DNA from: Alphaproteobacteria bacterium
Lineage (GTDB): Bacteria; Pseudomonadota; Alphaproteobacteria; Rs-D84
Direction of reading: 5' to 3'
Length of the DNA stretch: 64,000 nucleotides
Assembly: GCA_031555055.1 (NCBI GenBank)
Contig: JAVBUT010000004.1
Coordinates: 13,741-77,740, forward strand
The translations under genes were made by a program, and so were the position numbers. Positions 1 through 64,000 of the stretch are shown here, piece after piece (the stretch's first letter is position 1; each line of letters starts with the position of its first letter). The notes below the pieces were generated by a model, which searched no databases, was not told the DNA's origin, and worked only from the letters and a program-made list of their open reading frames with translations.

Positions 1-1038
1 AAGAAAGTAAACATGGAAAATCCGCTGTATATTCCGACTGCTGGCGAATTCTATTCGAAAACAGCCGCGGGCGTAATGTACAAGGAAGCCGATCACAGCC
101 TGGCTATGCAGGCCAAAGATCACGCCGGTGCGACCGAATGGCCGATTTACAGAATTTATGAAAATCTGGGCTTTGGTATTACCGACCGTTTGACTCTGCG
201 TGCCGCGATCGCATGGACCCAGGACGACGATATTGGCCGCAAAGGCATGTCCGAAGGCCGCTTGGGTCTGAACTATCGCATATTCGACGGTTCCGCGACA
301 GACGGATTCGTATGGGATATGTATGCGGACGCTTTCTTGGGTGGAATTTCCCCAATGGAAGCGGAACTGGTTGCGTCCCCGAACATGATGGGCGGCACAT
401 ACCCACTGTCATTTAACTATGACAACTATGCTAATGGTCGTTATGGCGTATGGTTGGGAACCCAGGTTGGTAAAACTTGGAACAAGTTCACAGCCGCCGC
501 ATTTGCCGAAGTTGAACGCACGTTCGGCAACGACAATACCGAAATCACTATTTCTGACAGTGCACGCACATTGATTGGTAATATGGTTGCGATGCAAACC
601 GGCAGCGCCCCTGTTGGTGCAGCATACGCCGCCGGATTACCTGAAACATTCAGTGTCGAAACAAAATCGACCTGGGAATACAGCGCCGGTATCAAAGGAT
701 TCTATGAATTCGAAAGCAACTGGGGTCTGGGTGGTGGATTTACATACAAGCACCGCAGCAGCAACAGCATCGAAGCTGTTAATCTGGAAAACTCCAGCGT
801 TGTGCCGAATGCTGCAACTGTTGCCGCAATAACCAGCAATCTAGAAGGCCAGTTCTTGGGCGATCTGCAGGACGGATGGGATGAATACATCTTTACCGCC
901 GCGGTTTCTCGCAAACTGTGCGATAATGTCCAGGTTGCGCTGTACGGCGAATATACATTCGACGATGCAGAACCAAAGTCCCAGAACGGAACTGATGTGA
1001 AAGTCGAAGGTGGCGTTCGCGTCAACGTTATGTTCTAA
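1..1038 (+). CDS. Outer-membrane beta-barrel (porin-like) protein, 5' end probably outside the window
   Basis: ORF 13..1038 stays open to base 1 in the same frame, and the first Met lacks a signal peptide. Gly/aromatic-rich alternating strands. C-terminus ...VRVNVMF has the terminal Phe typical of BAM substrates. A terminator hairpin follows. Confidence 0.7.
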   Translation, partial: KKVNMENPLYIPTAGEFYSKTAAGVMYKEADHSLAMQAKDHAGATEWPIYRIYENLGFGITDRLTLRAAIAWTQDDDIGRKGMSEGRLGLNYRIFDGSATDGFVWDMYADAFLGGISPMEAELVASPNMMGGTYPLSFNYDNYANGRYGVWLGTQVGKTWNKFTAAAFAEVERTFGNDNTEITISDSARTLIGNMVAMQTGSAPVGAAYAAGLPETFSVETKSTWEYSAGIKGFYEFESNWGLGGGFTYKHRSSNSIEAVNLENSSVVPNAATVAAITSNLEGQFLGDLQDGWDEYIFTAAVSRKLCDNVQVALYGEYTFDDAEPKSQNGTDVKVEGGVRVNVMF

Positions 1039-1067
1039 GAGGACTGTGAGTATTTATATTGGACACC

Positions 1068-1094
1068 AAACCGCCCATCCGGGCGGTTTGTTTT
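1068..1094 (+). terminator. Rho-independent terminator
   Basis: aaaCCGCCCatccGGGCGGtttgtttt: GC stem followed by a T-run directly after the stop of the upstream OMP gene. Confidence 0.8.
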
Positions 1095-1177
1095 ATCGCC
1101 CATATCAAAAGACGTTTTTACACTTTTTATCCATATGGTTTTATGATATAATACAGCATAAGAAAGATGGGAAGAGA

Positions 1178-2263
1178 ATGAAAAAAGCAGGTATTTCCGC
1201 TGTTTTGACTGCGATTGTTTTCGGGGTGCCGACGGTGTCGGGTGCCGCCTATCCGGTATATCCAGCGTATCAGAACAATAACTATGGCGTTGCCCAGCCG
1301 GTCGTCTATCAACCTGTCCCGCCGCAACAGGCAACCCAGGTTATCTATACGAATCCTTCTGCGGCCCAGCCGACGCGTATCACAGGCCAATTGCCGCGCG
1401 TGGGGTCAAATGCGACAAATTCCGGTCGCCAATATTATCAGCCGGCCGATTACGACAGGTTGGCGGACAGTGGTCTGTATTTCGGGCTGTCTGTTGCATA
1501 TTCTGCATCGGTCATGGGATCAATGAATGCCGATTATACGAGCGAGCCAAAGTCGTTCTTTGTCCCAGGTGCTTTCCAGCCCGCGGATTTCAAGGCGGAT
1601 GCGGTGATCCCAATCCAATTGTCCATCGGCGCGGCCATTAACAATGATTTTCGTGTTGATTTTTCTTATACGCGTTACGGCGGCATAGAATATCCGCAAA
1701 CAGTTGAAACATCCGACGGTGCCGGTGGCTTTGTCACGGCCCAGGCGTCCGGTGGTGCGATCACGGCGAATGCCACGATGCTGAACGTTTATTATAACAT
1801 CGATTCCTATACCGGATATATGGTTGGTGGATCATTGCGCCCATATATCGGCGCCGGTGTTGGTATCGCGTTGAACACTATTTCAGACTATGTTGTTTAT
1901 GACGGAACGTTTTATTCCGAAATGGACCCGACCCAGGCAAACGCAGGACAACTGACCGGTGTGTCGGACATTTATGCATATCACAGTGGCGGAACCAAGG
2001 AAAATCTGGCTTATATGCTGGAAGCGGGCGTAACAACCGAACTGGACGGCGGAATTAAATTGGATTTCTTTGCAAGATATTCTGGTCTGGGCAAGGTTCA
2101 AAATTCCGGCAGTATTGTCGTATCCCAAACAGAATGGCTGGGGGACGGCAATGGTGGCGAAGTCCAGGCGCCATACGACAGCGTTTATCATTATACAAAC
2201 TGGTATGAAAGTGGAAACCTGTCTACGGTTGATCTGGGTATCCGTATGAGATTACAGTTTTAA
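1178..2263 (+). CDS. Outer-membrane beta-barrel protein with Pro/Gln-rich N-terminal linker
   Basis: The internal start MKKAGISAVLTAIVFGVPTVSGAAYP is a signal peptide (ATG at 1178); the track ORF start at 1010 lies upstream of it. The C-terminus ...GIRMRLQF has the OMP signature, and the body has beta-strand periodicity. Confidence 0.75.
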   Translation: MKKAGISAVLTAIVFGVPTVSGAAYPVYPAYQNNNYGVAQPVVYQPVPPQQATQVIYTNPSAAQPTRITGQLPRVGSNATNSGRQYYQPADYDRLADSGLYFGLSVAYSASVMGSMNADYTSEPKSFFVPGAFQPADFKADAVIPIQLSIGAAINNDFRVDFSYTRYGGIEYPQTVETSDGAGGFVTAQASGGAITANATMLNVYYNIDSYTGYMVGGSLRPYIGAGVGIALNTISDYVVYDGTFYSEMDPTQANAGQLTGVSDIYAYHSGGTKENLAYMLEAGVTTELDGGIKLDFFARYSGLGKVQNSGSIVVSQTEWLGDGNGGEVQAPYDSVYHYTNWYESGNLSTVDLGIRMRLQF

Positions 2264-2311
2264 TGAAAAATAAAGAATGAAAAATGAAAAGTTTTTCGTT
2301 CAAAAATCGAA

Positions 2312-3949
2312 ATGACATTGATACAAAACAAATCTTTTCTGTTAAGTTTTTGCAAGACAGCCATTGGTTCATTTTTTGTTTTTCATTCTTCATTTTTTGT
2401 TTGTTCGCCGGCAGATGCCGCTATTCGCGTTGGGAACCAATCCCGCACTAATGCCGCCGCGTACCAGCAACTGAATCTGATGCAACAGGCCGCGTATAAC
2501 CAGGCCGTCGCACCGGCTGGCGTCAATGTTGATGACCTGGCTGTGCGCGTCGCGAACACCGATCTGGCGGAAAAAATCGCACGCGGTGATACTTCGATTG
2601 ATGTTAATAATGCGACATTGGAATCTTGCGCCGCAATTTATCCGACCGGACAATTCGCATGGGATGTGCCGACCGCCGGAACCAAAAAGGGTGGGGCGGC
2701 GACTTGCGTTGCGGTTGTTGAACTGCGCCAGGTCAAAGGAACCCAGGATATAGTTCTGGCGCGCGCAAATTTGGCGGCCGGCGACGCAATGGATTGCAAT
2801 ATCAATAATTTCCCGGAATCAGGATACACAGTTGACGCGGGTAATTTTGTATTTCCGGCGGATCGTGCGCCGACTGTTGACGACGTGATCAGCGTCATGA
2901 ACGACGAACAAAAAAAGAACGCCGGATTTAAAATCGCGGCGGGTACGGTTCTGGGCGGTGTCGGCGGAAATCTGTTAACGAAAAAAGATATAACCACCGG
3001 TAAAAAAGACGCGGGCACCACGGTTGTCGGCGCGCTGACGGGTGCGGCGATCATGGCGGGCAGTTCTTATGCAGGCAAGGTCGGCGGTGATATGATTCTG
3101 TCTTCTGGCGTCAATGCGGCGGCGGGCGCGGCGGTTGGCAATATTGTCGGCGGTGGCGAATCCGTATTGCGTATCGAAGACTGTATTGTGAATGATTCGA
3201 AAACAACATGTCTGTGGGGCGTGATCGAAGAAAGTAAAAAGTTGAACGGTGGCACCGCATACTATAATGTCGGTACCGGGGCGACCGCGGTTTGCAAAAC
3301 CAACGCGGTCGAAAGTTGCGAAAAAACGCGCCTGATCGCGATAAAGTTCGCAAATCCGTCCGACGCGGCCAAAGACAAGTCGCTGGAAGAAGCAATATCT
3401 GAACCGGCGTTTTTCAAAAATATTTCCAAAAGATTTACACTGGATGAACAGCATAATAAAATGACGCCCGGCGGTGAAGAATGGATCGAAATCAAATCCG
3501 CAGGAACCCCCGGTGATCGCACGCCGGCCATGATTTCCGGTATCAGCGACAAGACGTTTGGCCTGAAAATGAAAGACTGGTACAAAATTCGCGGAACAAT
3601 TACCGAAGGCCAACTGGCGGCGCGCAAATCCGACGGCAGCTCTTATAAGCTGGATGACAAGAAAAAATGGAATGTTAACGACTTTTATCCGATGACCGTT
3701 GACGCAACCGACGGCGGCATAATCGACATCAATAACAAGGCACGCATGTCAGGCACGCTGATCGGGGCGGGCGCAGGCGCGGGATTGGGCGCGTTCACCG
3801 CGTACCAGGGCGCGACCGAAGAAATTGACGCGCGATGGGTGTCGTCTGTCCAGGAATACAAAGATTCGTTGCAAAAGGTTTATTGCGGAACCGGCACGCG
3901 TTTTCTGTCGCAATACAACAGTCTGACCGTAATTCCAAATATGCAATAA
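2312..3949 (+). CDS. Hypothetical secreted or membrane protein with Gly/Ala-rich hydrophobic segments
   Basis: 545-aa ORF with a hydrophobic N-terminus (...FFVCSPADAA). Contains Gly-rich stretches (GTVLGGVGGNLL, GAAIMAGSSYAG, LIGAGAGAGLGAF). I recognise no family. Confidence 0.6.
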   Translation: MTLIQNKSFLLSFCKTAIGSFFVFHSSFFVCSPADAAIRVGNQSRTNAAAYQQLNLMQQAAYNQAVAPAGVNVDDLAVRVANTDLAEKIARGDTSIDVNNATLESCAAIYPTGQFAWDVPTAGTKKGGAATCVAVVELRQVKGTQDIVLARANLAAGDAMDCNINNFPESGYTVDAGNFVFPADRAPTVDDVISVMNDEQKKNAGFKIAAGTVLGGVGGNLLTKKDITTGKKDAGTTVVGALTGAAIMAGSSYAGKVGGDMILSSGVNAAAGAAVGNIVGGGESVLRIEDCIVNDSKTTCLWGVIEESKKLNGGTAYYNVGTGATAVCKTNAVESCEKTRLIAIKFANPSDAAKDKSLEEAISEPAFFKNISKRFTLDEQHNKMTPGGEEWIEIKSAGTPGDRTPAMISGISDKTFGLKMKDWYKIRGTITEGQLAARKSDGSSYKLDDKKKWNVNDFYPMTVDATDGGIIDINNKARMSGTLIGAGAGAGLGAFTAYQGATEEIDARWVSSVQEYKDSLQKVYCGTGTRFLSQYNSLTVIPNMQ

Positions 3950-3950
3950 A

Positions 3951-3974
3951 ATTCCCGCAAAGGCGGGATTTTTA
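3951..3974. terminator. Bidirectional terminator hairpin
   Basis: attCCCGCaaagGCGGGattttta lies between convergent genes 2312..3949 (+) and 3972..5261 (-). Confidence 0.7.
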
Positions 3975-5261
3975 TTTTAGCTTATACGCCAGTACCAGCG
4001 GAACAAATTTGTCGGCGTATTCGCCGATCCAGTCCCGCGGGATTTTCAAGGCATTTCTTTGGCCGGCAGACATCTTTGGCAAATGTTCGTCTGACGCGGC
4101 GTTGATTATTTCATGCAATGTGACATCGATCTTTTGATCCCCTGGCAGAATAAATGTAATTGTTGCGCCCGCACGGATTTCATTCCTTAATTCCATAACG
4201 ATATGATCATTATTAACCGCGGTAACAACACCGGCGGCCTGGTATTCGGAATTTGACCGCGTAGTATCATAATTATGCGCGTCCGGCGTCACAGGGCCGT
4301 CAAAGAACGCGGTTGTGTATCCGCGCGTCTCCAGCACGTCCAGATCACTCATAAACGGCGCAGGATCGAAATTATCAGGATCGCGTGCCCATGCGTCAAT
4401 CGCGTTGCGGTATGCACGCACGACACTGCCTACGTAATATTCGGACCGGTTGCGTCCTTCGATTTTTAAAGAATCTGGTTTCGCGGCCAGAATTTCGGAC
4501 AAGCGCGGCATCAGGCATAAATCCTTGCTGTTCATTATATACGCGCCGCGATCGTCTTCTGTTAATCCCATTTCCAGACCGGATTCAACCTCTCGCAAGA
4601 TCACATCATATTTCCAGCGACACAATTGCGCGCAAGCGCCGCGGTTCGCCGGACGACCGGTTATATAATTTGATAATAAACAACGCCCAGAATAGCTCAT
4701 ACACATTGCGCCATGGACGAATATCTCTAGACCGATATCGGGGCACTGTTCGCGGATATTTTTGAATTCCGGGAAAGATACTTCGCGTGCCAGAACACAC
4801 AGCGACGCTCCGGCGTTCTGCCAGAATTTGACCGTCGGTGCCGAACAGATATTCGCCTGGGTCGAAATATGGATCGGAATATCCGGATGATTTTCGCGCA
4901 CGTACATCATGATCCCGGCGTCCGCCACGATCAGCGCGTCGGGCTGCAGATAATTTATAACTTCGCTGACCCTGGGCAGGTTTTCGTAATCACGATCATG
5001 TGCGAACAGGTTGAACGCCAAATAAACTTTTTTCCCATGTGCATGGGCGAATTCGATACCGGCCTTCATTTCATCCACGGTGATCTTGGCCCGCGCCCGC
5101 ATTGAAAAACCGGGCAGTCCGGCATAGACCGCGTCCGCGCCATAGAGTATCGCGGTTTTCAATCCGTCCAGCGTTCCCGCCGGCGCCAAAAGTTCTGGTT
5201 TAATTCCCCTAACTCGGAGGGGTGCCAGCGCTGTTGCGGCGCGACGGGGAGGGTTAGCCAT
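3972..5261 (-). CDS. Peptidase U32 family protein (YhbU/YegQ/TrhP-like)
   Basis: 429 aa. N-terminal ELLAPAGTLDGLKTAILYGADAVYAG, and a central Cys-rich ...MSYSGRCLLSNY...GACAQLCRW motif, both typical of the U32 family. Confidence 0.85.
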   Translation of the reverse strand: MANPPRRAATALAPLRVRGIKPELLAPAGTLDGLKTAILYGADAVYAGLPGFSMRARAKITVDEMKAGIEFAHAHGKKVYLAFNLFAHDRDYENLPRVSEVINYLQPDALIVADAGIMMYVRENHPDIPIHISTQANICSAPTVKFWQNAGASLCVLAREVSFPEFKNIREQCPDIGLEIFVHGAMCMSYSGRCLLSNYITGRPANRGACAQLCRWKYDVILREVESGLEMGLTEDDRGAYIMNSKDLCLMPRLSEILAAKPDSLKIEGRNRSEYYVGSVVRAYRNAIDAWARDPDNFDPAPFMSDLDVLETRGYTTAFFDGPVTPDAHNYDTTRSNSEYQAAGVVTAVNNDHIVMELRNEIRAGATITFILPGDQKIDVTLHEIINAASDEHLPKMSAGQRNALKIPRDWIGEYADKFVPLVLAYKLK

Positions 5262-5324
5262 ATTTTGTTCTTTTTTATTTTCACGTTATTATGGCGCATA
5301 TTTTCATAAAATCAACATTTTGGC

Positions 5325-5353
5325 TTGAAATTCTGAAAATAAACAGTTATACT
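5325..5353 (+). promoter_or_regulatory. Sigma70-type promoter of tRNA-Thr
   Basis: TTGAAA, 17-nt spacer, TATACT. The -10 element ends 9 nt before the tRNA 5' end. Confidence 0.7.
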
Positions 5354-5362
5354 GCGACGCAC

Positions 5363-5438
5363 GCCGGTTTAGCTCAGTTGGTAGAGCGGCTGATTTGTAA
5401 TCAGTAGGTCGTTGGTTCAAGTCCGACAACCGGCACCA
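5363..5438 (+). tRNA. tRNA-Thr (anticodon UGU)
   Basis: Cloverleaf by eye: acceptor GCCGGTT/AACCGGC, anticodon arm GCTGA-TTTGTAA-TCAGT, T arm GTTGG-TTCAAGT-CCGAC, encoded CCA. Confidence 0.95.
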
Positions 5439-5551
5439 GGCTTCGCTCTTCAAGCTACGCCTGGCTTACGCCAGTAAGCCAGGCAGCGAGGAGTTAGCGA
5501 AGACTAGCCCGGCGAAACGTAGTGAAGCCCGGGCAGCTGAGAGCAAATATA

Positions 5552-5700
5552 ATGTTTTACGTTTATCTCATTAAAAGCATTAATTTCCCTGAATAAAAAT
5601 ATATCGGATTTTCGACAAACCCGAAACAGCGCTTACAAGATCATAATGATGAAAGGTCTGTTCATACGTGCCCATCGTAGTCTTGGTGAAGGTCGGGCCA
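5552..5700 (+). pseudogene. Decayed GIY-YIG nuclease family gene
   Basis: Translation is MFYVYLIKSINFPE*KYIGFSTNPKQRLQDHNDERSVHTCPS*SW*. This matches the GIY-YIG N-terminal pattern (YVY...YIG.T.n...RL..HN.g.s.hT...PW) but carries in-frame TAA, TAG and TGA. Confidence 0.7.
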
Positions 5701-5765
5701 GTACAGTCAGATAATGCTGTTAACGGACGCCAAAAGCGTCCGTAATTATATGTTTTTTATTGTCT

Positions 5766-6329
5766 TTAAACCAATCTTTCCCCAACCATATCCCAATTGA
5801 CCAAATGCGCCAGGTATGCATCAATAAAATCGCCGCGGCGGTTCTGGTAATCCAGGTAATAGGCATGCTCCCACACGTCAATGGTCAGTATCGGTTTAAT
5901 TCCGTGCGCAATCGGCGTATCGGCGTTTGCGGTCGTGATTACTTTTGGTTTTCCATTTTCCAAGACAATCCACGCCCAACCGGAACCGAATACAGACAGT
6001 GCAGCAGCGCGAAATTCCGGAATCAGTGATTCAAGATCAGTTGGGATTTTCGACCCGTTGTCGCGCGCCATCGTCCGAAAGAAAAAGTCATGGTTGAAAA
6101 CCTGGGCCGCATTGTTGAATATCTTTTTCGCATTTTCATCCGATGCGGATTTTACGATTATTTCATCCAGCGATAATTTTTCATATTCCGTGCCGGCAAT
6201 CAGGTCGTTCAGATTTTTTATATACGTTGCCAAGTGTTTGCCGTGATGAAAATTAATCGTGTTTTCCGACATGTATGGCTCAAACACATTTGCGGCAAAA
6301 ACCAATGGGTATTGTTCTAATTTGAACAT
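5766..6329 (-). CDS. sodB: Superoxide dismutase, Fe type
   Basis: FHHGKHLATYIKNLN, NNAAQVFNHDFFF and DVWEHAYYLDYQNRR are canonical Fe/Mn-SOD motifs. The AAQVFNH context favours the Fe type. Confidence 0.93.
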   Translation of the reverse strand: MFKLEQYPLVFAANVFEPYMSENTINFHHGKHLATYIKNLNDLIAGTEYEKLSLDEIIVKSASDENAKKIFNNAAQVFNHDFFFRTMARDNGSKIPTDLESLIPEFRAAALSVFGSGWAWIVLENGKPKVITTANADTPIAHGIKPILTIDVWEHAYYLDYQNRRGDFIDAYLAHLVNWDMVGERLV

Positions 6330-6467
6330 GTAAAACTCCTTTTTTCCATTACTGTATTTGTAGCATTTTTACCGACGATTGCAATAGGACAGTTTATTAA
6401 AAAAATATATCTTGCGCGCACTGGTTTCACTACTCTATAATCTGATCACCAAAGGAGAAAATATTTC

Positions 6468-6935
6468 ATGAAAAAAATTATGTTAAGTGCGCTGGCTTCG
6501 GCGTTATATTTCACCACTGCCGGCGCAGCCGATCTGACGCTGTATTATTCGCCGTCTTGCCCGCATTGTCACCATGCGCGCGATTTTATCAATAACGAGC
6601 TGGTATATGAATACCCGAACATCAGCGTTGATATGCTGAACCTGGGCCAGGGCGACAATATAACCGCATTCCGTGCGGCGCTGGAAAAATGCGAATACAA
6701 ATCCGGTGGCGTTCCAGTCATTGTTGCGAATGGCAAATGCTTTCAGGGATATGCTGATTTCATGAAGGACGATCTGCGCGCGGCGGTATCTGCGAATATG
6801 TCTGATGCGGACAAAACCACGGCCGACGCAAACCGCAAGGCAATGGCGGCCGATCCAGAAAAATTCCGCGCCGATCACGCAGCCAGCAAAGGAAAAATCA
6901 CAGAACGCATTGACGGCGATCAAAAAAAAAAATAA
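6468..6935 (+). CDS. Periplasmic thioredoxin-fold protein (CPHC active site), possibly frameshifted at its 3' end
   Basis: Signal peptide MKKIMLSALASALYFTTAGAA and an SCPHCHH redox motif. The ORF ends inside an A11 tract (6922..6932). The next frame continues into a TM helix plus a KKKK anchor up to 7044. Confidence 0.75.
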   Translation: MKKIMLSALASALYFTTAGAADLTLYYSPSCPHCHHARDFINNELVYEYPNISVDMLNLGQGDNITAFRAALEKCEYKSGGVPVIVANGKCFQGYADFMKDDLRAAVSANMSDADKTTADANRKAMAADPEKFRADHAASKGKITERIDGDQKKK

Positions 6936-7055
6936 CGAAGGCGATGTAACCGACAGCGATGGCACAGCGATGTATTTTTACATTCTGCTGGGCGTTTTGG
7001 TGTTGGGGCTGGTGTTCGTTCTGACAAGAAAAAAGAAGAAATAGGATCATAAAAA

Positions 7056-7847
7056 ATGTTTGATCTGACGACTTTGGATTATGTTTATCTGGGCGTGGTT
7101 CTGGCGTCGACGGTATGGGCGACAATCCGCGGCGGCGTTTATGAAACCGTTGCGACGATTTCTTGGATCGTTGCGGCGATCACCGCGCGTTTTGTGTCGC
7201 CAATGCTGGACGGGTTGTTCCAAAGCTGGTTTAAGCTGTCGGAATCGACGATCGGCACGCTGGTCGCGTCGTACTTTTTGATCTTTTTCGTGATACTGGT
7301 CATATTCGGCTTTTTTAATCAAAAGCTGCGCGATCGTATCCAGGAAAGCATGATGAAGGTAACAGACCACACGCTGGGGGTTATATTCGGCATTATCCGT
7401 GGGATCATCCTGATGGGTTTGGTCTATTGGGGCGCGCTGTGGTACTATTCCGATATGCCGACATTGCCGGACTTTGTGACAAACGCGCGTACGCGCCCCG
7501 TGATGCAGCTGACCGCGGTCAAAATCCAGGACTGGTTCATACCCGGTGAAAACAAGCTGTTGGAACGTGATATGACCGGCACGCAACAGGCCGAAGAAAT
7601 ATATAACAACCTGATTAATCCGGCGGTAGAACCCAAAAAGGAATCAGTGGTCAGTAATCAGGAACCAGTGATCAAAAATCAGGAAACAGAGCATAAGGCT
7701 GATGTGAAAAAAACAGTCGATGCGGCCCCGGTTGTCGTGCCGGAAACTGGATACAAAAGCTCTGAACGAACTGCGCTGGAAAACCAATTGTTACAGATTG
7801 AAACCGCCGCACGCGCCGAAGAAAAAAAGAACGGCATGCACGAATAA
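7056..7847 (+). CDS. cvpA: CvpA family membrane protein with repeat-bearing C-terminal extension
   Basis: N-terminal MFDLTTLDYVYLGVVLASTVWATIRGGVYE and four hydrophobic helices typical of CvpA. The C-terminal tail contains heptanucleotide-repeat-encoded SVVSNQEPVIKNQ. Confidence 0.8.
   Translation: MFDLTTLDYVYLGVVLASTVWATIRGGVYETVATISWIVAAITARFVSPMLDGLFQSWFKLSESTIGTLVASYFLIFFVILVIFGFFNQKLRDRIQESMMKVTDHTLGVIFGIIRGIILMGLVYWGALWYYSDMPTLPDFVTNARTRPVMQLTAVKIQDWFIPGENKLLERDMTGTQQAEEIYNNLINPAVEPKKESVVSNQEPVIKNQETEHKADVKKTVDAAPVVVPETGYKSSERTALENQLLQIETAARAEEKKNGMHE
7645..7693 (+). repeat. Tandem heptanucleotide array (CAGNNNN, about 7 units) inside the cvpA coding sequence
   Basis: Units read cagtggt cagtaat caggaac cagtgat caaaaat caggaaa cagagca. 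Confidence 0.8.
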
Positions 7848-7874
7848 AAAAACCGGGTTGATCCCGGTTTTTTT
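7846..7874. terminator. Bidirectional terminator
   Basis: aaaaaaaCCGGGttgatCCCGGttttttta lies between convergent cvpA and the ferredoxin gene. Confidence 0.85.
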
Positions 7875-8094
7875 ATTTTGCCGTTGGCGTGGCCGGCTTT
7901 GGCGCTGGCGGCATATCGACCGCGATTGCCATCACCGGGCATATACCCGCGCATGTTCCGCAAGATATGCATTTCGCCGGGTCGATTTTACACTTGCCCG
8001 GATTGCCGGTGTCGTCCGCAATCGCCATCACCGGGCATACGCCCATGCACGCGTGGCATCCGATACATGAATTTGGATTGATTTTATAAACCAT
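7873..8094 (-). CDS. 2x[4Fe-4S] ferredoxin
   Basis: 73 aa with two CxxCxxCxxxCP motifs (CIGCHACMGVCP and CISCGTCAGICP). Confidence 0.9.
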   Translation of the reverse strand: MVYKINPNSCIGCHACMGVCPVMAIADDTGNPGKCKIDPAKCISCGTCAGICPVMAIAVDMPPAPKPATPTAK

Positions 8095-8110
8095 TTGCTG
8101 TCCTTGTTTT

Positions 8111-8851
8111 TTAATTGTTTCTGTTTAACAGGCCCAGGATATACTGGAACATCGCGATGAACGAAATATACAGGTGCAACGCCCCCAGTACGGCCAACTG
8201 GTCTTTTTGATAATCATCGCCCATGTCGGCGTATGCGCGTTTCAAGAACTGCATGTCATACGCGGTAAACAGTGCGAATACCAGAACGCCGACCAGACAT
8301 ACGATCGTGGCGAACGTGCTGCCCAGTGGGATGAATATCGAAACAACGCCGGTGATCAGCAGACCGATCATGCCGATAAACAGGAATATGCCCAAAAAGG
8401 AAAGGTCTTTGACGGTCTTGTATCCGAACATCGCCATACAGCCGAACATCAGCGCAGCGATTATAAACGCATAAACGATCGTCATCGGGTTCATGTACAG
8501 TGCGCCCGCAATCAGTGGCGTCAGACCCAAACCAATCAATATGGAATACAGCGCCAGCATCAGCATTGCGGTTGCCGGCTTCATCGAAAAGGCGCGCGCC
8601 TGGGCCCAAATGGACAGCCCTAGTCCGCCAAACATGATAACATAGTACAGGCCCGTCAGACCGTGTGGTCCGACCAACAGCGGCCATCCGCCGAACGCCA
8701 GCATACAGAAAGTCGCAATCGCGGTCAGTCCCACCGCGCCGAACATCAAAGTGAATATGCGTTTCAGATACAGTTCGACACCGCCGCCGCGCGCCGGTTT
8801 TACAGGGGCCGGTTTAGAGGCGGTTTTCACAGCCGTCTTTTTTACAACCAT
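8111..8851 (-). CDS. Bax inhibitor-1/YccA family membrane protein
   Basis: Seven hydrophobic helices, and the C-terminal ...GALHLYISFIAMFQYILGLLN is typical of BI-1/YccA. Start chosen at MVVKKTAV (ATG at 8851), which is preceded by GGAGAA; the track ORF extends to 8929. Confidence 0.8.
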   Translation of the reverse strand: MVVKKTAVKTASKPAPVKPARGGGVELYLKRIFTLMFGAVGLTAIATFCMLAFGGWPLLVGPHGLTGLYYVIMFGGLGLSIWAQARAFSMKPATAMLMLALYSILIGLGLTPLIAGALYMNPMTIVYAFIIAALMFGCMAMFGYKTVKDLSFLGIFLFIGMIGLLITGVVSIFIPLGSTFATIVCLVGVLVFALFTAYDMQFLKRAYADMGDDYQKDQLAVLGALHLYISFIAMFQYILGLLNRNN

Positions 8852-8981
8852 AATTTTTCTCCTTGTTATTAGCAAGGGCAATATAATATAGTGACACTGG
8901 TATTTCAAGGATAAAAAAGAATATGTCATGTCCGGTAAAATAAAAACATCGGTACCATGAAATGATATAGGGGAGAAAAAT

Positions 8982-9680
8982 ATGCGAATTGCAAATAATA
9001 AAAAACAACGTCAGCCAAGGTTAAATACGACCCTGTCTGCCAAGGGACAGGTCAAAGCATCTAAAGCCAATTTGCAAAGCACACTGGTGCGTCAGCAGAA
9101 AAGACTGAAATCACAGGATATGGACGATGAAAGCGCGGAAAAGGTAAAGCGGGTCATAAAGGAAGTTCAAGAATCGCTAAGTGGCGAAAAGACTTGTGTT
9201 GGTGCAAGAAAAATTACCCGCGGACATTCCGTTGATGGTGAACGGCTATTGGCTATGCTGGGCCGGGACAAAATGAAGAAAAACAATGATCTGATCGCGC
9301 GTCTAGAAACTACAATGACAGATCAGTCAGCCGCAGGCTTGTTCGAAAAACTTATTGAAACAGCCGAAGATTTTGTCGAAAGAAATCCGGCTGCGACTGA
9401 ACTAAGAGATATTATCAAACAGGCAAAACCGATTTGCAAAGCGCGTCTGGATGACCAAAGGGCAAGACAAAAATCAGCAACCAAATCCAATTCCAAAGAA
9501 TTTGGAGAAACATTTAAAGAGTGGAGAAAATCCGAAAGGCATAAAAGTGAATTGGCCGCCAGAAAACAAAGACGCGAACAATTAAAGCAAGCCGCTAATG
9601 CTCTTGTCACAGCCAAGGTGTTTGACGCAAAAACCGGAAAATACAAATCCAAACGTGTAAATGTGGGGAATATAAAATGA
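8982..9680 (+). CDS. Hypothetical Lys/Arg/Gln-rich protein
   Basis: 232-aa ORF whose stop overlaps the lgt start by 4 nt (ATGA), which suggests translational coupling. I recognise no family. Confidence 0.55.
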   Translation: MRIANNKKQRQPRLNTTLSAKGQVKASKANLQSTLVRQQKRLKSQDMDDESAEKVKRVIKEVQESLSGEKTCVGARKITRGHSVDGERLLAMLGRDKMKKNNDLIARLETTMTDQSAAGLFEKLIETAEDFVERNPAATELRDIIKQAKPICKARLDDQRARQKSATKSNSKEFGETFKEWRKSERHKSELAARKQRREQLKQAANALVTAKVFDAKTGKYKSKRVNVGNIK

Positions 9681-10555
9681 TATTGATTGATCCTATTTCG
9701 CCGGTTGCATTTTCGATTTTTGGCTTTGATATACGCTGGTATGCGCTGGCCTATATCGCGGCCTTTGTCATCGGATTCTGGATGTTTAGACGTATGGTTT
9801 CATCTAAAGGTTCTGTTGCCTCTCACCCCGCTTGCGGGGGGAGTGACCGCAAATCGGTCAAGGGGGGCGAAAACACCACAATCACCCTTTCCAAAAAACA
9901 ATTCGAAGACCTGTTTACGGCGGTGATACTGGGGGTCATAATCGGTGGCCGGTTGGGATATGTTCTGTTTTACAATCTGTCGTTTTTTATTGCGCATCCG
10001 CTGGAAATACTTGCGGTGTGGCACGGCGGAATGTCTTTTCACGGCGGAATGATCGGAACCATTGTTGCGATACTGTTGTTTGCGCGCAAGAATAACGAAC
10101 ATGGATCGCCCGCACGTTACGCCTTGTCGATCATGGACGTCGCCGCGGTCTGTGCGCCGATCGGATTGTTTTTCGGACGCATTGCGAACTTTATAAATAT
10201 GGAGGTAATGGGCCGCGTAACAGACAAACCCTGGGGTGTTGTATTCAACGGCACCGGCGATGTTGCGCCACGCCACCCCAGCCCATTGTACGAAGCCGCG
10301 CTTGAAGGTGTCCTGTTATTCGTAATAATGTTCTGTTTGTGGAAATTCACAAAGCTGAAAAAATATCCGGGCGCGCTGTCCGGAATGGCGGCCATGCTGT
10401 ACGCGGTGTTCCGCATATTCTGTGAACAATTTCGCGCACCCGATGCCCAGATCGGATTTCTGACCAGCTGGGGCCTGACCATGGGCCAGTTACTGTCGGG
10501 TCTGATGTTTGCGGCCGGATTGGTAGTATTTCTGGTTGTTATTCGGAAAAAATAA
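9677..10555 (+). CDS. lgt: Prolipoprotein diacylglyceryl transferase
   Basis: GGRLGYVLFYN, HGGMSFHGGMIG, GRIANFINMEVMG, PRHPSPLYEA and FRAPDAQ are Lgt signature blocks. Compared with E. coli Lgt as I recall it, there is about 20 aa extra after the first TM helix. Confidence 0.93.
   Translation: MILIDPISPVAFSIFGFDIRWYALAYIAAFVIGFWMFRRMVSSKGSVASHPACGGSDRKSVKGGENTTITLSKKQFEDLFTAVILGVIIGGRLGYVLFYNLSFFIAHPLEILAVWHGGMSFHGGMIGTIVAILLFARKNNEHGSPARYALSIMDVAAVCAPIGLFFGRIANFINMEVMGRVTDKPWGVVFNGTGDVAPRHPSPLYEAALEGVLLFVIMFCLWKFTKLKKYPGALSGMAAMLYAVFRIFCEQFRAPDAQIGFLTSWGLTMGQLLSGLMFAAGLVVFLVVIRKK
9820..9871 (-). repeat. G/C-rich palindromic unit inserted in-frame in lgt
   Basis: ctctcaccccgcttgcggggggagtgaccgcaaatcggtcaaggggggcgaa. 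Its reverse complement aligns with the units at 37826..37889, 37904..37976 and 62822..62880. Confidence 0.7.
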
Positions 10556-11713
10556 ATGAAAAAGATAATAATAGCCTCTCTGGCGTTTTTAATAGTCGCT
10601 GCTGGTGTTGGCGGATGTTTTTATTATCGTGAACAAAAACTGTCCGATATGGTAGGCCAGATGATACTGGTCGGATTTCGCGGCACATCGCCCAACGATA
10701 CGTCGGTCAAAGATTTGGCCAATGATATTCGCGATGGTAAAATCGGTGGCGTGATATTGTTCAGCGTAGATGTAGAGCAGGGGCGCGCCAAAGGGTTAAG
10801 TGCCGCTGAACTTCGTGCACAATCAAAATCGCGCAATATAATCGACACCATTCAGGTTAAGAAATTAAACGCCTATTTATCCGATGCCGCAAGACAGGGT
10901 GGCCGTCCGCCGCTGTTCGTGTCGATCGACCAAGAAGGCGGGCGCGTGATAAGGCTGGGGCCAGAGCATGGCTTTGATTTCAAGATGCCATCGGCGCGTG
11001 ATATGTCAAAAATGAAAATGAAAGATATTTTCAAACTGTATACGGACCTGGGGGTGCGCTTGCGCCAACTGGGATTTAATCTGGATTTCGCACCATGCGT
11101 CGATCTGGACGTTGATCCGAAATCACCGGCAATCGGCGCGATGGGTCGTGCTTTTTCCAATGATCCGGCCCGCGTTGCCAGGTATGGCGCAATTGCGACA
11201 ATGGGATTGACAAGGGGCGGTGTGCTGTCGTCATTCAAACACTTTCCCGGTCACGGCAGTGCCGGCACAGACACGCACGACGGCATGACAGATATTACGA
11301 AAACATGGTCCGAATCCGAATTGGTTCCATACAAAACTGTGCCGAAATCTGCAATGGTCATGGTCGCGCATGTGGTTAATGAAAATTTTGATACATTACC
11401 GGCCAGCCTGTCGCCAAAGATGATCGGCGATGTTCTGCGTGGTCGTTTGGGCTTTCGCGGGGTTGTGATTTCCGATGACTTGCAGATGGGCGCGATTTAT
11501 GAAAATTACGGTCTGACCGAAACATTACGCATGGCGATTCTGGCCGGGAATGATATTTTGCTGTTGGGGAATAATTTGAAGTACACAGAAAACCTGGGCC
11601 GTGTTGCGCATGATGAAGTTATGAAAATGGTCCATGACGGTAAAATTCCCCGCGCCCGTATCCGTGAATCATATGACCGCATTATAAAAATAAAACAGAA
11701 AATAAGAGAATAG
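10556..11713 (+). CDS. nagZ: Glycoside hydrolase family 3 beta-N-acetylhexosaminidase (NagZ-like), exported
   Basis: GQMILVGFRG, VSIDQEGGRV, KHFPGHG and ISDDLQMGA are GH3 N-terminal domain motifs. An N-terminal hydrophobic anchor is present. Confidence 0.88.
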   Translation: MKKIIIASLAFLIVAAGVGGCFYYREQKLSDMVGQMILVGFRGTSPNDTSVKDLANDIRDGKIGGVILFSVDVEQGRAKGLSAAELRAQSKSRNIIDTIQVKKLNAYLSDAARQGGRPPLFVSIDQEGGRVIRLGPEHGFDFKMPSARDMSKMKMKDIFKLYTDLGVRLRQLGFNLDFAPCVDLDVDPKSPAIGAMGRAFSNDPARVARYGAIATMGLTRGGVLSSFKHFPGHGSAGTDTHDGMTDITKTWSESELVPYKTVPKSAMVMVAHVVNENFDTLPASLSPKMIGDVLRGRLGFRGVVISDDLQMGAIYENYGLTETLRMAILAGNDILLLGNNLKYTENLGRVAHDEVMKMVHDGKIPRARIRESYDRIIKIKQKIRE

Positions 11714-11716
11714 CGC

Positions 11717-12118
11717 ATGATTTTAATTAGTCACGAAATTAAATGTTCGCCAATCCATGGTATTGGGCTATTTACGAAACAAAATGTAAAAATGGGTGAA
11801 TTGATTGCACGGGCCAGCCCACAATTGGATGTTGATGTATCTGCACTAATTTTTGATTCTTTGGATTCAAAAGAACAGGCAGAAATATTATACTGGGGTT
11901 TTTATGATCCGTTGCGGGATACGTATCATGTTGCCTTTGACAAGATCAAATTTTTAAATCATTCGCAAAATGGTAATGTAACTGAAAATATGAAAACATA
12001 TGATATTTTTGCAGTGCGGGATATAAAAAGCGGTGAAGAGTTAACGCAAAATTATCTGGAATTTGAAGGCGCTGAAGATTTATTAAGCCGTGGGATTGTT
12101 GAATCTGATGATTGTTAA
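11717..12118 (+). CDS. SET-domain protein (putative protein lysine methyltransferase)
   Basis: 133 aa. GIGLFTKQNVKMGELI (GxG region), FLNHSQNGNV (a variant of NHSCxPN) and IKSGEELTQNY (the ELxxxY motif). Confidence 0.75.
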   Translation: MILISHEIKCSPIHGIGLFTKQNVKMGELIARASPQLDVDVSALIFDSLDSKEQAEILYWGFYDPLRDTYHVAFDKIKFLNHSQNGNVTENMKTYDIFAVRDIKSGEELTQNYLEFEGAEDLLSRGIVESDDC

Positions 12119-12151
12119 ATAATAACATAGTAGGCGTTTTGTAAAAATTCC

Positions 12152-12180
12152 TTGCAAATTCAATATCGGTGGGTTATGTT
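12152..12180 (+). promoter_or_regulatory. Sigma70-type promoter of tRNA-Ser
   Basis: TTGCAA, 17-nt spacer, TATGTT. The -10 element ends 10 nt before the tRNA. Confidence 0.6.
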
Positions 12181-12190
12181 ATTGCCCATT

Positions 12191-12280
12191 GGATGGGTGG
12201 CAGAGCGGTCGATTGCGACGGTCTTGAAAACCGTTGAGGATGCAAGTCCTCCGGGGGTTCGAATCCCTCCCCGTCCGCCA
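12191..12280 (+). tRNA. tRNA-Ser (anticodon UGA)
   Basis: Acceptor GGATGGG/CCCGTCC, anticodon arm ACGGT-CTTGAAA-ACCGT, long variable arm, T loop TTCGAAT, encoded CCA. Confidence 0.93.
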
Positions 12281-12471
12281 GATAAGTTGTTGATTTTAGA
12301 TTGTTTTTAATCAAATTCAATAACCCCAAATTAATCCCCGTATTCCGGGGATTTTTTGTTGTTTGATTTCGCGGTGTGACAGTGGTAAGCTGTGAATTAT
12401 CAGAAAACCGCGATTTTGGCCGACCCTACATACAATGGTCAAATTCGCACTGTCAATCCAAAGGATATACA

Positions 12472-13062
12472 ATGAGCAACGATGTAATTGATTTAAAAGA
12501 TTTTCCAAAGGTGATCAAAGGTGAACATATCGAATTGCGCTATATCGAACCAACGTTTGAAAACGCAACAGCGTTATTCAAATTAATTGGTGAAAATCGT
12601 GACCACTTGTTGCCTTGGATGTCATGGGCAAATACGGATATGAATAAAACGCCCGAAGAAGTTTTTGAATATCTGAAATCAAACGAGAAGAAATGGGCCG
12701 AAGGTACTACTTTGGACTTTGGCATATTCTTGGATGGCAAGCGTATTGGCGGTCGTTCGGCGCATTGTGTATCAGTCAACAACAAGTCTTTTGAAGTGGG
12801 TAGTTGGTTGGTCAAAGAAGCGACAAATAAGGGGTACGCAACCGAGGGTTTGAACCTGTTATTAAACGAAATGTTCAAGTTCGGTTTCAATCGCGCAGTA
12901 TTTCAATGTGATGTAAATAATGAACGTTCTGCAAAATTGGCAGCACGTGCCGGCTTTAAACAAGAAGGTTTATTGCGTCAAAACATATGGGATAAATGGC
13001 AGGGTAAATTTAAGGATACTTTGACCTTTTCCATGCTAAAATCGGAATTCAAAAAGTCGTAA
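12472..13062 (+). CDS. GNAT family N-acetyltransferase (RimJ/RimL-like)
   Basis: Start at MSNDVIDLK (ATG 12472) after AAGGA. Contains ...IELRYIEP...W..., an acetyl-CoA-binding-like segment (KGYATEGLNLLLNEMF), and the RimJ-like C-terminal DTLTFSMLKSEF. Confidence 0.8.
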   Translation: MSNDVIDLKDFPKVIKGEHIELRYIEPTFENATALFKLIGENRDHLLPWMSWANTDMNKTPEEVFEYLKSNEKKWAEGTTLDFGIFLDGKRIGGRSAHCVSVNNKSFEVGSWLVKEATNKGYATEGLNLLLNEMFKFGFNRAVFQCDVNNERSAKLAARAGFKQEGLLRQNIWDKWQGKFKDTLTFSMLKSEFKKS

Positions 13063-13064
13063 AC

Positions 13065-13811
13065 ATGCCAAATAATATCAAAATTTTTGTCGAATATGGA
13101 TTAGACTTTGATAATAACAAATACGGCTTTGGTCGCTCGACCGAAGTTGAATATGCCGACGGTACTGAATTTCGCCAAAGCGGCAGAGTGAAAATTGAAA
13201 AGTCAGATAAAATTAATCGCAGATATATACGGTTTTGGATTGGGAAATTTCTTTTCGTTGTTGGTACGGCGCGGCCGTATTTAGATTTTGTAAAAAAGAA
13301 ACGATGGAACTTTAAAATTGTTTATGGGACCAGTCGTCATGTCGAAATCAAAGAATGGAAATATGCGGCATATATTTTGCCTTTGCGTGAGATCAATGGT
13401 CAAAAACAAGTAGCATTAGCACTTTATCGTAAAAGCAATTGGCATGGTTTAATTGGCGGACGTTTGGATGATGGCGAAACACCGCGTGATGCAATGTGCC
13501 GTGAAGTTTGTGAAGAATTGGGAGACACCGCAAAGTGTATAACACATGACGCAATAGAAATTCCAAAAAAGAACGTAATCAAGATTCGTGATATTTTATT
13601 TCGCCGTGCGGAAAATGAAGAACATACTTATTTTGTCGCCCGGGTCCCAGCCGATACGAGATTGGTGTTTTGCGAGAAAGGCAACTCTGGCTTTGATGTT
13701 AAATGGATTGATTTCGAATTGTTAAGCGATGAAAAAATAATTGTAATGGAAGATATGCGCCGGTATTTTATAGACAGTGTCATCCCATTCATAAAGTCTG
13801 CTTTATCTTAA
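13065..13811 (+). CDS. NUDIX hydrolase with unknown N-terminal domain of about 110 aa
   Basis: The Nudix box GGRLDDGETPRDAMCREVCEELG (GX5EX7REUXEEXGU) is in the C-terminal half. I do not recognise the N-terminal half. Confidence 0.75.
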   Translation: MPNNIKIFVEYGLDFDNNKYGFGRSTEVEYADGTEFRQSGRVKIEKSDKINRRYIRFWIGKFLFVVGTARPYLDFVKKKRWNFKIVYGTSRHVEIKEWKYAAYILPLREINGQKQVALALYRKSNWHGLIGGRLDDGETPRDAMCREVCEELGDTAKCITHDAIEIPKKNVIKIRDILFRRAENEEHTYFVARVPADTRLVFCEKGNSGFDVKWIDFELLSDEKIIVMEDMRRYFIDSVIPFIKSALS

Positions 13812-13827
13812 ACGGAACGTCTGGTTA

Positions 13828-14244
13828 TCATTCTTTGAAAAAGATATTTCCATTTTTGGTCATGCTGGATAGGTCGGCCCACATACCAAAGTCGTTTTTA
13901 TGTGCTTCGTCTTCAATATTTTGAAACAGCTCTTTGGCGTATAGTGATTTGTCTGCGAATTCCGCGGCAAAAATCAGAACTATTTCGTGACCCAGCCCGA
14001 CAAAATTAAAAATATTTTCACGCACTTCTAGTCGTTCGCCGACAATTATTTCGATACCATATTCTTCCATGAATTCGCGCTTTAACGCGTCTGCGGCCAG
14101 TTCGCCAAATTCGACCCCGCCACCGGATAGGCGATAAAACTTGCGGTTGTTTGCGTGATCGGTAAGCTCGTTAACAAAATCGCGGCCGTCCGGGTGCTTT
14201 ATTTGCGCAAGCGCAAGGGTGCGAATATGTTTTTTCTCTGACAT
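13828..14244 (-). CDS. NUDIX hydrolase
   Basis: 138 aa with the Nudix box GGGVEFGELAADALKREFMEEYG. Confidence 0.85.
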   Translation of the reverse strand: MSEKKHIRTLALAQIKHPDGRDFVNELTDHANNRKFYRLSGGGVEFGELAADALKREFMEEYGIEIIVGERLEVRENIFNFVGLGHEIVLIFAAEFADKSLYAKELFQNIEDEAHKNDFGMWADLSSMTKNGNIFFKE

Positions 14245-14432
14245 TTTTTCTCCTTGGGATGAGAAAACTTTAGCATAGGTTTTTGTAATTGCCAGATTTA
14301 TTTGACTTTTTGGGTTGGGTCAGATATAATAATCGGGTATCAGAATTAACATCCACGGCGGAGAGCCGAATTTTTTCCATAATTTACGAACATCGCGTGC
14401 TTTCCGCTGTGAAAAGTTTGAAGGGAAGTCAG

Positions 14433-15710
14433 ATGAAAAATTTAAGCGCAGGTATAGATTTCGGAACAACTAATTCAGTCGCCGGATTGTCCAATGATGG
14501 CGATGTGTCTTTGATAGCATTGGAACAAAAACATATTGATATTCCAACTGCGATATTCTTTTCAAAATCCAAAAACAATAAAAAAATACTATTTGGTCGC
14601 CAGGCAGTTACCAATTATCTGAATAATGATGATGAAGAAAATCGTTTGATGCGGTCGTTGAAGCGTGTGCTGGGGACGCCCCTAATGAAATCGGGGACGA
14701 CTGTGTACGGTCAAAGTATGATGTTCAAAGATATAATAAATCTGTTCATGGTTCATATTAAAAACAAAATTGATATGGCGGCCGCCGCCGATGTTGAAAA
14801 TATTGTTATGGGTCGGCCAGTACATTTTCGTGATGGTGATCCATTGGGTGACGCGGCAGCGCAAAATGAGTTGGGCCAGATTGCAAAAAGTGCAGGGTTT
14901 AAAAACGTCTTGTTCCAATACGAGCCGGTTGCGGCCGCATTCGCGCACGAGGCGAATCTGCAATCAGAAACACTTGCCGCAGTAATTGATATTGGTGGCG
15001 GTACAAGTGACTTTACAATTCTGCGTTTGGGTGGTGCGAACCGCAATCGTGCCGACCGAACAGATGATATTCTGGCGAATTCTGGTGTGCGAATTGGTGG
15101 GAATGATTTTGATAAACAATTGGCACTGGATTCATTTATGCCGGAATTTGGGATGGGTACAACACATCGTGGCGCGCATGGTAAAATTCTGAACGTACCA
15201 AATACGCACTATTTTGATTTGTCAGAATGGTCGAAAATTAATTCACTGTATACGTATAAAAATATAAACATGGTGCGCGGGATTTTGATTGAGTCGTTGG
15301 CGCCCGAAAAATACGGACGATTGCTGGAAATTATAACGCATGGATTTGGACACAATATTTTGGGACGGGTCGAAGATGCAAAAATCAATTTAACTGAACG
15401 CGATAAAGTTGAAACAGTTCTGAGCTTTATGACGGACGCGCCAAGGATTATAACAACGCGTGATAAGTTCGAAAAATCAATCGCCAGCGCCACCGAAAAA
15501 GTTCGCAAAACCGCCGCCGAATGTGCGGCCATGGCCGGGGTAAATCCAACCGATGTCCAATTAATAATTCTGACCGGTGGTTCAACCGAAATTCCATATG
15601 TCTGCGAAACACTGTGCGGTGTTTTTCCAAATGCAAAAGTTTCAGGCGACAACAAACTGTCCAGTGTTGGTATGGGCCTGGCATTTGATGCATCGCGACG
15701 ATTTTTATGA
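14433..15710 (+). CDS. Hsp70-family protein, YegD-like (short, no substrate-lid domain)
   Basis: Start at MKNLSAGIDFGTTNS (ATG 14433). Actin-like ATPase motifs are present: IDFGTTNS, VIDIGGGTSDF, ILTGGSTEIP. At 425 aa it is too short for DnaK. Confidence 0.85.
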   Translation: MKNLSAGIDFGTTNSVAGLSNDGDVSLIALEQKHIDIPTAIFFSKSKNNKKILFGRQAVTNYLNNDDEENRLMRSLKRVLGTPLMKSGTTVYGQSMMFKDIINLFMVHIKNKIDMAAAADVENIVMGRPVHFRDGDPLGDAAAQNELGQIAKSAGFKNVLFQYEPVAAAFAHEANLQSETLAAVIDIGGGTSDFTILRLGGANRNRADRTDDILANSGVRIGGNDFDKQLALDSFMPEFGMGTTHRGAHGKILNVPNTHYFDLSEWSKINSLYTYKNINMVRGILIESLAPEKYGRLLEIITHGFGHNILGRVEDAKINLTERDKVETVLSFMTDAPRIITTRDKFEKSIASATEKVRKTAAECAAMAGVNPTDVQLIILTGGSTEIPYVCETLCGVFPNAKVSGDNKLSSVGMGLAFDASRRFL

Positions 15711-15814
15711 TGCGGTATTAAAAGATTCCTATCGCGGATTCGTTTGTGTTTTTTTATAGTTGCATTGGTATGCTATTTTTTTTAGAATTACACGCGATAG
15801 GGAATCAAAGTCTT

Positions 15815-18800
15815 ATGAGAGAAGGTCGTTTTATCCTTGGTTTTTTTGGGTTGGTTTTTCTTACAGTGCTGCCGTCGGTCGCGCTGGCTGTGGATTGTGC
15901 CGCTGGTAAATATTGGGACGGTACAGGATGCGCCACATGCACCAGGGGATATTATTGCACCGGTTTTTCGAATGTGACGGACCCAGCCGTTGGGCATGGA
16001 TTGACCGAATGCCCGCCGGATTATACCGATGGGGACCCCGGCGCGACAAACAAAAACCAATGCATGATAACCACGCCGCCCGGATACTATACCATGGGGT
16101 ATGGATTGCTGGTATGTTTTGAATTGGGTTATAACTGTTTGGGCAACATACGTGTGAAGTGGGGCAGTGCCGGCGGATATGCGTTTTGTCCGGTAAAGGA
16201 ATATTCGGACGTGTCGGGCGCAGTAGCATGCAAAATGTGTCCCGAAGGTTATCAAAGCAGTACCACAACCGGTAAAAAAACAATAAACCTGTGCCAGGCA
16301 AACACTGTGGCCGGAAAGTATATTGCAACTCCTTTTGATATAGAAGGGACCACATGTCCCGAGGGATCGTACTGCACTGGTGGGGTCAAGGTTAATTATG
16401 GTGAAATCGGTGGAATATCCGCATGTCCCGAAGGATATGCCGATGGCGCCAGCGGTCGAACCGCAATCGGACAATGCGCGATGAAATTGCCCGAGGGGTA
16501 CTATATAAAAACGGCCAAAGATTCTGTGCCGACAAAGTGCACCGAACCTGGATATTCTTGTCCGGGCAGCGTGGTGAATTATAGTTCGGTCGGGGGCCAG
16601 GTTATATGTTCCGGCGCCACTTATTCCGGTATACCCGGCGCGTCGGCTTGTTCGAATTGTCCGGACGGCTATAACGCCAACACCACCGCTGGCAAGGGCC
16701 TGATAACAGATTGCCAAATAAACGTTACGGCCGGAAAATATGTCGCCGATGCGACCAGTTCAACATTGACTGTTTGTCCGGCGGGATATTACTGTCCTGT
16801 GAATAAATTAAATTATGGCAGTGCGAATACGCCGACAGCATGTCCGTCCGGCTATACTTTCGGAACGCCAGGCGCGGATGATGTCAGCAAGTGCAGCATC
16901 AAAACATCCGCCGGAAAATACATAGCGACCGCAAACTCAACCACAGAGACCAATTGTCCCGCCGGCAGCTATTGCCCGCCAGCAACAGTTAACTATGGCG
17001 GCACCGGTTCTATACTCGCGTGTCCTGGCGACTATAACGATGGCGCGGCAGGCCTGTCGAACATCACCGATTGCAAAATACAGACAAGCAATGGAAAATA
17101 TATCGCGGCGTCAAACGATCTGACTGAAACCGACTGTCCGGCCGGGTATTATTGCCAAAGCCAGTCGATACAATTCGGTGGTTTCAGCACGCTGACGCCA
17201 TGTACAGGCGCAACGTATTCGTCATCCGGGGCCGCATCGTGCGCGGTTTGTCCAACAGGGTATGTCGCAAATACAGACGAAGGTAAAACAGCCATATCAC
17301 AATGCCAATTTCAAACAACGTACGGGTATATGATTGAAAATCCCGGTGATACGTTTGAAACTGCGTGTGCGGTTGCGTCTGACTGTCCGGCCACGCTGGT
17401 CAACTATGGGCATTCCAACAGCGTCACCCAGTGTACAGGCGGATTTTACCTGTCCGGTGGAAATTGCGTTTCGTGTCCGACGGGATACAAGGATGAAGAT
17501 TCTGTAAATAAAACAGCAATAACGCAATGTGCGAAAAAAGTAACCGCGGGGTATTATATTAGGACCGCAAATTCTGATGTGGAAACGATTTGTCCTGCGA
17601 ACAGCTATTGTCCTGGTGCGCTGATCACGTACGGCAGCACAGGTGGGATAATAACATGCCCGACAGGATATACCAGTGGCACAACCGGTTCTGTGACTAT
17701 AAACGATTGCAAGCTAAAAACCAATGGTGGAAAATATGTTCAAGTGGCGGAATCGTCCACGACTGTAAATTGTCCGGCAGGATATTACTGTCCGTCGGAA
17801 TTTGTAAATTATGGCAGTGTAAATACTCCTACGCCTTGTCCGGCTGGCGAATATTCCACACTTATGGCGGCGACTTGCATTTCGTGTCCCACAGGGTACG
17901 AAGCGGGACCGCCAATAAAAACAGTTCAGACGGATTGCCAGATGAACGTCAGCCCCGGTTTTTATATTTTGAATGCCAAGGATTCTGCGCCAACACCGTG
18001 TCCGGTCGGCGAATATTGTTCAGGGGGATTGATTGCGTACAACAGCAAGGGCGGTAAGCTGGCCTGTACGGGCGCAACATATTCCGATACTTTGGGTGCG
18101 TCCGAATGCAAGCTTTGTCCGACAAGATATAATTCGAACGTGACTGCCGGCAAGACATCAATCAACCAATGTCAAACAGTGGCCAATGCCGGAAAGTATA
18201 TCGCAAACGCGGGTGATACAGTCGAAACCCTGTGTACAGCCGGTCATTATTGTTCCGGCGGTCTAATAAATTTTGGCAATGTCGGAATAATCAACCAATG
18301 CATGGGTGCGACATATTCGGCCGGTGGCGCCACGAATTGCACAGTGTGTCCAACCGGGTATACGGCAAATATAGACCCAGGCAAGACATCGATTGAACAA
18401 TGTCAAATTTTGGTTAACGCAACGAAATATATCGGCACGCCATACAGCGCGACCCAAACCAATTGTCCCGCCGGCAGCTATTGTCCTTTTTATGGACCTT
18501 TGAATTATGGCAGTGTCATTATGCCGACAAAATGCACTGGTGCCACCTTCTCGTTGGGCGGAACCATGGAATGTGAAGAATGCGCGGTTGGATACAGGGA
18601 TGATCTTAGCGAGGGTAAGGTATCGTATACGGGCTGTAAAAAAATCACGACCCCCGGCGAATATATACAGGCTGCACGCGATCTGGTCGGAACACCGTGT
18701 CCAGCGGGAAAATATTGCCCGTCGGCAACGGTCAGTTTTAACAGTACCAACAGCTATATGGGTTGTCCTTTGGGCTATCTGGATGGTCCGATCGGTGCCG

Positions 18801-19186
18801 GGGCGATCACTGATTGCCAGAAACAGACAAATCCGGGAACGTATATTACAACACCCAGAAGTGTCACACTGACAAACTGTGGTGTTGGATATTATTGTCC
18901 CGCAACCTTGATAAATTATGAGAGCATAGGATCGCGATTCGCGTGCCCCGAAGGTTCAACCACGCGTGGAACCGGACTGGGCGCGGACGAGCCTGGCGAC
19001 TGTGGCCACGTGCTGAGAATTGGTGCAAACAAGCTGTATCTGCGCAGTGATAAAAAAACATCGCCATCGTTGAATCTGAATTATAACGGGACGATATATT
19101 ACGGGAACGCGACCACTGATCAAAGAAACGGCTTGAAACTGAATTCCGGTGGCGTGACATATTCGATCTATGACGATGGCATGTGA
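15815..19186 (+). CDS. Giant Cys-rich modular surface or secreted protein (about 15 tandem CPxGYYC-type modules)
   Basis: Signal peptide MREGRFILGFFGLVFLTVLPSVALAVDC. A reiterated module of about 55-75 aa reads T.aGKYI....t.CPaGyYCpg..vnYGs.gg...CP.GY..g..G...I.dC. A distinct Cys-free C-terminal domain of about 70 aa follows. Confidence 0.85.
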   Translation: MREGRFILGFFGLVFLTVLPSVALAVDCAAGKYWDGTGCATCTRGYYCTGFSNVTDPAVGHGLTECPPDYTDGDPGATNKNQCMITTPPGYYTMGYGLLVCFELGYNCLGNIRVKWGSAGGYAFCPVKEYSDVSGAVACKMCPEGYQSSTTTGKKTINLCQANTVAGKYIATPFDIEGTTCPEGSYCTGGVKVNYGEIGGISACPEGYADGASGRTAIGQCAMKLPEGYYIKTAKDSVPTKCTEPGYSCPGSVVNYSSVGGQVICSGATYSGIPGASACSNCPDGYNANTTAGKGLITDCQINVTAGKYVADATSSTLTVCPAGYYCPVNKLNYGSANTPTACPSGYTFGTPGADDVSKCSIKTSAGKYIATANSTTETNCPAGSYCPPATVNYGGTGSILACPGDYNDGAAGLSNITDCKIQTSNGKYIAASNDLTETDCPAGYYCQSQSIQFGGFSTLTPCTGATYSSSGAASCAVCPTGYVANTDEGKTAISQCQFQTTYGYMIENPGDTFETACAVASDCPATLVNYGHSNSVTQCTGGFYLSGGNCVSCPTGYKDEDSVNKTAITQCAKKVTAGYYIRTANSDVETICPANSYCPGALITYGSTGGIITCPTGYTSGTTGSVTINDCKLKTNGGKYVQVAESSTTVNCPAGYYCPSEFVNYGSVNTPTPCPAGEYSTLMAATCISCPTGYEAGPPIKTVQTDCQMNVSPGFYILNAKDSAPTPCPVGEYCSGGLIAYNSKGGKLACTGATYSDTLGASECKLCPTRYNSNVTAGKTSINQCQTVANAGKYIANAGDTVETLCTAGHYCSGGLINFGNVGIINQCMGATYSAGGATNCTVCPTGYTANIDPGKTSIEQCQILVNATKYIGTPYSATQTNCPAGSYCPFYGPLNYGSVIMPTKCTGATFSLGGTMECEECAVGYRDDLSEGKVSYTGCKKITTPGEYIQAARDLVGTPCPAGKYCPSATVSFNSTNSYMGCPLGYLDGPIGAGAITDCQKQTNPGTYITTPRSVTLTNCGVGYYCPATLINYESIGSRFACPEGSTTRGTGLGADEPGDCGHVLRIGANKLYLRSDKKTSPSLNLNYNGTIYYGNATTDQRNGLKLNSGGVTYSIYDDGM

Positions 19187-19210
19187 TTTGCGACACAATA
19201 ACAACACATA

Positions 19211-19240
19211 AAAAACGACGGTAGAATCCGTCGTTTTTTG
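19211..19240. terminator. Bidirectional terminator
   Basis: aaaaaCGACGGtagaatCCGTCGtttttt lies between convergent genes. Confidence 0.85.
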
Positions 19241-19253
19241 TTTCGTTTAATTT

Positions 19254-20000
19254 CTAGAACCGATATGACAGGCCGATTTTCAGCATCGGAATCGCGCGCA
19301 ATTTTGACACTTTGCTGGCGATCCAGTCGGATTCTTTTTGCATGTCTGCAGGGTCTATATAGAAAGCGTGCGGACCATACAGCGCCAATGATACACTGGG
19401 GTAAGAGTTTACCAAAAAGCCCAGGTCGGTCGTTATGTACAGACTGCGCCATACATTCATGTCAACACCGATGCCCAAGTATGGTGCAAAATTTTTGCTG
19501 AATCCGACGTTTCCGACCATGCTGAATCCTGGCGGCACGACATAGGTGTTGTCGCCGATCGTAACAGTTCCGCCAATGCCGACATCGCCGTGCATTTCGG
19601 AATGGTTTTTATATATTCCACCGGTTATGCGAAATACGCGTTCAAATGGGTACACGTCGATAACAGCCCCATAGGAATGATGCGAAAAATGCGCGTCACC
19701 CTGGGAAAAATCCAAGGATGTGTCGGTTTTTTTGTGAATTATGTCGTTGATCGCAGATTGCGGTATCTTTAGCGAATTCAGATAATTGAAATCGATTCTG
19801 ATCGCCAGCGTGTTCAGAACATTGTTCTTGTTATCGTAAAACGGACGATATCCGACGGACGCATTGATGCCGGATGTCGCGCCGACCCCCATGTTGACAA
19901 TGACGCCGCGCAGACTTTTTTCCGTGTCGGAAAAGTCCCAGGCATGCAAGGTTGTCGGAACCGCCATGGCGGCGATAAACAGTAAAGGTATTCTTTTCAT
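19254..20000 (-). CDS. Outer-membrane beta-barrel protein
   Basis: Signal peptide MKRIPLLFIAAMAVPTTLHA, beta-strand periodicity, and a C-terminal ...KIGLSYRF. Confidence 0.8.
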   Translation of the reverse strand: MKRIPLLFIAAMAVPTTLHAWDFSDTEKSLRGVIVNMGVGATSGINASVGYRPFYDNKNNVLNTLAIRIDFNYLNSLKIPQSAINDIIHKKTDTSLDFSQGDAHFSHHSYGAVIDVYPFERVFRITGGIYKNHSEMHGDVGIGGTVTIGDNTYVVPPGFSMVGNVGFSKNFAPYLGIGVDMNVWRSLYITTDLGFLVNSYPSVSLALYGPHAFYIDPADMQKESDWIASKVSKLRAIPMLKIGLSYRF

Positions 20001-20269
20001 AACAGGTATTTAACTATAAAAAATATGATAAATCAAATTTAAAATGAAATTCCGGGGGTGGGTGTTTTCAGCTTTAGGAGAGAGAAAAAACACATCCCCG
20101 GATGTACGTATTTTAACATACGTATCTGTTCCTATTTTTATATCAAGTTTATAAAAAAATAAATAGGTTGTTTTTCCTAGTGATAAACCTATATACTTTT
20201 GGTGTCGGGTTGGTATAATCCGATTGTCCTGTAATCAAAAATCAACAAACCAAGCAAAGGCATTTATCC

Positions 20270-21859
20270 ATGATTAAAAATATATATGAAATGCTGCATG
20301 ATGTTTGCGAACGGAATATGGACCGTATTTTTTATGTCCGTCAAAACAAAACATATGCAGACCTGTTGCGCGATGTTCAACGGCGCGCGGTAAAACTGGC
20401 GAATAAGTTCGGAATTAAAAAAGGCGATGTTGTCGCCATTCTTTCTGGGAATACGCCCGAATTTATAAACTCTTATTTTGCGGCAACCGCGATCGGCGCC
20501 CAGGTTCTGATGTTGGACACAGGTCTGGCATCGGTCGAACATGTGAACATGATGAAACGTACGAATTGTAAACTGGCACTGGCCCAGAAACAGTTCTTTG
20601 TGGACGGCGCAGCCGAAATGTACGACATAGAATCGTCTGACGACGATCAGGATGAAAAACTGTTTGTTGCCGCCGATGTTACCCGGTGTGATATCGCGAT
20701 GCTGTCGTTTACATCCGGTTCGACCGGCAATCCGAAAATCGTCGGACTGACGCATGACAATATCGTGTCGCTGGGCCAGGGCGCATTGTTCTATAATGCT
20801 GTGATCAAGCCGGGATATATTTTCTATGGCTTTTTGCCGTTGTATCATATTTATGGCGTTGTCATCAATATTATCGCACCGCTGGTGCTGGAAGGTTCGC
20901 TGTTGTTGCAGCCGGTGCTGAACCCAAAGGAGTTCCTGAAAGATTTCGCACAATTCCATCCAGAAGTTATCCCGGCGGTCCCACGCGTATGGGAAGGATT
21001 TTACAAGAACATCGTCGACAATGCGAAAAAGAAGCGTGTGTACTGGCTGATGAAAACAGTTGTCGCACTGCGCGGATTCTTGCGCCTGGTTGGTCTGGGG
21101 GGATTGGTTAAAAAAGTCACCAAGCCGATCCATGACGTATTCGGTGGTAATACGCGTGTATTGATATCTGCCGGCGCGACGCTGAAACCGACGATACGCA
21201 AGTTCTTTGAAAGTTTGGGATTTGTGGTTGGCGATTGTTATGGCTTGACCGAAACAACGGGTCCCGCGAACTTTAACTTTGAATTTCCGTTACCAAATGG
21301 CGATCGTCACTATGCCGGTCCGTTGCCGGGGAACGAAATCAAAATCCACAACCCGGACGCGGACGGTATCGGCGAAGTCTGGGTGCGCGGAAATCTGGTC
21401 ATGCCGGGATATGTCGGGAATGACGCTGCGAACGCCGAAGCGTTCCAGGACGGCTGGTTCAAAACCGGCGATTTGGGCGTGCTGGATTCTAAAAAACGTC
21501 TGACAATCAAAGGGCGCAAAAAACAGGTGATCGTTCTGGAAAGCGGAAAAAACGTGTATCCGGACGAACTGGAAGACCTGTATCTGCAGAACGATGACAT
21601 ATTGGCCGCTGCCGTTATCGAACGCGAAATTCGCGGCAAAGTCGAAGCATACGGTGTATTCCAGGTAAAACCAGGAACGTCGTTGACCAAGGTCAGTCTG
21701 TTGATCAAGGCGTCTAACCTGACAATCGCGCCATACAAATGGGTAAAGCATTTCGCGATAACTGAAAACGAACTGCCTATGACGTCTGCGAAAAAGATCA
21801 AGCATTTCGAAATCAAAGAGATGTTGGATAGGGGCGAATTCCCCAACCGCGAAGAGTAA
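20270..21859 (+). CDS. AMP-dependent synthetase/ligase (long-chain acyl-CoA synthetase-like)
   Basis: AMP-binding motif LSFTSGSTGNPKIV, plus YGLTE, GWFKTGDLG and KGRKKQVI blocks. An extended -10 element (tgGTATAAT) lies at about 20210. Confidence 0.88.
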   Translation: MIKNIYEMLHDVCERNMDRIFYVRQNKTYADLLRDVQRRAVKLANKFGIKKGDVVAILSGNTPEFINSYFAATAIGAQVLMLDTGLASVEHVNMMKRTNCKLALAQKQFFVDGAAEMYDIESSDDDQDEKLFVAADVTRCDIAMLSFTSGSTGNPKIVGLTHDNIVSLGQGALFYNAVIKPGYIFYGFLPLYHIYGVVINIIAPLVLEGSLLLQPVLNPKEFLKDFAQFHPEVIPAVPRVWEGFYKNIVDNAKKKRVYWLMKTVVALRGFLRLVGLGGLVKKVTKPIHDVFGGNTRVLISAGATLKPTIRKFFESLGFVVGDCYGLTETTGPANFNFEFPLPNGDRHYAGPLPGNEIKIHNPDADGIGEVWVRGNLVMPGYVGNDAANAEAFQDGWFKTGDLGVLDSKKRLTIKGRKKQVIVLESGKNVYPDELEDLYLQNDDILAAAVIEREIRGKVEAYGVFQVKPGTSLTKVSLLIKASNLTIAPYKWVKHFAITENELPMTSAKKIKHFEIKEMLDRGEFPNREE

Positions 21860-21967
21860 AATTAAATATAACAACGCATTTGGCGCGATTTGGGGTGGCT
21901 CGTGTATGTTCAATACACTACGCCACCCCAAATCACGCCAACTACATCGTTCTCTTTAATTTTTACA
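21858..21967 (+). repeat. Palindromic element of about 110 bp abutting a stop codon (family copy A)
   Basis: Begins at the TAA of the ligase gene. A 19-bp stem tggcgcgatttggggtggc / gccaccccaaatcacgcca (1 mismatch) encloses an inner small hairpin. About 85% identical by eye to 34345..34453. Confidence 0.85.
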
Positions 21968-22143
21968 GCCCGGTTTTTGCGTATTTGTACACTTCGCCAT
22001 CATCTCCCGGCGCCATTCATCTCATATAAATTAATTTTTTAAAGGGTCCGGTTTTGGGATGTTTTTTTTGTGCTTTTTGTATTGACAAATAATTGAAAAG
22101 TGCTATGATGTAAGTGCAGATAAATAAAGAAGAGGGAACCGGT

Positions 22144-22491
22144 ATGCTTACAAATGGATTTAGACCAACAAATTTGTTTTGGTTTATGGAATTAAAGCCT
22201 GATATGGAATATCTGGGGTTGTTGACACGCGCCAATGCTGCCAGAACCGAAGCAGGGGCCATAAGTGTTGAAATTAAAGATTTAGAGAATTATCTGATCG
22301 TTTTGGAACGTGATCCGAAAAGCACCGCCGCCGGCGCCGCGTCCGAAACGCAAGCCGATATTCATGATGCCGAGGCAAGATTGTCCATAAAAAAATCAGA
22401 AATAATGGAATTTGGGACAAAATTGTTGCATATGCGTGAAAAATACAAAACACCACGGGCACCGTTCTTGCCAAAATACAAACAACGATAA
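22144..22491 (+). CDS. Hypothetical protein
   Basis: 115-aa ORF from ATG 22144, preceded by GAGGGAA and by TTGACA-16-TATGAT at 22083..22110. A terminator follows at 22491..22516. Confidence 0.55.
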   Translation: MLTNGFRPTNLFWFMELKPDMEYLGLLTRANAARTEAGAISVEIKDLENYLIVLERDPKSTAAGAASETQADIHDAEARLSIKKSEIMEFGTKLLHMREKYKTPRAPFLPKYKQR

Positions 22492-22530
22492 AAAACGCCC
22501 GATCGGGCGTTTTTTAGTCATATGATTTTT

Positions 22531-23817
22531 CTATTCGCACACTGCGACATATGGTGCCAGTGATTTGTCCGGATCAATGCGGCCGACACCGCAATCCAGG
22601 CAATTAAATTTTCTGTTTTGAGAATGTGTTTTATCCAACGGTATTTCATAATCGGCAACCGCGGATACGCGCGCCGCATACGTCAGACTGGGGAATCCGA
22701 AATACATTGCGCGTGATGATCCTGTGCATGCGGACGCGTTCGGATAACACTTTGGGTCGGTTGTTTTGGCCGGGTCCGGCACACACATCACAGCGCAAGT
22801 TTCCTGGTCCAGTACCGCTTGTTCGCAATCTGTGCACAATGTTGCCGATATTCGCAATGTTGCGCCTATGCGCCCATGTTCGGCACCACGCGACGTCGGG
22901 GTGCATTTTGATGGCATTCTGGTCGCGACCGGGTCTTCGACACATTCCCACACCAAGTCGTTGTAATTCAGTCGTGCGATCATGCCGGCAGGGCAACTGC
23001 GTTCTTGGAATGGGTCGATACACTGCCATATGTCGTCGACCATTACGGCGGACTGTTTCGATCCGCACAGCGGACGGCGCGCGTTGTCCGCGACACATTC
23101 GCCCAGGTCCGAATCCCATATCTTGTCCCCGGCACAGTTGATTTTTGTGTTGTTCGGCACGCACTGCCACTTGCCGAACCGATAGGCTTTGATCATGCCG
23201 CCGCCGCACGTTATGTCGGCGACAACAGGCGCCGCAAAGTCTGTTTCGACATCCGGGATTTCATACATGGTCATATATACCAGCTGGCCGTTGCGCAGTT
23301 TTGCTTCTTTGATAACACCAGCGGGTATCGCGCGTTTGCCGGCGGGGCCGCCACCCAGAATTACGTCATCCAAAAATATGCCAAAAGTACCCGCTGCGGG
23401 ATAATACTTTTCAATAATTTCCAGCATATTGTTATATTCGCCATTCGGCAGAGGGGCTGTTGTAGTGACAACAAAACTGTATTCTGGTTTTCGTTTATTC
23501 GTAACCTCGCACTTTACGATTGCGCGGGATTCATTCATGCATACCATATACGTGGCGATTTCATATTGTTGCAGGCAAATATCTTCGAATATATAGTCCT
23601 TGATCGCGGCGGTTTGGGCCATGGCGGTGCATTCCGCAACGGATCGCAAATCGGCGCGCGCGATGGCGGTGTCTTGTTCGATATGTGCTATGTTCTGGCT
23701 GGGGCTGTCCATAAAATAATAGCCCGCCATAAACAAAAACACCAAAACCATGATAAAAATATTCACTTCTCTCTTGCCCTTTGGCAAAAGAATAGCTAAT
23801 ATGGCTGGGAAGTTCAA
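22531..23817 (-). CDS. Membrane-anchored Cys-rich protein, unknown function
   Basis: 428-aa ORF with an N-terminal hydrophobic helix (IFIMVLVFLFMAGYYF; the alternative start M23 is at 23751). The C-terminal half is rich in spaced Cys (CGGG..WQC..INCAGD..GEC..LCGS..WQC..SCPAG..WEC). Confidence 0.65.
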   Translation of the reverse strand: MNFPAILAILLPKGKREVNIFIMVLVFLFMAGYYFMDSPSQNIAHIEQDTAIARADLRSVAECTAMAQTAAIKDYIFEDICLQQYEIATYMVCMNESRAIVKCEVTNKRKPEYSFVVTTTAPLPNGEYNNMLEIIEKYYPAAGTFGIFLDDVILGGGPAGKRAIPAGVIKEAKLRNGQLVYMTMYEIPDVETDFAAPVVADITCGGGMIKAYRFGKWQCVPNNTKINCAGDKIWDSDLGECVADNARRPLCGSKQSAVMVDDIWQCIDPFQERSCPAGMIARLNYNDLVWECVEDPVATRMPSKCTPTSRGAEHGRIGATLRISATLCTDCEQAVLDQETCAVMCVPDPAKTTDPKCYPNASACTGSSRAMYFGFPSLTYAARVSAVADYEIPLDKTHSQNRKFNCLDCGVGRIDPDKSLAPYVAVCE

Positions 23818-23832
23818 TAGGAAATAACAATC

Positions 23833-24306
23833 ATGCGCGCGATAAAAAAAATAATTATACTTTCACTTACGCTGGCGCTGGTTTCGTGCGGATTTGCGCC
23901 AATGCGGTCCGGTGAAGCACAGATCGATGTCTATGTCGCGCCGATCAGTGGTACAAACGGGATCGATTTACGAAACGCGCTGAACGCAAAATTCGGCAAG
24001 GTGGCCGCCGCATCGGCAAAATATTCGCTGGTCGTGCACTTGGATGAACCGATAACAAAATACAAGGCCATACAGTCGACCGGCGACGCCACATGGCAAG
24101 AAGTGCAGCTGCGCGCCAGCTATGTTCTGAAGGCGGGCGACAAGGAAATTGCCAAAGGTGCCGAACGTGCGTCAGAATCCTATACATTTGTGCGATATTT
24201 GGTCGCGGCGAATGCGTCTTATAACAATGCTGTGCAGAACACTACCAAAGAGCTGTCTGAAAAAATCGGGAACCGTGTAATCGCAGAGATTAATCGCAAG
24301 CAATAA
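23833..24306 (+). CDS. lptE: LPS-assembly lipoprotein LptE
   Basis: Lipobox LALVSCGFAPMRSG (the CGF.P motif seen in alphaproteobacterial LptE). About 157 aa. The stop overlaps the holA start by 1 nt (TAATG), matching the classical lptE-holA synteny. Confidence 0.75.
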   Translation: MRAIKKIIILSLTLALVSCGFAPMRSGEAQIDVYVAPISGTNGIDLRNALNAKFGKVAAASAKYSLVVHLDEPITKYKAIQSTGDATWQEVQLRASYVLKAGDKEIAKGAERASESYTFVRYLVAANASYNNAVQNTTKELSEKIGNRVIAEINRKQ

Positions 24307-25292
24307 TGAAGTGGAAAGAATCCGATTTTAATTCCGGTATAAACGCTGTTCGCGCAGTGCTGATTTATGGCGCGGATGCCGGCCAAGTGGATGAGCTGTG
24401 CGATCGCGCAATAGAAAAATGCGAAACCACAAAAGACAATATATTCGCCGTTGATTCCAATGATCTGAAAGACAAACAAGACGCTTTGTTCGCCGAAGCG
24501 TGCAGCCAGTCCATGTTCGGTGGCCATAAAATGGTCATAGTTTCAAATGCCGGCGATTCCGATGCAAAGCTGATTGCGGAACTGGTCGAGCACCCGTCGC
24601 TGAACGCGACAGTTGTCGTCACCGCCGGCGAATTGCGCGCGGGCGGCGGGTTGCGCGCGATGTTTGAAAACGGTGATAAAATCGCTGCGCTGGCATGCTA
24701 TAACGACGATGCGCGCACATTGGCCACGCTGATCCAAAAAGATATGTTCGCGGCCGGTATCACGCAAATCACGCCGGACGCAATTGCGTACATGACATCG
24801 CACTTGGGCGGGGATCGTGGTATCACGCGCAGCTTTTTAAAGAAAATCGCGCTGTATGTCGATGATAAAAAAAAGGTAGAGTTGGACGATGTTGAAAAAT
24901 GTCTGCCGGATACGGGTGCGGCGGATGTGGATGAATTCTTGTTTTCGTTGACGGCGGGACATATACACCATACGATGACCGCGCTGGATCGGCTGTTTTA
25001 TGATAACAGCGAACCGAACATGCTGGTCCGCATGCTGGACGGACATTTCAAGCGACTGATGATGGCGGTGGTCGAAGGCCAGATGCCGCGCTTGTTCTGG
25101 AAGGTCGCGGACAAGTTTAACATGGCTGTGAAAATTTGGCCGGAATCAGAAATAACAGGTGTCTTGGTTCGTCTGAATGAATTGGAAAAACAGCTGCGCA
25201 CGACGGGAATGCCGGGCGAAATACTGTTGCGCGATTTTGCATTGAAATTATCCGTGCGCGCGGCAAAACTGTCGGTAAAAAGAAGGTATTAA
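24306..25292 (+). CDS. holA: DNA polymerase III delta subunit
   Basis: 328 aa. N-terminal ...VLIYGADAGQVDE..., size and synteny with lptE fit HolA, but sequence motifs in this family are weak. Confidence 0.75.
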   Translation: MKWKESDFNSGINAVRAVLIYGADAGQVDELCDRAIEKCETTKDNIFAVDSNDLKDKQDALFAEACSQSMFGGHKMVIVSNAGDSDAKLIAELVEHPSLNATVVVTAGELRAGGGLRAMFENGDKIAALACYNDDARTLATLIQKDMFAAGITQITPDAIAYMTSHLGGDRGITRSFLKKIALYVDDKKKVELDDVEKCLPDTGAADVDEFLFSLTAGHIHHTMTALDRLFYDNSEPNMLVRMLDGHFKRLMMAVVEGQMPRLFWKVADKFNMAVKIWPESEITGVLVRLNELEKQLRTTGMPGEILLRDFALKLSVRAAKLSVKRRY

Positions 25293-25293
25293 A

Positions 25294-26055
25294 ATGTTGT
25301 CATCTGTATACGCACCAAAAGATTTTAAAAGACTGCGCGTGGTCGGCGATATTGTCGCACGCTGTTTCGATCATATCGCGCCGTATGTGCGGGCCGGCGT
25401 TTCGACCGGCGAAATCGACCGTATGGTCGCGGAATTTCTAAAGGCGAATGACGCCAAGTCTTCGTCCCTGGGGTACCATGGATTTCCAAAGCACATATGC
25501 ACGTCCGTCAACGATGTGATCGTTCATGGAATCCCCAGCGACGACGTGATACTAAAAGATGGCGATATCGTCAATATCGATTTGACCGCAGAACACAAAG
25601 GATTCCACGGCGATTCTTCGCGCATGTTCATGATCGGTAACGTTTCACCGCGCGCACGCGAATTGGTCCAGACGTGCCAGGACGCACTGAACAGCGCGAT
25701 CGCGGTTTGCGGGCCCGGTGTGCCACTGTCAGAAATTGGCAAAACAATCGAAGCGGTTGTAAACCCGCACGGGTTTTCAATATCGCGCGACTTTGTCGGC
25801 CACGGCATTGGCAAGGTTATGCACGACGAACCGCAGATATTTCATTTCTATGACAAAAGAATGGACAAGATCAAAATGGTTCCGGGTCTGGTGTTCACGA
25901 TAGAGCCGATGATAAACACCGGATCGCCGTCTTGCCGTCTGGACGCGGACGGATGGACCGCGCGCACTGTTGACGGCGGGCTGTCTGCGCAATGGGAACA
26001 CACAATCGGAATTACCGAAGACGGCGCGGTCATATTCACGGAAAAAATGATCTGA
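25294..26055 (+). CDS. map: Methionine aminopeptidase type I
   Basis: Metal ligand blocks VIVHGIP, DIVNIDLT, HGDSSRMF, FVGHGIG, FTIEPM and QWEHT are present. Confidence 0.93.
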   Translation: MLSSVYAPKDFKRLRVVGDIVARCFDHIAPYVRAGVSTGEIDRMVAEFLKANDAKSSSLGYHGFPKHICTSVNDVIVHGIPSDDVILKDGDIVNIDLTAEHKGFHGDSSRMFMIGNVSPRARELVQTCQDALNSAIAVCGPGVPLSEIGKTIEAVVNPHGFSISRDFVGHGIGKVMHDEPQIFHFYDKRMDKIKMVPGLVFTIEPMINTGSPSCRLDADGWTARTVDGGLSAQWEHTIGITEDGAVIFTEKMI

Positions 26056-26080
26056 TTTACCGGGATGCGGGGGGGATGAT

Positions 26081-26764
26081 TTGAACGACAAGGCTGTATC
26101 TTATGGCGCGGGTCATCGGGAAAGATTAAGGAAAAAATTCCTGGCCGGGAAACTGGCTGATTACGAGCTGGTCGAACTATTGCTGGCCTATGCTATTCCG
26201 CGATGCGATGTAAAGCCGATCGCACGCAGTCTGATGAATAAGTTCGGCGGAATCCACCATATTGTATCCGCCCCGATTGATGCGCTGACCGCAACTGTCG
26301 GGATCAAGGAAAACACCGCCGTTTTAATAAAACTGATTTATGAAATCATGATAATGTCGCATCGTGGCGGTATGGCTGATACGCCGATATTCCACGACTA
26401 TCAAAGATTGTCCGATTATTGCAAAACACTGCTGACCGGCAAAACAGTCGAAGAATTTCATGTCATATACTTGGGGGCTGATTACAAACTGTTGCGCGAT
26501 GATACGCACAGTGCGGGCACGATCGACTGGGCCGCGGTGTATCCGCGCGAAATACTGAAACGCGCGCTGGAATTAAATGCAAGATCGGTTGTGCTGATGC
26601 ATAATCATCCGGTATCAAACACTTCGTTTTCGACCCAGGATATTGAAATAACAAACACCATTAAAAAATTGATGGCGTCGGTTGAAATCGATTTGTTTGA
26701 TCATCTGTTGCTGTCGGCGAACGGGATCGTTCATTCCGCCAAGAATATGTTTTTGATAAAGTGA
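26081..26764 (+). CDS. radC: RadC/UPF0758 JAB-domain protein
   Basis: TTG start after GGGGGGA. N-terminal GHRERLRKKF and the JAMM motif LMHNHPVSNTSFSTQDIEIT. Confidence 0.88.
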   Translation: MNDKAVSYGAGHRERLRKKFLAGKLADYELVELLLAYAIPRCDVKPIARSLMNKFGGIHHIVSAPIDALTATVGIKENTAVLIKLIYEIMIMSHRGGMADTPIFHDYQRLSDYCKTLLTGKTVEEFHVIYLGADYKLLRDDTHSAGTIDWAAVYPREILKRALELNARSVVLMHNHPVSNTSFSTQDIEITNTIKKLMASVEIDLFDHLLLSANGIVHSAKNMFLIK

Positions 26765-26775
26765 ACTGAATCCGA

Positions 26776-26928
26776 TTATACGCGGTTTATTTTTCCGATT
26801 TGGGCCAGCATTATTTTTATTGCACACAGATCGTTTCTTATTTCAAATAATAGTTCGTGAAAAATTTTTATTTGTTCCGCACTGTTAAGCAACTTTGCGA
26901 TTTCATCAAGCGTGAATTGTTTTTGCAT
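26776..26928 (-). CDS. Candidate small protein (50 aa), below the track cutoff
   Basis: MQKQFTLDEIAKLLNSAEQIKIFHELLFEIRNDLCAIKIMLAQIGKINRV. The ATG is preceded by GGGGGAA at good spacing, and the ORF sits directly downstream of a structured leader. There is no homology evidence. Confidence 0.35.
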   Translation of the reverse strand: MQKQFTLDEIAKLLNSAEQIKIFHELLFEIRNDLCAIKIMLAQIGKINRV

Positions 26929-26944
26929 TTTATTCCCCCGGTTA

Positions 26945-27137
26945 AATCAAGACCGCCCTTTTGGCCCAATTTAGGAGAGAGAGTAAAAAGGGCGGTTGGA
27001 GGTTTCTAACTATGCTAGATAGTGCGCCTTATTTGTGCAAGCACTTATTCGGCAGCCCTCCAACCGAGGTTGGAGCTGTTTTACGCCGGGCCCGGCGCTA
27101 GCATGGGTTAGAACACCCAACAGCAATCTCTTGCTGC
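26945..27137 (-). ncRNA. Candidate structured RNA or 5' leader (about 190 nt)
   Basis: Minus-strand TTGGAA-18-TATAAT at 27173..27144. Several mutually consistent helices: ttctaac/gttagaa, atgctag/ctagcat, a cgccgg-gc-ccggcg hairpin, and ctccaac-cucg-guuggag. Ends in the hairpin 26952..26996 followed by a U-rich tract. Confidence 0.3.
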
Positions 27138-27188
27138 TCTAACATTATATCTTATATTTTTCGTATTTTCCAATAGATTATTAAAATA

Positions 27189-27842
27189 TTAAAACAAATC
27201 AGAGACGTTGCAGATCGTGCGCAACTGACGTGATGATATAGTTTGCAATTCGTCCCCGACCAGCTTGTATACGGTGCGTACCGCCGGCGTCGGCGTATCC
27301 CACGTTTCGGACCATTCGCGCGATATTTTCGTCACCTGGAAACTGGGGGCGAGCGTAAAGCGCAGTTTTTGCAATGCGCAATCCGCGCCTTCGACGGTTC
27401 TGAATCCAGCGGGCGTTATGTCAATAAATCCGGCCGATGTGTTCAGTTCGATCTTGTATTCGTCATAGTAATGGTCTGTTCCGTTTTCAATGTGGTCGCG
27501 TGTTATGCGGTCGCGCAGGCCGTCATTGTTGATGTCGATATTCCACATGTCGCGCGATGCGATTCCCGCCCCGAATTCGTCCAGCTTGTATTCTGTTGTT
27601 GATCCAGGATTTTTCAACCCGTCGTCAAATGGATAGTTCCCGGCGTCGTGCGGCTGTGCGCGGCGCGGCGCGGATGCTTGTTCTGTTTCGATATATGGCG
27701 TGGTCTGTGTGTCTGATTTCGGTGAACGGTTTGTCATAAATGTGTACGCCATAAATCCCAGTATTAAAAACACTATGACTATCAGCACGACCAACCATGT
27801 GCCGCGTGATTTTGTTGAAGATGTTGCAACGAATTCAGCCAT
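27189..27842 (-). CDS. Membrane-anchored protein with DxNxDGxxD calcium-binding-like loop, unknown function
   Basis: N-terminal TM helix WLVVLIVIVFLILGFMAYTF. DINNDGLRDRI resembles an FG-GAP or EF-hand-like loop. Third gene of a tightly packed three-gene operon. Confidence 0.6.
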   Translation of the reverse strand: MAEFVATSSTKSRGTWLVVLIVIVFLILGFMAYTFMTNRSPKSDTQTTPYIETEQASAPRRAQPHDAGNYPFDDGLKNPGSTTEYKLDEFGAGIASRDMWNIDINNDGLRDRITRDHIENGTDHYYDEYKIELNTSAGFIDITPAGFRTVEGADCALQKLRFTLAPSFQVTKISREWSETWDTPTPAVRTVYKLVGDELQTISSRQLRTICNVSDLF

Positions 27843-27845
27843 GTT

Positions 27846-28877
27846 TTATATCCTTTGTTCGGTGCCCGGTTTCCAGCCTTCGACCTGCATGATCGCGTTT
27901 ACAACGCTTTGCAGTTGCGTGTCCGACAGCGTGTTCATCCGTGTGTTTACCGACATGCCGGTCAGCTGTTCCATGCGTCTGTGATACGCGGCCGTATCGT
28001 TTTCGGACGGTGGTGCGTAACGGCTGATTGCGCCGCCCACAGTCAGTGTGTTATAGCTTTTGCTTTTCAGCAATTCCTTGATCGCGTTGGCACCGGTGTA
28101 TTCGTCAGGAAATACCGCGAATCCGCCCGCAGACCCGATTGCGCCCATGCGTCGCGTAAAGTCGGTATAGCGCATGTTGCCGGGATTCTTGTTTCGCCAT
28201 GCGCGGGTGCCACCGCTGCGCTTGTACCGCGTGCCGTCGTGGTTGGTGTATATGACTTCATTATTCGACGCGCCGGCCATCTGTGCAGGCGCGCTCATGT
28301 TATCATTTCTGTGCGCGCCGGACGCAATGCCTGTGCCGCCGGACACTGATACCGGTATCGGTTCGATATTGCCGCCACCGGCCGCCGGCAATGCGGCGTA
28401 TGGCGCGTCGTTCGGCGACATTGCGGCCATGGCCAAATCCGCCGCGCCGGAATCGTATATGTCGAATTCTTCGTACAGGTCGTTTTCGTTATACTTTTTT
28501 AATTTTGCGTTTCGTGTGTCCAATATTTTTTGGATGTCTGCGATGGAGACTTTTATCGTCTTGCATCCGCGCGCGAAAATATCGTCGCCATATATCAGGT
28601 TTACAATCGGCTTTACCGCCGCCAGAATTCCAAATATCAGGAACAGGTTGCGTATGTTCGTCGCGATGTCGGTCTTGGCGCCGCGGATCATCGATATCGC
28701 CCATCCGAACAATAACAGGCCGGCGATAAAGCTGATCGCGATCCATGTGTAATTTATGAACGCTTCAAAACTGCGTAAAATACAAGAAGGGTCTTCGAGA
28801 ATAATAAACTGACTGTCCGACCCCAGCACGTTAAAGCCAGAGTTTTTTAGCAGTCTAAGAATCGTATCGGTGTTCAT
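27846..28877 (-). CDS. Two-TM membrane protein with conserved-looking C-terminal soluble domain (WRNKNPGNMRY motif), unknown function
   Basis: TM helices WIAISFIAGLLLFGWAISMI and NLFLIFGILAAVKPIVNLI, a Gly/Ala linker, and a C-terminal domain of about 150 aa. Lies 3 nt from the downstream gene and 4 nt from the upstream gene. Confidence 0.6.
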   Translation of the reverse strand: MNTDTILRLLKNSGFNVLGSDSQFIILEDPSCILRSFEAFINYTWIAISFIAGLLLFGWAISMIRGAKTDIATNIRNLFLIFGILAAVKPIVNLIYGDDIFARGCKTIKVSIADIQKILDTRNAKLKKYNENDLYEEFDIYDSGAADLAMAAMSPNDAPYAALPAAGGGNIEPIPVSVSGGTGIASGAHRNDNMSAPAQMAGASNNEVIYTNHDGTRYKRSGGTRAWRNKNPGNMRYTDFTRRMGAIGSAGGFAVFPDEYTGANAIKELLKSKSYNTLTVGGAISRYAPPSENDTAAYHRRMEQLTGMSVNTRMNTLSDTQLQSVVNAIMQVEGWKPGTEQRI

Positions 28878-28881
28878 TCAT

Positions 28882-29802
28882 TTATTTTTTCGATGCGGTT
28901 GTAAAAAATCCCGGGATCGAAAATTCGTCGTCATTCGCGGCGATCCCGGCCCATCCAAACAGATCGCCCATCAAGCCGGATTCTTCGCGTTTTGCCTTTT
29001 TAAACGGCAGAATATTTTTCAACTTTCCAATTTTTCCGGCGGATTCGGATTTCGGCGCTGGCGCGGATATGTCTTGGTTGGATGCAAATTCCGCGGCCAG
29101 TTTTTCCAATGTCGCGTCGGTGTCATCCATTATAACTTCGGGTTCCTGGGGCGCGATTATATTTTCCAAGCCGTGATCTTCGCGTAATGGGGCGATTTTT
29201 TCAAACAGCTTTTCCAATGTTTTTTCTTCCGGTTCCGACGGTGCGTCATCGGTCATGATGTCTGCGATCGCAATGGTTTCGGTCGTGACAGTCGGTGTTT
29301 CGGAATGCGCGTCGTGAATGGTAACTTTTTCGACAACAACGCTTTCGATTGTAACGTCGTCATTGATTTCCATTTCCGGTTCTTCTTTTTTACCGGACAG
29401 TATGGATAAAATTGGGATTATTTTTTCGGATTCCGGTGCAGCTTCTGCGACAGTATCCGTTGTAATTTCGATCTGGTCCGGTGTAATATTTTCGGCGATT
29501 GGTTCGTCAGTCTTTTTCGATTTGACGGTGGTTTTGCGGGATTTTTTCTTTGGCGCGTCAATGATTATCTGTGGTTCTGTTTCATCCAGAATGTCCAGTT
29601 CTTCGATTTCTGGCGCGGTGATCGTCATCGGTTCCGGTATTTTTACCGTCGCCAGGCCGGCATCATCAGAATCCACGGGCACGCCAAATAAAACGGTGTC
29701 CGCGGATAGGTTCAGCGCCCCGCGCACTTCGTCAAAAGCGGCGCGTATGTCCGCCGCGTCAAAGATTTCATTCCCAGAAATATAGATGATCTTGGTCTTC
29801 AT
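28882..29802 (-). CDS. Highly acidic hypothetical protein
   Basis: 306 aa, rich in Asp/Glu/Pro/Thr/Ile, no TM segment. First gene of the three-gene operon. Confidence 0.55.
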   Translation of the reverse strand: MKTKIIYISGNEIFDAADIRAAFDEVRGALNLSADTVLFGVPVDSDDAGLATVKIPEPMTITAPEIEELDILDETEPQIIIDAPKKKSRKTTVKSKKTDEPIAENITPDQIEITTDTVAEAAPESEKIIPILSILSGKKEEPEMEINDDVTIESVVVEKVTIHDAHSETPTVTTETIAIADIMTDDAPSEPEEKTLEKLFEKIAPLREDHGLENIIAPQEPEVIMDDTDATLEKLAAEFASNQDISAPAPKSESAGKIGKLKNILPFKKAKREESGLMGDLFGWAGIAANDDEFSIPGFFTTASKK

Positions 29803-29875
29803 AAAGCTCCCCCCGGATACTGCCGGATCATTATATCACATTTTGCCATTGAACGCATATAAAAAATAATATAAA

Positions 29876-30091
29876 ATGCATAATATGACAGAATTAAAAC
29901 AGCAAATATTGAAAGAGCTGAACGCGCTGGAAGACGCAGTGTTGAAACTGCGCGGTGTTGCGGCGGTCGCCGGAAAACAAACCGATCTGGAAGTAGCGAT
30001 CTTGACCGAACAAGTGCGGGCATTGCGTGAAAAAAATGATACAGCCGCAAAAATGGTCGACAAGTCCATATCAATATTAAAAAAACTGTAG
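29876..30091 (+). CDS. Small coiled-coil protein upstream of zapA (DUF4164/ZauP-like position)
   Basis: 71 aa with heptad-like LKQQILKELNALEDAVLKL...LREKNDTAAKMVDKSISILKKL. In alphaproteobacteria a coiled-coil gene typically precedes zapA. Confidence 0.5.
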   Translation: MHNMTELKQQILKELNALEDAVLKLRGVAAVAGKQTDLEVAILTEQVRALREKNDTAAKMVDKSISILKKL

Positions 30092-30151
30092 TGGGCGAAT
30101 TATATTCGCCTTGGGGCGTGTGTGTACGCCTCTACAAAAATTGGAAGTATA

Positions 30152-30424
30152 ATGAGCGTCGTATCAATACCAATTGTTAACAAAAGCTATTCCATGGGAT
30201 GTGAAGACGGCCAAGAAGCGCGTCTGATCGAACTGGGGAAAATGGTGGATGCGCGCGCGCGCGAAATTCTGGACAAGATCGGACCGCTGCCGGAAAATTC
30301 GCTGTTGGCGACGCTGTGCATTGTCTTGGCGGACGAGGTTAATTCCCGCCCCCGCGTCAGCGATGAAGGCGAATTAAAAGAAATACTGGCCAGAATCCGC
30401 CAGATTAAAAACAAGATTGGTTAA
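30152..30424 (+). CDS. zapA: Cell division protein ZapA
   Basis: Start MSVVSIPIVNKSYSMGCEDGQEARLIELGKMVDARAREI matches the ZapA N-terminal pattern (v.v.I.g..Y.l.c...qe..l..la..vd). 90 aa. Confidence 0.75.
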   Translation: MSVVSIPIVNKSYSMGCEDGQEARLIELGKMVDARAREILDKIGPLPENSLLATLCIVLADEVNSRPRVSDEGELKEILARIRQIKNKIG

Positions 30425-30450
30425 AATCCCGCGAACGCGGGATTTTTTTT
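30423..30450 (+). terminator. Rho-independent terminator after zapA
   Basis: aaaaTCCCGCgaacGCGGGAtttttttt. Confidence 0.9.
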
Positions 30451-30645
30451 GACTTTCGCTTTTGGTAAAGCTTTCGAATGTATATAGAAAACTATTGATT
30501 ATTGGACATAATTCAATTAAAATTACGCATGCATTGATGTAATTTTATTACATGGCATGGAGATGTGGCAACGTTTGTTGTTTTTCAATTTCCAGCCGCA
30601 TAAAAACCCGGTGGCTTTTTTATTTTATGAAAATAGGGGATCCAA

Positions 30646-31176
30646 TTGATATACAGAATCATATTGGTGTTAATCATTAATATTCTTGGCGCTTCGTCCG
30701 TTTATGCGAACGATTTTACAATCCAGAATATCGGCACCGCACTGCAGGTAATTGTTCCTGCATACGCGGCCGGTATGGCGATGCAGGAAGAAGGATGGCA
30801 AGGCGTGCTGGAATTTTCTGGATCATTTGCCGGCACCATGGCGACAGTGGAAATTTTAAAAGAAACGACACATGAAACCCGGCCTAATGGTGCCGACGAC
30901 AAATCATTCCCCAGCGGGCATGCCGCTGCTGCGTTTTCCGGCGCAACGTTCATTCACGCCAGATATGGTTGGAAGCGGGCGCTGGTGCCGTATGCCGCCG
31001 CTACATTCGTGGCGTATTCCCGTGTGCAAAGCGGATGGCATTATACCCATGACGTTGTTGCCAGCGCGATAATCGCGGCCGCATGGAGCTTTTTAATCAC
31101 AACAAAATATAAACCACCGATTACGGTTTCTGCCGATACTTCGGGATTCATGGTATCCGGCAGGGTTCAGTTTTAA
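30646..31176 (+). CDS. PAP2-family phosphatase (lipid phosphate or lipid A phosphatase-like)
   Basis: TTG start after AGGGGA, with a signal or anchor sequence. PAP2 motifs KETTHETRP, PSGHAAAAF and SRVQSGWHYTHDV are present. Confidence 0.85.
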   Translation: MIYRIILVLIINILGASSVYANDFTIQNIGTALQVIVPAYAAGMAMQEEGWQGVLEFSGSFAGTMATVEILKETTHETRPNGADDKSFPSGHAAAAFSGATFIHARYGWKRALVPYAAATFVAYSRVQSGWHYTHDVVASAIIAAAWSFLITTKYKPPITVSADTSGFMVSGRVQF

Positions 31177-31280
31177 TGATAGATTCCGATATTTCTAGGT
31201 GCGCATTTTTGTGCGAGAGAAAATAAAACCCTCCCCGTTTTTTGGCGGTGCAAAAAAACACCCCTCCGTCAGAGGGGAAT

Positions 31281-31301
31281 TTATCTGGTGGCCTTGATCG
31301 G
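31281..31301 (-). repeat. Orphan copy of the tRNA-Leu(CAA) 3' end (oldest)
   Basis: ttatctggtggccttgatcgg matches the acceptor 3' strand plus CCA of the tRNA at 31670. Flanked by the hairpin cacccctccgtcagaggggaa. Confidence 0.75.
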
Positions 31302-31462
31302 CCCCGGCCTGGCCCCACCCACGAAAATTTTCAATTTCCGTGGGGCCCGTGGTGCCGGGGTGACAACAAATTGCTGACGCAATTTATTTCCACAACTGCG
31401 TTGTGTAAATATTCCGATCAATTCCTATTTCAGAAACAAAAAACCACCGCAAGGGTGGTTTT

Positions 31463-31488
31463 TTATTTCTGGTGGCCTTGATCGGAAT
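31463..31488 (-). repeat. Orphan copy of the tRNA-Leu(CAA) 3' end plus flank
   Basis: ttatttctggtggccttgatcggaat is identical to 31663..31688, exactly 200 bp away. Preceded by its own terminator hairpin aaaccacccgcaagggtggtttttt. Confidence 0.85.
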
Positions 31489-31669
31489 GTTCGCCTGCGC
31501 TGTGCGCACCGTGGCTAAACGCCACTGGCTCACCATTCCCAGTGTTTCACTGCGCCGCTGGCATATGCGGCTTGTGAAACTTTGCTCTTATGCGAACCGA
31601 TCGGTTCGATTGCATATTCTAAACCACAAAAATAAAAGAATGACCCAAAAAGGGTCATTCTTTTATTTC

Positions 31670-31754
31670 TGGTGGCCTTGATCGGAATCGAACCGATACT
31701 CCTTTCAGAACTTGATTTTGAGTCAAGCGCGTCTACCAGTTCCGCCACAAGGCC
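31670..31754 (-). tRNA. tRNA-Leu (anticodon CAA)
   Basis: Minus strand: acceptor GGCCTTG/CAAGGCC, anticodon arm CTTGA-CTCAAAA-TCAAG, long variable arm, T arm ATCGG-TTCGATT-CCGAT, encoded CCA. Confidence 0.92.
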
Positions 31755-31826
31755 AGAACAGGAATCAGTTTTAAGTTATCAGAAATCAGTATTATAAAAT
31801 CTGATTCCTGGTTCCTGATTCCTTGT
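31755..31826. repeat. Heptanucleotide-repeat block with internal inversion (caggaat cagtttt ... ctgattc ctggttc ctgattc)
   Basis: 7-nt periodicity readable by eye. The two halves are reverse complements. Lies between the rpmB stop and the tRNA-Leu 5' end. Confidence 0.75.
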
Positions 31827-32192
31827 TTACTTTTTCTTTGCTGCGACTTTTTTAACCAAGCGTGCGCTGCGTGCCGGTTTGCGGACAGGTTTCGCAGCCG
31901 GTTTTGCCGGTTTGCCCTGTTTCTTGTCGATCGCTTTTTTAACGGCGGCCATTTCCGGCGTCAGACGGGAAATAGGCTTTGCCATTACATAGGCGTCCAA
32001 ACCGCCGTGCTTGGTCAATGTGCGCAGACCACTGGTCGAAATGCGCAGTGAGAAATCGCGTCCCAAAATATCGCTGTGGAACTTTAAAATCTGCAAATTC
32101 GGCAGAAAAGTGCGCTTTGTGCGGCGATGAGAGTGGGATACGTTCATCCCAACCTGGGTTTTTTTACCTGTAACCTTACATACACGTGGCAT
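31827..32192 (-). CDS. rpmB: 50S ribosomal protein L28 with Lys/Ala/Pro-rich C-terminal tail
   Basis: MPRVCKVTGKKTQVGMNVSHSHRRTKRTFLPNLQ is the canonical L28 N-terminus (ATG at 32192; the track ORF start at 32339 is spurious). The tail reads KKQGKPAKPAAKPVRKPARSARLVKKVAAKKK. Confidence 0.93.
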   Translation of the reverse strand: MPRVCKVTGKKTQVGMNVSHSHRRTKRTFLPNLQILKFHSDILGRDFSLRISTSGLRTLTKHGGLDAYVMAKPISRLTPEMAAVKKAIDKKQGKPAKPAAKPVRKPARSARLVKKVAAKKK

Positions 32193-32284
32193 AGTATAAT
32201 CCTTTAATTGCTGGCATAATCTATAATAAAAAAGATTGAAAGTCAAGAAATAATAACTATATCGGGTGAAAAAGAGGTGTGAAT

Positions 32285-34342
32285 ATGAACCCAGACGAAA
32301 TGCAGGAAACGCCAGAGCAGGCAATCGCGAAATACACAACTGACTTTACAAAACTGGCTGCGGACGGCAAACTGGACCCTGTGATTGGGCGCGATGAAGA
32401 AATCCGCCGCACGATCCAGGTCTTGTCGCGCAGAACCAAAAACAACCCGGTTCTGATCGGCAACCCCGGTGTTGGTAAAACCGCGATCGTCGAAGGACTG
32501 GCCAATCGTATCATATCGGGTGACGTGCCGGAAAATCTGTTAAAGAAAAAACTGTTGTCGCTGGATATGGGTGCGCTGATGGCGGGCGCGATGTTCCGCG
32601 GACAATTCGAAGGACGTTTAAAAGCAATACTGAAAGCGGTCAAGGATTCCGACGGCCAGATTATCTTATTCATCGACGAACTGCATACTATGGTCGGGGC
32701 AGGCAAGGGCGAAGGGTCCATGGATGCCGGCAACTTGCTGAAACCGATGCTGGCGCGCGGAGAGCTGCACTGTCTGGGGGCGACAACGCTGGACGAATAT
32801 CGCCAGTATATCGAAAAAGACCCGGCATTGGCGCGACGCTTTCAGCCCGTCTATGTCGATGAACCGACTGTGGATGATTCAATATCAATTCTGCGCGGGT
32901 TAAAGGAAAAATACGAAGGACATCACGGCGTGCGTATAGCCGACGCCGCGATTGTGGCCGCTGTGCGATTGTCTGACCGCTATATCACGGACCGATTTCT
33001 GCCGGACAAGGCAATCGACCTGATGGACGAAGCCGCCGCGCGTGTTCGTATCGAAATCGCTTCAAAGCCGGAAAAACTTGATGAAGTCGACCGCCAGCTG
33101 ATGCAATTAAAAATAGAGCACCAGGCGCTGAAAAAAGAAAAAGACGAATAATCAAAAAAACGCCTGAAAGACTTGGAAAAATTAATTGAAAAATATGATG
33201 CCGAATCAAAAAATCTGACTGGGCACTGGCGCGATGAACAAAAGAAAATGCACGGGCTGTCTGACGCAATGGCTGCACTGGACGCGGCCAAGGCCGAAGT
33301 AGCAATCGCAATGCGAAACGGCGATTTTGAAAAAGCATCCGCGCTGCAGTATGGAAAAATCCCAGAACTGGAATCGGATATACAAAAGCTGAACACGGAA
33401 TCGCGCGAATATAAAACCGTATTGCCGGAACATATCGCAGCCGTAGTGTCCAAATGGACCGGTGTGCCGGCGGACAAGCTAAGTACCGAAGAACAATCAA
33501 AGCTGATGAATATCGAAGACGAACTGCGCAAACGCGTCGTAGGCCAGGATCACGCACTGAACATTATCGCGCGCGCCATACGTCGTTCACGCGCCGGATT
33601 GTCTGATCCGCGCCGGCCGTCGGGATCATTCATGTTTCTGGGGCCGACGGGCGTTGGAAAAACCGAAGTGGCCAAGGCCCTGGCGGAATATCTGTTCAAC
33701 GATGACGCCGCCATGACGCGTATCGATATGTCCGAATATATGGAACCGCATTCCGTCGCGCGCCTGATTGGCTCGCCCCCGGGTTATGTCGGGTATGAAG
33801 CGGGTGGGGCGCTGACCGAAAGCGTGCGCCGGCGTCCGTACCAGGTTTTGCTGTTCGACGAAATCGAAAAGGCGCATCCGGATGTGTTCAATGTGTTTTT
33901 GCAGATTCTGGATGATGGTCGTCTGACAGACGGCCAGGGCCGTGTTGTGAACTTTACAAACACGATCATAATCATGACCAGCAATATCGGCGATATGGAT
34001 AAAGTGCGCAAACATTTCCGCCCGGAATTCATAAACCGAATTGATGAAATCATATTCTTTGATCAATTGGGCAAAAATGTTATGGACGACATTGTAAAAA
34101 TCCAGCTGCGCGGTTTGGAAAAACGTCTGGGCGAACGTCGCATAAATCTGCACGTGTCGGACAAGGCGATCGCATGGCTGGGCGAGCATGGATATGATCC
34201 GGTGTACGGTGCGCGACCGCTGCGCCGTCTGATCACGACCGAAGTCGAAGATAAAATCGCGGACCTGATTCTGACCGGCCGCGTGACAGACGGCACAACC
34301 GTCGGCGTGGATGTCAAAGGAAAGAATTTGGTTGTGGAATAA
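32285..34342 (+). pseudogene. clpB: ClpB disaggregase lacking the N-domain, interrupted by one in-frame TAA (33149..33151)
   Basis: Track ORFs 32279..33151 and 33173..34342 are in the same frame. Read-through gives ...LKKEKDE*SKKRLKDLEKL..., collinear with E. coli ...[20 protein letters not shown]. Both Walker A sites ([16 protein letters not shown]) and the coiled-coil M-domain are present. The protein starts at the position of the E. coli ClpB-80 internal start. Confidence 0.8.
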
Positions 34343-34344
34343 AA

Positions 34345-34453
34345 AAATTAAATATAACGGCGAATCTGGCGCGATTTATGGTGGCTCATGTACGTCTTGT
34401 ACACTACGCCACCATAAATCGCGCCATCTACACCGTTCTTTTTAATTTTTACA
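34345..34453 (+). repeat. Palindromic element of about 110 bp abutting a stop codon (family copy B)
   Basis: Starts 3 nt after the clpB TAA. Perfect 19-bp stem tggcgcgatttatggtggc / gccaccataaatcgcgcca. Differs from copy A by paired (compensatory) changes gg>at and cc>at. Confidence 0.85.
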
Positions 34454-34490
34454 TCCAAGATTCAAAGAATTGTTTTTTTATAAACCACGA

Positions 34491-34716
34491 TCTTATTTGT
34501 TTATACGAATTGTTTCTGCAGTACATGCCTCTTGCCGTCATACCGGCGAACGCCGGTATCCAGTAGTTTTAATTTTATATAAGATGATAAATACAAGGTC
34601 TTGAAACTTTATACTTCTGGACCCCGTCGTTCGACGGGGTGACGACAGGGGTGAAATGTTTTTATTTATTACAAAATACGAATATATTTTATTCAAAATA
34701 CAAATTTTGGGAAACA
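34491..34716 (+). repeat. Composite repeat of about 215-225 bp, copy 1
   Basis: Collinear with 58541..58753. Contains the hairpins ataccggcg-aa-cgccggtat and ccccgtcg-ttcga-cgggg and the conserved tail gaaatgtttttatttattacaaaatacgaat. Confidence 0.85.
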
Positions 34717-34722
34717 GATTTT

Positions 34723-35859
34723 TTATTTTATCTTGTTGTCCGTTATTTTGTATTTGGTGTTGGGGTGCTTGTCCAGCAGCAGCTTGTCCGGGCCCAGCCG
34801 TACCGTTTTGCCGTCGTGCATTGACAGTATCAATTCGGTTCCTTTTTCCATGGCGTCCTTGATATTCGGCCCCAGATCGCGACCGTCTGGCAAAAACACT
34901 TTGCATACTTTTTTATCGTTACCTGTTCCGGTTGTTTCATATCCAGCAATCGCGAATATTTTGTCATTGAAAAACATAACAGGTTCTTCGGTCAGCAGAA
35001 AATTGTGCGCAACCAATTTATTGTTTATGCGGATATTCGTATATTTATTGAAGCTGTGCGTATCGCGGATATGATCGGTTTCAATCCTTACCAGATTAAC
35101 CGGGTCGTTTGAGTTATCATAAAACAGTTTTGCATCCAGTTCTGGTAGCGGCTGTTCAGACTGATGTGCGGTTGGCTTTGGCGATTGCGGTAATTCTTGC
35201 GCCTGTTTTTTTGTAGAGTGTGATAATTTCTTGGGTGCGGCGGCGTACAGTCTTCGCCTGGGGGTCACAGGTTCGGAATCTGGCGCTTCCTTATCTTGTT
35301 CTGGTTTTGTTCCGGTCACGCGCGCCGCGGCGGAAACAAGAGAAGTATCATCAAGTTGCATCAATGGAATTTTATCAATACCGGCATCCGTTACAATAAA
35401 TGTAGAATCCAGAAATGTATACGAATAAAGTCTGGTCGCATATCTCAGTGCACCGTCCATGTCTGTTATTTTTATTGGTCGGCCCAGTTCAAAGAAAAAT
35501 TTTGTGGGCAGTCTGTCCGCGCCAAACGGACGCAGGAGTATCCGATCGCCTTTGCGATTGAAGTGCAGTTCATACGCGCCCAATCCGCCGGGTGTCATCG
35601 AATTCCCATTCTTGTAATCCACAGCGTAAAATGACACTCGTCCAGTTTTACTATGCTTGCGCAGGATTGCGAATTCGTCGCGCAAAGATATCATAACTAC
35701 GTCGTATTTGGCGACGCCGGCCCCGGTTCCGGCCACCCTGCTTAACAAACCTTTTTTATTGCGAAAATAAACGTAATAATTTTTGTCGATTTGCTTTGAC
35801 ACCAATGGCATGTCCAGGGTTTCGACAGGAAAGTCTTTGTTAATTTCTGATGTGGTCAT
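34723..35859 (-). CDS. Hypothetical protein (378 aa)
   Basis: Long ORF without a TM segment or any motif I recognise. Has a central Pro/Lys/Glu-rich linker. Confidence 0.55.
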   Translation of the reverse strand: MTTSEINKDFPVETLDMPLVSKQIDKNYYVYFRNKKGLLSRVAGTGAGVAKYDVVMISLRDEFAILRKHSKTGRVSFYAVDYKNGNSMTPGGLGAYELHFNRKGDRILLRPFGADRLPTKFFFELGRPIKITDMDGALRYATRLYSYTFLDSTFIVTDAGIDKIPLMQLDDTSLVSAAARVTGTKPEQDKEAPDSEPVTPRRRLYAAAPKKLSHSTKKQAQELPQSPKPTAHQSEQPLPELDAKLFYDNSNDPVNLVRIETDHIRDTHSFNKYTNIRINNKLVAHNFLLTEEPVMFFNDKIFAIAGYETTGTGNDKKVCKVFLPDGRDLGPNIKDAMEKGTELILSMHDGKTVRLGPDKLLLDKHPNTKYKITDNKIK

Positions 35860-35914
35860 AACAGCCTCCCTTGAGACTTTTTTATATTTCGCTCTCTGTG
35901 TAAGTTAAAGCTCT

Positions 35915-37720
35915 TTATTTTTTCTTTTTTTCTTTAAATTGAATATCGCGCAGCTTTTTATATTCACCGTCCAGTTTTACCAGTTCGGCGTCTGTGCCAC
36001 GTTCGACAATTTGCCCATCCTTGATCACACAGATCAGGTCGGCATCCAATATGGTTGATAATCTGTGCGCGATAACGAATGTCGTGCGGCCACGCATCAG
36101 GTCGCGCAATGCGGCCTGGATCAGCTTTTCACTGTTTGTGTCCAGCGCCGATGTTGCTTCATCCAATAACAATATAGGCGCGTCTTTCAATATCGCGCGC
36201 GCGATTGCGATGCGCTGTTTTTGGCCACCAGACAGCAATGATCCGCGTTCGCCGACATTGTTATTATATTTTTTTGGGAACTTTATGATAAACTCATGCG
36301 CGTTGGCAGCGCGTGCAGCGGCTTCGACTTGCTCTTTGGTTGCATTTGGCGCGCCGTATTTTATGTTGTCGGCGATCGTGCCATTGAACAGAAAAACATC
36401 CTGGGAAACTTCGGCGATATTCCGGCGCAATGAGGCCAGCGTATATTTCTTGATATTGGTACCATTTATATCAACATGCCCATGCTGGGGGTCATAAAAT
36501 CTTTCCAACAGGTTGAACATTGTGGTCTTGCCGCCGCCGGATGGCCCGACCAGCGCGCATACCGCGCCCGCAGGAACCGTCAGGTTGACATCGCGCAGGA
36601 CCGGTTCGTCCGGATTATACGCAAATATAATACTGTCGAATTCTATGGACATTTTGCCACGTTTAAGTTCTTTTGCGTTTGGCGCGTCAACGATGTCCGG
36701 CTTGCTGTCCAGGAAATCAAACAAGACTTCGGCCGCCAGCAATCCGTGCTGGACCGTATTCCCAGTGCCGGTGATGTTTTTTGCAGGCTTGTACGCCGCG
36801 GTCAGCGCCAACAAGAACGCCACAAAGTCACCCATGGAAATCGTGCCGTTGATAATAAATGTACCGCCAACGACCAGCGCCATCGCCAAGCCGATCGAAA
36901 TCATGATTTCCAGCAACGGCGACTGTAATGCGCCTGCCTGGGTGTTCTTATAAGAATTGCGTACAGAATCACCCAGAACGCGCCCGAATTTTTCCGTCTC
37001 GGACCCTTCGGTCGCAAATGCCTGGATGGTTTTTATTCCGTGCAGAGTTTGGTTTAAGTGCTGGGATACACTGTTGGCAATGCCAAAGGACTCGCGTGAC
37101 AGACGACGCTTTTTCCGCATGATCAGAACCATCGGAACCATTATCGCCGGCACCAGGAATAACAGAACCGCGCACATCTGGGGCGCATAATAAATCATAA
37201 TGCCCAACGTGATGATCAGTGTCGCGATATTCTGGACTACGTCAATAATCGTGTTGGTAACCAGGGACAGTACGGCGTTCGCCTGGACCGTGAAATAGTT
37301 CAAATTTTTGCCGATGCCGTCGCCATAGAACTTTGACACATTCATATGGACCATGTGTTCATAAATACGCTTTTGCAGGCCGGCGTGCGCGGACAGCCCC
37401 GCCTTGGCCATGGTCAAAGATTTTGCATAGCTGAAAATACCTTTGGCGCCGAACGCCGCGATAATCTGCAGCCCCAGCATGTACATGGAATGTATGTTCT
37501 TTTCGATGAATGTGCGATCGACAACCTTTTGTACGATTGTGATTGTGTATCCTTCGGCGCCCGCGGCGGCGATGGTGCACAAAACCCCCGCCAGCAGCCA
37601 TTTCCAATAAGGTTTGCCGATTTCGCGCCAAATACGGCCATACAGCGACCATTTGATACGCGCATTTTTTTCATCGCCCCGAAACAGGGATTTAATCTTT
37701 TTGGATATTTTCTTAAACAT
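35915..37720 (-). CDS. ABC transporter, fused permease/ATPase (MsbA-like lipid exporter)
   Basis: Six N-terminal TM helices. Walker A GPSGGGKTT, signature LSGGQKQRIAIARA, Walker B ILLLDEATSALD and the H-loop IAHRLST. Confidence 0.9.
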   Translation of the reverse strand: MFKKISKKIKSLFRGDEKNARIKWSLYGRIWREIGKPYWKWLLAGVLCTIAAAGAEGYTITIVQKVVDRTFIEKNIHSMYMLGLQIIAAFGAKGIFSYAKSLTMAKAGLSAHAGLQKRIYEHMVHMNVSKFYGDGIGKNLNYFTVQANAVLSLVTNTIIDVVQNIATLIITLGIMIYYAPQMCAVLLFLVPAIMVPMVLIMRKKRRLSRESFGIANSVSQHLNQTLHGIKTIQAFATEGSETEKFGRVLGDSVRNSYKNTQAGALQSPLLEIMISIGLAMALVVGGTFIINGTISMGDFVAFLLALTAAYKPAKNITGTGNTVQHGLLAAEVLFDFLDSKPDIVDAPNAKELKRGKMSIEFDSIIFAYNPDEPVLRDVNLTVPAGAVCALVGPSGGGKTTMFNLLERFYDPQHGHVDINGTNIKKYTLASLRRNIAEVSQDVFLFNGTIADNIKYGAPNATKEQVEAAARAANAHEFIIKFPKKYNNNVGERGSLLSGGQKQRIAIARAILKDAPILLLDEATSALDTNSEKLIQAALRDLMRGRTTFVIAHRLSTILDADLICVIKDGQIVERGTDAELVKLDGEYKKLRDIQFKEKKKK

Positions 37721-37735
37721 GGTGATTATTATAAG

Positions 37736-37770
37736 CAGTCAATAGTAATTAGTCAATAGTCGATAGTGGG
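37736..37770. repeat. Heptanucleotide tandem array (cagtcaa tagtaat tagtcaa tagtcga tagtggg)
   Basis: 7-nt periodicity, intergenic, directly upstream of the ABC transporter start. Confidence 0.7.
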
Positions 37771-37805
37771 TTAGTGCATAGTTGGTTAAAAAGCACAGAA
37801 CTAAT

Positions 37806-37980
37806 ACCCCCCCCTTGAGCTCAGTTCTAATTACTCCCCCCTTGAGGGGGAGTCGGCGCGCGAGTTTGCGTGCCGGTGGGGGGGGTATAGTTTCAAATTA
37901 TAATTATCCCCCCCCCACCGCATCGCTGCGATAACAGCAGCTCTGCGACTCCCCCTCAAGGGGGGAGTAATTAGACCCCA
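37806..37980. repeat. Inverted pair of G/C-rich palindromic units
   Basis: tctaattactccccccttgagggggagtcg (37826..) and cgactccccctcaaggggggagtaattaga (..37976) are reverse complements. Each half also carries a poly-C/G block, ccggtggggggggtata and tatcccccccccaccg. Same unit as in lgt and the RlmD-like gene. Confidence 0.85.
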
Positions 37981-38009
37981 GTTTTATAGTGGAACTAATC
38001 GTTTTTCAT

Positions 38010-38038
38010 TTGACATTTGTTACAAATATGTATAGAAT
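38010..38038 (+). promoter_or_regulatory. Sigma70-type promoter of tRNA-Ala
   Basis: TTGACA, 17-nt spacer, TAGAAT. The -10 element ends 11 nt before the tRNA. Confidence 0.7.
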
Positions 38039-38049
38039 TCGTTCACTTT

Positions 38050-38125
38050 GGGGATATAGCTCAGTTGGTAGAGCGCCTGCTTTGCAAGCAGGATGTCGCA
38101 GGTTCGAGTCCTGTTATCTCCACCA
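38050..38125 (+). tRNA. tRNA-Ala (anticodon UGC)
   Basis: Acceptor GGGGATA/TATCTCC includes the G3:U70 identity pair. Anticodon arm CCTGC-TTTGCAA-GCAGG, T loop TTCGAGT, encoded CCA. Confidence 0.95.
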
Positions 38126-38243
38126 CCAATTTTCGTTATCGGCGGTGCCGATTAAGAAAATTGAGTGCCCACCGAAGCCCGCAGGGCGAAGGTCGGGCGG
38201 ATCAATAAATACAAATACAAACGGTAAAGGGGGTGACAAACCC

Positions 38244-38450
38244 ATGGTAAAAGTTCTTGTACGTGATAACAACGTAGAACAGGCATTGCGCGTTGCAAAA
38301 CGTAAATCGCAAAAAGAAGGCCTGTACCGCGAAAGCAAGGAACGTCAGTATTTCGAAAAACCGACGACCCGCCGCAAGCGTCTGAAAGAAGAAGCCGTGC
38401 GTAATGAAAAAAAACGCCAATCTAAACAAAGAATGGTTTTTGGTTTCTAA
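38244..38450 (+). CDS. rpsU: 30S ribosomal protein S21
   Basis: MVKVLVRDNNVEQALRVAKRKSQKEGLYRESKERQYFEKPTTRRKR is canonical S21. The track ORF 37989..38450 runs through the tRNA and is an artefact upstream of 38244. Confidence 0.93.
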   Translation: MVKVLVRDNNVEQALRVAKRKSQKEGLYRESKERQYFEKPTTRRKRLKEEAVRNEKKRQSKQRMVFGF

Positions 38451-38452
38451 AT

Positions 38453-38480
38453 AAATAACCACCCAATTGGGTGGTTATTT
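38453..38480. terminator. Bidirectional terminator
   Basis: aaataACCACCCaattGGGTGGTtattt lies between convergent rpsU and the lipoprotein gene. Confidence 0.85.
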
Positions 38481-38877
38481 ATTTTTGGATTTCCAAATTC
38501 TTGGCTAATTCTATATATCTGGCCTCTATACTGTCGCGTTCAAAACGATACAGGAATTTAGAGTATTCGGCCGGATTTTTAACATTCAGCTTTCCAGCGA
38601 ACATCGGTTTATCTTTCAGGCTGGAATAATTATTGCTGAACCCAAATTTTTTATCCAACTGCTTGTTAGATGCCAAATAATCGCCACTGTACGCCATATA
38701 TGCGCCTATTCTGGCGTTCAATGTGGAATCGTTCAATGCATCAACGGCGGCCTTTTGCTTTGGTGTCAGACTGGTCCCGGGGGTATAGGTCAAATGGTTG
38801 GGCCCCATACAGCCGGCAAATAAAACCATGTTTGCTGCAATAGTTAAAAATACTGTCTTGATGTTGTTTTTGTTCAT
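38479..38877 (-). CDS. Lipoprotein, unknown function
   Basis: Signal peptide with lipobox ...NMVLFAGCMGP. 132 aa. Confidence 0.65.
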   Translation of the reverse strand: MNKNNIKTVFLTIAANMVLFAGCMGPNHLTYTPGTSLTPKQKAAVDALNDSTLNARIGAYMAYSGDYLASNKQLDKKFGFSNNYSSLKDKPMFAGKLNVKNPAEYSKFLYRFERDSIEARYIELAKNLEIQK

Positions 38878-38982
38878 TTTTTATCCTTGTTTAATTGAAA
38901 TATAGTCCAAAAAGATGATTTTGTCAAGTTTTTTTACCTTGTTATTTTTTTTCAAATGTTTTAAATTCTGGGCTATGAGTTT

Positions 38983-39037
38983 GTAGGGGCGCATATTTGC
39001 GCCCAAAATTACCTGGGCGCAAATATGCGCCTCCTAC
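38983..39037. repeat. REP-like hairpins, two copies in inverted orientation (GTAGGGGCGCATATTTGCGCCC family)
   Basis: gtaggggcgcatatttgcgccc ... gggcgcaaatatgcgcctcctac. Each copy is itself a 7-bp stem with a 4-nt loop. Other copies at 47974..47995, 48578..48599 and 57884..57901, with a related one at 45971..45997. Confidence 0.85.
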
Positions 39038-39063
39038 GGGTTTTCGAGGCAAGTTGGAAAATT

Positions 39064-41304
39064 ATGGCGAAAGAAGTTAAAGAAATTGTTGAGAATATTG
39101 ATAACCAGCAGCTGGCCGATGCGCTGTCGGAACGGTACCTGTCGTACGCAGTATCGACGATTGTCGCGCGTGCATTGCCGGATGTGCGCGACGGGCTAAA
39201 GCCTGTGCATCGCCGTATACTTTATTCCATGCTGCGCCAGAAATTATCCCCGACCGCCGCGTTCCGCAAATGCGCAACCGTGGTCGGCGACGTGCTGGGG
39301 CACTATCACCCCCACGGCGACAGCAGTGTTTACGACGCAATGGTTCGTCTGGCCCAGGATTTTTCCGTTCGATATCCGTTGGTTGACGGCCAGGGCAACT
39401 TTGGTAATATCGACGGCGACCCCCAGGCAGCGTATCGTTACACCGAATCCAAAATGACCGAGGCCGCCATGTTAATCATGGAAGGCCTGGACGAAGACAG
39501 CGTCGACATGATGCCGAATTTTGACGGCACTACGCTGGAACCGACTGTTATGCCAGGCGCATTTCCGAACCTGTTGGCGAATGGCGGCATGGGTATCGCC
39601 GTCGGTATGGCGACGAATATTCCAACGCACAATGTCGCGGAAATCTGTGACGCATTGAACATGGTTATTGACAGGCCGGACGCCACCACCGCCCAGATCA
39701 TGAAAAAGCTGGTCGGTCCGGATTTCCCGACCGGCGGCGTGCTGATTGATGACTTTGACACTATTGTAAAAAACTATGACACTGGTCGCGGCGCATTCCG
39801 CATCCGCGCAAAATGGGAAGTCGAAAAACTGGACCGCGGTGCAGAACAGGTCGTTATCACGGAAATCCCGTACGGCATTGTAAAGTCGCGCCTGGTCGAA
39901 CAAATCGCCAGCCTGATCGACGCCAAGAAATTGCCGCTGGTCGATGACATTGTCGACGAATCCACGACGGATGTTCGTATCGTCATTACGCCAAAGTCCC
40001 GCAATGTGCCGGCTGATAAAATGATGGCGCACTTGTTCGCGATGACGGATTTGGAATCGCGATTCAATATGAACTTTAACGTGATTGATTCTGCTGGGGT
40101 TCCGCGCGTGATGAAAATCGGTGAGGTTTTGGGCGAATTTATCGCGCACCAGAAAATCGTCTTGCGCCGCCGCACATCATGGCGTCTGGGCAATATCGCG
40201 CGCCGGTTGGAAATCTTGGGCGGTATGCTGATCGTGTATCTGAATCTGGATCGCGTGATCGAAATTATCAGAACCGAAGACGATGCCAAAGCAGTCTTGA
40301 TTGCGGAATTTAACCTGACTGAAATCCAAGTCGAAGCGATCCTGAACACGCGTCTGCGTCAATTGCGTAAACTGGAAGAAATGGAAATCCGTCGCGAAGA
40401 TAAAGAACTGCGGGCGGAACAAAAAAAGCTGCAAGAATTATTGGCCAGCGAATCCGCGCAATGCGATCAGTTAAAGGCTTGGTTCGCGGATATCAAAAAG
40501 ACATATGACAAGAAAACCACGTTGGGGCGTCGTCGCACCGTTTGGGATCATGCAGTGGAAGATATCGTCGTCGATGCGGATGAATTTATCGAAAAAGAAC
40601 CAATGACGATCATACTGTCCACAATGGGATGGATTCGTGCGGCCAAAGGCCACCTGGATTTGTCGGGCCTGGATGTGAAATTCAAAGAAGGCGACGAACT
40701 GCAATCCGCTTTCCACGCAATGAGTACGGACAAGATAAACCTGTTCGCGTCGGGCGGAAAAATGTTCACTTTGTCTGCGGTTGACCTGCCTTCGGCGCGC
40801 GGATTCGGTGAGTCTGTCCGCATGATGGCTGATATTGGCGCCGGCGAAACAATCATACGCGCGTTTGTTTTGAACCAGTCCGCAAAATATCTGTTGGTTG
40901 CAAAACATGGCACGGGCTTTATTGTGTCTGGCGAAAACTGTCTGGCCCAGACAAAATCCGGCAAACAGGTTATGAACGTCGATGAAAAAAATCCGGCGGT
41001 TTTATGTGTTGATGTGACTGGTGAAAATATCGCATTGTCCGGATCGAATGATAAACTGTTGATATTCCCGGCAAATGAAATTCCGGAAATGGCGCGCGGC
41101 AAGGGCGTGATACTGCAAAAATATAACGCCGATCGTACTTATGTGATTGACGCAATGTTCTTTGATGCGGCGGACGGATTCGGTTGGACGACGGGTCGCG
41201 GCACGACCAAGTTGGATGATTGGACCCCATGGATCGGCAAGCGTGCAACCCAGGGACGCACGATACCGGTCGGATTTCCCCGGAATGGACGGTTTGGAAA
41301 GTAA
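39064..41304 (+). CDS. parC: DNA topoisomerase IV subunit A (ParC; GyrA paralog)
   Basis: Start MAKEVKEIV (ATG 39064). [37 protein letters not shown] and the catalytic RYTE are present. About 746 aa with no GyrA-box (QRRGGKG) seen, which favours ParC over GyrA. Confidence 0.8.
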
Positions 41305-41405
41305 AATTCTATGGACGCTTGTCGTGTTCACATCCCCTCGTGTACGTCTGTGTACACGTCGGGTCTGATGAACACTTCCAATCGTCACATATAATTTTAT
41401 TTTAA
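41302..41405 (+). repeat. Palindromic stop-codon-abutting element, divergent copy C, plus the start of a truncated fourth copy (41405..41430)
   Basis: Begins at the parC TAA (taaaattct...). The central cgtgtacgtctgtgtacacg matches the core of copy B, catgtacgtcttgtacac. The outer stem gtgttca.../...tgaacac is different but still self-complementary. It is followed by aaaatattaaatataacgttgcgcc, which repeats the 5' end of copies A and B. Confidence 0.65.
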
Positions 41406-41483
41406 AAATATTAAATATAACGTTGCGCCGGTTTCGCATAAACTGATTTTAAAATAAATAACCCGCCGGTTGGCGGATTTTGT

Positions 41484-42071
41484 TTATCTTGTTTTATAAT
41501 ACGCGTTATTATATTTTCGCATGGAAATATATATTTGGGTGGCAATCTGATTATTGCTGTAATTTAATTCTTTCGTTTGCCCATTGAAATATAACGTGAT
41601 TGATGCGTCGCACCAATTTCGATCGTATTCGCCGCCATCGTTTTCCACCGCGGTTATTCGTATCCCCCGAACCGCGGTCGCAAAAGAATTCAACGGCGCA
41701 TTATAAACACATGATGCGTTAAATACCCGTTTTCGTGAACTGCGTTCAATCATTACGTCATATGTCAATGTTTTGCCGAATCTTATACATTCGGGTTTGA
41801 TTTTATATTGGTTTAAATATTTTTCGGTAAATGCGATTGGGCATTGTTCGGCAAGTTTGCCGATAACGGCAAAATCAAAAAAAGTTGATATTTCGATTTT
41901 CAAGTGGCTTTTCTCTTTCCAGAAGCCATCTTGAATTTCATTTATTCTTTGATTGCACAGTTTCTGCATTTCTGTATTATTTTCACCCATTTTCTGATTC
42001 AGATTTTGGATTCGGTTGGCAAGTAACTTGTTCGCATCAAATAATTCCGCGTATGTTTTCTTTTTTCGCAT
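41484..42071 (-). CDS. Hypothetical protein (195 aa), AT-richer than neighbours
   Basis: ORF with an N-terminal coiled-coil-like segment. I recognise no family. A terminator lies downstream at about 41455..41483. Confidence 0.5.
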   Translation of the reverse strand: MRKKKTYAELFDANKLLANRIQNLNQKMGENNTEMQKLCNQRINEIQDGFWKEKSHLKIEISTFFDFAVIGKLAEQCPIAFTEKYLNQYKIKPECIRFGKTLTYDVMIERSSRKRVFNASCVYNAPLNSFATAVRGIRITAVENDGGEYDRNWCDASITLYFNGQTKELNYSNNQIATQIYISMRKYNNAYYKTR

Positions 42072-42129
42072 TTTGACTCCATTTGCTTTTGGTTAATAAA
42101 AAAACCGCCGGATGGCGGTTGATTAATCT

Positions 42130-42309
42130 TTAGTGAGGCATTTTAGCTTCGGTCATAACGACATGCTTGCGCAGTTTCGGGTCGTACTTGCGGAACTTCA
42201 TCTTGCCCTGGGTGTTTTCAGATTTGGTGTTTTTAGCAGTTGTGTAAAAATAGCCGGTTTCTTTGTTTTCCAGCTTTACAATTTCTTTGCTACCTTTTTT
42301 TGATGCCAT
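42130..42309 (-). CDS. rpmG: 50S ribosomal protein L33
   Basis: Not in the track (59 aa). Translation MASKKGSKEIVKLENKETGYFYTTAKNTKSENTQGKMKFRKYDPKLRKHVVMTEAKMPH matches the L33 pattern (...G.FYTT.KN.......K...RKYDP..RKHV.f.E.K). The terminator aaaaaaaccgccggatggcggtt lies downstream. Confidence 0.9.
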   Translation of the reverse strand: MASKKGSKEIVKLENKETGYFYTTAKNTKSENTQGKMKFRKYDPKLRKHVVMTEAKMPH

Positions 42310-42548
42310 TTTAATCTCGTTTTGTTACTTGCTGGGCTATCTTATGACAAATTTTACTGGAAATCAAGTAATTTTTATAATAACATTCAAATCCTGGGCA
42401 TATGGCGAATCCGAGTATATGAGAACGAGCTGTTATCGCGAAGTTCAAATAACTAGGAGGATACGCGAGCAAAGCGAGCGAAATTTGTAGACGCGCGTCG
42501 GTTTCCAACGAACAATTTGTTTTGTTGGAAATAAATATCTACATCATT

Positions 42549-42633
42549 GGGCATATGGCGGAATTGGTAGACGCACTGGATTTAGGTTCCAGCGGAGAAA
42601 TCCATTAGAGTTCGAGTCTCTATATGCCCACCA
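42549..42633 (+). tRNA. tRNA-Leu (anticodon UAG)
   Basis: Acceptor GGGCATA/TATGCCC, anticodon arm CTGGA-TTTAGGT-TCCAG, long variable arm, T arm TAGAG-TTCGAGT-CTCTA, encoded CCA. Confidence 0.93.
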
Positions 42634-42651
42634 AATTCTTAGGTTCATATT

Positions 42652-42933
42652 ATGAATAGTAAAAGTTCTCATAAAAATTATTGTGAAAATTATGCCGGAA
42701 CACTGCGTGATTTGGCTGTTGATATAGGGGCTATGACACATGGTGCCAGGGCGGAATTTTTTGATGCTTTGGCTGATTATGTAGAGCATCAGCATGATTC
42801 GGATTTGGCATCTGGACGCTTCAAGTATGCAAAAAAATTAAAAGAAGTTTCAAATCTTTTAAAACAGATAAAAAAATTAGAATATGACGCATGGGACATT
42901 TGCAAATCAAAAACAAATATTGTTTCCAAATAG
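42652..42933 (+). CDS. Hypothetical protein (93 aa)
   Basis: ORF starting 19 nt after tRNA-Leu and ending before a strong terminator. The SD is weak. No family recognised. Confidence 0.45.
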   Translation: MNSKSSHKNYCENYAGTLRDLAVDIGAMTHGARAEFFDALADYVEHQHDSDLASGRFKYAKKLKEVSNLLKQIKKLEYDAWDICKSKTNIVSK

Positions 42934-42938
42934 AATCT

Positions 42939-42971
42939 AAAAAATAAACCGCCGTTTGGCGGTTTATTTTA
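42939..42971. terminator. Bidirectional terminator
   Basis: aaaaaataAACCGCCgtttGGCGGTTtatttta. Confidence 0.85.
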
Positions 42972-43508
42972 TTTCTTTGCGTTGCTGCGCATTTTGATAA
43001 TTGTATCAGGGTCTTTGACCGTGCCGCTGCCTGGGGCGCCACGCTTGATCTTGTCAACGAATTCCATGCCGGATGTAACTTCGCCCCAAACGGTATATTG
43101 ACCGTCCAGAAAACGTGAATCCCGGAAGCATATAAAGAACTGGCTGTCGGCGCTGTCGGGATCCGCCGCGCGCGCCATCGATACCGTGCCGCGCATGTGC
43201 GGCGCCTTGGAAAATTCCGCTTTTAGGTTTTTGCCGGAACCGCCCATTCCTGTGCCTGTCGGATCGCCGGTTTGGGCCATGAATCCTTCGATAACGCGGT
43301 GGAATTTAATGCCGTCATAGAAACCGGAATCGGCCAGTTCTACAATCCGGGCGACATGTTTCGGCGCCAAATCCGGGCGCAGTTTGATTGTTACCGTTCC
43401 GTCTTTCAGTTCCAGGTTTAGCATTGTGGCCTCCGTCTTGGCTGCATAAGAATTAACAGATATAAAGATTGTTGCGATTAAAACCAATAGGTTTCTAAAC
43501 AGTTTCAT
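42969..43508 (-). CDS. Periplasmic peptidyl-prolyl cis-trans isomerase, cyclophilin type
   Basis: Signal peptide MKLFRNLLVLIATIFISVNSYA. FHRVIEGFMAQTGDPTGTGMGG and SQFFICF are cyclophilin motifs. Confidence 0.92.
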   Translation of the reverse strand: MKLFRNLLVLIATIFISVNSYAAKTEATMLNLELKDGTVTIKLRPDLAPKHVARIVELADSGFYDGIKFHRVIEGFMAQTGDPTGTGMGGSGKNLKAEFSKAPHMRGTVSMARAADPDSADSQFFICFRDSRFLDGQYTVWGEVTSGMEFVDKIKRGAPGSGTVKDPDTIIKMRSNAKK

Positions 43509-43531
43509 TTTTCCCCCCGTTTTATGAAAAA

Positions 43532-43651
43532 TTAATAAACCGGATAATTACGCGGAAATTCCGGGTTTCGTTCCAGATTTGACTTTACGCCACAGCCGAC
43601 CAGTGTTCCGATCGCCGCGATGCACAGTAAAACAAGAAATATTTTTTTCAT
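43532..43651 (-). CDS. Small lipoprotein (39 aa), LptM/YifL-like
   Basis: Not in the track. MKKIFLVLLCIAAIGTLVGCGVKSNLERNPEFPRNYPVY has the lipobox LVGC followed by G.K, as in the small LptM/YifL-type lipoproteins. Confidence 0.55.
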   Translation of the reverse strand: MKKIFLVLLCIAAIGTLVGCGVKSNLERNPEFPRNYPVY

Positions 43652-43748
43652 GGTGGGATTATATATCGTCCCGACGGATGTGTCAAACTCTAATCACGCG
43701 CCAGTTTGGCGGACATTTGAATCAATCATAAAATTATAATGCCGACAC

Positions 43749-43777
43749 TTGACAAGTGCCGATCTGCAAGATATAAT
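43749..43777 (+). promoter_or_regulatory. Consensus sigma70 promoter of tRNA-Glu
   Basis: TTGACA, 17-nt spacer, TATAAT (a perfect consensus), 22 nt upstream of the tRNA. Confidence 0.8.
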
Positions 43778-43799
43778 TTGCCAGCGTTTGAGCAGTTAT

Positions 43800-43875
43800 G
43801 GCCCCATCGTCTAGAGGCCCAGGACACCGCCCTTTCAAGGCGAGAACACCGGTTCGAATCCGGTTGGGGCTGCCA
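43800..43875 (+). tRNA. tRNA-Glu (anticodon UUC)
   Basis: Acceptor GGCCCCA/TGGGGCT, anticodon loop CTTTCAA, T loop TTCGAAT, encoded CCA. A terminator hairpin aaaccgggtttatcccggtttt follows. Confidence 0.92.
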
Positions 43876-44069
43876 AAAATTCAAACCGGGTTTATCCCGG
43901 TTTTAATTTTTGAAATACCCAGATTGAGCATGAGAACCGACCGGTTCGACAAGGAGTCCAAGAGCGCAACGCGCGATTGGGAGTTCGCGTACGCGAACGA
44001 TACAACTGCCGCGATGCCCCCAAAGGGCGAGCGAATCCGGCTTTGCCCACCGAAGCTTTGGCGAAGGTG

Positions 44070-44084
44070 GGTTGGGGCTGCCAA
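44070..44084 (+). repeat. Orphan copy of the tRNA-Glu 3' end
   Basis: ggttggggctgccaa is identical to 43862..43876 and is followed by its own hairpin plus T-run (atgcccgcaattcgtgggtattttt). Confidence 0.7.
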
Positions 44085-44363
44085 GCATTAAATGCCCGCA
44101 ATTCGTGGGTATTTTTATTGTAATTTCAATAAGTTATTATGGTTATAAAAGTTTATTTTTATATATGCATTTTTAGACCAAAAACCATGATTATAACACT
44201 ACTTTACAATCATTAATGAATTGATTGTTCTATATTTTATATAGGGTTCTAAAAAACGGTCCGGGGTATCGTTATTGCCTCTCGATTTATCCTTATTTAT
44301 GTTTTTTTATTTAAAGCCCCTAAACATTGACAACGTATTAATCTGTGTTAAAATAACTCCAAA

Positions 44364-45470
44364 ATGACAGTCAAATCAAAATACGTTCCAGAAATAAAAT
44401 TCTATCAATCCCCAGATGCGGGAGTATTTTTTATATTACGAGAACTTTGTCATAGAAATATCGGCGCTTTTCATTTAACAAGCGTTCCTATTCAAATGAT
44501 TCAAAAATTTCCACATAAAATTATTGCATCATATTTTAAAGACACTATGCGCCGCTGCAATTATATGAAACTGGATCAAGTCTATTCATTAATGAATATC
44601 TGGAAAGATCCTGTATTTTTTAATGAAATGTATGCACAAAGTGTGGATACTGGTGTCTCATTACAAAATTCAAACTTGGACAAAGAAACAAAACAATCAT
44701 TTGATAAATTAAGCAAGCTTTATAAACGCGATTTATGGGTTCCAAATTTAAAGACAACGCAAAAGCTTGCCTCTGTCCTGGATACAGAAATAAATAGCAA
44801 TGACAGATTCTTTTCAAAGATGTCAGAGTTTTATGATTATAATATCAATAATCTATCTAGTATGGGCATTGCAGTAATTCCAGCAAACAACAGTGTTACC
44901 GGCGGATCAATAGCCACCCATACAATTGATCCCAAGACCAAAAATTCAAAGATGATTTTAACTTATAATTATGATGCTGACATCATTATTAATAAATTAT
45001 TCAGCACGATAGTTCACGAAATAGGACATCATTATTATGCCAAACTTGGTGACTTTGATATAATAAATTTAAAGCCTGGAGAAAAAGAGCTTTGCGAGAT
45101 TATTAAAGACCCTAATTATGCCTACTTGTATATAAACGAAGCGTTTTCGGTCGCATGGCAAAATATGTTCCATAATTATTTATGCGCGGTAGATAAAATA
45201 AAAGAAAAAACTAACTATTTACATTCGTATGGCATAGGAAAAATGGATCATAATAACCCTGCAATGAGTATGGTGGCTCCTATGATGTTTAATGGCAGCA
45301 TTATCACATATCTTTCCGAATACATCTTTTATGATATGATGAATTCATATCAAAAGAATAAGAAACCAAATCGTGATACATGCGCTGTAAATGCCGTAGA
45401 AAAATTATATAAACAAATTCCAAATATAGCTGAACAATTTGCAAATACATTTGCAAGAGATTCTAAATAA
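44364..45470 (+). CDS. Hypothetical protein with HExxH (HEIGHH) zinc-metalloprotease-like motif, AT-rich
   Basis: 368-aa ORF containing TIVHEIGHHYY. TTGACA-16-TAAAAT lies about 30 nt upstream. Composition is clearly AT-richer than the core genes. Confidence 0.55.
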   Translation: MTVKSKYVPEIKFYQSPDAGVFFILRELCHRNIGAFHLTSVPIQMIQKFPHKIIASYFKDTMRRCNYMKLDQVYSLMNIWKDPVFFNEMYAQSVDTGVSLQNSNLDKETKQSFDKLSKLYKRDLWVPNLKTTQKLASVLDTEINSNDRFFSKMSEFYDYNINNLSSMGIAVIPANNSVTGGSIATHTIDPKTKNSKMILTYNYDADIIINKLFSTIVHEIGHHYYAKLGDFDIINLKPGEKELCEIIKDPNYAYLYINEAFSVAWQNMFHNYLCAVDKIKEKTNYLHSYGIGKMDHNNPAMSMVAPMMFNGSIITYLSEYIFYDMMNSYQKNKKPNRDTCAVNAVEKLYKQIPNIAEQFANTFARDSK

Positions 45471-45638
45471 GATTATTAAATCTTAGCATATAATCGTATT
45501 CATTTTTTATCCGGAAAAATCATACACAGATTCTCGGCAATGGCGCAGATTTCTGGTAAAAAGTTTCTAACAAAATCGCTCTGGGTTGCCAAAAATTAAA
45601 CCGACCATTTGGTCGGTTTTTTGTTTGATTTGGAATTT

Positions 45639-45890
45639 TTAATAACAATCGCATGATTCCAGCCAGGCGCGATTGGCTGCGGCTTCATCATTTTCTGGCG
45701 CCGGTGCATCGCGTCTGGGTGTGGCACGATCGGTGGCTTTCTTTTCAGTATCAGAATCATCGGTGACAACGACGACTGTTTCAGTGACTTCGACCATCTC
45801 GGTTTTTGTGGTTTTTTGTTCTGGTTTGTTTCTGTCACATGCACTGATGACCAAGACAGCGACGGCCAATACGATAATTTGGATTTTCAT
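45639..45890 (-). CDS. Small lipoprotein (83 aa)
   Basis: MKIQIIVLAVAVLVISACDRN is a signal peptide with a lipobox. A terminator lies downstream at 45598..45623. Confidence 0.65.
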   Translation of the reverse strand: MKIQIIVLAVAVLVISACDRNKPEQKTTKTEMVEVTETVVVVTDDSDTEKKATDRATPRRDAPAPENDEAAANRAWLESCDCY

Positions 45891-45970
45891 GATCTCTCTC
45901 CCTTTTTTTTACTATGATTATATCGGATTCTATAAGGGCAGGGTATGGGAAGGTATTCCAGATTATGAAT

Positions 45971-45997
45971 GTAGGGGCAGATATCATCTGCCCCTAC
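45971..45997. repeat. Perfect 12-bp palindromic hairpin of the GTAGGGGC...GCCCCTAC family
   Basis: gtaggggcagat-atc-atctgcccctac, about 40 nt downstream of the restriction endonuclease gene stop. Confidence 0.85.
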
Positions 45998-46036
45998 ATT
46001 GTTTATTGGATAAAAAATAGTTAGAATTGAAATTAT

Positions 46037-46648
46037 CTATTGAGATATCCCGATAATAACCAAAGGGACCGCCGGTGTATTTCTTCCCTGTCTTATAACG
46101 TTATATACTTCGCCTTCGTAATAAGCAACACCGGACGACATATTTTGAGAAAGCTCTTTCATCGGTAAGATTTCAATTCCTACGTCAATTTTATTTCCAA
46201 TATAAAAAGCCATATGTTTTACAAAAAGGTCATATGCCACGAAAGAATACTTTCCAAACTGAACTTCTATAGCAACTCGCTCTTTAACAAAATCTGTTTG
46301 ATTATACGTAAATAGTGCGGTTTTTCCAGCGGCTTCGATAATTTCTTTCTGTTGTTTTGCATCTAATGTAAGAGTTTCTCGGGCTAGTTTTACATCAGCA
46401 GTTACATAATACTGGGTTCTGGATTCCTCCCACCCTTTTTCTTCCAATTGTTTTTTGAACTCATTATTCATATCAATAGGACTAAATAATATTTTTCCTG
46501 CTTTTGTTTTCTCTTTTGAAATTTTTGTTTTGCATTTTTCAGCATCGATATTTTCAATAATTGCTGTAATTTCTTTCCAAATATGAGGCAAATGTACTTG
46601 TATGTACTCCATTCCATTTAAATGCGAATATATTTCTTTTATTTTCAT
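46037..46648 (-). CDS. Type II restriction endonuclease, BglII/BstYI-like
   Basis: ERVAIEVQFGKYSFVAYDLFVKHMAF and ILPMKELSQNMSSGVAYYEG resemble BglII ...TLVEVQFSNYPFLLNN... and ...ITKGHMFPASNSSLYYEQ as I recall them. The N-terminal IWKEITAIIENI and KILFSPIDMNNEFKKQLEEKGW resemble BglII LWKEIEETLLKM and SLIFDPVGTNQYIKDELVPKHW. The preferred start MKIKEIY gives a TAATG overlap with the methylase stop; an alternative start is at 46675. Confidence 0.7.
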   Translation of the reverse strand: MKIKEIYSHLNGMEYIQVHLPHIWKEITAIIENIDAEKCKTKISKEKTKAGKILFSPIDMNNEFKKQLEEKGWEESRTQYYVTADVKLARETLTLDAKQQKEIIEAAGKTALFTYNQTDFVKERVAIEVQFGKYSFVAYDLFVKHMAFYIGNKIDVGIEILPMKELSQNMSSGVAYYEGEVYNVIRQGRNTPAVPLVIIGISQ

Positions 46649-47580
46649 TAAGCTGTCCTTTTTTCTTTTATCCATTCAATGGGAAACTTGGCTGCGGTTT
46701 CATTTTTTGGGGTATGTATTGGTGTTCCGATTTTCCTTGTTTTTAGCTTTCCGTCAAGTTCTGCTTTAATTCTTTCTTTGCCTATATTGATATATTCCTG
46801 TATTTTATCCACGCCAAATGCTTTTCTATTATGGCGGACAGCGGCAATTAATGATGAAGCAACGCCGGCATATGGATCATATACAATATCATTTTCATTT
46901 GTTAAGGCGAGAACACAGCGCTCAACCAATTCGACGGGAAATTGACAGGGGTGAGGTGTTTTTTCTGGATGATTTGATTTTACATTTGGAATTTCCCAAC
47001 ATTCAGAAGCCCATTCGTTCGACATAAATTCCCAAAAATCAGATGGATTTTTGCCATTTGGATTACCAGACAATTGTCCCTTTTTGTGTCCCTTGTAATG
47101 TTTTTTTCCAGGATACTTTGATGGGATTCTAACGCTATCTAAATTAAATGTATAATTATCTGATTTTGTGAACCATAATATGGTTTCGTACCTTCCGGAG
47201 AATCGCTTGCTGGCATGGAGCCCATGGCCAAAGTGCCAGATCATTCTGTTCCTTAGCTTCATCCCTAGGTCCTTGAATATTTCATAATAATAAATATCCA
47301 ATGGAAACACTTCTCCTTTATCAATATAATTTCCCACTTGCCAACAAATACTTCCCGTGGGGGACAATACCCGAATTAGCTCTTTTATAAGCTTTTCTTG
47401 CGTTTTTAGATATTCTTGAATTGAAACTCGCGTTTCATAAGATTTCCCGATATTATATGGAGGTGATGTGATAATTAGTTCAACAGAGTTGGACGGTAGC
47501 TTTTTTGTAAACTCCAAAGAGTCGTTTTTTTCTAAAACGATAATAGAAGAAGGTTTGTATTTATTATCAACGGATTTCAT
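46648..47580 (-). CDS. DNA methyltransferase, beta class (N4-cytosine or N6-adenine), SPPY motif
   Basis: Catalytic motif IV IITSPPYNIGKSY precedes the AdoMet motif I IVYDPYAGVASSLIAA (beta-class order). 310 aa. Confidence 0.88.
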   Translation of the reverse strand: MKSVDNKYKPSSIIVLEKNDSLEFTKKLPSNSVELIITSPPYNIGKSYETRVSIQEYLKTQEKLIKELIRVLSPTGSICWQVGNYIDKGEVFPLDIYYYEIFKDLGMKLRNRMIWHFGHGLHASKRFSGRYETILWFTKSDNYTFNLDSVRIPSKYPGKKHYKGHKKGQLSGNPNGKNPSDFWEFMSNEWASECWEIPNVKSNHPEKTPHPCQFPVELVERCVLALTNENDIVYDPYAGVASSLIAAVRHNRKAFGVDKIQEYINIGKERIKAELDGKLKTRKIGTPIHTPKNETAAKFPIEWIKEKRTA

Positions 47581-47770
47581 TTAATCTCTCTGCTTTTTGC
47601 GCATTATAAGCTTTATCTTTGCAAAAATAAAGAGCTAAGTAAGGTCTAAATTTTATATCTTTTGTCGCTTCGTCCGGGGTGACAAAACAGAACCTGTGCG
47701 GGTTCGTCGTCCCGAATATATGCTCGTTCAGAAATAAAAAAATGACCCTGGCGGATCATTTTCTTATTTC

Positions 47771-47847
47771 TGGCGGGATTGACGGGACTCGAACCCGCGG
47801 CCTTCTGCGTGACAGGCAGACGCTCTAACCAGCTGAGCTACAACCCC
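47771..47847 (-). tRNA. tRNA-Asp (anticodon GUC)
   Basis: Minus strand: GGGGTTGTAGCTCAGCTGGTTAGAGC..., anticodon arm TCTGC-CTGTCAC-GCAGA, T loop TTCGAGT, encoded CCA. Confidence 0.93.
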
Positions 47848-47868
47848 AGAACTGTTACCAGCCCGCCA

Positions 47869-47897
47869 ATTCTATACTGTGTCGTTTGTAAAATCAA
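47869..47897 (-). promoter_or_regulatory. Sigma70-type promoter of tRNA-Asp
   Basis: Minus strand: TTGATT, 17-nt spacer, TAGAAT, about 21 nt upstream of the tRNA 5' end. Confidence 0.65.
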
Positions 47898-48117
47898 GCG
47901 GTTTTTTGGGTATGGTGTTGTTTTTTATTTTACCCTTTCGCGCCCCTGGGGCAAAGGGGAATTGATGACGTTAGTAGGGGCGCATATTTGCGCCCTGGGC
48001 TTATGCACAATACGCCCATACAATTTTGCCCCCCCACCGCAAACGTGGTGAGGTGCGATGGAGCGAAGTTGTAATAATTTCATAGATTTTTAAAAGATAA
48101 TGGATTATAATCGGTGG

Positions 48118-48310
48118 GCATCAGGTGACGCTTGATGTGGAGTTTCAAATCTCCGTATGACGTTGCTTAAAGTCAAGAGCATAAAAATGCGCACTCGATA
48201 GTGTTTATACACGGTCGGGTGGTGCAAAATAAGGCTTCGGCTGAATATGCACACTATTCGTCGTAATAGATTTGAACACCCGACCGCCCTTCGTCACGGC
48301 GGTATTTTTT
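48118..48310 (+). ncRNA. Candidate structured RNA or attenuator leader upstream of the HTH gene
   Basis: TAGATT-17-TATAAT (the -10 at 48106..48111). Local hairpin ggagtttcaaatctcc. Long-range pairing ggtcgggtg (48213..21) with cacccgacc (48277..85), abutting the terminator accgcc-cttcgtca-cggcggt plus T7 (48283..48310). Confidence 0.3.
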
Positions 48311-48331
48311 ATAACCAAAAAGGAGAGAAAA

Positions 48332-48559
48332 ATGTGCGAAAAGGAAGCAGGCGACAGGTATGTCGGTCAAAAATTTAAGGAGGCACGGCGTGCGCTTAAC
48401 GTGTCGCGATACGATTTGGCCAGAAAGTTGGGAATAAATAAAAAAGATATATTAAGATATGAAATCGGAACGCTGAAGATTCCCGAAGATATATTGGTTG
48501 ATTTGTTTTGTGGTGGGATTTTTGCTGAAATGAATGGGAAACGAATCTATAAACGATAG
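48332..48559 (+). CDS. XRE-family helix-turn-helix protein (75 aa)
   Basis: Start MCEKE after AAAGGAGAGAAAAATG. VGQKFKEARRALNVSRYDLARKLGINKKDILRYEIG is a classic XRE HTH. The REP-like hairpin at 48578..48599 serves as a shared terminator with gap. Confidence 0.75.
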   Translation: MCEKEAGDRYVGQKFKEARRALNVSRYDLARKLGINKKDILRYEIGTLKIPEDILVDLFCGGIFAEMNGKRIYKR

Positions 48560-48599
48560 TTTTTTGAGTTAAAAAAAGGGCGCATATTTGCGCCCCTAT

Positions 48600-49598
48600 C
48601 TATATCAATTTTCCGATTGCGGCCGCGGTGTCGCACATGCGGTTCGAAAATCCCCATTCGTTGTCGTACCATGCCGTGATGTGCGCCAATTTTCCGCCAA
48701 TCACCTTGGTCTGGGTGCCGTCAAAGATAGAGCTGCGCGGGTCGTGCGTAAAGTCAATCGAAACCAATGGCTTTTGGTTATAGCCAAAAGTTTTTGATTC
48801 CGCCGCACGCATCGCCGCATTGATGTCCGCCAGCGTTGTTTCTTTTTCCAAATTCACAACCAGTTCGACAACCGATACGTCCGGGGTCGGAACGCGCATG
48901 GCCATGCCGTCCAGCTTGCCCGCCAGTTTCGGCAGAACCAAGCCGATCGCCTTGGCGGCGCCGGTGGATGTCGGGATCATGGACATGGCCGCGGCGCGGG
49001 CGCGGCGTGGGTCCTTGTGATTTTTATCCAGTAAAACCTGGTCGCCGGTATATGCGTGGATCGTTGTCATCCAACCGCTTAGCACGCCGAACTTTTCATC
49101 CAGTACCGACAAAACCGGCGCCAAACAATTTGTCGTGCACGACGCGTTAGAGATGATTTTGTCGTCGGCGGTCAATGTGCCTTCGTTAACGCCGAACACG
49201 ATCGTCTTGTCGGCGCCGGCGGACGGTGCGGAAACCAATACGCGTTTTGCACCACAGTCCAAGTGTACCTTGGCCTTGTCTGCATCGGCGAAAACGCCAG
49301 TGCATTCCATTACGATGTCAATGCCCAGTTCGCCCCAAGGCAACTTTGTCGGGTCTTTTTCAGAAACGCATTTGATTTTTTGGTTGCCGACGATGATGTA
49401 TTCGCCGTCCAGCTTGACATCCATTGGCAATTTTCCGTGAACGGAATCATATTCCAACAGGTACGCGTTCTGTTCGGCCGGGGCCAGATCGTTCACCGCA
49501 ACGAATTCGATATCGTCGCGTCCTGATTCCAATGCGGCACGCAAAACCAAGCGTCCGATACGTCCAAAACCGTTTATTGCTACTTTTACTTTTGACAT
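48600..49598 (-). CDS. gap: Glyceraldehyde-3-phosphate dehydrogenase
   Basis: INGFGRIGR, SNASCTTNCLAP (active-site Cys) and WYDNEWGFSNR are present. Confidence 0.95.
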   Translation of the reverse strand: MSKVKVAINGFGRIGRLVLRAALESGRDDIEFVAVNDLAPAEQNAYLLEYDSVHGKLPMDVKLDGEYIIVGNQKIKCVSEKDPTKLPWGELGIDIVMECTGVFADADKAKVHLDCGAKRVLVSAPSAGADKTIVFGVNEGTLTADDKIISNASCTTNCLAPVLSVLDEKFGVLSGWMTTIHAYTGDQVLLDKNHKDPRRARAAAMSMIPTSTGAAKAIGLVLPKLAGKLDGMAMRVPTPDVSVVELVVNLEKETTLADINAAMRAAESKTFGYNQKPLVSIDFTHDPRSSIFDGTQTKVIGGKLAHITAWYDNEWGFSNRMCDTAAAIGKLI

Positions 49599-49691
49599 TT
49601 ATATCCTTCCTTTGTTTTCAGTTATGACATCTTAACACCATAAGATTATAAAATAAATGGATTTTTTTGGATAAGGGTTTATAATCCGGCC

Positions 49692-50561
49692 ATGTCAAAA
49701 AACAGTTACATTATCGCCGGCCCGACCGCGTCAGGAAAATCGGATTTCGCGCATGCGTTGGCAAAACGTATCAGCGGTGTCGTGATAAATGCCGACAGTG
49801 TTCAGATTTATCGCGGAATAGAGAATATCAGCGCCAGCCCGATGGCGGGCAATAGCCAAGAAATTGATGGTGTTCCGTACAGATTATTTTCGATACTGCC
49901 GCTGGGCGAGCAGATTAGTGTTGCGGATTATCTGGAAATGGCACGTCGCGAATATGACGATGCGATTGCCAAGGGCCAGGTGCCTATATTCGTTGGCGGC
50001 AGTGGATTTTACATAAATGCGCTGGTTAACGGAATTTCACCAATGCCAGAAGTAAGCCCAGCCAATCGTCGCCGTGCGCGCGAAATGATAAAAAATGGCG
50101 CGACGTTGCCGGACGGTTTTATCATGCAGGACCCCCAGCGTTCCGCACGCAGTTTGGAAGTGTTTTTGGAAACTGGGCGACCGTTGTCCGAATGGCAGAA
50201 ACAGCCCCGGCGTGGCGCCATTGTGCCGACGCCGTTCAAGATACTGATAAATCCGTCGCGTGATGAATTGCGTGATCGTATCGCGACACGTGTCCCCCAG
50301 ATGATATCGGCCGGTGCGCTGGACGAAGCGCGTGCGGTAATCGCAGCCGGATGGGATGAAAAGCGCGCAATCGGCGCATCGGAACTGTGCAAAGTGATGC
50401 GCGGTGAAGAAAATATGGACACCGCGATTGCGAACTGGGTCACGCGTACAAACCAGTATGCAAAGCGCCAGCAGACCTGGTTCCGCGGACAATACGCAGC
50501 CGATCTGGAAATAAAAAACGTCCCGACGGACCAGGACGTTGATTTGGTGATTTCCGCGTAA
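49692..50561 (+). CDS. miaA: tRNA dimethylallyltransferase
   Basis: P-loop IIAGPTASGKS, DSVQIYRG, and the C-terminal RTNQYAKRQQTWFR typical of MiaA. Confidence 0.9.
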   Translation: MSKNSYIIAGPTASGKSDFAHALAKRISGVVINADSVQIYRGIENISASPMAGNSQEIDGVPYRLFSILPLGEQISVADYLEMARREYDDAIAKGQVPIFVGGSGFYINALVNGISPMPEVSPANRRRAREMIKNGATLPDGFIMQDPQRSARSLEVFLETGRPLSEWQKQPRRGAIVPTPFKILINPSRDELRDRIATRVPQMISAGALDEARAVIAAGWDEKRAIGASELCKVMRGEENMDTAIANWVTRTNQYAKRQQTWFRGQYAADLEIKNVPTDQDVDLVISA

Positions 50562-50563
50562 AT

Positions 50564-51175
50564 TTACTTTTGCCAGTGTGATTTGTAAAATTGGTTCAGG
50601 CGTGGATTATGTGGCTGTTTTGCAACATATTCCGCCATTTTGTTTTCTTCGTGCTTTACATCACCCAGAATTTCGTGCATTACCTTATCAGTGGTCATTC
50701 TTATCGTGGTAAAGCGTACAAAATAATCGGACAAATACTTTGCGACGTCGCCGGCAAACAATTCCAGAAAAATCTTGTTCCCGTGATTGTATGCAAAGTG
50801 CTTGTTCAATGCGCCTGATATTTCAGGTGGTAGTTGAAATCCAAAACGTGATGGCAATGGATCAAAAGATATGACATCCAATAATCTGATCAACTTGTAT
50901 GTTTCATCGATTATGAAGTTTGTTGTTCTGATTGATGGTTCTATGCGATGGCGCCAGTCGCCGTTGACACGGTTGATTTCCTGTTTGTCTGATAACAGGT
51001 TTAGTTCGACCAGTTTTTCCATATATGGAATATAAACATGATCAAGCAGAGCCGATATGATATCAATCTCTGGCGTGCCATATTTCTGTACGCCAAATTC
51101 CGGAGATGTGGTCGATGAACCGCAAAATTCGGCGTTGCTGATAATTCTTTGACGTTTTGGTTTTGGCGTCTTCAT
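50564..51175 (-). CDS. Hypothetical protein (203 aa)
   Basis: ORF with an AT-richer composition. No motif recognised. Confidence 0.5.
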   Translation of the reverse strand: MKTPKPKRQRIISNAEFCGSSTTSPEFGVQKYGTPEIDIISALLDHVYIPYMEKLVELNLLSDKQEINRVNGDWRHRIEPSIRTTNFIIDETYKLIRLLDVISFDPLPSRFGFQLPPEISGALNKHFAYNHGNKIFLELFAGDVAKYLSDYFVRFTTIRMTTDKVMHEILGDVKHEENKMAEYVAKQPHNPRLNQFYKSHWQK

Positions 51176-51291
51176 ATTTATCCCTCTTTTATTAATCTAT
51201 GTGTAAATATAGGCCAATATTTATATTTGTCAATATATTTTTTAACTTTTTATATATTTACAGTCTGCGAAAAAACGTTAATAATAACGGC

Positions 51292-53949
51292 ATGTTTAAG
51301 CCAAACGATATTGTGAAAGTCTTGATTCCGAATGTTGCCAGTTCGGGGTATGACTATCGTTTGAACGAATCTGCGGAAATTGGCGCGTTTGTGCGCGTAT
51401 CCGTCATGAACAGGCCATATGTCGGCGTGATCATCGGCGCCGGCGACAGCGGTCTGGGACCGGAAAAAATCAAGAATGTCCAAGAAGTTATCAAATGGGC
51501 GCCGGGACTGTCGGCCGCGGACATGCTGTGGATTTCAAAAATGTCAGAATGGACGATGATGCCGATGGGCGCGGTTCTGCGCCTGATTGTTAATGTCCCG
51601 GATGCGTTTTTACAGCCAAAACAGGAACAACTGTATTCCGTGGCACTGGGCGAAGATATTCGAATGACCAATGGGCGCCAGTTGGTTCTGGACGCGTTTG
51701 CGTCGAATGATAACGAACCGATGTCCGTGTCGGATATTCAAAATATCGCACATGTCAGCGCTGCGGTGGTTAACACTATGATTCGGGCGGGTGCACTGGC
51801 CGCAGTGGCGACCAGAAATCAGGAATCAGTAATCAGGGATCAGTATAATTATTTCGATACAGGTTCTGTAAAATTAAACGACGAGCAACAGCGTGCCGCG
51901 GATGAGATATCGGCAGGTTTTGGTTCCCCTCTGGAAGAGGGGTGCCCGCAGGGCGGGGTGTCGATTAAGAAATTACCAGAAAATCCTGACTTAAAAGAAC
52001 GTGCAAAAGAATTGCGTAAAGCCGGCAGTCTTCCTGAAGCATTGCTGTGGCCCGAAATAAGCGGAAAAAAGATTAATGGGCTAAATTTTGACCGACAAAA
52101 AGTTATCGGAAATTATATAGTTGATTTCTTTTGCCCAACGAAAAACGTCGTAATAGAAATTGATGATGCGGCGACCCATGATTATAAGGGAAAGTATGAT
52201 GAAAAACGTGATAATTTCTTAAAAAAATTAGGTTTAACAATTATTCGTTTTTCGGCAAAAGAAATTTTAAAGGAAATGAATGAGGTTGTTGAATTTTTAA
52301 AACGACACCCCGCCCTGCGGGCACCCCTCTGCCAGAGGGGAACCGATACGTTCCAGGTTTATGTTCTGGACGGTATAACCGGATCGGGCAAGACCCAGGT
52401 GTATTTTGATTCCGTCTTGCGCGCGTACCAGAATGGAAAATCGGTTTTGCTGATGATGCCGGAAATCGCGCTGACTGCGCAATTCATGCACCGATTTGAA
52501 AAACGTTTCGGCGCCAAGCCGGTTGTATGGCACAGCAATCTGACCGCGGCGCGCCGACGTGAGATTTGGCGCGGTGTGGCGCGCGGCGATATTCGCATTA
52601 TTGTCGGAACGCGCAGTGCACTGTTTCTGCCGTGGCAGAATCTGGGTCTGGTTGTTGTTGATGAAGAACATGATGGATCGTACAAACAGGAAGACATGGG
52701 AAATTACCATGCGCGCGACATGGCGATACTGCGCGCGGCGATCGCAGGTTTTCCGATAGTGCTGGCCAGTGCGACGCCGTCGGCGGAAACGATGAAAAAT
52801 ATTCATGCGGGCAAATATAAGTGTCTGCGTCTGACTTCGCGTTTTGGTGGCGCGACATTGCCGCACGTCGAAACAATCGACATGCGCAAAGAGAAATGTG
52901 AGGAGTATAAATTGTCGCATCTCACCCCCACAGGGGGGCAGACGTGCCTCGGGCATTTGTCGCCAACATTATGCGATGCGATTGCGGAAACGCTGCATGA
53001 TAAAAAACAGGTCATGCTGTTTATAAATCGTCGCGGATTCGCGCCGATCGTGCAATGCAAAAAATGCGGATGGGCCGCGCAATGCCCGGACTGCAGTGTG
53101 GGCATGGTTTATCATAAAGGAATCAGAAACCAGGAACCAGGAACCAGTAAATTATTATGCCATATCTGTGGACATACTGAACCGTTGCCGAAAAAATGTC
53201 CGGACTGTGGCGGTGAAATTTCAACGCGCGGAATGGGTCTGGAAAAAATCCAGGAAGAAGTGAACGCAAAATTTCCACATGCGAAAACGGCGTTGGTGTC
53301 ATCTGACACCATGATGTCGCGCCAGGCGTTGGAACGGCTGGTGTCGCAGATGGAATCCGGTGAAATAGACATTGTCATCGGGACCCAAATTCTGGCCAAG
53401 GGACACCACTTTCCGAATCTGACGCTGGTCGGTGTCGTTGACGCGGACATGGGGCTGTTCGGATCGGATTTTCGTGCGGGTGAACATACGTTCCAACAAT
53501 TGTTCCAGGTTGCCGGCCGTGCCGGACGCGGCGAACATCATGGGCGCGTCATGCTGCAGACGTATCAGCCGGAACACCCGGTTATGCGCGCGATATGCGC
53601 AGGTGACCGCGACACGTTTATGGCGAATGATATGGAATCGCGTCGGATTGCAAAAATGCCGCCGTACGGAAACCTGATCGCACTGATCGTCGAATGCGAA
53701 AAAGAAAACATCTTGCAGGAATATTGCAAAAATCTGTCGGCGGTGGCGCCCGTGCTGGCTGGTGGCAAAATCATGGGGCCGATCATGGCCCAGCTGTACC
53801 AGGTCAGAAACTGGTATCGAATGCGGTTTTTGGTGTCGGGGGACGAACGCGCAAATCTGCAGCCGGTCGTGCGCGCGTGGATCGCCAAGATAAAGCAGCC
53901 CGCCAGCGTGCGCGTAAAGATCGATGTGGCGCCGCAAAGCTTTATGTGA
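51292..53949 (+). CDS. priA: Primosomal replication-restart helicase PriA carrying in-frame insertions
   Basis: Start MFKPNDIVKVLIP (ATG 51292). LNDEQQRAADEI, Walker A LDGITGSGKTQVY, DEEHDGSYKQ, the zinc-binding CKKCGW..CPDC...CHICGH...CPDCGG, and C-terminal blocks. Without the 141-aa insert the length (about 744 aa) is typical for PriA. Confidence 0.92.
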   Translation: MFKPNDIVKVLIPNVASSGYDYRLNESAEIGAFVRVSVMNRPYVGVIIGAGDSGLGPEKIKNVQEVIKWAPGLSAADMLWISKMSEWTMMPMGAVLRLIVNVPDAFLQPKQEQLYSVALGEDIRMTNGRQLVLDAFASNDNEPMSVSDIQNIAHVSAAVVNTMIRAGALAAVATRNQESVIRDQYNYFDTGSVKLNDEQQRAADEISAGFGSPLEEGCPQGGVSIKKLPENPDLKERAKELRKAGSLPEALLWPEISGKKINGLNFDRQKVIGNYIVDFFCPTKNVVIEIDDAATHDYKGKYDEKRDNFLKKLGLTIIRFSAKEILKEMNEVVEFLKRHPALRAPLCQRGTDTFQVYVLDGITGSGKTQVYFDSVLRAYQNGKSVLLMMPEIALTAQFMHRFEKRFGAKPVVWHSNLTAARRREIWRGVARGDIRIIVGTRSALFLPWQNLGLVVVDEEHDGSYKQEDMGNYHARDMAILRAAIAGFPIVLASATPSAETMKNIHAGKYKCLRLTSRFGGATLPHVETIDMRKEKCEEYKLSHLTPTGGQTCLGHLSPTLCDAIAETLHDKKQVMLFINRRGFAPIVQCKKCGWAAQCPDCSVGMVYHKGIRNQEPGTSKLLCHICGHTEPLPKKCPDCGGEISTRGMGLEKIQEEVNAKFPHAKTALVSSDTMMSRQALERLVSQMESGEIDIVIGTQILAKGHHFPNLTLVGVVDADMGLFGSDFRAGEHTFQQLFQVAGRAGRGEHHGRVMLQTYQPEHPVMRAICAGDRDTFMANDMESRRIAKMPPYGNLIALIVECEKENILQEYCKNLSAVAPVLAGGKIMGPIMAQLYQVRNWYRMRFLVSGDERANLQPVVRAWIAKIKQPASVRVKIDVAPQSFM
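51813..51847 (+). repeat. Heptanucleotide array in the priA coding sequence (cagaaat caggaat cagtaat cagggat cagtata)
   Basis: 7-nt periodicity, encoding ...RNQESVIRDQY... Confidence 0.7.
51922..52344 (+). mobile_element. 423-bp DUF559 (Vsr-like endonuclease) cassette with 42-bp terminal inverted repeats, inserted in-frame in priA
   Basis: The left end ggttcccctctggaagaggggtgcccgcagggcggggtgtcg (51922..51963) matches the reverse complement of the right end (52303..52344) at 41/42 positions. 423 = 141 codons, and the element starts on a codon boundary. The interior encodes ...AKELRKAGSLPEALLWPEISGKKINGLNFDRQKVIGNYIVDFFCPTKNVVIEIDDAATHDYKGKYDEKRDNFLKKLGLTIIRFSAKEI..., matching the DUF559 pattern. 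Confidence 0.85.
52921..52940 (+). repeat. Mini G/C palindrome inside the priA coding sequence
   Basis: ctcaccccc-aca-ggggggca resembles the ctcacccc...gggggg core of the unit in lgt. It encodes ...HLTPTGGQT... in a region that looks like an extra loop. Confidence 0.5.
53124..53151 (+). repeat. Heptanucleotide array in the priA zinc-finger region (cagaaac caggaac caggaac cagtaaa)
   Basis: Encodes GIRNQEPGTS between the two Cys pairs. The E. coli PriA sequence I recall is about 7 aa shorter here. Confidence 0.65.
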
Positions 53950-53978
53950 TATACAATGTCGAAAACAGGAATAAAATC

Positions 53979-54698
53979 ATGAAGAAAATGTTAGTCAGTC
54001 TATTATGCGCGTTTGTGCCGACACGCAGGCTGCGGCACGCGGTGCGCAATTGCTTTACATATACGTCCGGTCGCGGAAATAAAATAATCATTGTTAAAAA
54101 TGGTCGCGAAAAAATATACAAAAACAAATCCGTTCCGGGTCTGGTTGTGCATATTCATGGCGACAACAATACCGTCAAAATCCATCTGCCGAATTATTTC
54201 AGCCAATGCTTTATCGATATCGACAGCAATGATGCATACGTCGAAATTGGCGAAAATGGCAAGATAAGCAAAATGAATCTTTTTATGAAATGTGGTGCGG
54301 GCCAGAAATTTAGAATCGGAAAAAAATTCGAAGTCGGTGGCATGAATGTATTTTGCGATGAAACCGCAGACATCAGTATTGGTGACGATTGTCTGTTTTC
54401 GTTCGGCATAAATATTTGGGGCACTGATGGCCACAGCATAATTGATCGCGCCACCGGAAAATTGATAAACGCGGTGTCGGGCAAATTGGTCATAGGGAAT
54501 CACTGTTGGATCGGCCAGGATGTGAAAATCATGAAAAGCGCGTGTTTGCCAGACAACACCATTGTCGGCGGTGACAGCGTAGTCACCAAAAAGTTCGACG
54601 AAAGATATACTGTGATCGCGGGCAATCCGGCGCGCGTGATAAAAACAAATGTCGATTGGAATTTTTGCAACCCATACTTTTACAACAAAAAGAAATAA
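53979..54698 (+). CDS. Hexapeptide-repeat (LbH) acyl/acetyltransferase
   Basis: Start MKKMLVSLLCAFVPTRRLRHAVRN (ATG 53979; the upstream part of track ORF 53694.. overlaps the priA 3' end). Left-handed beta-helix repeats IGDDCLFSFGINIWG and IGNHCWIGQDVKIMKSACLPDNTIVGGDSVV. Confidence 0.8.
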   Translation: MKKMLVSLLCAFVPTRRLRHAVRNCFTYTSGRGNKIIIVKNGREKIYKNKSVPGLVVHIHGDNNTVKIHLPNYFSQCFIDIDSNDAYVEIGENGKISKMNLFMKCGAGQKFRIGKKFEVGGMNVFCDETADISIGDDCLFSFGINIWGTDGHSIIDRATGKLINAVSGKLVIGNHCWIGQDVKIMKSACLPDNTIVGGDSVVTKKFDERYTVIAGNPARVIKTNVDWNFCNPYFYNKKK

Positions 54699-54700
54699 TT

Positions 54701-55723
54701 ATGAAATTGCTGATAAACATAATTTGTGCGATGTTTCCAAACCGGCGGACGCGGCGCATGGTGCGTACGCGACTGATGCTGTTCTTTTATTCCGGGCGCA
54801 TGAACCGCACATGGAAAAAGTATCCGAATCTGGCGGACAAGTTTGTCATTTCAACAAACGGTGGTCTGGCGGACCAGTTTACCGAACTGTTCGCGATGCT
54901 GGAATTAAAGAAAAACAGATGCAAGGTTGTTTTTAATATGGCCGGATTAAAGACCAATCTGCCGGTGTCCGATCGTCTGTACGAATTTTCAGAAATTGAA
55001 AACATGTTCGGAAATCTGTCGCGCGAAATCGTTGACGGTTTGGCCCGCACGCCGTTCGAATTGCATAAATACAAAATTGACTGGAACGGGATATTGTTCG
55101 CAAACCTGCCGCGTGAAATCAAAGATAACTGTAACATGATCGGAATCGCATTGTCGGAAATAGACGATCGTACAAAACGCTTTGCGCCGCTGTATCTGGA
55201 TGGTGTCGGGGCGATACCGGCAAAGTCCGGACTGTTGGCGAAATATAAAAAGTTTTTGGAAAATGTCGAAATAGCGTATAAATTGGATCGAAAAAATTTT
55301 AAAAAGTTGTCGGAAATCCGCGGTGTTAAAAATTCAATCTGTGTGCACATCAGACGCGGCGACTATATAAATTTCTGGGGTGGGAAAACGGTGTCCGCAG
55401 AATATTTTCACAACGCAATCGCCGATGTCGTAAAACGCGCCAAATGGAAAAGCGCGACATGCTTTGTATTCAGCGACGATTGGAAATGGGCGCGCGACGC
55501 CGTTGACTATTCCGTGCCGGGCGCCGATGTGTCCGTGGACTTTGTCGCAATAAACAAGATCGATGATCCCCAGAGCGAGTTGGAGCTGATGCGCGCCTGC
55601 AAACACTTTGTTGCATCGGTCGGATTTTTTGGCCGGCTGGCCTATGCGATGTGCGACAATCGGGACAAGAAATTGATCGCCCCCAGCGATGATGATTTTG
55701 TTACTGTGTCGGTGGAAAAATAA
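54701..55723 (+). CDS. Glycosyltransferase family 11 (alpha-1,2-fucosyltransferase-like)
   Basis: Start MKLLINIICAMFPNRRTRRMVR (ATG 54701). The HIRRGDY motif and the downstream FSDDWKW and ELELMRACKHFVAS blocks are typical of GT11. Confidence 0.75.
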   Translation: MKLLINIICAMFPNRRTRRMVRTRLMLFFYSGRMNRTWKKYPNLADKFVISTNGGLADQFTELFAMLELKKNRCKVVFNMAGLKTNLPVSDRLYEFSEIENMFGNLSREIVDGLARTPFELHKYKIDWNGILFANLPREIKDNCNMIGIALSEIDDRTKRFAPLYLDGVGAIPAKSGLLAKYKKFLENVEIAYKLDRKNFKKLSEIRGVKNSICVHIRRGDYINFWGGKTVSAEYFHNAIADVVKRAKWKSATCFVFSDDWKWARDAVDYSVPGADVSVDFVAINKIDDPQSELELMRACKHFVASVGFFGRLAYAMCDNRDKKLIAPSDDDFVTVSVEK

Positions 55724-55725
55724 AC

Positions 55726-56130
55726 TTATTTCTGTTTTTGTTTCGCGGCGGATTTGATCGCCGGCCAGATTTTTTCTTCGAATTCTTTGTTACGCGCCAA
55801 ACCGCGCAAATGCGGGTACTTTTGAAATATGGCGTGCGTGTCCCACAATTCTGTTACCGCGCGGCCAACTTCGGATTGCAGTTTTTGCACATCGTCCAAG
55901 TTGCGTTCGTAAAAAGCGTCCCCAGCAAGAGTCTGGATAACAGTGGCAAAATCCATATTTTTCGAAAACATATCGATCAGCCATTTTGCGACCTGTTGGC
56001 GCGCGGCGTCGTCAATCGATGTCAGTCCGTCCAACCGCAGCGAATATCCAATAGAGATCAGCCACGCATGCAGTTCCCGGTCAAACCCCAGGATGTAATA
56101 GCAAAAAACAGCACGGCGAAACTTGTCCAT
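55726..56130 (-). CDS. Hypothetical protein (134 aa)
   Basis: ORF; ATG at 56130 (MDKFRRAV...) is preferred over the TTG at 56157. No family recognised. Confidence 0.45.
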   Translation of the reverse strand: MDKFRRAVFCYYILGFDRELHAWLISIGYSLRLDGLTSIDDAARQQVAKWLIDMFSKNMDFATVIQTLAGDAFYERNLDDVQKLQSEVGRAVTELWDTHAIFQKYPHLRGLARNKEFEEKIWPAIKSAAKQKQK

Positions 56131-56198
56131 GTGGCTACGATAGCATATAAAAAACAAACAGGTAAAGAGGTATGAGGGTTGAAGTTTGAAGTAGGAGG

Positions 56199-56275
56199 TT
56201 TGAAGTAGGAGGTTTGAAGTTTGAAGTTTTAAGTCATCTCACCTCAAACTTCAAACTTCAAACCTCCTACTTCAA
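56199..56275. terminator. 29-30-bp perfect hairpin built from heptanucleotide repeats, directly after the VirB11-like gene
   Basis: ttgaagtaggaggtttgaagtttgaagtt - loop - aacttcaaacttcaaacctcctacttcaa. The right arm ends 1 nt before the stop codon at 56276..56278. 7-nt periodicity (gtttgaa gtaggag). Confidence 0.7.
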
Positions 56276-57253
56276 TTAAACAACTTCTGTAACCGCACGC
56301 AGGGACCCGTCGCGCGATAACTGTACCACATGCAATTTCTTTTTCATTTCTGTGATCAGCTCGCTGCGATTATATGCCGGTTGGGTATGCAGAATACGGT
56401 CTGCGAATGCGCTGAACGCGGCCTCGGCACTTTCGGCGTGAATGGTTGTATAGAAATGATCGTGGCCCGTGCCCATCATTTCCCACAGGCTGGACGCATT
56501 GTCCGTTGAAACTTCGCCGCCGATAATAACGTCAGGCGTCATGCGCACCACCAAGTCCAGTAAACGCGCGTAATTGAAATCGTTCGTCTGTTCCGTGCGC
56601 GACAGCACAAAGTGCACGCGGTTCGCCTGGGGGACGTTGATTTCACGCGCGTCTTCGACGGTGATTACGCGGCTGTTCTGGTCGATCAGCGTCAGCATAT
56701 GGTTCAAAAAAGTTGTTTTCCCAGTCGATGTTGCGCCGCTGATCAAAATTGGACTGCCGTCATTAATCGCCTGCATCAGGTTTTCATACGGATCATCGGG
56801 GCGCTTTTTACCACGCGGTTTGACTTTTAATAATTTTTTGCCCTTGGCCAGATGATATTTGCCAAAGTCGGAAATGGTCGCGCCGCCGCCGCGAATGTTC
56901 AGCGCCACGCCACCGGTGATGTCACGGTCATCGTACTGTACGTTCGGGCCCGCGATTGCCGTAAATCGGTGATTGCCCGGCAAAGTCGCGTAAACCACAG
57001 GCATGCCGTGAATCGGATCAAACGGGCGTTCGTAAATATTCGCAACCGTATGGATTAAATCAACCAAGTATTGTTTGGATAAAATTTCGGAATTATACGC
57101 AACCCATGGCACGCGCGCACCGTGCAGTCGCATCCAGACTTCGCCCGCGTGGTTTATCGCGATTTCTTCGACAAAGCTGGGCTTGTAAAATTCTTCCAGC
57201 GGGCGCAATAAAGATTCTAGAACAACGTTGCTCATATCGTTATATTCTATCAT
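56276..57253 (-). CDS. VirB11-like type IV secretion ATPase (orphan)
   Basis: Walker A ILISGATSTGKTTFLN, RVITVEDAREI, Asp/His boxes ...VRMTPDVIIGGEV... and GTGHDHFYTTIHAESA. 325 aa. No other vir/trb genes are in the window. Confidence 0.8.
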   Translation of the reverse strand: MIEYNDMSNVVLESLLRPLEEFYKPSFVEEIAINHAGEVWMRLHGARVPWVAYNSEILSKQYLVDLIHTVANIYERPFDPIHGMPVVYATLPGNHRFTAIAGPNVQYDDRDITGGVALNIRGGGATISDFGKYHLAKGKKLLKVKPRGKKRPDDPYENLMQAINDGSPILISGATSTGKTTFLNHMLTLIDQNSRVITVEDAREINVPQANRVHFVLSRTEQTNDFNYARLLDLVVRMTPDVIIGGEVSTDNASSLWEMMGTGHDHFYTTIHAESAEAAFSAFADRILHTQPAYNRSELITEMKKKLHVVQLSRDGSLRAVTEVV

Positions 57254-57312
57254 AAATCGACGCTTGAATCAAAAGGCTTTATTTGCTACAATTTAACCAA
57301 AAGGTGGGAATT

Positions 57313-57870
57313 ATGAAGAAATTTTTAGCGCTGTGCTTGGTTCCATTGGCGTTGGCCGCATGCAACACAGGCGAAGAGGCCCCGTATAACCAGGCCGACT
57401 TTGCCCAGGGCGGGCCGGACGCGCCGATGTACAACGAACGTACCAGCACATTTATGCAACCGGACAACCAGTATTCGAACATTGATTCATACAGACCAAA
57501 GACCGAGGCTGAAAAAGAAGCCAATGACAAGCGCTGGAATACTTCGCGCATGGAAACAAGATGGCAGGAATATAAGGGCGTTATGGTCCGGGTCCAGGTT
57601 TTGCTGGGGAATACCGATATGCGCGAAATGCGTCTGCGCATAATGCAGAATGCCGATGGTGCCGACGTTGACGGTGATTACAGAACAATTCTGGCCAAGG
57701 TTGCAGATTACGAGATGAAGCGCGTATGCGGTCGTAACACGGAAAACATTGTTGTAGTATATGACCAGCCGTCATTTGACGTCATGCGTCCAACACCTTA
57801 TTTTGACTATCGCGTCGAAGCCGAAGGCGCCACCATGCGCGAATACGGTTTCAGGTGTGTTTATAAATAA
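57313..57870 (+). CDS. Lipoprotein, unknown function
   Basis: Start MKKFLALCLVPLALAACNTGEE after AAGGTGGG. A lipobox is present. 185 aa. Confidence 0.7.
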   Translation: MKKFLALCLVPLALAACNTGEEAPYNQADFAQGGPDAPMYNERTSTFMQPDNQYSNIDSYRPKTEAEKEANDKRWNTSRMETRWQEYKGVMVRVQVLLGNTDMREMRLRIMQNADGADVDGDYRTILAKVADYEMKRVCGRNTENIVVVYDQPSFDVMRPTPYFDYRVEAEGATMREYGFRCVYK

Positions 57871-57934
57871 TATAATTAAAAATGGGCGCGAATATGCGCC
57901 CATACAATTGGAAATAAAAAAAAGGTAAACTAAT

Positions 57935-58177
57935 ATGACTGATAAAATTATTAATAAAGATGTTCAAATTGATAATTGGTACCAAGAAGAATTGGCCGCA
58001 ATTGAAAAAAGATTTATAAATCCTGTCACGAAAAAACCAACTAATCCAGAAGCATACAAACAAGCAATAGAAATCCTCGAACGGAATTTACAAGCCAGAT
58101 TGAAAGAAAAGGCCCGTTCCACTATGGAAATGGTTGGTTTCGGATTTAATGTGCCCCAGGGAAAAGACGAAAGATAA
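57935..58177 (+). CDS. Hypothetical small protein (80 aa) on a 344-bp segment flanked by 19-bp direct repeats
   Basis: ORF MTDKIINKDVQIDNWYQEELAAIEKRF..., preceded by aaaaaggtaaactaatATG. AT-rich. Confidence 0.4.
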   Translation: MTDKIINKDVQIDNWYQEELAAIEKRFINPVTKKPTNPEAYKQAIEILERNLQARLKEKARSTMEMVGFGFNVPQGKDER

Positions 58178-58540
58178 AAACTTTTGTCGACAATTGCCAT
58201 GTACGCCGCAGTTTCAGGTGTGTTTATAAGTGATTTTTGATTCCCCTTCGCTAAAGCCGAAGGGAAAATTTGCTTTTCGTAGTACATAAAGCTTTGTTTT
58301 TTATTTTACAAATACCCAGGCCGGGGTATGGGTGCGCAAATTACTGCAAATAAAACCATTTGGATGATTCCTTGTTAGGTGCAGTGCCGTCGAGAATGCT
58401 GTCTGCGGTCGCATAAATTTTTAATTTCCAAAGTAACCAAAGCAGGCGGTTGTTTTTAACAAGCAAATGAGAATGGGTATTGTCTATTTTTAAATAAAAC
58501 ATTCTGTTCCACAGCCTGGTTCTTTTTTACAAAATCCGCT

Positions 58541-58753
58541 CTTGTTTATTTATACGACTTGTTTCTGCACTACGCACATCTTGCCGTCATACCGGCGAAC
58601 GCCGGTATCCAGTAGTATTAATTATAAATACAAGGTCTTGAAACTTTATACTTCTGGACCCCGTCGGACGACGGGGTGACGACCAGTGTGAAATGTTTTT
58701 ATTTATTACAAAATACGAATGCGGTTTATTCAAGATATAAATTGTGGAACAGA
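58541..58753 (+). repeat. Composite repeat of about 215-225 bp, copy 2
   Basis: Collinear with 34491..34716, with the same two hairpins and the same AT-rich tail. Confidence 0.85.
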
Positions 58754-59112
58754 GTGAAATAAAAATATATTAAATAATTTCCTGTAATTTTTACATACGG
58801 TATTGCTTATGGATAATGTCAATTAACCTATTTTTGATTTTTGTGTTTGCAAAACTTTTCAATAATGTTATCCTGTGTTTGAATCCAAGGAGATGTGGGT
58901 TCGGGACCTTAGAAAAGTCCATGTTCAGGACAACACCTGTCGGTGTTGCGATCTCGTTTTTAGTGTTTAAGTACACACCCGACTTTGGTCGGGGCTCTGT
59001 TGGTTATACAACAGGGTTCGCCCAAAAGCCAACGGGGGCATCTGAACATGCTTTTTCTAAAACCCCGACCGCCAAATTCTTTGGCGGTTTTCTAGTTACA
59101 CGGAGTTTAGAG

Positions 59113-59847
59113 ATGAAGAGAACACTATCTGCAATTTTTGTGGCCGCGGCGTTGTTTGGCGTGCATTTTGACGGGGCTTTTGGCTGGCCATGCCCGGAAC
59201 GCATGTGTTCGTATGAGGAAGTGATTGAGAGATGTGGTGGTTGGTACCCTGATGTGGAATGTGCAATAACGGATATGCTTGAACCTGGCTGTGAAGCGCG
59301 ATACGATGCTTGTAGATGTTATAATAATCTTGATCACATATTTATCTATGGAAAAGGGTGCGTATGCAGGGAGGGTAAATACAGTATATATACTGGTGGA
59401 GAGTGTTATGATTGTCCTGATGGCGGTATGGCTGATTCGGTAAATAATATACGCGGTGTAAGTGGATGTTACAAAACGGGGATCATGCATTCCGATTCAG
59501 CGCATGCAACAGTCGGTCAAATATGTTACAATACTGGTTTTGATAACAATCCTGGTTCTTATTCAAACTGTACTGTTAGTTATATTATTTCTTGTGATCC
59601 TGGGTATTATCGTCCCACGCCAACCAGTCTATCGTGTGTTCCGGTTGGTGGAAATTATTACAGCGTATCGCCATTATCGCGCGCGCTATGCCCGACATAT
59701 ACAAATCCATCCGGTGGTCAGTCATACGGTATTACAACCGGATCCGGAACCGGTGCGGATGCAATAACAGATTGTGCGATACCGCCAACAGAAGTTTTTA
59801 ATGATGGCGTTGGGACTTACAATTATCCGGGATGTTGGTATTCGTAA
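59113..59847 (+). CDS. Secreted Cys-rich protein related in style to the 1123-aa modular protein
   Basis: Start MKRTLSAIFVAAALFGVHFDGAFG (ATG 59113) after GGAG. Dense spaced Cys, with CDPGYYRPTPTSLSC and GADAITDC echoing the CPxGYYC / I.DC elements of 15815..19186. Confidence 0.7.
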   Translation: MKRTLSAIFVAAALFGVHFDGAFGWPCPERMCSYEEVIERCGGWYPDVECAITDMLEPGCEARYDACRCYNNLDHIFIYGKGCVCREGKYSIYTGGECYDCPDGGMADSVNNIRGVSGCYKTGIMHSDSAHATVGQICYNTGFDNNPGSYSNCTVSYIISCDPGYYRPTPTSLSCVPVGGNYYSVSPLSRALCPTYTNPSGGQSYGITTGSGTGADAITDCAIPPTEVFNDGVGTYNYPGCWYS

Positions 59848-59938
59848 AGATTGTTTCGCCCATACTCTGGTCTGCGGCCGCCTATTTTCCAATGGGAAAG
59901 GGATTTTGTTTTCCGTAGTGCGATAAAGTTTTGAGTTC

Positions 59939-60763
59939 TTAAATTGCGATGATGAAAATTTTTAATTTGTTGGCGGTTTTTATGACGTCGGCCTTGTCAA
60001 CGATGAAACATGTTTTTGCATTGACAACGATCCCGCGTAAATTTGCAGCCGCCACAGATTTTACAGTATCGACGCCGATTGCGGCCGCATCAATGCGGAT
60101 GTCCTGACCAGGCTTGGTCATTTTTGCAAACACGCCGGATTTCGTTTGTTTCTTTCTGTTTTTTCGGAACTCGATCACACGGTCCAGCATGCGGTGCGTG
60201 CCTTCGGCCGCTTCGACCGCGATTACCTGTTTATCAACAACGACGGACGCGCCAATGTCTTCGCGGCCCATGACGTGCGATACGTGTACGGCGCGGTCAA
60301 TGTCGCGCTTGTCCGCGGCGGTTGGTTTTAACGTCGTCTGGACACCCGGTTTTTCAAATGCCAATTCCGGCGCCAATGTTTGTGCGGCAACCACAGTAAA
60401 CCCCTTTTTTTCAAGTGCATGGATAAAAGACACGGCCATAGAATCATATCCACGCTGGTTTTTCATGACGGACAGCAGAATGCTGATCGACCAGAAATCC
60501 GGCCAAATATCGCCCAGATTTATATGCCCCAGCGCCCCGACAAAGGTCAGCTTTTTTATGCCGCGCTTTTTGCATTCGCGTGCCGCCGTGCCGCCACCGC
60601 CCAGGCGTATCACCAAGTCCGGTTTCAGCGCCGGATCATAAAACCCGTGCAGCCCTATTACAAAAACATCCCAGCCCGCGCGCCGCAATGCGTCGCGTGT
60701 CAAAAACGGCAGTTTAAGGGCGCCTGCGAACAATGCGATTTTTTTGTCGTTGTCTTTTTTCAT
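59939..60763 (-). CDS. lpxI: UDP-2,3-diacylglucosamine pyrophosphatase LpxI (DUF1009)
   Basis: Start MKKDNDKKIALFAGALKLPF (ATG 60763). The N-terminal iAG.g.lP pattern and the C-terminal DIRIDAAAIGVDTV...ANLRGIVVNA... block fit LpxI. Confidence 0.75.
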   Translation of the reverse strand: MKKDNDKKIALFAGALKLPFLTRDALRRAGWDVFVIGLHGFYDPALKPDLVIRLGGGGTAARECKKRGIKKLTFVGALGHINLGDIWPDFWSISILLSVMKNQRGYDSMAVSFIHALEKKGFTVVAAQTLAPELAFEKPGVQTTLKPTAADKRDIDRAVHVSHVMGREDIGASVVVDKQVIAVEAAEGTHRMLDRVIEFRKNRKKQTKSGVFAKMTKPGQDIRIDAAAIGVDTVKSVAAANLRGIVVNAKTCFIVDKADVIKTANKLKIFIIAI

Positions 60764-60851
60764 TTGTTTAATATTACGCCGAATTCCTGCTGGAATCAAG
60801 TTGGATTTTGTGATAAAATTCAATATAGTGTAAAACAACGGGTTTAAAATA

Positions 60852-61613
60852 ATGAAACGCATATTAAAATCATTTTTCGTTTTTCATCTTTTTTCATTTT
60901 TCATTCTTGCCGCCAACGCCGGGTATGATAACGAGCGTCTGCGCCAGGAAGTCGCAACCGGTCTGGATATCCATGTCGCAAACGTCAGCGACGGCGGTCC
61001 CGCGCATGGCGAAATGGGTCAGGAAGTCTATCAGTCCGCAAATTCCCAGGATCGGCGCGACTATTCTGTCTATATTCCAAACACGATGTATGTTCGTGGC
61101 GGCGCGGGAATGAATCTGGGGTTCTTGTCCAGCGACGCAAAGCAGGGCGATGACAGTGTCGGAATAAAGAACGGCTGGCTGGCCCAGATGGGATTGGGGT
61201 GGAATCTGTCTTCATACGTTCGCACAGAAGTTGATTTCCAGGTTGCGAAATTCGGGTTCGACGATACCGATCTGATTGCGAATTCGCGCGAAATCGGCGG
61301 CACATTGTATTTTGACTTTGCACGCCGATATGTGCGCAGCGGGGATATAACAATACGCCGAACATTCGTGCCATACATGGGGTTGGGCGCGGGCGTCGGC
61401 ATGTATGACTTTGACGGCGCGAACGGTGCGGATGGCGCGTTTATTGCGCCGCGCGGCGTTCTGGGGCTGAACATAATGCTGACCGATCTGATCGGGATCG
61501 ATATCGCGTATCAGTACGAGCTGATGATTGGCGATGGATTCGGATGGAATACATCCGGAACCAGCGTCACCGGTATCAGCAACATAATGACTTCGTTCAG
61601 ATTTAATTTCTAA
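60852..61613 (+). CDS. Outer-membrane beta-barrel protein
   Basis: Signal peptide MKRILKSFFVFHLFSFFILAANA and a C-terminal ...MTSFRFNF. Confidence 0.8.
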   Translation: MKRILKSFFVFHLFSFFILAANAGYDNERLRQEVATGLDIHVANVSDGGPAHGEMGQEVYQSANSQDRRDYSVYIPNTMYVRGGAGMNLGFLSSDAKQGDDSVGIKNGWLAQMGLGWNLSSYVRTEVDFQVAKFGFDDTDLIANSREIGGTLYFDFARRYVRSGDITIRRTFVPYMGLGAGVGMYDFDGANGADGAFIAPRGVLGLNIMLTDLIGIDIAYQYELMIGDGFGWNTSGTSVTGISNIMTSFRFNF

Positions 61614-61616
61614 GGT

Positions 61617-62264
61617 ATGAAAATGAAAAAATATTTCTTGTCTATTATTTCTTGTCTCTGTGTTATTGGTGCGGCAGACGCCACAGTCGTATACAGCGCA
61701 GAGCAGCGCGGCGCGACCGAGGCGCGCGCGGAATCAACCGAAACTTTTGCGTCAGAGCATCGGTTCTATGTCGGCGGCGCGTACAACCTGTCGTTTTGGA
61801 ATGACGGCGCTGATGAAAATGTTTCTGTATCCGGTGGTGATACTTCTTCGTTCGAAGTTATGGCTGGCGTGCGTTTGTGGGATACTTTTCGTCTAGAGGC
61901 GAACTATGCCAGACTGAGCGCGGATTGGGATGCGTTTTCACTGACGGGTGATGCGATAATGGTCAACGCGATCGTGGACGCGCGCATCGACAGTCTGTAC
62001 AGAATTTTTCGTAAACAGACGCTGGTTCCGTATATCGGATTCGGTGCGGGCGTATCGTTTAATTCCGCAGACGGCGCGATCATAGAAAACGAGACGTCGC
62101 CGGTAATGGCCGGAATGTTTGGTATCGCGCTGGAGATGGGTGAACGTTTCGCGCTGGACCTGGGGTATCGGTACATGTATATGTTCACGCCAAAGTTTGA
62201 TGTCATTAATGATTTCGCGCCGACCGCGCACCAGTTGCGTCTGGGGGCACGATTTAATTTTTAA
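61617..62264 (+). CDS. Outer-membrane beta-barrel protein (paralog-like of the preceding gene)
   Basis: Signal peptide MKMKKYFLSIISCLCVIGAADA and a C-terminal ...LRLGARFNF. Shares the YIGFGAGV / YMGLGAGVG strand motif with 60852..61613. Confidence 0.8.
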   Translation: MKMKKYFLSIISCLCVIGAADATVVYSAEQRGATEARAESTETFASEHRFYVGGAYNLSFWNDGADENVSVSGGDTSSFEVMAGVRLWDTFRLEANYARLSADWDAFSLTGDAIMVNAIVDARIDSLYRIFRKQTLVPYIGFGAGVSFNSADGAIIENETSPVMAGMFGIALEMGERFALDLGYRYMYMFTPKFDVINDFAPTAHQLRLGARFNF

Positions 62265-62267
62265 ACG

Positions 62268-63281
62268 ATGAAACAATGTCCATTATTTAACAAGTGTGGC
62301 GGATGCAGATTCGATTTTTCGTCCGATGATTATCGCGAATCAAAATTAAAATTATTGCATGGTTTGCCGATTACAAATGATCCGGTTTGGATTGATACTG
62401 GCAATCGCCGGCGCGGCGACTTTGCGTTCTGTGACGGCGTGTTCGGATTCTTTGAACGCGGCACCAAGAATGTGATTCCGGTTCGAAATTGCCCGGCCAT
62501 GACCGATGCGGTTAATAAAATATTGCCGAATGTCGCCACTATGCCGTGGACCGGCGCCGGCAGCGTTTTGATCACGGAATGCGCGAACGGAATCGATATT
62601 GCGGTGACGTCCGCCGTGCCGTATTTTACATCCGAATTTAAAAAGGCCGCGGATAAATCATCGGCGATACGCATAACATGGAATGGTAAAGTTGTATCAC
62701 AAACCGTGGCGCCAATCATCAGGTTTGGCGACGTAATCGTACCGTATCCAGCGAACGCGTTTCTGCAGCCGAGTGTTGCAGGTGAAAACGCATTGCGAGA
62801 TTTGGTTGTCTGTGCTGCAACTATACCCCCCACCGACGCACGAAACAGTGCCGTCGACTCCCCCGCAGGGGGGGAGTTTATTCATAAGAAAAAAATTGCG
62901 GATTTGTTTTGCGGTCTGGGCGCATTTACGTTTGCATTAAATGCGGATGGTTTTGATATTGATGTGGGTGACAGTGCGTCTGTCGCACGTCCGGGAATGT
63001 TTACCGTGCGCGATTTATTCAAGAAACCGCTGATGGTTCAGAATTTAAAGAAATACGATTGCGTTGTTATGGACCCGCCGCGCGCGGGTGCAATGGAACA
63101 AAGCAAAGAATTGGCAAAATCAGATGTTCCGCGCATTGTGTATGTATCGTGCAATGCGGACACTTTTATGCGCGATTTGGAAATCTTGAAACGTGGCGGA
63201 TATCGCATGACTGCATTGACCCCGGTGGATCAGTTCGTTGGCACAGCGCACTGGGAACTGGTCGGTGTGTTTGAAAAATAA
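62268..63281 (+). CDS. RNA (uracil-5)-methyltransferase, RlmD/TrmA family, without TRAM domain
   Basis: N-terminal CPLFNKCGGCRF Fe-S cluster motif, AdoMet motif DLFCGLGAFT, VVMDPPRAG and the catalytic YVSCNADTFMRDL. Carries an in-frame G/C palindromic unit just before motif I. Confidence 0.82.
   Translation: MKQCPLFNKCGGCRFDFSSDDYRESKLKLLHGLPITNDPVWIDTGNRRRGDFAFCDGVFGFFERGTKNVIPVRNCPAMTDAVNKILPNVATMPWTGAGSVLITECANGIDIAVTSAVPYFTSEFKKAADKSSAIRITWNGKVVSQTVAPIIRFGDVIVPYPANAFLQPSVAGENALRDLVVCAATIPPTDARNSAVDSPAGGEFIHKKKIADLFCGLGAFTFALNADGFDIDVGDSASVARPGMFTVRDLFKKPLMVQNLKKYDCVVMDPPRAGAMEQSKELAKSDVPRIVYVSCNADTFMRDLEILKRGGYRMTALTPVDQFVGTAHWELVGVFEK
62822..62880 (+). repeat. G/C-rich palindromic unit inserted in-frame in the methyltransferase gene
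   Basis: tataccccccaccgacgcacgaaacagtgccgtcgactcccccgcagggggggagttta aligns with 37904..37976 (tatcccccccccaccgcatcg...gcgactccccctcaaggggggagtaatta). Confidence 0.8.
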
Positions 63282-63344
63282 TATCATAAAACTGGACTTT
63301 TTATACATATTTGATACAATTTGCATCGTAATAAAGGGCGCAAA

Positions 63345-63950
63345 ATGGTCTTGAAAAACAAGCTGGATATTAAAAGTCAGGTCGTGCTGAACAAGGCGGA
63401 AGAACAGATCAGCAAACAAAAAGCGAAACTGTTATTTGACAGCGGAAAAATTGATAAAATCAAAGTTGGAACTTTTTCAGGGCTGGCCCAGATTCATAAA
63501 TTTTTATTCGGTGATATTTATGATTTTGCCGGTAAAATCCGCGATGTGAATATTTCCAAAGGGAATTTTCGTTTCGCGCCTTTGATGTATTTGGAACAAT
63601 CGCTGAAGCATATTGATAAAATGCCGCATGGTACATTTGATCAAATTATTGAAAAATATGTCGAAATGAATATCGCGCACCCGTTCCGCGAAGGCAATGG
63701 TCGCGCGACACGCATATGGCTTGATTTAATATTAAAAAAAGAATTAAAAAAAGTTGTCGATTGGGACAAGATTGATAAGGCCGATTACTTGTCCGCGATG
63801 GAGCGCAGTGTTGTAAAAGATGTAGAGATCAAGCAATTGCTAAAAGGTGCGCTGACCGGAAAAATAAACGAACGTGCAGTGTTTATGAAAGGTATAGACG
63901 TCAGCTATTACTATGAAGGTTACGACGAATTTAAAACCGCTGATTTGTAA
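63345..63950 (+). CDS. fic: Fic-domain protein (AMPylase family), class-III-like
   Basis: The Fic motif HPFREGNGRATR (HxFx[DE]GNGRxxR). The C-terminal ...DVSYYYEGYDEF fits the inhibitory [ST]xxxE[GN] motif in a C-terminal helix. ATG 63345 after AAAGGG. Confidence 0.85.
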   Translation: MVLKNKLDIKSQVVLNKAEEQISKQKAKLLFDSGKIDKIKVGTFSGLAQIHKFLFGDIYDFAGKIRDVNISKGNFRFAPLMYLEQSLKHIDKMPHGTFDQIIEKYVEMNIAHPFREGNGRATRIWLDLILKKELKKVVDWDKIDKADYLSAMERSVVKDVEIKQLLKGALTGKINERAVFMKGIDVSYYYEGYDEFKTADL

Positions 63951-64000
63951 TCGAAATCGGTCGGTGTGTTTGAAAAGATTGTAAAACAATTTTTGTCATT

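Follow-up and report, generated by a model that had tools for sequence, protein, structure and literature searches.

Cysteine-rich modules of the TNFR and ephrin-receptor type are usually considered eukaryotic, and the Pfam family Ephrin_rec_like (PF07699) was formerly named GCC2_GCC3. The VSPs of Giardia have a C-terminal transmembrane helix followed by a CRGKA tail, and they contain many CXXC motifs. Bacterial proteins of the type V class end in a C-terminal barrel of about 250–300 residues or in a YadA-type anchor of 70–100 residues, and their last residue is aromatic. Type I RTX adhesins have no N-terminal Sec signal and are characterized by GGxGxD nonapeptide arrays and an uncleaved C-terminal signal.

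Ca. Enterousia and related Alphaproteobacteria of Rs-D84 occur widely in the guts of humans, poultry, and ruminants; their genomes of about 0.7–1 Mb encode neither respiration nor standard uptake transporters, and how they live is unknown (PMC12306168). Here we describe a gene whose product carries a previously undescribed C-terminal domain of 60–80 residues that marks hundreds of similar giant proteins, which are probably cell-surface attachment fibres. A search of the literature on Ephrin_rec_like in bacteria, on Enterousia, and on Cys-rich giant proteins came upon no account of this family.

The window, the whole stretch of 64,000 nucleotides that was analysed, contains the complete gene on the + strand at 15815..19186 as an intact ORF of 1123 codons plus stop. 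The product is 100% identical to an unnamed NCBI protein (P0001). The ATG at 15815 is the start in an alignment with the closest orthologue, P0002, and a GTG further upstream, at 15746, is likewise open. The gap that follows the upstream gene is AT-rich, measures 104 nt, and houses a weak promoter-like element (TTGCAT-17 nt-TAGAAT, 15760..15788, +), which was picked out tentatively by eye, matches at 8 of 12 positions, and scores under the scan threshold. A strong bidirectional intrinsic terminator (19208..19241, not assigned to a strand), with a 14-bp stem and T-runs on both strands, is common to this gene and the convergent one.

Judged by eye, residues 1–25 (15815..15889, +) have the features of a Sec-type signal peptide: the n-region is basic, the hydrophobic core spans 17 residues, and A-x-A stands ahead of the predicted cut ALA-VD. 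The sequence before the cut is MREGRFILGFFGLVFLTVLPSVALA, followed by VDC. The same context, AFA-VDC, is found at the same place in P0002, and the signal peptide is also the fastest-evolving segment, with 32% identity to this orthologue. The proposal of the sequence-only reading that the protein is secreted after a signal peptide is thus borne out by classic Sec-type features and by a cut context kept in the orthologue. An N-terminal signal peptide is kept across the family. Genes for LpxI, for an LptE-like protein, and for beta-barrel proteins of the outer membrane are also present in the window, so the cell has an outer membrane that a displayed protein would need to cross.

Cysteine accounts for 78 of the 1123 residues (6.9%). 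When the sequence is split at the terminal Cys of each unit, residues 28–1063 resolve into 15 in-register modules, comprising one N-terminal cap (56 residues), six short 4-Cys modules (60–62 residues), and eight long 6-Cys modules (75–79 residues) in the order cap-L-S-L-S-S-L-L-S-L-L-L-L-S-S. The expected array of about 15 modules is therefore exactly 15. The Cys-to-Cys spacing is 21-6-16/17-17 in the short units and 21-6-16-13/14-3-18 in the long ones. All modules are on the + strand. The cap, module 1 (residues 28–83, 15896..16063), has 6 Cys and is also present in P0002, P0003, and P0004. It is followed by module 2 (long, 6 Cys, residues 84–160, 16064..16294), module 3 (short, 4 Cys, residues 161–221, 16295..16477), module 4 (long, residues 222–300, 16478..16714), and module 5 (short, residues 301–360, 16715..16894). 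Module 6 (short, residues 361–420, 16895..17074) was modelled together with module 7 (long, residues 421–497, 17075..17305) at a pLDDT of 95.0. In the degenerate module 8 (long, residues 498–572, 17306..17530), CAVASDC replaces CPxGxYC, and module 9 (short, residues 573–632) lies at 17531..17710. Three long modules follow, 10 (residues 633–708, 17711..17938), 11 (residues 709–786, 17939..18172), and 12 (residues 787–863, 18173..18403). The array closes with module 13 (long, residues 864–941, 18404..18637), module 14 (short, residues 942–1001, 18638..18817), and module 15 (short, residues 1002–1063, 18818..19003), and the second half of module 15 carries the family-wide motif C..G.TT.G.G.GADE..DC.

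Contrary to what had been supposed, the two module types do not strictly alternate; what was taken for an alternating variant corresponds to the latter half of the long modules (C-x13-C-x2-C-x17/18-C). The mean amino-acid identity between modules is 37–43%. Tandem Repeats Finder detects no array in the DNA of the gene, and only a 24-nt motif coding for CPxGxYC recurs (13 times, 66–96% identity, spacings of 180, 231, or 234 nt), so that the description of the nucleotide copies as diverged is correct. The suggestion of diversifying selection is not supported by the comparison with P0002, which is 65% identical. The modules correspond 1:1 in order, all 78 Cys are kept along with 90% of the Tyr and 88% of the Gly, and a pN of 0.23 contrasts with a pS of 0.71; the scaffold residues are strongly constrained. 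In one lineage, 43 cluster representatives have identical N and C termini and lengths of 898–1421 residues that differ by block indels of 108–380 residues, a pattern typical of exposed repeat proteins. An alignment of 120 homologues served as a source of sequences only, as the repeats make its columns meaningless.

The sequence-only reading had likened the modules to ephrin-receptor/GCC2_GCC3 repeats. The Cys/Gly/Tyr pattern agrees with this likeness, as do the predicted fold and one isolated piece that scores above the gathering score; the whole protein gives no Pfam match at E ≤ 1 and nothing useful in NCBIfam, and the structural E-values are insignificant. The piece in question, residues 28–160, scores 24.2 bits against PF07699 (gathering score 23.1), with its best stretch at residues 98–131, inside module 2. 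Four other isolated pieces score below threshold (10.7–18.8 bits), and the matches of such pieces to PF07699, NCD3G, and TNFR_ELAPOR1 are borderline. A precomputed PF07699 annotation is present in 10 of the best 120 homologues. The PF07699-type spacing 13/14-3-18 with CP.G.Y elements is found in all eight long modules and, in a variant form, in the cap. AlphaFold models of the modules (pLDDT 94–95) consist of stacks of beta-hairpins, and the nearest solved folds in Foldseek are the EphA2 CRD, TNFR1, CD40, DR6, EphB6, ELAPOR1, the Cys-rich domain of CaSR, and a Chlamydomonas mastigoneme protein; the last two, ELAPOR1, DR6, and EphB6 are Cys-rich rods that lie outside the cell. These top matches all belong to the TNFR-like/growth-factor-receptor CRD class, with probabilities of at most 0.95, E-values from 0.03 to ~2, and a TM-score of ~0.3. 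None of the Foldseek matches is significant (every E > 0.01, best E = 0.03), and the module profile has no match among PDB sequences at E ≤ 1; membership of PF07699 is therefore borderline, and a resemblance at the superfamily level alone is safe. Such repeats were also said to be rare in bacteria, but the family is abundant in gut metagenomes (268 matches, and 608 tail-bearing clusters as described below). Modules like those of TNF and ephrin receptors thus form a large bacterial family, nearly all of which current Pfam models miss.

The Cys-free end of the protein is confirmed, although its length is 60 rather than about 70 residues (residues 1064–1123, 19004..19183, +). It had been regarded as a mere ending, but it belongs to a conserved C-terminal domain and is the most informative part of the protein. 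The domain comprises the last half-module and the tail (residues 1044–1123, 18944..19183, +), and it was captured in an 80-residue profile of which the window protein is the first sequence. A new family, the C-terminal 'GADE-DC + three-hairpin' domain proteins of gut Alphaproteobacteria, can be defined by this unit, C..GLTTIG.G.GADE..DCG...YLRS.KKTTPSLN...YYGN...YSVYDD, at or near the C terminus combined with an N-terminal signal peptide, and the window protein has both. In the tail alignment, the window protein is 35–73% identical to the other 21 members. AlphaFold predicts six short beta-strands of 4–8 residues in three hairpins for the tail (pLDDT 93.8, pTM 0.82), and an internal periodicity of about 20 residues is weak (hhalign P = 0.0013 and 0.046). 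The tail ends in YDDGM, without a hydrophobic segment, a lipobox, or a terminal aromatic residue. No match for the C-terminal domain was found in Pfam, NCBIfam, or PDB sequences (the best E-value of the tail profile against PDB sequences, 0.2, is noise), and Foldseek with a module-plus-tail model gave no match for the tail in the PDB or BFVD. These Foldseek searches returned one gut-phage protein, A0A8S5NPH6 (probability 0.99, E = 0.18). Against 50,697 phage genomes, tblastn with the tail and a module pair had no match.

The tail profile identifies 608 protein clusters at E ≤ 1e-3, of which 401 reach E ≤ 1e-10. The best 150 of the 608 clusters have lengths from 109 to 4949 residues, with the match at the extreme C terminus in nearly all of them, and full-length tail-bearing members start with signal-peptide-like N termini. 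The tail is the most conserved part, with 45–70% identity across genera, while the passengers vary and include Cys-rich arrays, Flg_new/InlB B-repeats, and Big_2, as well as a sub-threshold match to F5/8 type C. A constant tail on varying passengers is what known sorting or anchor domains show. With the profile of the C-terminal domain, 128 genomic loci were recovered. Among species-representative genomes, only those of uncultured gut Alphaproteobacteria (Ca. Enterousia and relatives) carry the tail, in agreement with the expectation of a host-associated species, often at several loci in one genome and also as tandem pairs. Three tail-bearing contigs labelled 'Muribaculaceae' are syntenic with alphaproteobacterial loci at 70–90% identity and are probably mis-binned; the domain has in this way already served as a marker for contig assignment. 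Relatives in other phyla (P0012, P0036, P0087, P0005, and P0008) have the same modules and, instead of the tail, an N-terminal prepilin-type or membrane-anchor segment. The array is therefore a passenger whose anchor differs from one type of envelope to another.

Partner genes were sought by clustering 1152 ORFs from 82 loci and the window, and no conserved transporter, sortase-like enzyme, or receptor was found next to the family. The neighbours that recur in subsets of the 82 loci are secA (37 loci), dnaE (25), rsmH (23), grpE-dnaK (a few), and a 73-residue ORF; none of these is present in the window, and the recurrence of secA, dnaE, rsmH, and grpE-dnaK looks like inherited synteny. No ABC, MFP, or TolC genes recur nearby in the 82 loci. 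Directly upstream of the window gene, on the same strand, a YegD-like Hsp70 gene is present as had been noted, with its best NCBIfam score (NF008673/PRK11678) of 258 bits below the cut-off of 331. This link was rejected, given that the gene is absent beside P0002 and P0003 and that, where an Hsp70 gene does lie near another member, it encodes canonical DnaK. A CarO-like outer-membrane protein downstream was rejected as a partner as well, as it is not conserved beside homologues. The constant C terminus and the lack of a same-strand immunity-like gene after the window gene do not fit a polymorphic toxin. The SET and Fic genes, which had been taken to suggest host interaction, lie four genes off (SET) and 44 kb away at 63321..63950 (Fic) and support no functional link.

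Our preferred reading, to which we would give about an even chance, is that the protein is a Sec-exported, disulfide-stiffened surface fibre or adhesin with the tail as its sorting or anchoring module. After Sec export, folding in the periplasm would give a long and rigid chain, in which 15 small modules of the TNFR/ephrin-receptor Cys-rich type are laddered by disulfides. The chain would then pass the outer membrane and be presented on the outside as a fibre or adhesin. The C-terminal 80 residues, in which a conserved Gly/Asp-rich half-module is joined to three predicted beta-hairpins, make up a compact and soluble domain that is the constant part of a large paralogous family. This domain may be recognized by the cell's own envelope or export machinery and so hold a variable passenger on the surface. 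A bolder version, which we offer tentatively and consider somewhat doubtful, is that gut Alphaproteobacteria with reduced genomes (order Rs-D84, Ca. Enterousia and relatives) have a surface-display or secretion route of their own, so far undescribed, for which the 80-residue domain serves as the address tag. This route would load a large, fast-changing repertoire of giant disulfide-rich fibres onto the cell, and for these metabolically dependent bacteria the fibres would be the main physical interface for attachment to a partner, either the host mucosa or another microbe. Ca. Enterousia and relatives devote several genes, each up to 15 kb, to this one family, which is therefore an obvious candidate for holding on to a partner. 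Because the C-terminal domain is defined and searchable, it can be used to catalogue the complete surface repertoire of these bacteria, and it offers a tag with which a possible new sorting pathway could be probed.

Oligomerization or ligand binding would be equally possible roles for the tail. A 'foldon'-like domain or a distal ligand-binding fibre tip, with any attachment to the cell brought about by other means, would account for the weak three-fold hairpin periodicity and for the prediction that the rod ends in a soluble beta domain of compact shape. Hairpin repeats that bind carbohydrate are hinted at by a marginal match (E = 0.32) between the tail and the glucan-binding region of a glucosyltransferase from a streptococcus, and the partner search revealed no envelope partner gene. 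A binding tip, however, is expected to vary with its target, whereas here the tail is conserved across genera and the passengers vary, and the mature protein has no other candidate anchor. We consider this explanation rather unlikely.

The mimic proposed in the sequence-only reading, a soluble protein released freely to bind host ligands as a decoy or mimic of eukaryotic receptors of the TNFR/Eph type, would agree with the predicted fold class, with the borderline PF07699 matches, which resemble receptor ectodomains, and with organisms that inhabit animal guts. It is improbable, as the likeness is limited to a generic disulfide scaffold, the arrays of 15 to >60 modules change in length at the strain level, unlike the 3–6 CRDs of receptors, the same tail is carried by unrelated bacterial adhesin repeats, and the SET and Fic genes are unlinked. 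There is a slim chance that the protein is no adhesin but assembles by itself into a surface coat, either S-layer-like or, like the algal mastigoneme, filament-forming. Among the structural matches the Chlamydomonas mastigoneme filament protein ranks first (Foldseek probability 0.93, E = 0.03), and the multi-copy family occupies much of genomes that measure only about 1 Mb; nevertheless, the match is weak and concerns the module fold only, there is no sign of lateral assembly, and the Flg_new/InlB B-repeat, Big_2, and sub-threshold F5/8 type C regions of some relatives are more typical of adhesins.

A classical C-terminal secretion class is highly improbable: the position of the conserved domain, the Gly/Asp-rich G.G.GADE motif ahead of the tail, and a Slam-like outer-membrane protein that adjoins the closest orthologue (locus L001) and lies near a family member in L078 would fit, but a 60-residue tail of such short strands that ends in DDGM and has no autotransporter or YadA_anchor match in Pfam or NCBIfam argues against type V, the Sec signal peptide, the 78 Cys, and a single G.G.GADE motif without a nonapeptide array argue against type I RTX, and VALA-VDC without a lipobox and six short strands instead of a C-terminal 8-stranded barrel argue against a Slam/type XI substrate, with the Slam link rejected as coincidental (2 of 82 loci, and the Slam gene in L078 follows its own lipoprotein).

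Compared with PF07699 and the TNFR-like CRDs (TNFR_c6, NCD3G, and TNFR_ELAPOR1), the same C-x13-C-x2-CP.GY-x17/18-C pattern is found in every long module, in its second half, and the predicted fold of the window protein is likewise one of stacked, disulfide-pinned beta-hairpins. The super-module of 60 or 77 residues, with its GKYI hairpin and CPxGxYC loop, lies outside the Pfam model, and in contrast to the eukaryotic TNFR/Eph receptors the protein is bacterial and its array far longer. The protist variant surface proteins named in the sequence-only reading, such as the Giardia VSPs, are likewise modular and rich in Cys and lie on the surface of organisms that live in the gut, whereas the window protein has one CXXC per long module and no transmembrane segment. 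Chlamydomonas mastigoneme Mst1 (Protein Data Bank codes 8wa2, 9b4h, and 8tx1), the best Foldseek match (probability 0.84–0.93), is similarly a very long extracellular rod of many small Cys-rich modules; the match is weak (E 0.03–0.12, 18–21% identity, TM-score ~0.3), and there is no evidence that this eukaryotic flagellar hair protein is homologous past the module scaffold.

The type IX CTD of Bacteroidota resembles the C-terminal domain as a functional analogy only. What is shared is a small beta domain, here of 60–80 residues, placed at the extreme C terminus of many proteins of one bacterial lineage that are otherwise unrelated, bear signal peptides, and are often giant putative surface proteins. 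The tail differs in having no sequence match in NCBIfam or Pfam and no structural match, in belonging to Alphaproteobacteria and not Bacteroidota, and in that no PorU/PorV-like genes were seen. The giant InlB B-repeat/Flg_new (PF09479) surface proteins of the gut, some of which are named 'InlB B-repeat-containing protein' by NCBI, are true homologues, and many of them have the same Cys-rich modules and tail. Unlike these, the window protein is a pure array of Cys modules followed by the tail, without a Flg_new repeat.

The gene at 15815..19186(+) is an uninterrupted open reading frame encoding a protein of 1123 residues. The product is 100% identical to an unnamed protein encoded by a 106,679-nt contig in an NCBI assembly; public databases already list it as a hypothetical protein without annotation. 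It contains 78 Cys (6.9%) as well as 13% Gly, 12% Thr and 7% Tyr, and the distances between successive cysteines repeat with high regularity. With the module boundaries set behind the final Cys of each unit, residues 28 to 1063 comprise 15 modules: one N-terminal cap module of 56 aa, six short modules with four Cys (60-62 aa) and eight long modules with six Cys (75-79 aa). The long module equals a short module with an additional C-x13-C-x2-C element. The modules are arranged in the order cap-L-S-L-S-S-L-L-S-L-L-L-L-S-S, so strict alternation of short and long modules is absent. Mean identity among the modules is 37-43%, and no tandem array is detectable in the gene at the DNA level. The sole recurrent DNA stretch is the 24-nt segment coding for CPxGxYC; its 13 occurrences are 180, 231 or 234 nt apart. 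This agrees with the earlier view that the nucleotide copies have diverged, and the copies are old.

The N terminus, MREGRFILGFFGLVFLTVLPSVALA|VDC, carries the hallmarks of a Sec/SPase I signal peptide, and the closest orthologue, P0002, reads AFA|VDC at the equivalent place. The upstream gap of 104 nt is AT-rich and holds only a weak promoter-like element. A bidirectional terminator with a 14-bp stem (19208-19241) follows the stop codon and is shared with a convergent gene (19254..20000(-)) for a 248-aa outer-membrane β-barrel protein, which has a signal peptide and the C-terminal signal ...GLSYRF and, in NCBIfam, matches the CarO porin weakly (31 bits).

Pfam gives no match to the whole protein. 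When isolated pieces were searched, one reached 24.2 bits against PF07699 Ephrin_rec_like (gathering score 23.1), and four others scored 10.7-18.8 bits; these matches lie mostly in the second half of long modules. The pieces also match NCD3G, TNFR_ELAPOR1_6th, TNFR_c6 and Lustrin_cystein weakly. An AlphaFold2 model of a short and long module pair (residues 361-497, 16-sequence alignment) consists of short β-hairpins with a pLDDT of 95.0. A Foldseek comparison of this model with the PDB returned exclusively Cys-rich extracellular rods, none at a significant E-value. The best match was a Chlamydomonas mastigoneme protein (E = 0.03, probability 0.93), and the others, likewise not significant, were the CaSR Cys-rich domain, ELAPOR1, death receptor 6, EphB6 and thyroglobulin. 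For a model of the last module and tail, the module half matches the EphA2 CRD, TNFR1 and CD40, again without significance, and the module profile found no PDB sequence at E ≤ 1. We regard the predicted fold class, a TNFR/ephrin-receptor-type disulfide ladder, as well supported. The ephrin-receptor/GCC2_GCC3 style proposed from sequence is retained as a fold class, but as a strict member of PF07699 the protein is a borderline case. Some homologues have variant modules in which the Cys pair of CPxGxYC is absent and a new pair is present at 4 and 17 residues into the module. Because the loss of one pair coincides with the gain of the other, each of these pairs may form a local disulfide.

P0002, which comes from a 27.8-kb Logan contig, is 65% identical to the target protein, aligns with it codon for codon (1119/1123) and has the identical 15-module layout. 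Between the two, 78/78 Cys, 90% of Tyr and 88% of Gly are conserved, and the signal peptide is the fastest-evolving segment. The pN is 0.23 and the pS 0.71; the synonymous sites are saturated, so that dN/dS values per module (0.05-0.25) are only rough. Purifying selection acts on the protein as a scaffold whose loops vary, and the diversifying selection considered earlier leaves no gene-wide signal in this comparison.

Homologues of widely differing length share one terminal sequence, formed by the last half-module and the Cys-free tail of 60 residues, with the consensus C..GLTTIG.G.GADE..DCGR.L..G..K.YLRS.KKTTPSLNV.I.G.T.YGNM......L.....G.TTYSVYDDS. An 80-position profile of this unit (alignment A2) was searched against 1.84 billion representative proteins. 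At E ≤ 1e-3 it recovered 608 clusters, of which 401 also pass E ≤ 1e-10 and 56 pass E ≤ 1e-30. Among the best 150 of the 608 clusters, protein lengths range from 109 to 4949 aa, full-length members have signal-peptide-like N termini, and in most the match ends at the C terminus or a few residues short of it; one subfamily continues for a further 130-290 aa. The 109-aa protein, P0155, joins a signal peptide straight to the conserved domain with nothing else, and may be either a minimal family member or a remnant of array deletion.

The C-terminal unit has no match in Pfam, NCBIfam or the PDB sequences. The AlphaFold model of the last module and tail (33 sequences; pLDDT 93.8, pTM 0.82) shows the tail as six short strands forming three hairpins, with no structural neighbour in the PDB or BFVD. 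A faint periodicity of 20 aa, in register, is seen across these hairpins (hhalign P = 0.0013 and 0.046). Since the strands are 4-8 residues long, no hydrophobic helix is present and the chain ends in ...DDGM, the tail is predicted to be a small soluble domain, neither a membrane barrel nor a transmembrane anchor.

One genome per GTDB species was scanned for the tail domain, which yielded 128 loci. According to their MAG labels, on which all taxonomy here depends, the best 80 of these are nearly all from uncultured gut Alphaproteobacteria (Ca. Enterousia, "uncultured Rickettsiales" or "Alphaproteobacteria bacterium") in human, chicken, horse-type and ruminant samples. Three loci in bins labelled Muribaculaceae (L062, L063 and L064) share synteny with alphaproteobacterial loci, at 70-90% protein identity; these contigs are therefore probably mis-binned in the public assemblies. 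The Bacteroides fragilis label of L038, a 3-kb contig, appears doubtful, because its single ORF, the tail-bearing gene, has 85% identity to its counterpart in L035, a locus of a Pseudomonadota MAG. Many genomes account for two or three of the same 80 loci. Tandem pairs of family genes occur at four loci. Six genes of the window form a block syntenic with MAG locus L074, in which a GyrA/ParC-type protein (Pfam DNA_topoisoIV, DNA_gyraseA_C) is 85% identical and three others compared are 46-54% identical. LpxI, an LptE-like protein and barrel proteins of the outer membrane are encoded in the window too; together with the synteny, these place the window in a diderm relative of the tail-bearing clade.

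Other Cys-rich proteins are encoded in the window. The product of 58816..59847(+), with a probable internal start at MKRTLSAIF..., is a small secreted protein that has the "GSGTGADAITDC" motif in the module style of the target but lacks the tail; it has no Pfam or NCBIfam match and was also missed by module HMMs built from the target. A 428-aa protein (22531..23817(-)), likewise unmatched in Pfam and NCBIfam, has an N-terminal hydrophobic segment and a C-terminal half that is Cys-rich in a different pattern. A low-GC island (44000..48000; 35-37% against ~47% elsewhere) holds genes for a BglII-like restriction endonuclease (46037..46675(-)) and an N6/N4 DNA methylase (46648..47580(-)) beside a tRNA gene (47774-47847). 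The sole secretion-machinery-like gene seen in the window encodes a T2SSE-family (type II/IV secretion or pilus) ATPase-like protein (56276..57253(-)).

Neighbours were compared by clustering 1152 ORFs from 82 loci and the window. At the 82 loci, tail-bearing genes are recurrently followed on the same strand by secA (37 loci), dnaE (25) and rsmH (23), and at 25 loci a conserved ORF of ~73 aa, read from the other strand, separates the tail-bearing gene from secA (e.g. L007 10296..10514(-) and L040 10312..10533(-)). In a few loci grpE-dnaK is upstream. None of these surrounds the window gene, which is preceded by lgt, a nagZ-like GH3 gene, SET, tRNA, GNAT, two NUDIX genes and a YegD-like Hsp70 gene, and followed by the convergent CarO-like gene, which has no counterpart beside homologues at the 82 other loci, and an AMP-binding enzyme. 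The YegD-like gene (14289..15710(+), likely start 14430; best NCBIfam NF008673/PRK11678, 258 bits, below the 331-bit cut-off) does lie upstream on the same strand, but it was found beside neither P0002 nor a further homologue, P0003. At five Enterousia-type loci (L007, L011, L012, L015 and L040) a canonical dnaK is upstream of the family gene, preceded by an ORF of ~207 aa that is probably grpE; the occurrence of an Hsp70-family gene in two different forms is probably coincidental. The SET-domain gene (11717..12118(+); Pfam E = 3.5e-10) and the Fic-motif gene (HPFREGNGR; 63321..63950(+)), once cited as signs of host interaction, are genuine; their distances from the target are 3.7 kb and 44 kb, however, and neither was found associated with the family at other loci. 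The neighbourhood comparison thus lends no support to a functional link of the target with SET, Fic or Hsp70, and no dedicated partner gene was seen at the 82 loci or in the window.

The protein combines a signal peptide, a disulfide-scaffold array and a conserved terminal domain that is used modularly in one clade. Besides Cys-rich arrays, the tail's passengers include Flg_new/InlB B-repeats, Big_2 and, below threshold, an F5/8 type C domain. Cys-rich-array homologues from other bacteria, including proteins that NCBI labels as Bacilli, lack the tail and have an N-terminal prepilin-type GFTLIE segment or an N-terminal membrane anchor instead. We consider it very probable that the target is an exported, disulfide-rich rod of TNFR-like modules belonging to the tail-bearing family. 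Following Sec export, the protein would fold oxidatively in the periplasm into a stiff rod and would then pass to the surface, where the C-terminal domain would retain or sort it. The main argument for the last step is that the terminal domain is constant while its passengers vary; further weight comes from the use of other anchors in place of the tail in other phyla and from a mature protein that has no other anchoring feature. With this anchoring or sorting role included, we put the full statement at even chances. Instead of retaining the protein, the tail could serve as an oligomerisation domain or a ligand-binding tip, which we regard as unlikely. That the target is a soluble receptor mimic, or a self-assembling coat, is in either case quite improbable. 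A Slam/SlipAM-like outer-membrane protein, a type XI secretion component, is encoded next to P0002 (L001 9750..11093(-)), and a second such gene near a family member (L078 7321..8709(+)) is preceded by its own 665-aa lipoprotein (LAAC lipobox). The target or its tail can nevertheless hardly be a classical type V, type I or type XI secretion device, as the defining features of these were tested for and are lacking.

As a retained or sorted surface rod, the protein may be adhesive, which is suggested for the family by the company of the tail (InlB B-repeats, Big_2 and a possible discoidin domain) and by strain-level length variation together with the dependent lifestyle of the bacteria. In one Enterousia lineage, 43 cluster representatives have identical first 36 and last 9 residues and are between 898 and 1421 aa long, differing by block indels of 108-380 aa. 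Genomes of the order Rs-D84 are ~0.7-1 Mb and have no TCA cycle, respiratory chain or standard uptake transporters, and only "hypothetical membrane-bound proteins" are mentioned as possible interaction factors of the clade (PMC12306168).

No published description of the protein family was found in the literature. Cys-rich repeat surface proteins are a known kind; what is new is a large bacterial branch of the TNFR/Ephrin_rec_like scaffold, largely missed by Pfam, and, more importantly, a C-terminal domain, not described before, that is the defining feature of a multi-copy family of giant exported proteins restricted to one clade.

Follow-up and report, generated by a model that had tools for sequence, protein, structure and literature searches.

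Phage c4, an antisense RNA, represses icd/ant in two ways: by acting on a2/b2 at the ribosome-binding site, and by Rho polarity. In P1/P7 immI, a promoter is followed by a hairpin, a second hairpin with a1 in its loop, the segment b1 and then a three-way junction that carries b' and a'. For IsrK of the Gifsy-1 prophage (RF01394), a single promoter yields two transcripts, one short and terminated, the other a long read-through mRNA on which the short one acts.

The sRNA-Xcc1 RNAs (RF02221) occur in Xanthomonas integron cassettes, Xylella islands and prophages and are multi-copy (PMC12189769). Canonical alphaproteobacterial members also have upstream a1/b1 segments, and canonical sRNA-Xcc1 is followed by downstream a2/b2, b2 falling on the next gene's Shine-Dalgarno, and has no terminator. 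A GGW processing site has been described for C4-type RNAs, in which RNase P makes the 5' end at the GG of P1 and leaves a mature RNA of ~77 nt, and group 1 of the C4-like sRNAs of Acinetobacter baumannii comprises 21 copies (PMC5320573).

The locus described here lies on the minus strand of the window, the whole 64,000-nt stretch of DNA that was analysed. It is one copy of a multi-copy leader RNA of Rs-D84/Candidatus Enterousia-like genomes that probably acts either as a two-state attenuator or as a self-masked sRNA precursor. Judged from its sequence and predicted structure, the family appears to be derived from, or built like, the c4/sRNA-Xcc1 antisense RNAs of phages and cassettes.

Layout of the leader

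The elements of the locus are listed in Table 1. The promoter, the helices, the alternative pairing of X' and X and the ORF had all been proposed in the original prediction, and on a minus-strand reading each was present where it had been placed. Taken together, these sequence features support a predicted structured leader that runs from promoter to terminator. Transcription is predicted to start at ~27137 (minus), and the promoter position is identical across 13/13 copies of the closest group, type A.

Every copy of the family has a hairpin at the H1 position. The H2 stem varies among copies with its complementarity kept, as GAGG/CCUC, GGGAU/AUCCC and GAAG/CUUC (by eye, uncounted). Complementarity between the loop of H1 and the loop of the terminator has modest support in this genome (p ~0.002); by eye, it is seen in a subset of relatives only, and it is not relied on here. 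Two hairpins that had been described with 2-nt loops, CGCCGG-GC-CCGGCG and GUGC-UU-GCAC, are present, but each is one pair shorter and has a tetraloop.

Table 1. Positions of the leader elements, of the gene behind them and of two further family members in the window
Feature	Position	Strand	Remarks
Sigma-70-type promoter TTGGAA-18-TATAAT	27173..27144	minus	consensus scan 10/12
H1 hairpin AGCAGCAA-GAGA-UUGCUGUU	27138..27119	minus	read from sequence
H2 hairpin GGGU/ACCC	27118..27105	minus	loop holds a1 = UUCUAAC, 27113..27107
b1 = AUGCUAG, single-stranded, directly 3' of H2	27104..27098	minus	complementary to P3 loop
H3, optional GC-rich hairpin CGCCG-GGCC-CGGCG	27097..27084	minus	read from sequence; some copies without H3
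aX, anti-P1 strand CUCCAACC (CUCCAAC(C))	27075..27068	minus	pairs with X' to give hairpin H4
X' = GGUUGGAGG, P1 5' strand	27065..27057	minus	P1 covariation
P2 arm	27056..27024	minus	symmetric internal loop GAAUAA/AAAUAA conserved; distal hairpin; GUGC-UU-GCAC inside the arm
P3 hairpin ACUAU-CUAGC-AUAGU	27023..27009	minus	b' = CUAGCAU, 27018..27012 (loop and first arm bases)
a' = GUUAGAA, J3/1 linker joining P3 to P1	27010..27004	minus	complementary to a1
X, the second CCUCCAACC, P1 3' strand	27002..26994	minus	P1 covariation
Terminator-like hairpin ACCGCCCUUUU...AAAAGGGCGGU	26996..26952	minus	11-bp stem, 23-nt CU-rich loop
Tail CUUGAUUU behind the terminator hairpin	26996..26944 (whole element)	minus	poor U tract
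Shine-Dalgarno GGGGGA	26939..26934	minus	precedes 50-aa ORF
50-aa ORF	26928..26776	minus	no Pfam match
Member 2, type A	48118..48310	plus	R1 96 bits, RF02221 40 bits; upstream of 75-aa XRE HTH gene
Member 3, type B	58976..59092	plus	R1 28.8 bits, E = 0.003; same X'/X/terminator layout

Folding and covariation

The predicted fold of the leader was better than that of shuffled sequences (z = -3.2, with 1/200 shuffles equally good), and the centroid fold included the long-range helices UUCUAAC/GUUAGAA and AUGCUAG/CUAGCAU. These had been taken simply to close a multi-branch; they are instead the copy-specific antisense pairings a1:a' and b1:b'. The pairing of X' with X forms the closing stem (P1) of a three-way junction.

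For X'/X, double changes were found at 4/9 pairs among 18 copies in this genome and at 7/9 pairs among 32 copies from 29 other genomes, where 99.6% of cells were paired, so the covariation proposed for this helix was borne out. The two P2 helices had double changes at 7/7 pairs across genomes, and P3 was paired in 99.2% of cells of the cross-genome alignment. Over all open-fold helices, 96.7% of cells were paired, compared with 77% for shuffled and ~40% for slid alignments, and double changes affected 21/23 pairs. The anti-P1 strand aX covaries in turn with the class of X': among 42 copies the cognate pairing scored -13.5 kcal/mol compared with -10.6 kcal/mol for a different class, and 0/20,000 permutations were as good. 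Both partners first proposed for X', the upstream X copy and the X that abuts the terminator, thus covary with it across genomes, and on these alignments the leader is an RNA with two mutually exclusive predicted folds, each of which covaries.

In the closed fold, a1:a', b1:b' and aX:X' would be paired, with the antisense loops masked, X free and the terminator complete. In the open fold, P1, P2 and P3 would form a c4-like junction with its loops exposed, and P1 would take three basal pairs of the terminator. For this copy, the partition function placed X' on aX at P = 0.75. For the family, the closed state is dominant in the predicted full-length ensemble: the pairing probability of X' is 0.81 for aX as partner but 0.06 for X, and aX outcompetes X for X' in 41/43 copies.

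Blocking a1/b1 in silico moved X' from aX to X in 12/42 copies only, and in this copy no shift was seen. Occupying the address (a1/b1) alone therefore does not explain opening, and the proposal that its occupancy is sufficient to open the switch was dropped.

Relationship to Rfam families

At gathering thresholds, the Rfam scan of the window returned tRNAs only. At E <= 10, the region 26700-27300 gave noise only, and this copy had no RF02221 match. The scans contained no riboswitch family, in agreement with the original prediction, which recognised no known riboswitch core. The core is not new and unrecognisable: RF02221 aligns over its full length (1-87 of 87) with the X'...X domain in 7/12 sister copies at 27.7-41.2 bits, and the genome-wide search reached 43.7 bits, all of these alignments being below the gathering cut-off of 53 bits. 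The core alignment includes the AAUA.../GAAUA internal loop, and the P2 arm of sister copies aligns with P2 of sRNA-Xcc1. An Rfam relative, sRNA-Xcc1 at a score below threshold, explains the structure differently, which counts against the original prediction by its own criterion.

The other antisense models were less similar. For RF01695 (C4, cut-off 45 bits), the best match in the genome was 13 bits (E = 6), in unrelated places, with 0 matches on the 13 copies. RF03163 (c4-a1b1) likewise gave 0 matches at E <= 10 on the 13 copies, with phage P1 itself scoring 51 bits. The model built here scored 5 bits against P1 c4, which is not significant.

Self-complementarity between address and antisense loops

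In each copy, the P3 loop (b') and J3/1 (a') are complementary to the copy's own upstream b1/a1, and both are hypervariable among copies. The cognate a1b1 x b'a' duplex was the best one in 13/13 type A copies (-15.5 compared with -6.2 kcal/mol), and 0/20,000 permutations of these 13 copies were as good. Among 30 copies from 29 other genomes, the cognate duplex was best in 25 (-13.9 compared with -8.0 kcal/mol).

The same loops were compared with possible targets elsewhere. Over the 90 nt downstream, where a2/b2 would be expected in a c4-type system, cognate and non-cognate duplexes scored -7.4 and -7.6 kcal/mol respectively, and no cognate site was found. A genome-wide exact-hexamer search for a/b site pairs recovered essentially only the copies' own a1/b1, and with one mismatch permitted the trans-target search gave no discrimination.

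Terminator and downstream genes

In this copy, X ends in ACC, and these 3 nt also begin the terminator stem. P1 and the terminator share 3-4 nt in 35/42 copies, even where the terminator sequences differ. For the sister copies, the terminator stem is 6 bp long, its loop 9 nt, and 6-8 U follow in a run. The terminator hairpin claimed for this copy is present, but its supposedly U-rich tract is poor, and the terminator scan did not call it (23-nt loop, poor U tract). With just 3 nt shared, the terminator may be weakened only a little.

The ORF of this copy starts 23 nt past the terminator and can therefore be reached by read-through only. In type A copies, start codons lie 12 to ~50 nt past the terminator stem and most are preceded by a Shine-Dalgarno; this short spacing leaves little or no room for another promoter. 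The terminator probably gates the small gene behind the leader. A leader peptide was not seen by eye; the AUG at the X' border belongs to the AU|GG context and has no preceding Shine-Dalgarno.

The downstream proteins are heterogeneous and include XRE HTH proteins, lipoproteins, glycosyltransferases, small regulators and secreted proteins. Ten downstream ORFs were scanned, out of 13 sister copies altogether, and 6/10 had XRE-type HTH matches. The gene behind member 2 (75 aa) has HTH_19/HTH_3 matches, and member 3 lies upstream of a gene for a Cys-rich secreted protein. In the only RNA run found, one metatranscriptome from the source study, a 6-kb stretch was represented by 17% of its words; contigs, at a depth of 2-5 only, lay over map and the upstream operon and none over 26945-27143.

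The main alternative is a stand-alone antisense sRNA of the c4/Xcc1 type, with a constitutive terminator, which would be matured and act in trans, the ORF being leaky or incidental. The canonical relatives have been described as sRNAs (PMC2996969, PMC5320573), all copies end in a hairpin and a U run, and the closed fold resembles a masked precursor. The context of P1 is also that of RNase P-processed c4: X' begins at AU|GG, as at the c4 RNase P site, and an RCC(A)-like tail follows the stem. The site-pair search of the genome nevertheless led back to the copies' own a1/b1, and the next gene is without a2/b2. In 43 copies, a gene with a Shine-Dalgarno stands directly behind the terminator, and a constitutive terminator would need neither an anti-P1 strand nor a conserved overlap with P1. 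We therefore regard a stand-alone sRNA as unlikely.

Family size and distribution

The original prediction had described an architecture of three members, which understates the family: this 888-kb genome has at least 20 copies, made up of 13 type A and at least seven more distant ones. The recurrence of the layout at 48213..48310 and 58987..59092 was confirmed, and R1, a covariance model built here, matches all three members (84.8, 96 and 28.8 bits). The family is present in 44/61 related genomes (order Rs-D84, Candidatus Enterousia-like), with 0-17 copies per genome at the level of the genus and up to 56 at that of the family (~1-Mb genomes). The element in the window is one ordinary copy, and it is the most divergent among the 13 type A copies. 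A literature search found no paper describing the two-state RNA family.

In a congener (G003), the ~420-nt module is missing between the same two genes, which there lie 6 nt apart. The element is therefore not a conserved regulator of a conserved gene. Conservation of X/X' pairing in orthologous regions accordingly fails at this site, where there is no module, but the pairing is kept in copies at other loci.

Another reading is a small mobile or addiction cassette, comparable to the sRNA-Xcc1-symE integron cassettes or to type I/III toxin-antitoxin systems; here the RNA would silence a harmful small protein and the module would spread or turn over as a unit. The module missing from the congener and the range of copy numbers both point in this direction, as does the position of sRNA-Xcc1 upstream of symE in Xanthomonas cassettes. 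The locus, however, showed no recombinase, no flanking repeats and no target duplication, integron attC-like ends were not seen on a brief inspection by eye, and nothing marks the heterogeneous downstream proteins as toxins. On balance, a cassette of this kind is decidedly improbable.

A metabolite or ion riboswitch, with the junction as aptamer and a ligand-stabilised P1 as antiterminator (ON, like pbuE), is very improbable. In its favour, the three-way junction closed by P1 is conserved, as is, to a high degree, the internal loop of P2 (RAAUAA/GAAUA), and the P1 3' strand overlaps the terminator. Against it, the family to which the core aligns is one of antisense RNAs. A ligand pocket would usually lie in J3/1 and the P3 loop, yet these vary strongly between copies and match an upstream segment by complementarity. 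The genes downstream encode small regulators and secreted proteins that are unrelated and share no metabolism, and a 1-Mb genome can hold as many as 56 copies.

Proposed mechanism

For the two-state leader, the closed fold would be the default and would terminate transcription, leaving a self-masked pro-sRNA of ~190 nt. On opening, transcription would continue into the downstream gene; opening may also expose AU|GG to RNase P-type cleavage, which would release a c4-like RNA; RNase P RNA is encoded in the genome. A possible opener would be an RNA or protein bound to a1/b1 or to aX.

A more specific version would be an RNA-only, copy-addressed switch. The processed c4-like core, set free from a copy's terminated transcripts, would pair in trans with the nascent a1/b1 of the same copy and block self-masking, and P1 would then invade the terminator. 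The resulting positive feedback would be bistable, resembling phase variation, at each of 20-56 loci and would act over a surface protein or small regulator. We consider this version quite unlikely. Hfq was not found in this genome, and such a switch may therefore work without it.

If the two-state reading is true, a phage immunity device has been rebuilt as a general transcription-terminator leader, and an antisense RNA that originally locks a ribosome-binding site now locks itself. A single genome of this gut lineage, which is widespread, uncultured and genome-reduced, employs the leader dozens of times, before secreted or surface proteins and mini-regulators. The known RNAs would gain a two-state family of well-defined structure, with both states richly supported by covariation, the parts of which (promoter, ~190-nt RNA, terminator and reporter) are experimentally tractable.

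Comparison with known systems

The junction shares with sRNA-Xcc1 a 9-bp P1, a P2 with an A-rich internal loop, P3, J3/1 and an RCC tail. As in C4, b' is located in the P3 loop and a' in J3/1, both complementary to a1/b1 on the same transcript. As in the c4-a1b1 motif, there are two upstream hairpins, the second of which carries a1 in its loop and is followed directly by b1, and H1 corresponds to this motif's first hairpin in phage P1. The order of all these elements is the same as in P1/P7 immI. For P1 c4, a' is CUGUCAA and occupies the J3/1 position as here, and AU|GG at the 5' end of the P1 stem and an RCC tail are likewise present.

The differences lie in the stems, the targets and the context. 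Phage c4 has a 17-bp P1 stem and a plain UUCG hairpin as P2, whereas the family here is chromosomal, precedes genes for small regulators or secreted proteins and ends in a terminator. Compared with canonical sRNA-Xcc1, a2/b2 are missing here and their place is taken by a P1-overlapping intrinsic terminator and an anti-P1 strand. If the two-state reading is true, it also suggests that a1/b1 of the P1 and sRNA-Xcc1 loci, long unexplained, may mask the antisense RNA in cis within the precursor.

The group 1 RNAs of A. baumannii resemble the present family in having many chromosomal copies of a c4 fold with a variable specificity loop, and in having a 5' extension with a hairpin that is apparently removed at the GGW site. 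Unlike the copies here, they match Rfam C4 itself, and a self-complementary a1/b1, an anti-P1 strand or a coupling of terminator and gene has not been reported for them. The isrK model aligns with the a1b1 hairpins of phage P1 and a terminator-like hairpin in the Rfam scan of P1, and had 0 matches on the copies here. In the IsrK unit, no c4-like three-way junction follows.

Trp-type attenuators and the pbuE adenine ON riboswitch follow the same four-segment logic, with aX:X' as 1:2, X':X as 2:3 and X/terminator as 3:4. The conserved helices aX:X', X':X and the terminator, with its overlap of 3-4 nt, are mutually exclusive in the manner of an attenuator, and, as in the classical cases, the 3' strand of the antiterminator shares bases with the 5' arm of the terminator. 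Compared with these classical attenuators, the leader here has no leader peptide recognisable by eye, no recognised ligand pocket and an overlap of just 3-4 nt, and it carries in addition the copy-specific lock a1b1:a'b'.

Anatomy of the leader RNA

The structured leader RNA predicted originally at 26945–27137 was confirmed as a member of a real leader family, and each helix listed in that prediction was legible on the minus strand. Downstream of the promoter are approximately 190 nt without an ORF, with the features listed in the table. Shuffled sequences fold less well than the RNA (z = −3.2), whose centroid fold includes the long-range helices UUCUAAC/GUUAGAA and AUGCUAG/CUAGCAU. This copy had no Rfam match, either at the gathering thresholds or with E ≤ 10, and no Pfam match was found for its 50-aa ORF. 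The copy is atypical in having a terminator loop of 23 nt and a poor U tract. This loop (window 26963–26985) contains CUCUCUCUCC, a run with complementarity to the H1 GAGA loop and also, with G–U pairs included, to the Shine-Dalgarno of the 50-aa ORF.

Features of the leader copy at 26945–27137
Feature	Position	Strand	Remark
Promoter TTGGAA-18-TATAAT	27173..27144	minus	near-consensus
H1	27138..27119	minus	read in sequence
GGGU/ACCC hairpin, UUCUAAC in loop	27118..27105	minus	read in sequence
AUGCUAG	27104..27098	minus	read in sequence
GC-rich hairpin	27097..27084	minus	read in sequence
CUCCAACC	27075..27068	minus	faces GGUUGGAGG at 27065..27057
Long arm, GAAUAA/AAAUAA internal loop	27056..27024	minus	read in sequence
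ACUAU-CUAGC-AUAGU	27023..27009	minus	read in sequence
GUUAGAA	27010..27004	minus	read in sequence
Second CCUCCAACC	27002..26994	minus	read in sequence
11-bp hairpin	26996..26952	minus	read in sequence
GGGGGA Shine-Dalgarno and 50-aa ORF	23 nt after the 11-bp hairpin	minus	

A multicopy family

The whole 888-kb assembly was searched using nhmmer and our own covariance model R1, built from alignment A2. The ACCGCC...GGCGGU terminator with a C-rich strand ahead of it recurred many times, and both searches together detected 13 close (type A) copies, including the present RNA and that near 48213..48310, as well as more distant copies, including that near 58987..59092. Counting two extra RF02221 matches there are at least 20 copies in this genome; the three-member architecture first proposed therefore holds as to the kinship of its second and third members and fails as to the number of members.

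Type A copies are monocistronic, in the order promoter, RNA, terminator, small ORF and then a convergent housekeeping gene, and XRE-type HTH proteins made up 6 of the 10 downstream ORFs tested. The genes behind the distant copies are larger and code for a glycosyltransferase, a membrane protein and two further proteins, one Stealth-like and the other secreted and Cys-rich. H1 and the terminator have mutually complementary loops in approximately 6 of the 13 type A copies of this genome, such as window 48130–48140 with 48291–48297 (examples are GUGACG/CGUCAC, AUGAU/AUCAU and UGAUUA/UAAUCA), as also in a few relatives; H1 of most relatives carries a GNRUU pentaloop instead.

Copy-specific self-pairing

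Parts of the leader were lettered after their phage P1 counterparts: a1 for the H2 loop, b1 for the stretch following H2, b' for the P3 loop and a' for J3/1. Duplex energies were compared between H2 plus the next 30 nt of one copy and the region from the P3 loop to J3/1 of another. The cognate partner was best in 13/13 rows in this genome (−15.5 versus −6.2 kcal/mol, reached by 0 of 20,000 permutations) and in 25/30 (−13.9 versus −8.0 kcal/mol) when the single best copy per genome was taken from 29 other genomes, always with two helices of approximately 7 bp each. The a1:a' and b1:b' pairings are therefore conserved as a principle, with the sequence differing copy by copy, and the two long-range helices of the present copy, originally read as closing a multi-branch, are instead these pairings.

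No cognate site was found within 90 nt 3' of the terminator (−7.4 versus −7.6 kcal/mol), and an exact search for the a/b pairs elsewhere in the genome returned essentially only the own address of each copy. On contig C11 of genome G020 (L023:457-776), a c4-like core that lacks a 5' address module of its own is followed immediately by a complete unit sharing its a' (GUAGUUAA), and b' is similar in the two; the pair may form a tandem 'key plus lock'.

Two exclusive folds

Sequence comparison shows two conserved, mutually exclusive folds in the leader family, open and closed. The open fold comprises P1, P2, P3 and the terminator base. Among 32 copies from other genomes, in an alignment fitted to the model, 96.7% of cells were paired versus 77% in shuffled sequence and approximately 40% with the partners slid, with double changes in 21 of 23 pairs and P1 paired at 99.6%. 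Within this genome, P1 had double changes at 4 pairs and 0 broken pairs.

The closed fold has a1:a' and b1:b' and, in addition, the anti-P1 strand (aX), just 5' of the 5' strand of P1 (X'), which covaries with the class of X' (GGUUGGAG with CUCCAAC, GGCAGGAG with UCCUG and GGCUGGAG with CUCCAGCC); cognate aX:X' duplexes reached −13.5 kcal/mol versus −10.6 kcal/mol for a different class, and no permutation was as good. By partition function of the full-length terminated RNA, the pairing probability of X' is 0.81 with aX and 0.06 with X (the P1 3' strand); aX beats X in 41/43 copies (0.75 versus 0.00 in the present copy). On this calculation the closed fold is the ground state, with the antisense loops masked and X left for the terminator. 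The 3' strand of P1 overlaps the terminator 5' arm by 3–4 nt in 35/42 copies, terminator sequence differences notwithstanding.

Proposed switch

From this anatomy we infer the operation of a switch, by a mechanism that is plausible. The classical 1:2 / 2:3 / 3:4 attenuator geometry is formed by aX, X', X and the 3' arm of the terminator; a second lock, a1b1:a'b', would keep the junction open-ended. In the default state, the closed fold would stop transcription, yielding a self-masked RNA of ~190 nt. If the 5' module or aX were occupied or removed, P1 would form, taking half of the 6–7-bp terminator stem and exposing a'/b'. The opened RNA would resemble an RNase P substrate (AU|GG, P1 stem and RCC tail); processing of C4-type RNA has been described (PMC5320573).

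The genome encodes RNase P RNA type A (C6:113050-113341) and Rho (C6:14098-14322), and no Hfq domain was found by whole-genome search of the assembly, which is 77% complete by marker genes. Type A start codons lie 12 to ~50 nt past the terminator, with a Shine-Dalgarno ahead in most, and the downstream gene would be accessible by read-through only. An in silico block of a1/b1 opened 12/42 copies; the present copy stayed closed. One RNA run was found, with the leader outside its coverage.

Distribution and turnover

R1 matches were present in 44/61 genomes and 23/29 genera of the same order, and Map protein neighbours assign the lineage to the Candidatus Enterousia / Rs-D84 MAGs of gut and rumen (placement context in PMC12306168). 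A 1.1-Mb genome of the same taxonomic family (G006) had 56 R1 matches, and two of the four congeners had 0. The number of copies is highly unstable.

At the orthologous site of one congener (G003, L049:827-2179), radC and a 221-aa homologue of the 217-aa gene form a convergent pair separated by 6 nt, and the ~420-nt promoter-RNA-ORF module (window 26764–27189) is missing. The module is thus a presence/absence polymorphism, gained or lost as a unit. R1 had no match on the orthologous stretches of three congeners (G001–G003), and no recombinase or flanking repeats were found at the module.

Comparison with known RNAs

In the annotated phage P1 record, the promoter is followed by two hairpins, the second of which carries a1 in its loop; b1 comes immediately 3' of that hairpin, c4 is next, and a2 and b2 follow at the ribosome-binding site of icd. 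The phage c4 folds as a three-way junction whose P3 loop holds b' and whose J3/1 linker holds a'; its P1 stem has AU|GG at the 5' end, and its tail is CCACC. The leader unit keeps the identical part order as far as the junction end. The C4 (RF01695) and c4-a1b1 models had no match in an Rfam scan of sister copies, and homology to phage P1 c4 was not demonstrable at sequence level, R1 giving 5 bits; the likeness to the P1/P7 c4 plus a1b1 system is one of common architecture. Between a1/b1 and c4, phage P1 (L013:12250-12314) has a terminator-like hairpin, AACCGCAG...GCGGUAUUUUU, which resembles the leader-family terminators and is aligned by Rfam as the isrK 3' end.

When 12 sister copies were scanned against Rfam by E-value, the X'...X domain and first terminator bases of 7 aligned to sRNA-Xcc1 (RF02221, positions 1–87 of 87), at 27.7–41.2 bits (≤43.7 bits in the genome search), all below the 53-bit cut-off, which amounts to sub-threshold membership. 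Other Alphaproteobacteria hold canonical sRNA-Xcc1 copies that score above the Rfam cut-off (L063, L078, L084 and L090 in G116; L065, L080 and L086 in G074); these are preceded by a1/b1 and followed by a2/b2, b2 falling on the Shine-Dalgarno of the next ORF, and they carry an RCCA tail after P1. These features suggest that sRNA-Xcc1 is itself a c4-type system, bridging c4 and the Rs-D84 leader family, and it looks like a c4-type lock on the adjacent gene. The literature found on sRNA-Xcc1 gives its targets as unknown.

No published description of the Rs-D84 leader family was found in a literature search. The closest known RNAs are sRNA-Xcc1, the P1/P7 c4 plus a1b1 system, the 21 chromosomal C4-like sRNAs of A. 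baumannii (PMC5320573) and IsrK. Compared with these, the leader family has lost a2/b2, fused the terminator to P1 and added an anti-P1 strand, and it serves genes for small regulators and for secreted proteins as their leader.

Follow-up and report, generated by a model that had tools for sequence, protein, structure and literature searches.

A REPIN-like, hairpin-ended palindromic element from an alphaproteobacterium and its putative DUF559 nuclease partner

With moderate confidence we interpret the 150 nt at 37826-37975 as a REPIN-like, non-autonomous selfish element with hairpin ends, which has a DUF559 nuclease and not a tyrosine transposase as its partner; its mobilisation by that nuclease is inferred. 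The element lies in a 64-kb stretch of alphaproteobacterial DNA, which was analysed over its whole length and is called the window in the following. The gene-carrying relatives of the element encode a DUF559 nuclease of about 110-130 aa (Vsr-like, PD-(D/E)xK fold), which lies between ends of these kinds or among them. The copies found in the RlmD-like gene and in lgt of the window are most likely solo units of the same family.

The outer arms of the element, 37826-37855 and 37946-37975, form a perfect inverted repeat of 30 nt (100% complementary), as already described in the original prediction. A second inverted repeat of 19 nt (89% complementary) is nested inside and covers 37874-37892 and 37902-37920. 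The whole is a complete, gene-less, head-to-head doublet, which consists of a reverse left unit, an AT-rich spacer and a forward right unit. Read in one orientation each unit starts with (T)A-C6-9-ACC, which is followed by a hairpin of 20-29 nt (P1), a second hairpin (P2) and AATTA. P2 has the general form GACTCCCCC-NNNN-GGGGGGAGT and is GACTCCCCC-TCAA-GGGGGGAGT in the doublet. The left unit, unit B (37829-37886, minus strand), is composed of P2 at 37833-37853, P1 at 37854-37875 and a G-run at 37878-37885, which is the C-run of the minus strand. The right unit, unit A (37908-37972, plus strand), comprises a C-run at 37908-37916, P1 at 37919-37947 and P2 at 37948-37968. Both units are about 60-65 nt long, and their C/G runs point inward and face each other across the 22-nt spacer (37886-37907), which reads TATAGTTTCAAATTATAATTAT.

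A covariance model of the unit (R1), which was trained on 35 short-class units including three of the window's own and run with filters off, assigns 65 bits to unit B and 61 bits to unit A. Two facing units, each with a poly-C/G block and a tight hairpin, had been proposed before; both are confirmed, and the P1 hairpin was found in addition between block and hairpin. RNA folding of unit B yields P1 and P2 with z = -5.1, and the same z was obtained for the fold of unit A. The two P1 hairpins of the doublet are unlike in sequence and both of them fold; the one of unit A has the base CGCATC...TCTGCG, which is typical of the beta-type units described below. As single-stranded DNA the whole 150-nt doublet folds with -63.9 kcal/mol (z = -14.6). 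Two unlike P1 hairpins which each stay paired imply that the ends are active when folded, either as single-stranded DNA or as cruciform. The ends of IS200/IS605 elements as well as REPs are believed to act as folded DNA. To the left, an extra C8 run is located at 37804-37832 (plus strand) together with a partial copy, 27 nt long, of the left end (direct-repeat family D1). R1 scores 37804-37857 (plus strand) with 22 bits (E = 0.002), that is, as a degenerate third unit which uses the hairpin of unit B.

With up to two mismatches the P2 pattern occurs at three places in the window, while 0.00 are expected in shuffled sequences; each place matches on both strands because the hairpin is nearly palindromic. 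The strong R1 matches (57-65 bits) are units B and A and a third unit at 62823-62881 (plus strand, 57 bits), all three of which are training units of the model. No match was obtained in 288 kb of unrelated metagenomic DNA, except for one locus (L201) which is a second assembly of the window sequence. The third unit, unit C, stands alone and interrupts the RlmD-like gene (62268-63281) in frame, where a copy had been noted. A copy inside lgt (9677-10555) had also been noted, and it is indeed present in frame at 9817-9870 (minus strand), however it is degenerate and reaches only 14.7 bits (E = 0.1); C-run, P1 and P2 are all recognisable though degraded.

Two shorter fragments had been suggested in addition. 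One of them, 48027-48079 (plus strand), can be regarded as a decayed fragment which retains the C-run-ACCG and the base of P1 and has lost P2. It is located between tRNA-Asp and gap, adjoining a BglII-like restriction-modification island, and its score of 11 bits (E = 0.7) is weak evidence. The other one, 52921-52940, found no support, for 52926-52938 is a generic C5/G6 hairpin with a chance-like score of 8.5 bits (E = 2.5). Hence the count of at least four good copies was too high: three are good, one is degenerate, and one or two are fragments. The possibility named beforehand as a refutation, namely that the similarity is limited to poly-C/G runs, does not apply, as the complete three-module architecture recurs.

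The intragenic copies are visible at the protein level. The RlmD-like protein has 337 aa, in comparison to about 307 aa in its orthologues, of which the closest (64% identity) belong to uncultured Rickettsiales and Alphaproteobacteria. Outside the window the protein was recovered solely from a 5.4-kb Logan contig of SRR23967709, and no record was found for ParC or the first ORF. The segment encoded by the unit, about 20 residues starting with TIPPTDARNSAVDSPAGGEF, is absent in six of the seven aligned orthologues and lies six residues ahead of the SAM-binding motif DLFCGLG. In Lgt the degenerate unit falls on residues 47-71, a 25-aa insert without a counterpart in the E. coli protein (5azb). 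Intragenic copies were observed in both orientations, and all those examined are in frame and stop-free in the frame of the host gene. Solo units are stop-free in about five out of six frames, which is why in-frame copies survive and are translated; doublets are rarely stop-free. Open frames read through 31 of 109 solo units (28%) and 11% of the doublets, the corresponding values for random control segments being 74% and 60%. The units are depleted from genes, yet tolerated there as solo units, and the window shows the same pattern.

For other genomes, one genome per bacterial or archaeal species was scanned with the exact P2 pattern, which revealed at least 120 loci with at least 171 hairpins. 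The family formed by these loci is referred to as type I. Due to their retrieval with the exact pattern, the invariance of P2 among them exists partly by construction. According to the (unchecked) record titles the loci listed include MAGs of Nitrospinota, Nitrospirales, Acidobacteria, Gemmatimonadota, Latescibacterota and Binatia; further titles among the matches listed, likewise unchecked, are Acidimicrobiia, Deferribacteraceae, Gammaproteobacteria, Alphaproteobacteria and Rickettsiales. Many of the isolate names among the matches listed, which are unchecked as well, suggest sponge or termite-gut samples. Among complete chromosomes, OZ244799.1, OZ253547.1 and OY843592.1 are unit-rich. In a collection of 2.9 million viral contigs only two exact P2 matches were present, so that carriage by phages found little support there. 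With gathering thresholds, Rfam recognised no family in the window except its seven tRNAs, and five loci gave no match at all. Permissive Rfam matches were merely chance miRNA-like hairpins, and whalefall-1 (RF01762) remained at 13-15 bits in the window and in one type I locus (L005), far from its gathering threshold of 37 bits.

P2 alone was searched for, and the other modules came along with it. Of the 139 unique units whose middle segment is readable, only one or two lack the C-run upstream with its ACC(G/A) or close variant, and the hairpin between C-run and P2 recurs likewise. The closing pairs of P1 are paired in 94-100% of these units with three to four pair types per position; for the four closing pairs together with pairs 7-9 the range is 84-100%. 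When the partner was slid by one position as a control, only 2-73% (mostly less than 45%) remained paired. In the short-class alignment (A1) 96% of the cells are paired, and the covariation of 0.414, in comparison to 0.10 in shuffled alignments, was reached by none of 500 shuffles. P1 is therewith demonstrated as a covarying hairpin. In copies from Alpha- and Gammaproteobacteria the P2 loop reads GCAA or GCGA. About 70% of the units, essentially those of the long-P1 class, retain an internal T-C/C-T loop at depth 4-5, for which we have no explanation.

Such strong covariation of P1 could also point to a structure which is selected by the host, for example an mRNA stabiliser, an attenuator or a site for a nucleoid or repair protein, and which spreads by means of its function. 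Host roles of this kind have been proposed for some REPs. The GCAA and GCGA loops of P2 and the UNCG-like loops in P1 of the type II ends described below are favoured in RNA, which would suit such a function, and Vsr-like RAP domains are known to bind RNA in mitochondria (PMC11879112). The setting of the doublet is difficult to reconcile with it. The doublet is intergenic, with an ABC-transporter gene (35915-37720, minus strand) on one side and tRNA-Ala (38050-38125) on the other, and is flanked by divergent promoter-like sites (37756-37728 on the minus strand and 38010-38038 on the plus strand), which are both intact outside of it. It is thus placed upstream of both sites and away from the 3' end of any gene, and no terminator-like site was found around it. 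Other copies reside inside coding sequence in either orientation, no Rfam family covers the unit (the best, whalefall-1, at 15 bits versus 37), and near-identity in unrelated phyla together with absence at orthologous sites fits horizontal selfish spread better. Selfish DNA is preferred over a host regulatory site because the doublet lies between intact divergent promoter-like sites without a terminator-like site and because intragenic copies occur either way round; a host-selected structure is therefore considered improbable. In this respect the earlier view, which preferred a MITE- or RPE-like element that proliferates over a regulatory site, is supported, with a multi-copy family that crosses phyla, divergent promoter-like sites on both sides of the doublet and in-frame inserts.

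The arrangement of the units was analysed for the selfish family as well. Among the matches listed, adjacent units form 33 head-to-head pairs, and in 21 of these the centre measures 10-49 nt; another 26 pairs are tail-to-tail. Units with a long P1 split into two types, alpha and beta, and every one of the 35 classifiable pairs combines an alpha with a beta unit (head-to-head with short centre 15/15, with long centre 8/8, tail-to-tail 12/12). Therefore the element has two different ends, comparable to the Y/Z alternation of BIMEs. Arrays of units were found in L118 and L205, and the window contains just one doublet. A check for target-site preference, which had been proposed, gave no target motif and no target-site duplication at the 21 doublets: no direct repeat is consistent, the best matches being 0-5 nt at varying offsets, and the inverted repeat reaches only 3-7 nt past P2.

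A cognate Y1/RAYT transposase, the partner that had been envisaged, was found neither in the window nor beside the units; a DUF559/Vsr-like nuclease was found instead. In tblastn searches with RayT from E. coli K-12 no match was obtained in the window and a single one in 1.2 Mb of loci (in L134), which is away from the type I units. Searches with an approximate IS200 TnpA sequence as query gave no match in the window and none linked to units.

The physical linkage of DUF559 genes to type I units was observed directly in several loci. In L067 (Binatia) a DUF559 ORF is preceded by a reverse unit and followed by a forward unit, all in frame in an hsdS-like gene, and this ORF lies between G-run and C-run, which is the spacer position of the gene-less doublets. 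The hsdS junction of L043 (Nitrospira), ...TPPQGGSD|WTVERA, is the same as in L067. Units flank a DUF559 gene in L118, L043 and L095, and in L205, an independent contig of 2.7 Mb, DUF559 is located within a cluster of six units in 1 kb; no more strong units (above 50 bits) exist in the remaining 5.5 kb of that locus. The position of the gene among the type I units varies, as it can be the head-to-head centre, a place between two reverse units or the tail-to-tail centre. Only five of 120 type I loci among the matches listed have a DUF559 gene, and gene-less doublets are far commoner there than gene-carrying ones. The type I-linked nucleases (clade A) are about 40% identical to the priA insert described below. 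Seven of the eight closest database relatives of this clade bear the unit-encoded peptides ITPPLRGS, SPLEGES or LPLKGGV, most of them at both ends. The family is large, with more than 5,800 DUF559 relatives at E<=1e-10 in one search. The 64-kb window lacks a DUF559 gene of clade A, and its sole DUF559 gene (in priA) has type II ends; therefore the cognate nuclease of the doublet is not shown for this genome.

This sole DUF559 gene is itself an element with inverted ends. It extends from 51922 to 52344 (plus strand), in frame in priA (51199-53949), and its ends of 42 nt (51922-51963 and 52303-52344) differ by one mismatch and each fold into two G/C hairpins. The insert adds 142 aa to PriA and is recognised as Pfam DUF559 at aa 265-366 (E = 6e-27). 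The DUF559 protein 3hrl aligns with aa 276-367 (E = 1.4e-16, PDB), and solved PriA structures align solely from aa 379 and do not contain the insert. The invariant D (VDF) and E (IEID) columns of DUF559 are kept, as well as an H at the nearly invariant H87. Read-through of the insert predicts the PriA junction peptide ...GSPLEEGCPQGGV.... What may be left, in decayed form, of such an element's inner left end is located at 38144-38188 (plus strand), between tRNA-Ala and rpsU. It shares short matches of 15/16 nt and 12/12 nt with the left end of the priA element (E = 0.16 each), which makes this putative assignment suggestive only.

For the priA-type clade (clade B) 80 metagenomic loci were taken, of which 78 had enough flanking sequence. 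Flanking inverted repeats scoring 40 or more were found in 62 of these 78 loci, versus one of 62 displaced controls. The consensus of the left end, here called type II, is AATTCCCCTCC-NNNN-GGAGGGGTG-[variable stem-loop]-GGGGTGGT. Type II ends share the plan of type I with a C-block, a variable hairpin and a fixed hairpin, and their P1 has UNCG-like loops. The conserved C-terminal tail NHPALRAPLxGGE of these proteins is the translated type II end. R1, the type I model, found no units at the clade-B loci; since it misses all type II ends, each nuclease clade has its own end type. Among head-to-head pairs of type II ends 52 enclose the gene (with gaps of 350-499 nt) and two are gene-less, in loci which were preselected for DUF559.

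In 31 of the 80 clade-B loci the gene is in frame within a longer ORF, without a Pfam match to an intein domain. The host genes include hsdR, hsdS, N6/N4 methylases, queA and fumarase C. Nine hsdR loci have one common insertion site just ahead of the Walker A motif, and in queA two sites are occupied. The same site of homologous host genes is occupied in different samples (hsdR, hsdS, queA), and vertical inheritance is not excluded. A search for DUF559 elements that split their host gene out of frame was confounded by N-terminal insertions and by spurious ORFs in GC-rich DNA.

The recurrent host sites raise the question whether the nuclease moves the units or only profits from them. The units could be REP/REPIN-like repeats which are spread by another agent, such as an unlinked RAYT-type enzyme, some other enzyme or errors of replication and recombination, and the DUF559 genes would then be homing-type parasites that use the units as landing pads or homology arms. 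The Vsr/DUF559 clan includes a proven homing endonuclease, I-Bth0305I (PMC3239194), and the same host site is used across samples in the nine hsdR loci, in the hsdS genes of L067 and L043 and in queA. Also in favour are the L067 gene, which occupies precisely the spacer position of the gene-less doublets, and the large excess of gene-less type I doublets. However, no RAYT was found in the window or beside the units, DUF559 has no fixed place among the type I units, which does not suit a single precise homing site, and the clade-B genes almost always bring their own pair of ends (52 enclosing versus two gene-less pairs, with the caveat of selection for DUF559). We regard homing as the main rival explanation, rather unlikely but to be taken seriously. 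The pairing of nuclease clades and end types is compatible with both mobilisation and homing.

The in-frame elements also allow a third interpretation, in which they are removed after transcription: the inverted ends would pair in the mRNA, DUF559 would cut like a splicing endonuclease and the host protein would be made without the insert. The complementarity and strong structure of the ends would suit such a process, tRNA-splicing endonucleases are among the enzymes with a PD-(D/E)xK fold (PMC3424549), and RNA is what Vsr-like RAP proteins act on (PMC11879112). All examined intragenic copies are in frame and stop-free, though, which is needed for translation and not for splicing, and a solo unit lacks the second end with which it could pair. 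We know of no ligase for such a reaction and of no bacterial precedent, and removal from the mRNA is hardly credible. Both this process and a host-selected structure are much less likely than either mobilisation by DUF559 or homing.

Returning to mobilisation by DUF559, the following sequence of events may be envisaged. The folded ends would be recognised as single-stranded or cruciform DNA, and the cognate DUF559 nuclease, acting in trans, would cut at the folded ends or at the target. The element would then be copied into new sites without target duplication, and copies that arrive in frame in tolerant protein loops, as in the RlmD-like protein and Lgt, may persist and be translated as inserts of 18-25 aa. 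The role of DUF559 as mobilising enzyme as well as the mechanism at the DNA level are inferred, and unfortunately there is no biochemical evidence for either. To our knowledge no strand-transfer activity is known for a PD-(D/E)xK nuclease of about 110-130 aa, hence the insertion of a new copy is the step without support.

A more general proposal can be made only tentatively, and we would not yet rely on it. DUF559 proteins might serve as the enzymes of mobile elements which have hairpin ends, make no target duplication and form a class of their own that has not been recognised so far, parallel to RAYT/REPIN and with a PD-(D/E)xK nuclease in place of the transposase. These elements would move horizontally across phyla, give rise to gene-less doublets and solo units, and insert routinely in frame in genes such as priA, lgt, the rlmD-like gene, hsdR, hsdS, queA and fumC, so that many 'DUF559 fusion domains' would be mobile inserts. 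Present annotations of DUF559 proteins do not go beyond 'endonuclease domain-containing' or 'very-short-patch-repair endonuclease'. A programmed-inversion screen showed 'DUF559 domain-containing protein' to be enriched, without an explanation, among genes with flanking inverted repeats (PMC9881135), and fusions of DUF559 and GIY-YIG to TrmJ-like methyltransferases were noted earlier (PMC1829167). In the literature searched, nothing beyond a table entry was found that links DUF559 to inverted ends or mobility, and nothing was found for the P2 sequence; an earlier description cannot be excluded.

If the proposal is true, a large orphan family would obtain a concrete and testable role, and a second, independent partnership of enzyme and repeat would exist beside REP/RAYT. 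It would also explain why restriction enzymes, methylases, QueA, fumarase and PriA contain DUF559 as an odd 'domain', and why DUF559 genes are enriched among programmed-inversion candidates (PMC9881135). The peptides TPPQGGS, SPLEGES and HPALRAPLxGGE would be translated repeat ends instead of protein motifs. It is speculative whether the C6-C9 and G6-G7 runs which are planted in essential genes are frameshift-prone sites. With P2 and C-run nearly identical across phyla, the family might be useful to trace horizontal exchange in communities associated with sponges and termites.

Several known systems can be compared with the element. IS200/IS605 elements and PATEs have two unlike subterminal hairpins, show no target duplication at their termini and are small. 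They need the Y1 transposase TnpA and have no terminal inverted repeat; in the element described here the ends are inverted copies of each other at P2, and no linked Y1 gene was found. Classical MITEs share the terminal inverted repeats (here perfect over 30 nt). In contrast to them there is no target-site duplication and no parent IS with a transposase that shares the ends, the gene-carrying relatives holding DUF559 only. Because of the missing target-site duplication and the missing DDE-transposase parent the element is closer to REPINs than to classical MITEs.

The Rickettsia palindromic elements, which are reviewed in PMC10969869, are likewise small palindromic repeats, here to be compared with those of a Rickettsiales-like alphaproteobacterium. 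They are inserted in frame in housekeeping genes, read through as an extra peptide and have no transposase of their own. However, RPEs are about 150 bp long and confined to Rickettsia, whereas here G/C-rich 60-nt units and 150-nt doublets occur across phyla and a nuclease gene is linked to them. The Vsr-like (EDxHD) homing endonuclease I-Bth0305I (PMC3239194) belongs to the same nuclease clan, a likeness which applies to the priA element with its nuclease and not to the gene-less doublet; a recurrent host site and selfish behaviour are further common features. The gene of I-Bth0305I resides within a self-splicing group I intron, and its product carries NUMOD modules for DNA binding (PMC3239194), whereas the DUF559 elements have neither intron nor intein, possess structured inverted ends, are translated within the host protein and have gene-less derivatives.

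The closest likeness is to REPINs or REP-BIMEs and their RAYTs (Bertels & Rainey 2011, PMC3116915, PMC3337134; Nunvar et al. 2010, PMC2817692). Common to both are the inverted palindromic pair with a short spacer (22 nt in the window, 10-49 nt at the centres of 21 pairs), the clusters of alternating orientation built from two alternating unit types (alpha and beta in 35 of 35 pairs), the implied formation of hairpins in single-stranded DNA and the lack of a detectable target duplication. A small gene flanked by several units, the clade of which is tied to its own type of repeat, is also a common feature (PMC3337134). The differences concern the partner, which is a DUF559/Vsr-like PD-(D/E)xK nuclease and not an HUH-Y1 transposase, and the units, which are longer (about 60-65 nt) and composed of two hairpins and a C-run. 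Moreover, the units are not strictly extragenic, as in-frame copies exist in genes, and their sequence type is common to many phyla, whereas REPINs stay within a genus. What is new is therefore the different partner enzyme, the two-hairpin unit, the spread across phyla and the insertion in frame, on the known theme of REP/REPIN-like palindromic mobile DNA.

Central to the interpretation of the hairpin-unit family is an insert in priA (51199-53949). There a DUF559 (Vsr-like) nuclease domain, 142 aa long, sits in frame within PriA (51922-52344), immediately ahead of the Walker A motif and with 42-nt two-hairpin inverted ends on either side. The insert position was compared in three hosts, namely priA and the RlmD-like gene of the window and hsdR, which is represented by a locus fetched from other genomes or metagenomes (L134) as well as by eight further loci of that kind. 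In all three, which are unrelated to each other, the inserts precede a glycine-rich nucleotide-binding motif (GITGSGKT, HTQGSGKS, DLFCGLG) by 6-25 residues. This position may point to a target preference, or to no more than a loop that tolerates insertions.

A second insertion in the RlmD-like protein, besides its solo hairpin unit, adds the 10 residues VGDSASVARP (62961-62990), which are missing in all seven aligned orthologues. The corresponding DNA, gtgggtgacagtgcgtctgtcgcacgtccg, forms a small palindrome (GTGCG/CGCAC, GACAG/CTGTC), and judged from its sequence the insert could be what is left of a further hairpin element.

In the interval between tRNA-Ala and rpsU (38144-38188), two short segments, GTGCCGATTAAGAAAA and CCCGCAGGGCG, match the inner left end of the DUF559 element in priA. 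On the basis of these matches the site may represent an element that has decayed, lying 170 nt from the doublet, the gene-less head-to-head pair of hairpin units; if so, this intergenic region would be a repeated landing place. Near the doublet a 14-nt tandem direct repeat (TAAGCAGTCAATAG / TAATTAGTCAATAG, 37732-37759) overlaps the promoter-like site of an ABC-transporter gene (minus strand, 37756-37728).

A solo hairpin, CACCCCTCCGTCAGAGGGGAA, is located in an intergenic region close to tRNA-Leu (31259-31279) and is similar, in 19 of 21 nt, to the outer hairpin found in the ends of the priA element. Another tRNA gene, tRNA-Asp, adjoins a low-GC island (44-48 kb, GC 0.35-0.37), which contains a type II restriction-modification pair (46037-47580) in which a BglII-like restriction enzyme accompanies an N6/N4 DNA methylase. 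Due to this location the pair was probably acquired horizontally. A decayed unit fragment (48027-48079) lies immediately past tRNA-Asp.

A further unit variant, at locus L124 (3584-3649), consists of CCCGCCCCCG, followed by CATC...TCTGCG and then by ACCCCGCC-GCAA-GGGCGG. Its weak score of 14.9 bits with R1, the covariance model built from 35 short-class type I units, hints that the end types are more numerous than the two studied.

Within hsdR the ends of DUF559 elements are amplified in tandem and in frame. At L135 the peptide NHPAFQAPLQGRGM is tandemly repeated at least six times (about 2900-3200), and the left-end peptide NSPPLEGW...GVV is duplicated at other hsdR loci (L147, L158, L166, upstream of 2501). 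Directly downstream of the DUF559 insert in L158, a segment recognized only by eye as GIY-YIG-like nuclease, FCVYAILCSNDAIYIGQTSDLRKRWKQH, follows in frame (about 2900-3100), which suggests a second small nuclease family with the same in-frame lifestyle as DUF559.
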